A DNA stretch of 64,000 nt, from positions 6,138,001 through 6,202,000 of the forward strand of contig OZ024761.1 of assembly GCA_964016885.1 (NCBI GenBank), given 5' to 3'. This DNA comes from Eledone cirrhosa. Its lineage: Eukaryota. The notes below the pieces were generated by a model that saw only the letters and a program-made list of their open reading frames with translations, ran no database searches and had not been told where the DNA came from. The position numbers were made by a program, and so were the translations under genes. This document shows, in pieces, positions 1 through 64,000 of this stretch (its first letter is position 1; each line of letters opens with the position of its first letter).

Positions 1-46772: not shown

Positions 46773-47003
46773 TGAAGGCGCATGGCTGAGTGGTTAGAGA
46801 ATTGGATTCACAATCTTGAGGCTGTGTTCGATTTCTGGACCGGGTGATGCGTTATGTCCTTGAGCAAGACACTTTATTTCACGTTGCTCCTTCTACCTGG
46901 AGTTGCGACCGATAGATAGTACAAGCAACTGGAAAGACCGACGAAAAAACATTGTTTCCTCGGTCCGATTTGACGAAAGTCGATCGATCTCCTATCGATC
47001 TCC
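46773..47003 (+). mobile_element. CORE-type tRNA SINE with structured 3' module
   Basis: Homologous to 20360-20578; tail cgatctcct duplicated. Confidence 0.85.
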
Positions 47004-47010
47004 TTATATA

Positions 47011-47463
47011 TAAAGGTTTACTTCACTTCAGTAAAAAAAAAAAAACAATAATCAAGTTACCACGAGTTGCGAAGGTTGACTATGTTATTTTGTTGTTGAT
47101 GTGAAAACAACGAGCGACGAGATAAAGTTTGTTGGGTGTTTGCAATCCGTGGTAGCAGTTCTCGTCGTGAGTCTGGTTTAGTCTGAGACCGAGAGAGAGG
47201 GGGGTAGTAATGGTCTGTAATTGACTGTAGTCCTCTGGGGCCTGAAGGTAGCGAGGAATCTTTACATAGCTTGTTGAAGGCGTAATGCTCCGATCTCTCT
47301 GTTTAAACGTGGGATCATACAGGCTTTATATACCTGTCGCTTTCGGTCTCCCACCTTAAGGGGATAGTCCACGCATGAACCTGTTCACACCAAAACGGTG
47401 GTGACCTAGAGTTTGACCTTTAGGAGTCATCCAAGGTTCAAGGCGTGGACAGATGTCGCTATA
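47011..47463 (-). mobile_element. Solo-LTR-like element in (TA)n
   Basis: Termini shared with 20659-20807; minus-strand TATATAAA at about 47325-47332. Confidence 0.5.
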
Positions 47464-47551
47464 TATATATATATATATTTATTAAAATAACAGATTAAGC
47501 AAAGAATCGCTTCTTTCACCCTTAACGGAATCTTGGGAAACTATTATTATT

Positions 47552-47940
47552 TTGGCAGTATCGGTAGAGGGTGTGACACCATGCTTTGACGCATCGAGTT
47601 ACGGCCCTTTATGATCTGAGTTCAAATCCCGCTGAGGTTAACTTTGCCTTTCATCCTTACGGGGTCGATAAAATGAAGCACCAGTAATGTACTAGGGTCG
47701 ATTTAATCGTGTGCCTATATAAGAAATCATAATTTTGGCAGTATCGGTAGAGGGTCTGACGCCATGCTTTGACGCATAGAGTTACGGCCCTTGCCATTCT
47801 GAGTTCAAATCCAGCCGAGGTTAACTTTGCCTTTCATCCTTACGGGGTCGATAAAATGAAGTACCAGTAATACACTAGATTTCATTTAATCGACTTCCCC
47901 TCTCCCAAAATTACTCGCCTTGTGCCTATATAAGAAACCA
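47552..47940 (+). mobile_element. Two tandem main-family SINEs
   Basis: ttggcagtatcggtagaggg..gagttcaaatcc..tgtgcctatataagaaa twice. Confidence 0.88.
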
Positions 47941-47947
47941 TTATATA

Positions 47948-47985
<38 letters not shown>

Positions 47986-47988
<3 letters not shown>

Positions 47989-48130
47989 CGAAGGAAGTGT
48001 GGTAAGGAACCAGGTGGACCATAATGCACCAGAGTACTCAATACTTAGGGTAATAGAGTGGGTAATTTGAAAAAAGAGTCAGGACCCCGACGGCTGAGCT
48101 CCGGCCGTTTCGACAGCTAGTTCTGAACTA
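47986..48130 (-). mobile_element. Family C element (single arm)
   Basis: aacgaaggaagtgtggtaaggaaccaggtggacc..gaccccgacggctgagctc. Confidence 0.8.
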
Positions 48131-48369
48131 ACGCAGCAATAGTCTGACACAATAGTTAGCACAGTCTGGCTGACTTATCAAGGGGTAACTCCATATATGG
48201 GCATGCACTGGTGTCAAACAGTTCTCAAAGTTGTTTTTATCAGGGGAGTGGTCAAAGTTTTTGTAATCACACTTAAATTCCTTCATAGCGGCGGGTGGGG
48301 GCGGTGGTGGGGGTGGCTGAACTTGCCTGTAGAACAGGGGGGGGGGGTAATGCTTAGTATATATGCTAA

Positions 48370-48448
48370 GCAGATCTGACGATCTTCAGGTTCGATCTAT
48401 AATAGGTCTTGCCTCGAGCTGATCGATAGTGAAACTTATGTAATATGT
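48370..48448 (+). ncRNA. Decayed HHR sharing a stem II cassette with 21737
   Basis: gcagat CTGACGA ..caggttcgatctat..gagctgatcgatagt GAAAC-ttat-GTA atatgt. Confidence 0.5.
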
Positions 48449-48590
48449 TATTACATATGTTATGATGCAACACTGATTCCTTGTTCATTATTCTTATAGT
48501 ATTATACTCTGCTCTAAGCCAGCATCGAGTCCTCAACTGGCATACCACCTACGGACGCGTTTTTCATGCAACCATATATATATATATATA

Positions 48591-48780
48591 TAACGAAGGA
48601 AATGTGGTAAGGAACCAGGTGGACCATAACGCACCAAAGTACTCAATACTTAGGGTAGTAGAGTGGGTAATAGGAACAAGTAAGACCCCGACGGCTGAGT
48701 TCAAGCCGTTTCGACGGCTAATTCTGAACTGAATTAGCCGTCGAAACGGCTTGAACTCAGCCGTCGGGGTCTTACTTGTT

Positions 48781-48785
<5 letters not shown>
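48591..48785 (-). mobile_element. Family C fold-back element
   Basis: Palindrome around ctaattc-tgaact-gaattag. Confidence 0.85.
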
Positions 48786-48817
<32 letters not shown>

Positions 48818-48916
48818 AGTATATGCTGGTTATTTACCGACACCTCAGTATGCCGATTGGAGCACTCGACGAAGTACGCAGGTTGGTTTGTTTACTCCGC
48901 AGTAATGTAAAATAAT

Positions 48917-49098
48917 TGTTTCTACTTTTGGCACAAGGCCAGCAATTTCCCAGTGCATTACTGGTACTTTATTTTATCGACCCCGTAAGGATGAAAGGCA
49001 AAGTCAACCTCGACGGGATTTGAACTCAGATCGTAAAGGGATGTAACTATGCTGGAAAGCATGGCGTCCGACCCTCTACCGATACTGCCAATCCACCG
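48917..49098 (-). mobile_element. Main-family SINE with 16-bp target-site duplication
   Basis: agtaatgtaaaataat at 48901-48916 and 49099-49114. Confidence 0.92.
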
Positions 49099-49236
49099 AG
49101 TAATGTAAAATAATAAGATATGATTCCAGTTCCTCAGAGAAATAACAACACAACCTGGAGCTGGACATATCGGAGTATTGACGGAGTAAAACACACTTCA
49201 ACAACATGTGTACCTGTCTTTCCCACACCAATTCGG

Positions 49237-49291
49237 ACTGACTGAAGAGGTCACAGCCAATGATGGCTGTCACCGAAATATATATAGCAGT
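49237..49291 (+). ncRNA. Minimal type I HHR, canonical core
   Basis: actga CTGAAGA ggtcacagcca-atga-tggctgtcacc GAA ATATATAT A gcagt; AATAAA about 15 nt downstream. Confidence 0.75.
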
Positions 49292-49342
49292 ATATCTATA
49301 ATTTATAATAAACGAAGCCAAATTTTACATATTTGACTTAAT

Positions 49343-49423
<81 letters not shown>

Positions 49424-49784
49424 AATAATGATGGCTGCTTGTTGCAAATGGTGGTGCATATGAAAAAGTAAGTCCTTCATCAGTGACCCTCCAACCGTCC
49501 CAGGCATTTCATCGCTTTAAGGGCCATATGCCTCAGGTTGGTGCGAACAACGGCTAAAAAAAGTCGTTGGGACACGTAAACAAAGGGGACGCCAGGGTAA
49601 CAAACAAAAAGGTTTAAGCAACGGAAAGTGAGAAGAAATAGACAAGTCCCAGATCTCTATGAATATAAACTCGGTGAAATCGTGAACAAGAGACAAAAGA
49701 CCATCAAACCAGCGTTTCTTGCTCCATGAAAGCTAAATATATATATATATATATATATTTAGCTTTCATGGAGCAAGAAACGCT

Positions 49785-49935
49785 GGCCGTCCCAAGAAGA
49801 CATACGTCAAGCAACTTGAGGACGATACTGGATGCACTGTGGAAGAACTAGCAAACGATATGAGCGACAGAGATGGATGGAGGAAACGTGTCGTAGAAAG
49901 CCGAGCAAGCTCGACCTAATGATGATGATGATGAT
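49785..49935 (+). pseudogene. RTE-clade LINE 3' end with (GAT)n tail
   Basis: GRPKKTYVKQLEDDTGCTVEELANDMSDRDGWRKRVVESRASST* followed by tgatgatgat. Confidence 0.88.
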
Positions 49936-50074
49936 ATATATATATATATATGAATGTATGTATAGTATATTTGGCAATATACCGTATGTTTAATAAAAAA
50001 CAATTTGAAGACCATATATACTATATATACTATACATACATTCATGTATACATCGCTATTTCAGAGCACCAATC

Positions 50075-50125
<51 letters not shown>

Positions 50126-50599
50126 AAGGAAAAGAATAACTTCACCTGTAGTTAATATTCTATAACAATTTAACTTTATTATTTTGTAATGTAGATCTAA
50201 TAAGTACTTTGTTAACTTCAGTGGAAAGTTTTTCTTAATAATCTTGGTTAACTTTCCAGCATTGGTCGGTGGCGATTGTCAAACTGCCCGAAAGTTTCAA
50301 TGTGTTGCTGTCCATATAAGGGGTGTGCGTGTGTCTGGGGAAGTGGTAATAATAATAACGTAGGGTTGATGAAAATAAAAGTAAAGTAATTAAAAAAATT
50401 GAAAAGAAAAGGAAAAAGCAAAATCAAGATGATTGATTGATGGAGGTGAGGGGACGAGAGGGATGAGGGGTGGGGTGAGGCCGTGGGGGGTGGGGTGAGG
50501 GGGTGAGTGATGAGGAGGATGAGGGGTGCGGGGACATATGTGATGGTCAGATTTACTACTTAAAATTTCTTTGGTGAAGAAATAAGATAGACATCAAAG

Positions 50600-50881
50600 T
50601 ATATTTTTCAAAATGGCGTAGACATTACAATACAACGGGAGGAAAAATATTAGTACCACTCTTGATGCCACAGGTGTGTGATGAAAGAACTTTGAAAGAC
50701 TATATTTATTTATATCTGTATTTTTAACCGTTGGTCAATCAATGATAAACATTGGTTGCCAAATAAATTAACTATGGAGATATAAAAGGTACAGAAGCGA
50801 AAACCAGCCAAACAGTGAGTGTGTTCTGTTATTATTTCTGGCAATATTATTACAATATGCCCCTCCCCAAGTATAACAATA
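50600..50881 (+). mobile_element. Family B element, decayed HHR core
   Basis: CTCTTGA t gccaca-ggtg-tgtgat GAAAGAACTT tg; ends ccccaagtataacaat-(AT)n. Confidence 0.75.
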
Positions 50882-50889
50882 TATATATA

Positions 50890-51680
50890 ACGTTGATAAC
50901 TTTGATAGGTTTCGGCCAGTATTGGCCCAGGCCATGTCTAACTTAATAGCACAACCTGGCGAAGTTTTTCAAATCAGGATTTGGACACCATGGCCCACTC
51001 TAGTAGTTAGTTATTGTTTACGGAGATATATCCGGAATTTCTTGAAGGAATTTGTCCAAAGACTTCTTGAACTTGATGGGGTCTGTTTCTGTTTTAATGT
51101 GTTTTGGTGTAATGTTAAAGAGAGCTAGGCCAATTCAGGTGAAATAATTGTGTCGTATTGTTGTTATGAGATGCGAATGGGATTTTTGTCGTGGGCGGAT
51201 AGCACGGGCCCCAAGCCTTAGGTGTACCTTAAAGGTGATGCCGACATCATTTGGGCAATGCTGATAGAATATTTTCCACATAATGCAGATAATGTAGCGC
51301 TCACGGCGACGATGGAGAGAATAAAGGTTTAGCTTTTCTAGTTGACCCCAATAGTCAAGGCCTTGCAATTGACCTTTGAGGTGCTTCAACTTTCATGATA
51401 TTTTGTTTCGTGTGGGGAGAGCACAGTGGACAACAGTATTCAAAGTGGGGTCAGGCAGAAGAGAAGGATAACAGTGTGTATATCTCTCGACTGGAAGATT
51501 CTGATAATCCAGGAACACATTTTGTGGGCCATGTCAACTTTGCTGTTTATATGAGTGGCCCAGCTTATGTTGTTGTCAACAATTACTCCCAAGTCTCAGA
51601 TGTTGTTGGATGCCACGAGAGTTTCACCTGAATGAAGCGAGTATGAGAGTTTCAGGGCATCCTCTTTTCCAAAGTGGATT
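50890..51680 (-). pseudogene. CR1-clade LINE RT C-terminal fragment
   Basis: DLGVIVDNNISW.THI, EYCCPLCSP, LDYWGQLEKLNLYSLHRRRERY, FKKSLDKFL motifs with frameshifts and stops. Confidence 0.88.
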
Positions 51681-51834
51681 AACTATATATGCGCACACGC
51701 ACACACACACGCACACACACACGCACACACACACGCACACACATACCACACGCACACACCCGCACGCACACGCACACACGCACGCACGCACGCGCACGCG
51801 CACACACACACACACACACATACACACACACATA

Positions 51835-51893
<59 letters not shown>

Positions 51894-52087
51894 CCTTTAG
51901 TTTGATGTTTATATAAGAAGATATGTAATGAAAAGATGGTAACATTTCTCTTCCTTGGAAACTCAGTATTTTAACCTGGGGTAGCCCCTCTCCAGGCCAA
52001 GACTAGCCCCTCTCCAAGTCTGGACAGCTCCTCCTTAGGTCTGGACGGCCCCTCTCTAGGTCTGGACAGCCCCATTCTTCCAGAGAA

Positions 52088-52125
<38 letters not shown>

Positions 52126-52388
52126 GGGGTTAATATTACAGTTTTCATAGTAACACTGCAAATTCCATTAAAATCTCAAATTTCCTTCCTAGCTTATCAG
52201 CATTCTCTGAGAGAATATGCTTCGTGAGTGAAATTTGGTAAAGGGACACTCTCTCTTTATTTCACCCTCCCTCTCCATGTCTCCCTTTGTTTATGCATAT
52301 ATATATATAGGTATTGAAGTTTCCGTTTAAAACAGAAAAAGTCATAGGAGTGAAGAGTGCTCTATGTAAGTACCAGAGCAAAATTTTA

Positions 52389-52572
52389 TGTATAATAAAC
52401 AATACAATATAATTACCTCATTACCAGAGGTTTCACGAATAAGGCGAATACGAAAGAAACGTCTTCTTTCGTTCGTATTGCCTCGTCCGACGAACGAATG
52501 AAGACGTTTCTTTCGTATTCGCCTTATTCGGGAAACCTCTGGTAATGAGGTAATTATATTGTATTGTTTTTT

Positions 52573-52580
<8 letters not shown>
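52389..52580 (+). ncRNA. Fold-back element containing a type I HHR (52477-52554)
   Basis: attgcctcgt CCGACGA acgaat..attcgg GAA ACC-tct-GGT A atgaggtaat: 10-bp stem I; the inverted copy 52389-52476 stops inside the core. Confidence 0.8.
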
Positions 52581-52639
<59 letters not shown>

Positions 52640-52646
<7 letters not shown>

Positions 52647-53150
52647 ATACTTGGGGAGGGTCATATTTGTGTAATATTGCCAGAATTAATAACAGAACAC
52701 ACTCACTGTTTGGTTGGTTTTCGTTTTTCGCTTCTGTGTCTTTTATATCGGTTAATCTAATTTATTCGGTCCTCAATGTTGCCATTGACTGACCGACGGT
52801 CAAAAATAATACAGATACAATATAAACACAAACACATATATATAGTTTATCAAAGTTCTTTCGTTGCACATCTGCAACATCGTCAGTGGTGCTATTGTTT
52901 CCTCCCGTTGCATTGCATTTTCTACGCCATCTTTATTTCCTCCCGTTGCATTGCATTTTCTACGCCATCTTTATTTAGTCTGTTTATATATTTATTTATT
53001 TGTTTATTTTATTTTGTCTTCTTTGCGCATGCGTTTGCGTGTGTGTATAGTGGTTTGTTTGATGTGTGTTCGTGATTGGGTGACTGTGTATTGGTTAATG
53101 TATTCTATCTTTACTAGTGTGTGTTTATATGTGTTTGTTGTTATTGTGCT
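52640..53150 (-). mobile_element. Family B element with HHR at about 52849-52890
   Basis: Minus strand CTGACGA t gttgca-gatg-tgcaac GAAAGAACTT tg; closely similar to 33225-33750. Confidence 0.82.
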
Positions 53151-53252
53151 GGTATATATATATATATATGGTAGATATAAAATAAGAAAACTCATCGCTA
53201 GAACAGATGTTAGCACAGCCAAATGCTGTCAAAGACAGCGATGGGCAAAAGT

Positions 53253-53818
53253 ACCTCAGAGGACAGAGACCTGTGGTCAGTGGTCAACACAGAGAGACAA
53301 TCCACAAGGTGGGTGACAGGCAGATGATATATAATACCTCAGAGGACAGAGACCAGTGACCAGTGGTCAACAGAGAGACAATCCACAAGGTGGGTGACAG
53401 GCAGATGATATATAATACCTCAGAGGACAGAGACCAGTGACCAGTGGTCAACAGAGAGACAATCCACAAGGTGGGTGACAGGCAGATGATATATAATGTC
53501 TCAGTGGACAGAGACCAGTGACCAGTGGTCAACAGAGACAATCCACAAGGTGGGTGACAGGCAGATGAAATATAATGTCTCAGTGGACAGAGACCAGTGG
53601 CCAGTGGTCAACAGAGAGAGACAATCCACAAGGTGGGTGACAGGTAGATGATATATAATACCTCAGAGGACAGAGACCAGTGACCAGTGGTCAACAGAGA
53701 CAATCCACAAGGTGGGTGACAGGTAGATGAAATATAATGTCTCAGTGGACAGAGACCAGTGGCCAGTGGTCAACAGAGACAATCCACAAGGTGGGTGACA
53801 GGCAGATGATATATAATG
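53253..53818. repeat. 79-83-bp tandem repeat (7 copies)
   Basis: ctcagaggacagagaccagtgaccagtggtcaacagagagacaatccacaaggtgggtgacaggcagatgatatataat; leader and unit start resemble 57285-57345. Confidence 0.93.
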
Positions 53819-53877
53819 ACAAGTTTAAGTTTACACACACACATCTTCACCCTCATCATAGCTCAAACCAGCAAAAT

Positions 53878-53926
<49 letters not shown>

Positions 53927-53929
<3 letters not shown>

Positions 53930-54089
53930 AACGAGTAGGACCCCGACGTCTGAGCTCAAGCCGTTCCGTCGAAACGGCTTGAGCTCAGCCGTCGGGGTCC
54001 TACTCGTTCCTATTACCCACTCTACTACCCTAAGTATTGAGTAATTTGGTGCGTTATGGTCCACCTGGTTCCTTACCACATTTCTTCCG

Positions 54090-54092
<3 letters not shown>
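53927..54092 (+). mobile_element. Family C fold-back element
   Basis: Inverted arm joined at gccgtt-ccgtcgaaacggc. Confidence 0.85.
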
Positions 54093-54156
<64 letters not shown>

Positions 54157-54323
54157 ATAAAAGGACTTCTATAGGACTAGAATTAGTTACTCGTAAACAT
54201 ATGCTGGAGCGAAAGTTTAAATCTACTTCCAAGCTGAGCCGGCTTGTACAGCATCATATGCAAATGAGGCTAATCAGCTCATCTACATAGGGGAAAAGAC
54301 TATATATTTTAATCTGTTTTAAT

Positions 54324-54411
54324 TTCCAGCGGAGAGCTGGGGAAGCACTGCCCTGATGGCGGTCAGAGCAAGGAATGCGTTGGCAGTTGTCCCCCGCTAC
54401 TTCTGCTGGAA
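54324..54411 (+). ncRNA. Decayed HHR-like motif on an extended, bulged stem I
   Basis: ttccagcggag..gggga..actgcc CTGATGG ..GGAATGCGTT ggcagt..tcccc..ttctgctggaa. Confidence 0.4.
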
Positions 54412-54559
54412 TCCGCTAGACGACGCTAGCCTTCAGCTTCTCAATATTCATAGCTTGAAGGCTTTCTAAATGTTTATTGGTAAACATACCGTATATCTGT
54501 AGATATTGACATACATACATACATACATACATACATACATACATACATACATACATACA

Positions 54560-54591
<32 letters not shown>

Positions 54592-54639
54592 GACATGCGT
54601 ACATACATACATTAATACATACATAGATACGTACATATA

Positions 54640-54695
<56 letters not shown>

Positions 54696-54745
54696 CATAC
54701 ATACATACAGACAGACATATAGACATACATAGATACGTACATATA

Positions 54746-54806
<61 letters not shown>

Positions 54807-54808
<2 letters not shown>

Positions 54809-54977
54809 CGAGGGAAATGTGGTACGGAACCAGATGGACCATAACGCACCAAAGTACTTAGGGTACCAATACTTAGGGTACCAAAGTACTCAATACTTAG
54901 GGTAGTAGAGTGGGTAATAATTTAGTCCAGAATTAGCCGTCGAAACGGCTTGAGCTCAGCCGTCGGGGTCCTACTCG

Positions 54978-54980
<3 letters not shown>
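54807..54980. mobile_element. Family C rearranged element
   Basis: Reverse long arm joined to forward agaattagccgtcgaaacggcttgagctcagccgtcgggg. Confidence 0.8.
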
Positions 54981-55014
<34 letters not shown>

Positions 55015-55094
55015 TAGGCTTGAGGTGGTGAAAAGGGGGACAAACACGCCTGAGAGAATCAAACCATGTATCTGCGATATGTCGGATTGCTGCG

Positions 55095-55162
<68 letters not shown>

Positions 55163-55236
55163 AAGTGTATATGATTTTGTGTTGTACACATACGTATAAA
55201 AAGCCCATGTAAAAATAAATAGAAGTCACATATCTT

Positions 55237-55352
<116 letters not shown>

Positions 55353-55368
55353 CATTTACCCGCCTTAG

Positions 55369-55427
<59 letters not shown>

Positions 55428-55451
55428 TAAATAAATATATTTATATATATA

Positions 55452-55520
<69 letters not shown>

Positions 55521-55547
55521 ATATATATATATAAATATAAATAAATA

Positions 55548-55647
<100 letters not shown>

Positions 55648-55660
55648 TGACTTCTATATG

Positions 55661-55703
<43 letters not shown>

Positions 55704-55799
55704 TATTGAGATCGGAGAAGAAATTGATATGAAATCCCTCATTACTGCTGATGTTCATCGGGTAATCTATTAAATAATAGTTTAACATATCCCGGCAGG

Positions 55800-55930
55800 C
55801 ATTGTTGCTATTAGCGGAAACGAGAAACATTTGAAACGCGCTGACGTGAACAAGATGGCGCTGATAAGGGAAATAACTAATTAGATAGATAGTCCAGTCT
55901 ACCGTGAAAAGACGCATGCGCACATGCAGG
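55800..55930. promoter_or_regulatory. Putative promoter/enhancer motif cluster
   Basis: ETS-like gcggaaa, CRE-like tgacgt, YY1 caagatggcg, GATA tgataa and NRF1-like gcatgcgca within about 100 bp of unique DNA. Confidence 0.35.
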
Positions 55931-55996
55931 CACTCGTACAAAACAGAGATGTCTGTTTACATCCACACACAAATTCGTATACACACACACATTTAT

Positions 55997-56041
<45 letters not shown>

Positions 56042-56839
56042 CACACACACAAACAAGAACAAGTAAATTGGGTATATTGATCTGTGCTTGTGATTATATA
56101 CCCTGTATATAGAATAGTAGACGTACAAACATTGTTTTGTAGGTATATACACACGTGTGGAGTGTGGTGAGGGAGAGAGAAGGGGGGGGTGATGAGGGAG
56201 AGAGGGGGAGAGAGAAATAGAGAGAGGGAGTGTAATGAGGGAGAGAGCGGGGAGAGAGAAATAGAGAGAGAGGGAGTGTAATGAGGGAGAGAGCGGGGAG
56301 AGAGAAATAGAGAGAGAGGGGGTGTGATGAGGGAGAGAGAGGGGGAGAGAAATAGAGAGAGAGGGAGGGAGAGAGGGGGAGAGAAATATAGAGAGATGGA
56401 TTGAGAGAGAGGTAGAAAGAGAGGGAGAGAGGGACGGGGTGTGATAAGGGAGAGAGGGAAAATATATAAATACACACACACAAACATAAATACACACACA
56501 CACAAACATAAATATACACACACAAATATAAATACACACATACACAAACATAAATACACACACACAAACATAAACGCACACACACAAATATAGAATTACA
56601 CACACAGACATAAATACGCACACACACAAATATAAACACACAAACACAAATTCACGACGCACGAACCAACACACACACACGTCTCCCGCCACACACACAT
56701 ACACACACACACACACACATATATACAAACACACACATATACACACACACACACACATCGATACATGTATTTCTTTTTTACTTACACAAGTATTATGAAA
56801 GTTGAAGTTCGTTATATAGAATCTTATCACACGCCAATG

Positions 56840-56917
56840 ATTGACGGCATAGAGTTACGTCCCTTTACGGTGTGAGTTCAAATCCCGCCGAGGTTAACTT
56901 TGCCTTTCATCCTTACG
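56840..56917 (+). mobile_element. Partial main-family SINE
   Basis: gagttcaaatcccgccgaggttaactttgcctttcatccttacg. Confidence 0.8.
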
Positions 56918-56974
56918 ATTATTAGGAAGAAAAATATTTTTTTTTCCCTTTTTATTTTTTTCTCTCTTTTTTCT

Positions 56975-57205
56975 GGGTTATATATACAAATGGGTATATA
57001 TACAAATATATATACAAATGGGTATATATACAAATATATATACAAATGGGTTTATATACAAATATATATACAAATGGGTATATATACAAATATATATACA
57101 AATGGGTATATATACAAATATATATACAAATGGGTATATATACAAATATATATACAAATAGGTATATATACAAATATATATACAAATTGGTATATATACA
57201 AATGT
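56975..57205. repeat. 28-bp minisatellite (about 8 copies)
   Basis: Unit gggtatatatacaaatatatatacaaat. Confidence 0.93.
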
Positions 57206-57584
57206 ATCTCGAATATCGACTTTCAAACACGAGTGTATTAAATTCAGAGAGTAATTGTCAGAACCCAGTGCAGAGAAGCTGTTAAAACAGCAAAATGCCG
57301 TCAATGGCGGCAGCGGGTAAAATTTACCTCAAAGGATAGAAATCAGTAGCTCATAAAAGTGTTGGCTCATAAAAGTGATAGGAAGAAATGAGAAAGGGAT
57401 AAAATAGGCGAGAGGAGATTTCACAAATATTAGATTTTCTCATCGCCCTTCAGACCGCCTTTGGTTTCGACGATTTAACTAAAAGGACCACGTAGTAAGG
57501 AGGTGTATATAATAAAATATAAAATATATATGACATTATAACTGTAAAATAACACACATGCACACGCACATAACACAACACGCG

Positions 57585-57677
<93 letters not shown>

Positions 57678-57699
57678 TTGCAATATATATAAAGTATAT

Positions 57700-57878
57700 A
57701 ATTGTTTCTACTTTTGACACAAGGCCAGCAATTACCCAGTGCATTACTGGTACTTTATTTTATCGACACCGTAAGGATGAAAGGCAAAGTTAACCTCGGC
57801 GGGATTTGAACTCAGAATGGAAAGGGGCGTAACTCTATGCGTCAAAGTATGGCGTCCGACCCTCTACTGATACTGCCA
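57700..57878 (-). mobile_element. Main-family SINE
   Basis: Reverse complement of the family consensus. Confidence 0.88.
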
Positions 57879-58196
57879 TATAATGTTTTGATTATTAATT
57901 GTTGGACTGATTAATTGATGAGTTGTATATACTAGCGCTACAATTATCTCCATTGAAACAATTGTAGAAGTTGTGGATGGAATTTGAATAACGACCTAGG
58001 TTTACTCTTTATATAATTATACATATTAAGATCACCACTATGTCATGTAACACTTATCTCCCGCTGCGTTATCGGCGGTAATCCGCGAAACAGAAAAGCA
58101 ACTGTATAGTAAATAGATAATTTCTGCTTTAATATTGAGCACATTTCCTCATGTTTGTTAGCTGAAAGAGGAGAGATATATAAATTACAACAATAT

Positions 58197-58248
<52 letters not shown>

Positions 58249-58249
58249 A

Positions 58250-58395
58250 GTAAGTATGTTTTTAAACAGTAAGCAGGTTTGAAATTAGAAAATATATAGC
58301 TTTCACCGTAGTTTTGACTAAAGGAATTTTAGCCTGATATCAGGCTAAAATTCCTTTAGTCAAAAATACGGTGAAAGCTATATATTTTCTAATAT
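58250..58395. mobile_element. Family D fold-back copy
   Basis: Palindrome centred on agcctgatatcaggct. Confidence 0.75.
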
Positions 58396-58440
58396 ATATA
58401 TATATTGTTATATAATAAGTTGACGGGACTAGCTTATATT

Positions 58441-58506
<66 letters not shown>

Positions 58507-58691
58507 ATATATATACATATATGTATATATATACATATATGTATATATATATATATATTGTTATATATATATGTATGTATATATATATATACATATATGT
58601 ATATATATATACATATATGTATATATATATATATATATATTGTTATATATATATGTATATATATATATATATATATTGTTATATATATATG

Positions 58692-58722
<31 letters not shown>

Positions 58723-58733
58723 TTATATATATG

Positions 58734-58780
<47 letters not shown>

Positions 58781-58781
58781 G

Positions 58782-58838
<57 letters not shown>

Positions 58839-58896
58839 GTGAGGTTTTTTTTACAAAATGAAAAATAACCGAGGTGTCCTACACGAGTGGAAGTAT

Positions 58897-59188
58897 AAAG
58901 AAAAAGGGATGAAATCGAAAATGCAACTGAAGTCTTATTTTTTAAAAAAATATATATATTTATTTGGTTCCTTTACCGGTTTCGCAGTTCTTCTGCTTTT
59001 CAAAAGGTGAGTTCAGATGGAGGGTCTGTGGTTTTTCTCACATGATGTGAGAAAAACCGCAGACCCTCCATCTCAACTCAGCTTTTGAAAAGCAGAAGAA
59101 CTGCGAAACCGGTAAAGGAACCAAATAAATATATATATTTTAAAAAAAAATAAGACTTCAGTTGCATTTTCGATTTCATCCCTTTTTC

Positions 59189-59190
<2 letters not shown>
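58897..59190. ncRNA. Fold-back element with two U3-A8 HHRs (58970-59007 minus; 59082-59117 plus)
   Basis: cctt TTGAAAA gcag-aagaa-ctgc GAA ACCGGT A aagg; centre ctcacatgatgtgag. Confidence 0.75.
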
Positions 59191-59267
<77 letters not shown>

Positions 59268-59329
59268 ATATATATATGTATATATATATGTATATATGAA
59301 AAGTGTAATTTTCTACACAAAACGAAGGT

Positions 59330-59932
59330 TATAGAGAAAATTGAGCTTGGTAATGGCACATGTAATATATAAGAGACAGAATACTTTTTTGTGAAAAAAC
59401 ATATAATTTTATAAGGCAAGGAAATAATAAAGGGTATAGAAAATGACCGGTTTCGATGGGTCTGCAAAAGCCATCTTTTCAAATGTTGATTAATATTAAG
59501 AAAAATTAATAATACGAAGAGTTAAAATTTGAGATTTGAAAATTCAAGTATAAAATTCATTGTGGGATTTCATTGTAGTTTTCATCTAGGTAGCAACATG
59601 TTGACTGCTGTGTCCCTTTCTGAAAGGGACACAGTGTCCCTACCAGAAAGGGACACTGTCAACATGTTGCTACCTAGATGAAAACTACAATGAAATCCCA
59701 CAATGAATTTTATACTTGAATTTTCAAATCTCAAATTTTAACTCTTCGTATTATTAATTTTTCTTAATATTAATCAACATTTGAAAAGATGGCTTTTGCA
59801 GACCCATCGAAACCGGTCATTTTTTATACCCTTTATTATTTCCTTACCTTATAAAATTATATGTTTTTTCACAAAAAAGTATTCTGTCTCTTATATATTC
59901 CATGTGCCATTACCAACCTCAATTTTCTCTAT
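59330..59932. ncRNA. Fold-back element with two U3-A8 HHRs (59440-59487 minus; 59776-59823 plus)
   Basis: aacat TTGAAAA gatgg-cttttgcagac-ccatc GAA ACCGGT C atttt; ~290-bp arms. Confidence 0.72.
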
Positions 59933-60107
59933 ATGTATATATATATATATATATATATTGTTATATATATATGTATATATATATATATATATATACATAT
60001 ACACAAACTAGACAAAGTCAGATATATATAAATATATATGTTTTTGGCAACCATTCACGATGTGGCTCAATAACGAAATCAAATGATTCTATGGACATAC
60101 TTTATTG

Positions 60108-60140
<33 letters not shown>

Positions 60141-60155
60141 ATATATACATATACA

Positions 60156-60235
<80 letters not shown>

Positions 60236-60449
60236 CATATATATATTGTTATATATATATATATATATATATATTCTTGTAACACAACAGGTAGTGTAAC
60301 ACACCATGATGGTTAACACACCAGGATGTGTAACACACCAGCTTGTGTAACCCTTACGTAACACATCATTCTACGTGCGGACCATTACATTCTAAATTCA
60401 AATCACACCAAGGTTAGCTTTACTTTATGGGGTTGAAAAATAACGTACG

Positions 60450-61162
60450 CACCAACACCAGCACCACCACCACCACCACCTCCGCTACAATTCCGCCACC
60501 ACCACAACCACTACAACACCACCACCACCAGTTCCACCACCACTACAACACCACCACGACCAGCACCACCACCTCTACCACCATCACCACCACCACCATC
60601 ACCGCCACCACCTCTACCCCCACCACCAACACTACCATACCACCACCACTAACACTACTATCGCCACCACCACCACCATCACCACCACCAACTCTACACT
60701 AGCATCACCACCACCTCCCACCATCTACCACCACCACCACCACCACCACCACTACCACCGCCACCACCACCACCACCACAACCACTAGCACCACCACTAC
60801 CACCACCAACACCACCACCACCACCAACACCACCACCACCACCACCACCACCACCACCATCACCACCACCACGATCACCAGCACCGCCAGCACCACCACC
60901 AACACTACTACCACCACTACCACCAACATCACACCATACTACCGCCACCACCACACCATACTACCACCACCATCACCACCTCCCACCATGTACCACCACC
61001 ACCACCACACCACCAACCCCACCACCAATACCACCACCAATACCACCACCAACAACAACAACACCACCACTTCACCACCACCTCCCACCAATACCACCAC
61101 CACGACCAACAACAACAACAACAACACCAACAACAACACTTCACCACCACCACCACCACCAC
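60450..61162. repeat. (CAC/CAA)n degenerate array
   Basis: Directly visible. Confidence 0.92.
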
Positions 61163-61431
61163 TATATAATGTCCTACGTGTATCTGCATTAATATATCAT
61201 ATAAAGTTTTTGTTTAATGAAATCTTGGAAAAACACATTTTATAATTGATTTAACTAACCACACTTGTTCTTCCTTCTGACCTTCCATACATACATACAC
61301 ACACTCATACATACATACATACACACACACATACATACACTCATACATACATACATACACACACTCATACATACATACATACATACACACACACATACAT
61401 ACACTCATACATACATACATACATACATACA

Positions 61432-61462
<31 letters not shown>

Positions 61463-61465
<3 letters not shown>

Positions 61466-62380
61466 CAAAATATAAAAGAATCAAATTTTTGCCTAATACA
61501 TTTAATTGCTGACGATCGTTTCTTCCAGATAACTATCTGGAATCATCGAAGCTTACACAATGTTTAAATAAGTAATTACATTCCTAGTCTTTAGAACATT
61601 CATTAAGATACAATATTATTAACAGTGTCAGTTGCATCGTATTGAAAAGCAAGAGTAACAAAATGATATTATAGTAAATAGATAGCAAAAATATTGGGAG
61701 CTGTTGTGAAGAGGTTATTACTTAAAGTGATTATAATAAACATATTATAGAGAAAGTTATGCATAAAGGTAATACAGTTGCAAAAAGATATCAAGCAAAT
61801 ACATGATATTACAGTAAAAAGATATCATAGTATTGAAAGGTGTTATAATAAGGGTATATGAAACAAAATATACATAATATTAATAAAAGCACGCGTGAGG
61901 TACGGCAGAAAGTGAATATATCAAACTTATTATATACAGAATGTTAAAAAGGGCATGGATTATAGTAAAAATAGATACGTAACGATAGGATATATATAAA
62001 CGTTATGTAATGTGAATAATATAAGTAAACTAAGTTATTAACATTCAAAAATGTTTATATTAGAGATAATGTAGAAATATTTATGTTGGGTGTAAAATAG
62101 AGGTTTAATGTTTGGAATATGTTTATTTATAGTTGTATCGTATGTGAAATAGGTAGAGTTTAAATATATGTATGAAGTAAACATTAATTCCACGGTTTTT
62201 GTTGCCATATCAATATATGTATTAGAAAGATATTGTATAATACATTCCTCTCTGTATAATTTCTATTAAGAATTATTTCACATTGTGTAACCTCTGATGA
62301 AGCCAGACAGTTGTCTGGAAGAAACTATCGTCAGCAATTAAATGTATTAAACAAACATTTGATTGTTTTATATTTTGTAT
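61463..62380. mobile_element. Element bounded by inverted ~105-bp HHR-containing arms (61508-61552 minus; 62291-62335 plus)
   Basis: Consensus of both arms gct CTGATGA ttccaga(t/c)-agtt-(a/g)tctggaa GAA ACGATCGT C agc; ~700-bp AT-rich spacer. Confidence 0.78.
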
Positions 62381-62514
62381 TTCTGCTCTGTAATACATCT
62401 GATAATTTACATTGAGCTATTTCTCTTACTGGTAATCAGGTAGTGCAGCATACTACCCTTTCACATTTATAATTATATATAACTCATATATAAGTATAAA
62501 TACTATTATTATTA

Positions 62515-62515
<1 letters not shown>

Positions 62516-62599
<84 letters not shown>

Positions 62600-62686
62600 C
62601 ATATATATATACAAATATATATATATACAAATATATATATATACAAATATATATATATATATACAAATATATATATATATATACAA

Positions 62687-62751
<65 letters not shown>

Positions 62752-62828
62752 AATATATATATATACAAATATATATATATATATACAAATATATATATAT
62801 ATATACAAATATATATATATATATACAA

Positions 62829-62891
<63 letters not shown>

Positions 62892-62962
62892 CAAACATAT
62901 ATGTATACATACATGCGTATATACACACACATACATACACACACACACACATATACACACAC
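62516..62962. repeat. (TA)n with acaa interruptions
   Basis: Directly visible. Confidence 0.95.
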
Positions 62963-63082
62963 ATTTTTAAAGCCATGTCAGTAGAATGCTCTTGTGTTGG
63001 CATGTAAACAGAATTGCAGACACTAAAAAAGAGGCCGTTTACATAATTGCAAACGAATCGAATATCATTATTAATATTTGAA

Positions 63083-63243
63083 AGGTGGTGGATTGGCAGT
63101 ATCGGTGGAGGGTCGGACGCCATGCTTTGACGCAATGAGTTACGGCCCTTGCCATTCTGATTTCAAATCCCGCCGAGGTTAACTTTGCCTTTCATCCTTA
63201 CGGGGTCGATAAAATAAAGTACCAGTAATACACTGGGTAATTG
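63083..63243 (+). mobile_element. Main-family SINE
   Basis: ggtggtggattggcagtatcgg..ttcaaatcccgccgagg..aaagtaccagt. Confidence 0.88.
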
Positions 63244-63274
63244 TATTCAACCTTATAGAACGATCATTTTTTAT

Positions 63275-63720
<446 letters not shown>

Positions 63721-64000
63721 ATGATGGCTGCAAACTCGTGATCGAGCTTTGCCATCGCCTGATAAAATGCTAAAAGGCACGAATGTGGCTCTTTAAACCA
63801 GATCATAACCTACGAGGTTTACTGATATGACTTTGTTAATGTGTTACCAGACCAGCTTTGCTCCGGCAGACTTGACCACAGTGCTGGCAACCCAGATGAT
63901 GTTCAACAGCAGGCAGTTCAGAACAGTCTCCTTTCCTTACCTTTCTTTTCAGGGTAAGGTGTTCTCTCCAACGAGTTTCAAAGTGTTCACTACCTGACTT

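What the first reader, a model, noticed from the sequence alone, without database searches (positions are those of the whole stretch)
58897..59932. Recurrent U3-A8 core variant (UUGAAAA) in distinct hammerhead families
Seen: two adjacent elements with unrelated stem II sequences both read TTGAAAA-stem II-GAAACCGGT(A/C); a decayed third example is on the minus strand at 1440-1472. Established: C3 and G8 form a tertiary Watson-Crick pair in the active HHR, so U3-A8 is the expected compensatory swap. Inference: a lineage of variant ribozymes that CUGANGA-based searches miss, with a perfectly palindromic ACCGGT stem III suited to dimer cleavage.
Basis: partly seen in the sequence, partly recalled or inferred. 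Interest (0 to 1): 0.72.

Follow-up and report, generated by a model that had tools for sequence, protein, structure and literature searches.

The report
Penelope retrotransposon ends with U3-A8 hammerheads
The two hairpins are cut-short, head-to-head ends of two related Penelope-like jumping genes, each carrying a hammerhead (self-cutting RNA) motif whose core C-G pair is swapped to U-A; the swap is real and present in over 23,000 copies in this genome, but it was published in 2011 and 2014, and cutting here is only predicted.

Summary
Each element is a fold-back (arms 95% and 99% complementary) with the UUGAAAA-stem II-GAAACCGGUH motif on both strands, set in (TA)n. Both are 3' ends (pLTRs) of Neptune/Nematis-type Penelope-like elements. 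Full-length relatives carry RT plus a C-terminal GIY-YIG endonuclease between two same-sense motifs 4.7 kb apart.

Genome counts with the ACCGGT stem III: U3-A8 23,298 (control 49), C3-A8 196, U3-G8 182, C3-G8 105. With any short stem III, C3-G8 (114,530) outnumbers U3-A8 (35,484). Mismatched cores number 11,006 against about 61,000 expected. The window's two families share one lineage (RT 54-60% identical). U3-A8 also occurs in a Hydra-type element and a tandem array.

It is not new: natural U3-A8 (Perreault 2011) and U3-A8 in Penelope pLTR hammerheads (Cervera 2014) are in print, and this scan reported it before in this genome and others. The window copies are predicted to be inert, buried in their own hairpin. 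Cleavage is untested. Family B is predicted to misfold; family A folds well but is predicted to form a U3-A17 pair over the cut site. None of 16 long copies begins at the cut site.

The parts
58832..58893 (-). Family A 3' tail (about 60 nt beyond the pLTR end), on the left arm only; joins (TA)n
   Evidence: tail on exactly one arm in 14 of 15 family A head-to-head pairings
58894..59043 (-). Family A left arm: 5'-truncated 3' end (pLTR piece) of a Penelope-like element
   Evidence: same sequence follows the RT/GIY-YIG ORF in L032, L155, L156
58974..59003 (-). Minimal type I hammerhead motif, U3-A8 core, stem I 4 bp, stem II 4 bp, ACCGGU stem III, A17; predicted cut after 58974
59045..59194 (+). 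Family A right arm (no tail), ends in TA run
59085..59114 (+). Hammerhead motif, U3-A8; stem I cut to 3 bp by a C-to-G change that recurs in 14 of 87 arms; predicted cut after 59114
59195..59296 (.). (TA)n-rich microsatellite between the two insertions (shared target)
59297..59329 (-). Family B 3' tail (about 33 nt), on the left arm only
59330..59605 (-). Family B left arm (pLTR piece)
   Evidence: follows the RT/GIY-YIG ORF in L063, L042, L060
59445..59482 (-). Hammerhead motif, U3-A8, stem I 2 bp, stem II 5 bp with 11-nt loop, ACCGGU, C17
59606..59657 (.). Rearranged centre of fold-back B with a small internal hairpin and duplication (likely template-switch scar)
   Evidence: scar is inference
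59658..59933 (+). Family B right arm (no tail), ends in TA run
59781..59818 (+). Hammerhead motif, U3-A8, C17; predicted cut after 59818
1379..1640 (.). Older, decayed fold-back of a related family in (TA)n; motif at 1470-1442 (-); partner arm at 1549-1566 (+) lacks the GAAACCGGT half
   Evidence: relation to family A read by eye from the 3' ends (no blastn match to A)

Best explanation
Both hairpins are short, head-to-head 3' ends of two related Penelope-like retrotransposon families inserted in a TA microsatellite, and each end carries a minimal hammerhead motif with a U3-A8 core that likely cuts the parent element's RNA only slowly and only as a pair. Shown: the motif lies 1.0-1.5 kb after the GIY-YIG stop codon on the coding strand. 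Full-length copies have two same-sense motifs about 4.7 kb apart around the ORFs. Both arms of a hairpin come from one template, and only one arm has the tail. Inferred: the endonuclease nicks (TA)n; reverse transcription starts 80-150 nt downstream of the motif, stops early and folds back to make the mirror arm. In the parent transcript the two motifs would pair through ACCGGU to build two active sites, with U3-A8 replacing the C3-G8 tertiary pair. The hairpin copies in this window are predicted to be dead by-products, because a read-through RNA zips into a 150- or 276-bp duplex that hides the motif.
For: RT and GIY-YIG domains in linked ORFs. Motif on the coding strand after the endonuclease stop in 25 of 30 endonuclease loci, 23 of them at 1,022-1,468 nt. 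Direct-repeat motifs around the ORFs in L155 (108 and 4820) and L156 (4681 and 9370, plus an inverted one). Family B: L063, L042, L060, L044. One-tail rule: 14 of 15 family A pairings and 14 of 14 family B locus pairs, 11 distinct insertions. Arms agree at a 34%-minor-allele site in 19 of 20 pairs, where about 9 discordant pairs would be expected from two templates. All 13 core positions are kept across 19 hand-picked family representatives, 10 U-A and 9 C-G, while N7, N17 and the stems vary. Mismatched cores 11,006 against about 61,000 expected. The family A double hammerhead is within 1.4 kcal/mol of the dimer minimum, P(trans stem III) 1.00. Read-through P(stem II) is below 1e-17. Same anatomy in PMC4209133 and PMC8557442.
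Against: No cleavage assay. Family B's double hammerhead is 16 kcal/mol above a misfolded state; D, T and F are 9-13 above, and stem I is only 2 bp in B, D and T. Family A is predicted to form U3-A17 over the cut site (P 0.59), the analogue of the inhibitory C3-G17 pair (PMC3884650). None of 16 mappable long copies begins at the cut site, and 5 run through it. Every 3' end seen lies downstream of the cut, so the copied RNA was uncut or re-ligated. Copy counts are not independent events. The reversed controls are imperfect: the control for C3-G8 with ACCGGT (157) exceeds the count (105). Cervera 2014 found only low activity for such motifs even as dimers.
Confidence: 0.72

Rival explanations
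1. The motif is kept as a folded RNA signal (a dimerisation or RT-binding element) and rarely or never cuts. U3 with A17 locks the cut site, so the RNA stays whole for copying.
For: U3-A17 predicted at P 0.59 in family A and 0.26 in the Hydra-type motif. A17 in 8 of 10 U3-A8 representatives. All 3' ends lie downstream of the cut and no 5' end lies at it, 0 of 16. Poor predicted folds for B, D, T and F. Cervera 2014 allow 'functions other than self-cleavage'.
Against: Keeping every catalytic core position and the 3-8 pairing is what selection for chemistry predicts. A circular, re-ligated template explains the copy ends equally well. A17 is also common in C3-G8 families (5 of 9). Arms come from one template, so no sign of two-RNA delivery.
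Confidence: 0.2
2. The hairpins are MITE-like fold-back DNA elements that spread as hairpins, and the motif is incidental.
For: Near-perfect terminal inverted repeats in TA sites; many copies are hairpins.
Against: Centre length varies from copy to copy; many copies are single arms; the tail is on one arm only; arms continue into RT/GIY-YIG ORFs.
Confidence: 0.04
3. The motif is a chance AT-rich match amplified by one repeat family.
For: One family dominates the counts. One chance family (inside a zinc-knuckle ORF) does match a related pattern.
Against: Unrelated stems II all pair, and U3-A8 appears with three different stem III sequences in Neptune/Nematis-type, Hydra-type and non-coding elements. 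The A3/G3-C8/U8 class is at background, 90 against control 205.
Confidence: 0.02

Closest known systems
Minimal type I hammerheads in pLTRs of metazoan Penelope-like elements, including the U3-A8 variant of Schistosoma mansoni Cercyon (Cervera and de la Pena 2014, PMC4209133; parts 1-2 of 4 read; supplements not seen)
   Same: U3-A8 core; palindromic 15.2-16.2/loop 3; short stem I; G10.1-C11.1 in A and B; tandem motifs a few kb apart around an RT ORF; opposite-strand pairs 100-700 bp apart; mostly truncated copies
   Different: Stem II is 4-5 bp, not 7-8. No extra nucleotide between A9 and 10.1 in A and B. Stem III is ACCGGU (2-nt insert, as in the fly, rotifer and shrimp type). Host elements are Neptune/Nematis-type. 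About 23,000 copies against about 1,300.
Natural U3-A8 hammerhead core variants (Perreault et al. 2011, PMC3088659; passages)
   Same: Same compensatory swap, stated there to occur in several natural ribozymes and to have been shown active in vitro earlier
   Different: The motifs here have a minimal stem III and no evident loop 1-loop 2 contact, so activity cannot be carried over.
Neptune/Nematis C-terminal-endonuclease Penelope-like elements (Craig et al. 2021, PMC8557442; passages)
   Same: RT then GIY-YIG; GxKF, DKG, CX4CxxC linker, CCHH; partial tandems; inverted 5'-truncated copy; tail at one end; (TA)n targets
   Different: The family A tail is about 60-70 nt (30-40 in the paper). Family A has an out-of-frame N-terminal ORF. 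Neptune against Nematis was not resolved.
Metazoan non-LTR retrozymes (PMC7229834, passages; bioRxiv 10.64898/2026.07.22.740005, part 1 of 5)
   Same: Type I hammerheads in repeats, in the same genome, one array with U3-A8 (L144)
   Different: The window's elements are truncated ends of coding elements, not tandem non-coding monomers.

Membership tests
Minimal type I hammerhead of PLE pLTRs | Core N3-UGA-N-N8-A ... GAAA ... UH in order, with Watson-Crick 3-8 pair | tested here: met
   (U3-A8)
Minimal type I hammerhead of PLE pLTRs | Stem II that pairs with unrelated sequences across families | tested here: met
   4-5 bp in 8 of 10 U3-A8 representatives; 2 bp in the two old copies
Minimal type I hammerhead of PLE pLTRs | Stem I flanking the cut site | tested here: inconclusive
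   4 bp in A (3 in the window's right arm), only 2 bp in B, D and T; a 2-bp helix I has precedent in D. virilis
Minimal type I hammerhead of PLE pLTRs | Palindromic stem III allowing a double-hammerhead dimer | tested here: met
   ACCGGU duplex -8.3 kcal/mol; dimer fold favourable for A only
Minimal type I hammerhead of PLE pLTRs | Site-specific self-cleavage | not testable with these tools
   needs an in vitro assay or RNA end mapping
Rfam hammerhead families | Score above gathering threshold | tested here: not met
   0 hits at gathering; no hammerhead family among 39 hits to E 10
EN+ Penelope-like element, Neptune/Nematis type | RT followed by C-terminal GIY-YIG endonuclease | tested here: met
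   L155 ORF: RVT_1 E 1.3e-6 (28.7 bits, just under the 29.6 cut-off; L032 30.6 passes) and GIY-YIG above cut-off; family B L063
EN+ Penelope-like element, Neptune/Nematis type | GxKF and DKG motifs, CX2-5CxxC linker, CCHH in the endonuclease | tested here: met
   read in the translations: SKGLKF, ADKGS, CGRSNCGTC, IKCKGC plus two His
EN+ Penelope-like element, Neptune/Nematis type | pLTR partial tandems, inverted truncated copy, one-sided tail, (TA)n target | tested here: met
Neptune versus Nematis clade | Placement in an RT phylogeny with reference elements | not tested
   no reference sequences were fetched
Hydra clade PLE (for families A and B) | DKT motif, CxCX5C linker, no CCHH | tested here: not met
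   A and B have DKG, CX4CxxC and CCHH; the separate family in L146/L147 does show CxCX5C
Naiad PLE | N-terminal endonuclease, DKA motif | tested here: not met
   endonuclease is C-terminal
Non-LTR retrozyme | Non-coding tandem monomers of a few hundred bases | tested here: not met
   A and B continue into RT/EN ORFs

The most novel reading that the evidence does not exclude
The U3-A8 swap in this lineage, combined with A17, makes a self-braked hammerhead: U3 pairs with A17 over the cut site just as C3 would with G17. The most successful Penelope family in this genome would then carry a ribozyme tuned down, or turned into an RNA dimerisation signal, so that its template stays whole. That would bear directly on the open question of what hammerheads do for Penelope elements.
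Probability: 0.15. Interest if true: 0.55.

Novelty: new member of a known kind. Interest (0 to 1): 0.2.

Why it matters
As a class it is known, so it matters little for discovery. Two uses remain. First, a search on CUGANGA alone would miss about a fifth to a quarter of this genome's hammerhead-like motifs (35,484 U3-A8 against 114,530 C3-G8 pattern matches, before subtracting controls of 5,273 and 6,067). Second, a young, very abundant family with intact RT/endonuclease frames, a well-folding U3-A8 motif and a predicted U3-A17 brake is a convenient test case for whether Penelope hammerheads need to cut.

Tried and rejected
(1) A C3-A8 'family' (11 of the first 100 rows) as a counter-example: the 4 fetched copies lie inside a zinc-knuckle coding frame, a chance match. 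(2) A propagated U3-G8 wobble subfamily in family D (about 38 of the first 100 rows, by eye): the 20 copies fetched do not cluster, 14 changes against 16.1 shuffled, 80 of 500 as low. The tree is poorly resolved. (3) Two RNA templates per hairpin: rejected, arms agree in 19 of 20 pairs. (4) Fossil cut marks (lead from e1-8643110): 0 of 16 mappable 5' ends at the cut, of 20 loci fetched. The sample is small and limited to long copies. (5) Other Watson-Crick pairs at 3-8 with ACCGGT: background, 90 against control 205. (6) Rfam: only hairpin-driven miRNA models below threshold. (8) No relative in metagenome contigs. (9) The odds ratio of 69 within the ACCGGT class is not relied on, because the C3-G8 count is below its control and mostly one family without a clean stem II. 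(10) Lunse et al. (PMC5785218) and Przybilski and Hammann (PMC1986816) are not held; only their titles were seen in reference lists, so measured rates for U3-A8 and for PLE dimers are not cited. (11) The host was not identified; 'octopus' was a recalled guess, untested, and returned nothing specific.

Full report
1. Observation. The window is G000:C22:6138001-6202000 of a 3.0-Gb animal genome rich in microsatellites. The finding covers two fold-backs in a (TA)n array: A, arms 58894-59043 and 59045-59194 (95%), and B, arms 59330-59605 and 59658-59933 (99%). A descriptor scan allowing any base at 3 and 8 found the motif four times: 59085+ and 59003- (stem II GCAG/CTGC, A17), 59781+ and 59482- (stem II GATGG/CCATC, C17). 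It also found one unrelated weak C3-G8 match at 21462 without a palindrome. A pattern with no stem requirement adds 1470-. The motif points outwards from the centre of each hairpin, and each left arm has an extra tail (about 58832-58893; 59297-59329). Rfam gives nothing at gathering threshold and no hammerhead family down to E 10.

2. What the elements are. DNA searches of the own genome returned dispersed copies of both (56 and 51 matches among 40 scored candidates each). Longer family A copies run into an RT (L032, Pfam RVT_1) and a GIY-YIG endonuclease (L031). The endonuclease search had 24,151 first-look candidates, and the 150 scored were 95-100% identical. In 25 of 30 endonuclease loci the motif follows the stop codon on the same strand within the 1.5 kb held, 23 of them at 1,022-1,468 nt. 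L155 shows a whole unit: motif at 108, ORF 288-1517, a 775-aa RT/endonuclease frame 1430-3754, motif at 4820. L156 has the same plus an inverted end. Family B behaves alike: L063 has RT and endonuclease frames with the motif downstream and an inverted end upstream, and L044 has the pLTR running into the ORF start. The proteins show GxKF, DKG, a CX4CxxC linker and CCHH, which by the passages of Craig et al. 2021 (PMC8557442) means Neptune/Nematis type, not Hydra or Naiad. I did not resolve Neptune against Nematis. Families A, B and a third (T, L104) are 54-63% identical in protein, so the window's 'distinct families' share one lineage.

3. How the hairpins arise. By regular expression, the tail lies on exactly one arm in 14 of 15 family A pairings (the exception is a non-adjacent pairing) and in 14 of 14 family B locus pairs, 11 distinct insertions. 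At a site with a 34% minor allele the two arms agree in 19 of 20 pairs (left out: two pairs with an unreadable site, one duplicate of the window, one non-adjacent pairing), against about 9 discordant pairs expected for two templates. One template folded back is therefore the inference. Inverted truncated copies and one-sided tails are described for PLEs.

4. Covariation. With N{9,24}GAAACCGGTH: U3-A8 23,298 (control 49), C3-A8 196 (21), U3-G8 182 (30), C3-G8 105 (157), purine-3/pyrimidine-8 90 (205). With any 0-2-nt insert in stem III: C3-G8 114,530 (6,067), U3-A8 35,484 (5,273), all four classes 161,020 (36,785). That leaves 11,006 mismatched cores, against about 61,000 expected if 3 and 8 were independent. 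Copies are not independent, and the controls are uneven. The listed mismatched rows (first 100 of each) are mostly single mutants of U3-A8 families. One apparent C3-A8 family is a chance match in a zinc-knuckle ORF, and the U3-G8 excess in family D is not a clade. A hand-picked set of 19 family representatives has 10 U-A, 9 C-G and none mismatched, with N7, N17 and the stems free. This set is not an unbiased sample. By eye, L107/L108 (C3-G8) and L104+825 (U3-A8) share upstream flanks, which looks like a switch between sister families. U3-A8 also occurs with ACGUACGU downstream of a CxCX5C (Hydra-type) endonuclease (L146, L147; only a 27% match over 73 aa to family A) and in a 316-bp tandem array (L144). 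So the swap probably arose more than once.

5. Function. For family A with its majority 4-bp stem I, the double hammerhead is 1.4 kcal/mol above the dimer minimum. The difference is a U3-A17 pair (P 0.59) that extends stem I over the cut site. A C3-G17 pair is the proposed reason why G17 blocks minimal hammerheads (PMC3884650, part 1 of 5). Carrying this over to U3-A17 is my inference; one search found no paper with those terms in the held library. The window's right A arm (gap 6.1) and family B (gap 16.2) are predicted to misfold; D, T and F have gaps of 9-13 kcal/mol, and C3-G8 families 1.8-11.8. Any transcript across either window hairpin buries the motif (P(stem II) below 1e-17). Of 20 long family A copies fetched, 16 had a mappable 5' end: none at the cut site, 11 downstream, 5 upstream of it. 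The 3' ends of the inverted arms in that set lie at +79 or +148. The copied RNA was thus uncut or re-ligated; the data cannot tell which. I put slow dimer cleavage in parent transcripts first, and a non-cutting signal second.

6. Comparison with what is known. Cervera and de la Pena 2014 (PMC4209133; parts 1-2 of 4 read) report U3-A8 in Cercyon pLTR hammerheads (about 1,300 hits), palindromic helix III, opposite-strand pairs and low dimer activity. Perreault et al. 2011 (PMC3088659; passages) report natural U3-A8 and cite earlier in vitro activity. A review (PMC6765202; passages) summarises dimer cleavage of PLE hammerheads. Lunse et al. and Przybilski and Hammann were not held. Searches for a report on this host group or this exact motif found none, but the library is partial and supplements were not seen. 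Earlier reports of this scan describe the same swap in this genome and in others.

7. Verdict. Real, conserved and covarying, but a new member of a published kind; the copies in the window are likely inert by-products of insertion. Interest 0.2.

Noticed in passing
L155 288-1517 and 1430-3754; L156; L157; L198-L214: Family A has an N-terminal ORF overlapping the RT frame in the -1 frame, with a U UUU UUA heptamer in the overlap. The junction is the same in all 13 full junctions printed and in those, and no open frame above 842 aa was among 150 copies. One family B copy (L044) reads through in frame. Possibly a programmed frameshift; untested.
   Followed up: partly
window 59077-59093; family A arms: The U3-A8/A7 core makes a quasi-palindrome with stem II. 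A C-to-G change in stem I that improves it occurs in 14 of 87 arms on several haplotype backgrounds, possibly template-switch mutagenesis. The sample is biased by my query, which carries the change.
   Followed up: partly
family D, L158-L177: A8-to-G changes look several times commoner than U3-to-C in this family (about 38 against 5 of the first 100 rows, by eye) yet do not form a clade. Unexplained; a mutational hotspot or RNA editing.
   Followed up: partly
G000 genome-wide: About 114,500 canonical minimal-hammerhead pattern matches (control about 6,100), with stem III palindromes ACGT, ACTAGT, ACGCGT and ACATGT, a very common non-palindromic ACAGT family, and 310-bp tandem arrays.
   Followed up: no
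L144 (G000:C1:6519946-6521556): Six 316-bp tandem units with a U3-A8 hammerhead and a 4-bp stem III closed by a 3-nt loop, which could work as a monomer; retrozyme-like.
   Followed up: partly
L146 2414 (-), L147 2066 (-), L145 4450 (+): Hydra-type PLE family with U3-A8 and an 8-nt palindromic stem III.
   Followed up: partly
L012 about 1200-1330: Fold-back of another U3-A8 family in which both arms read GCAA for GAAA; a relative (L112) has GAAA, so probably a copy mutation made before the fold-back.
   Followed up: partly
L035 (G000:C3:29455335-29458610): An independent locus with the same neighbour pattern, a family A hairpin next to a family B hairpin in TA runs, with different flanks: shared target preference rather than a composite element.
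   Followed up: partly
window 18614-18989, 25819-26178, 47549-47892: Dimers of a 183-196-bp dispersed repeat; SINE-like by recall, not tested.
   Followed up: no
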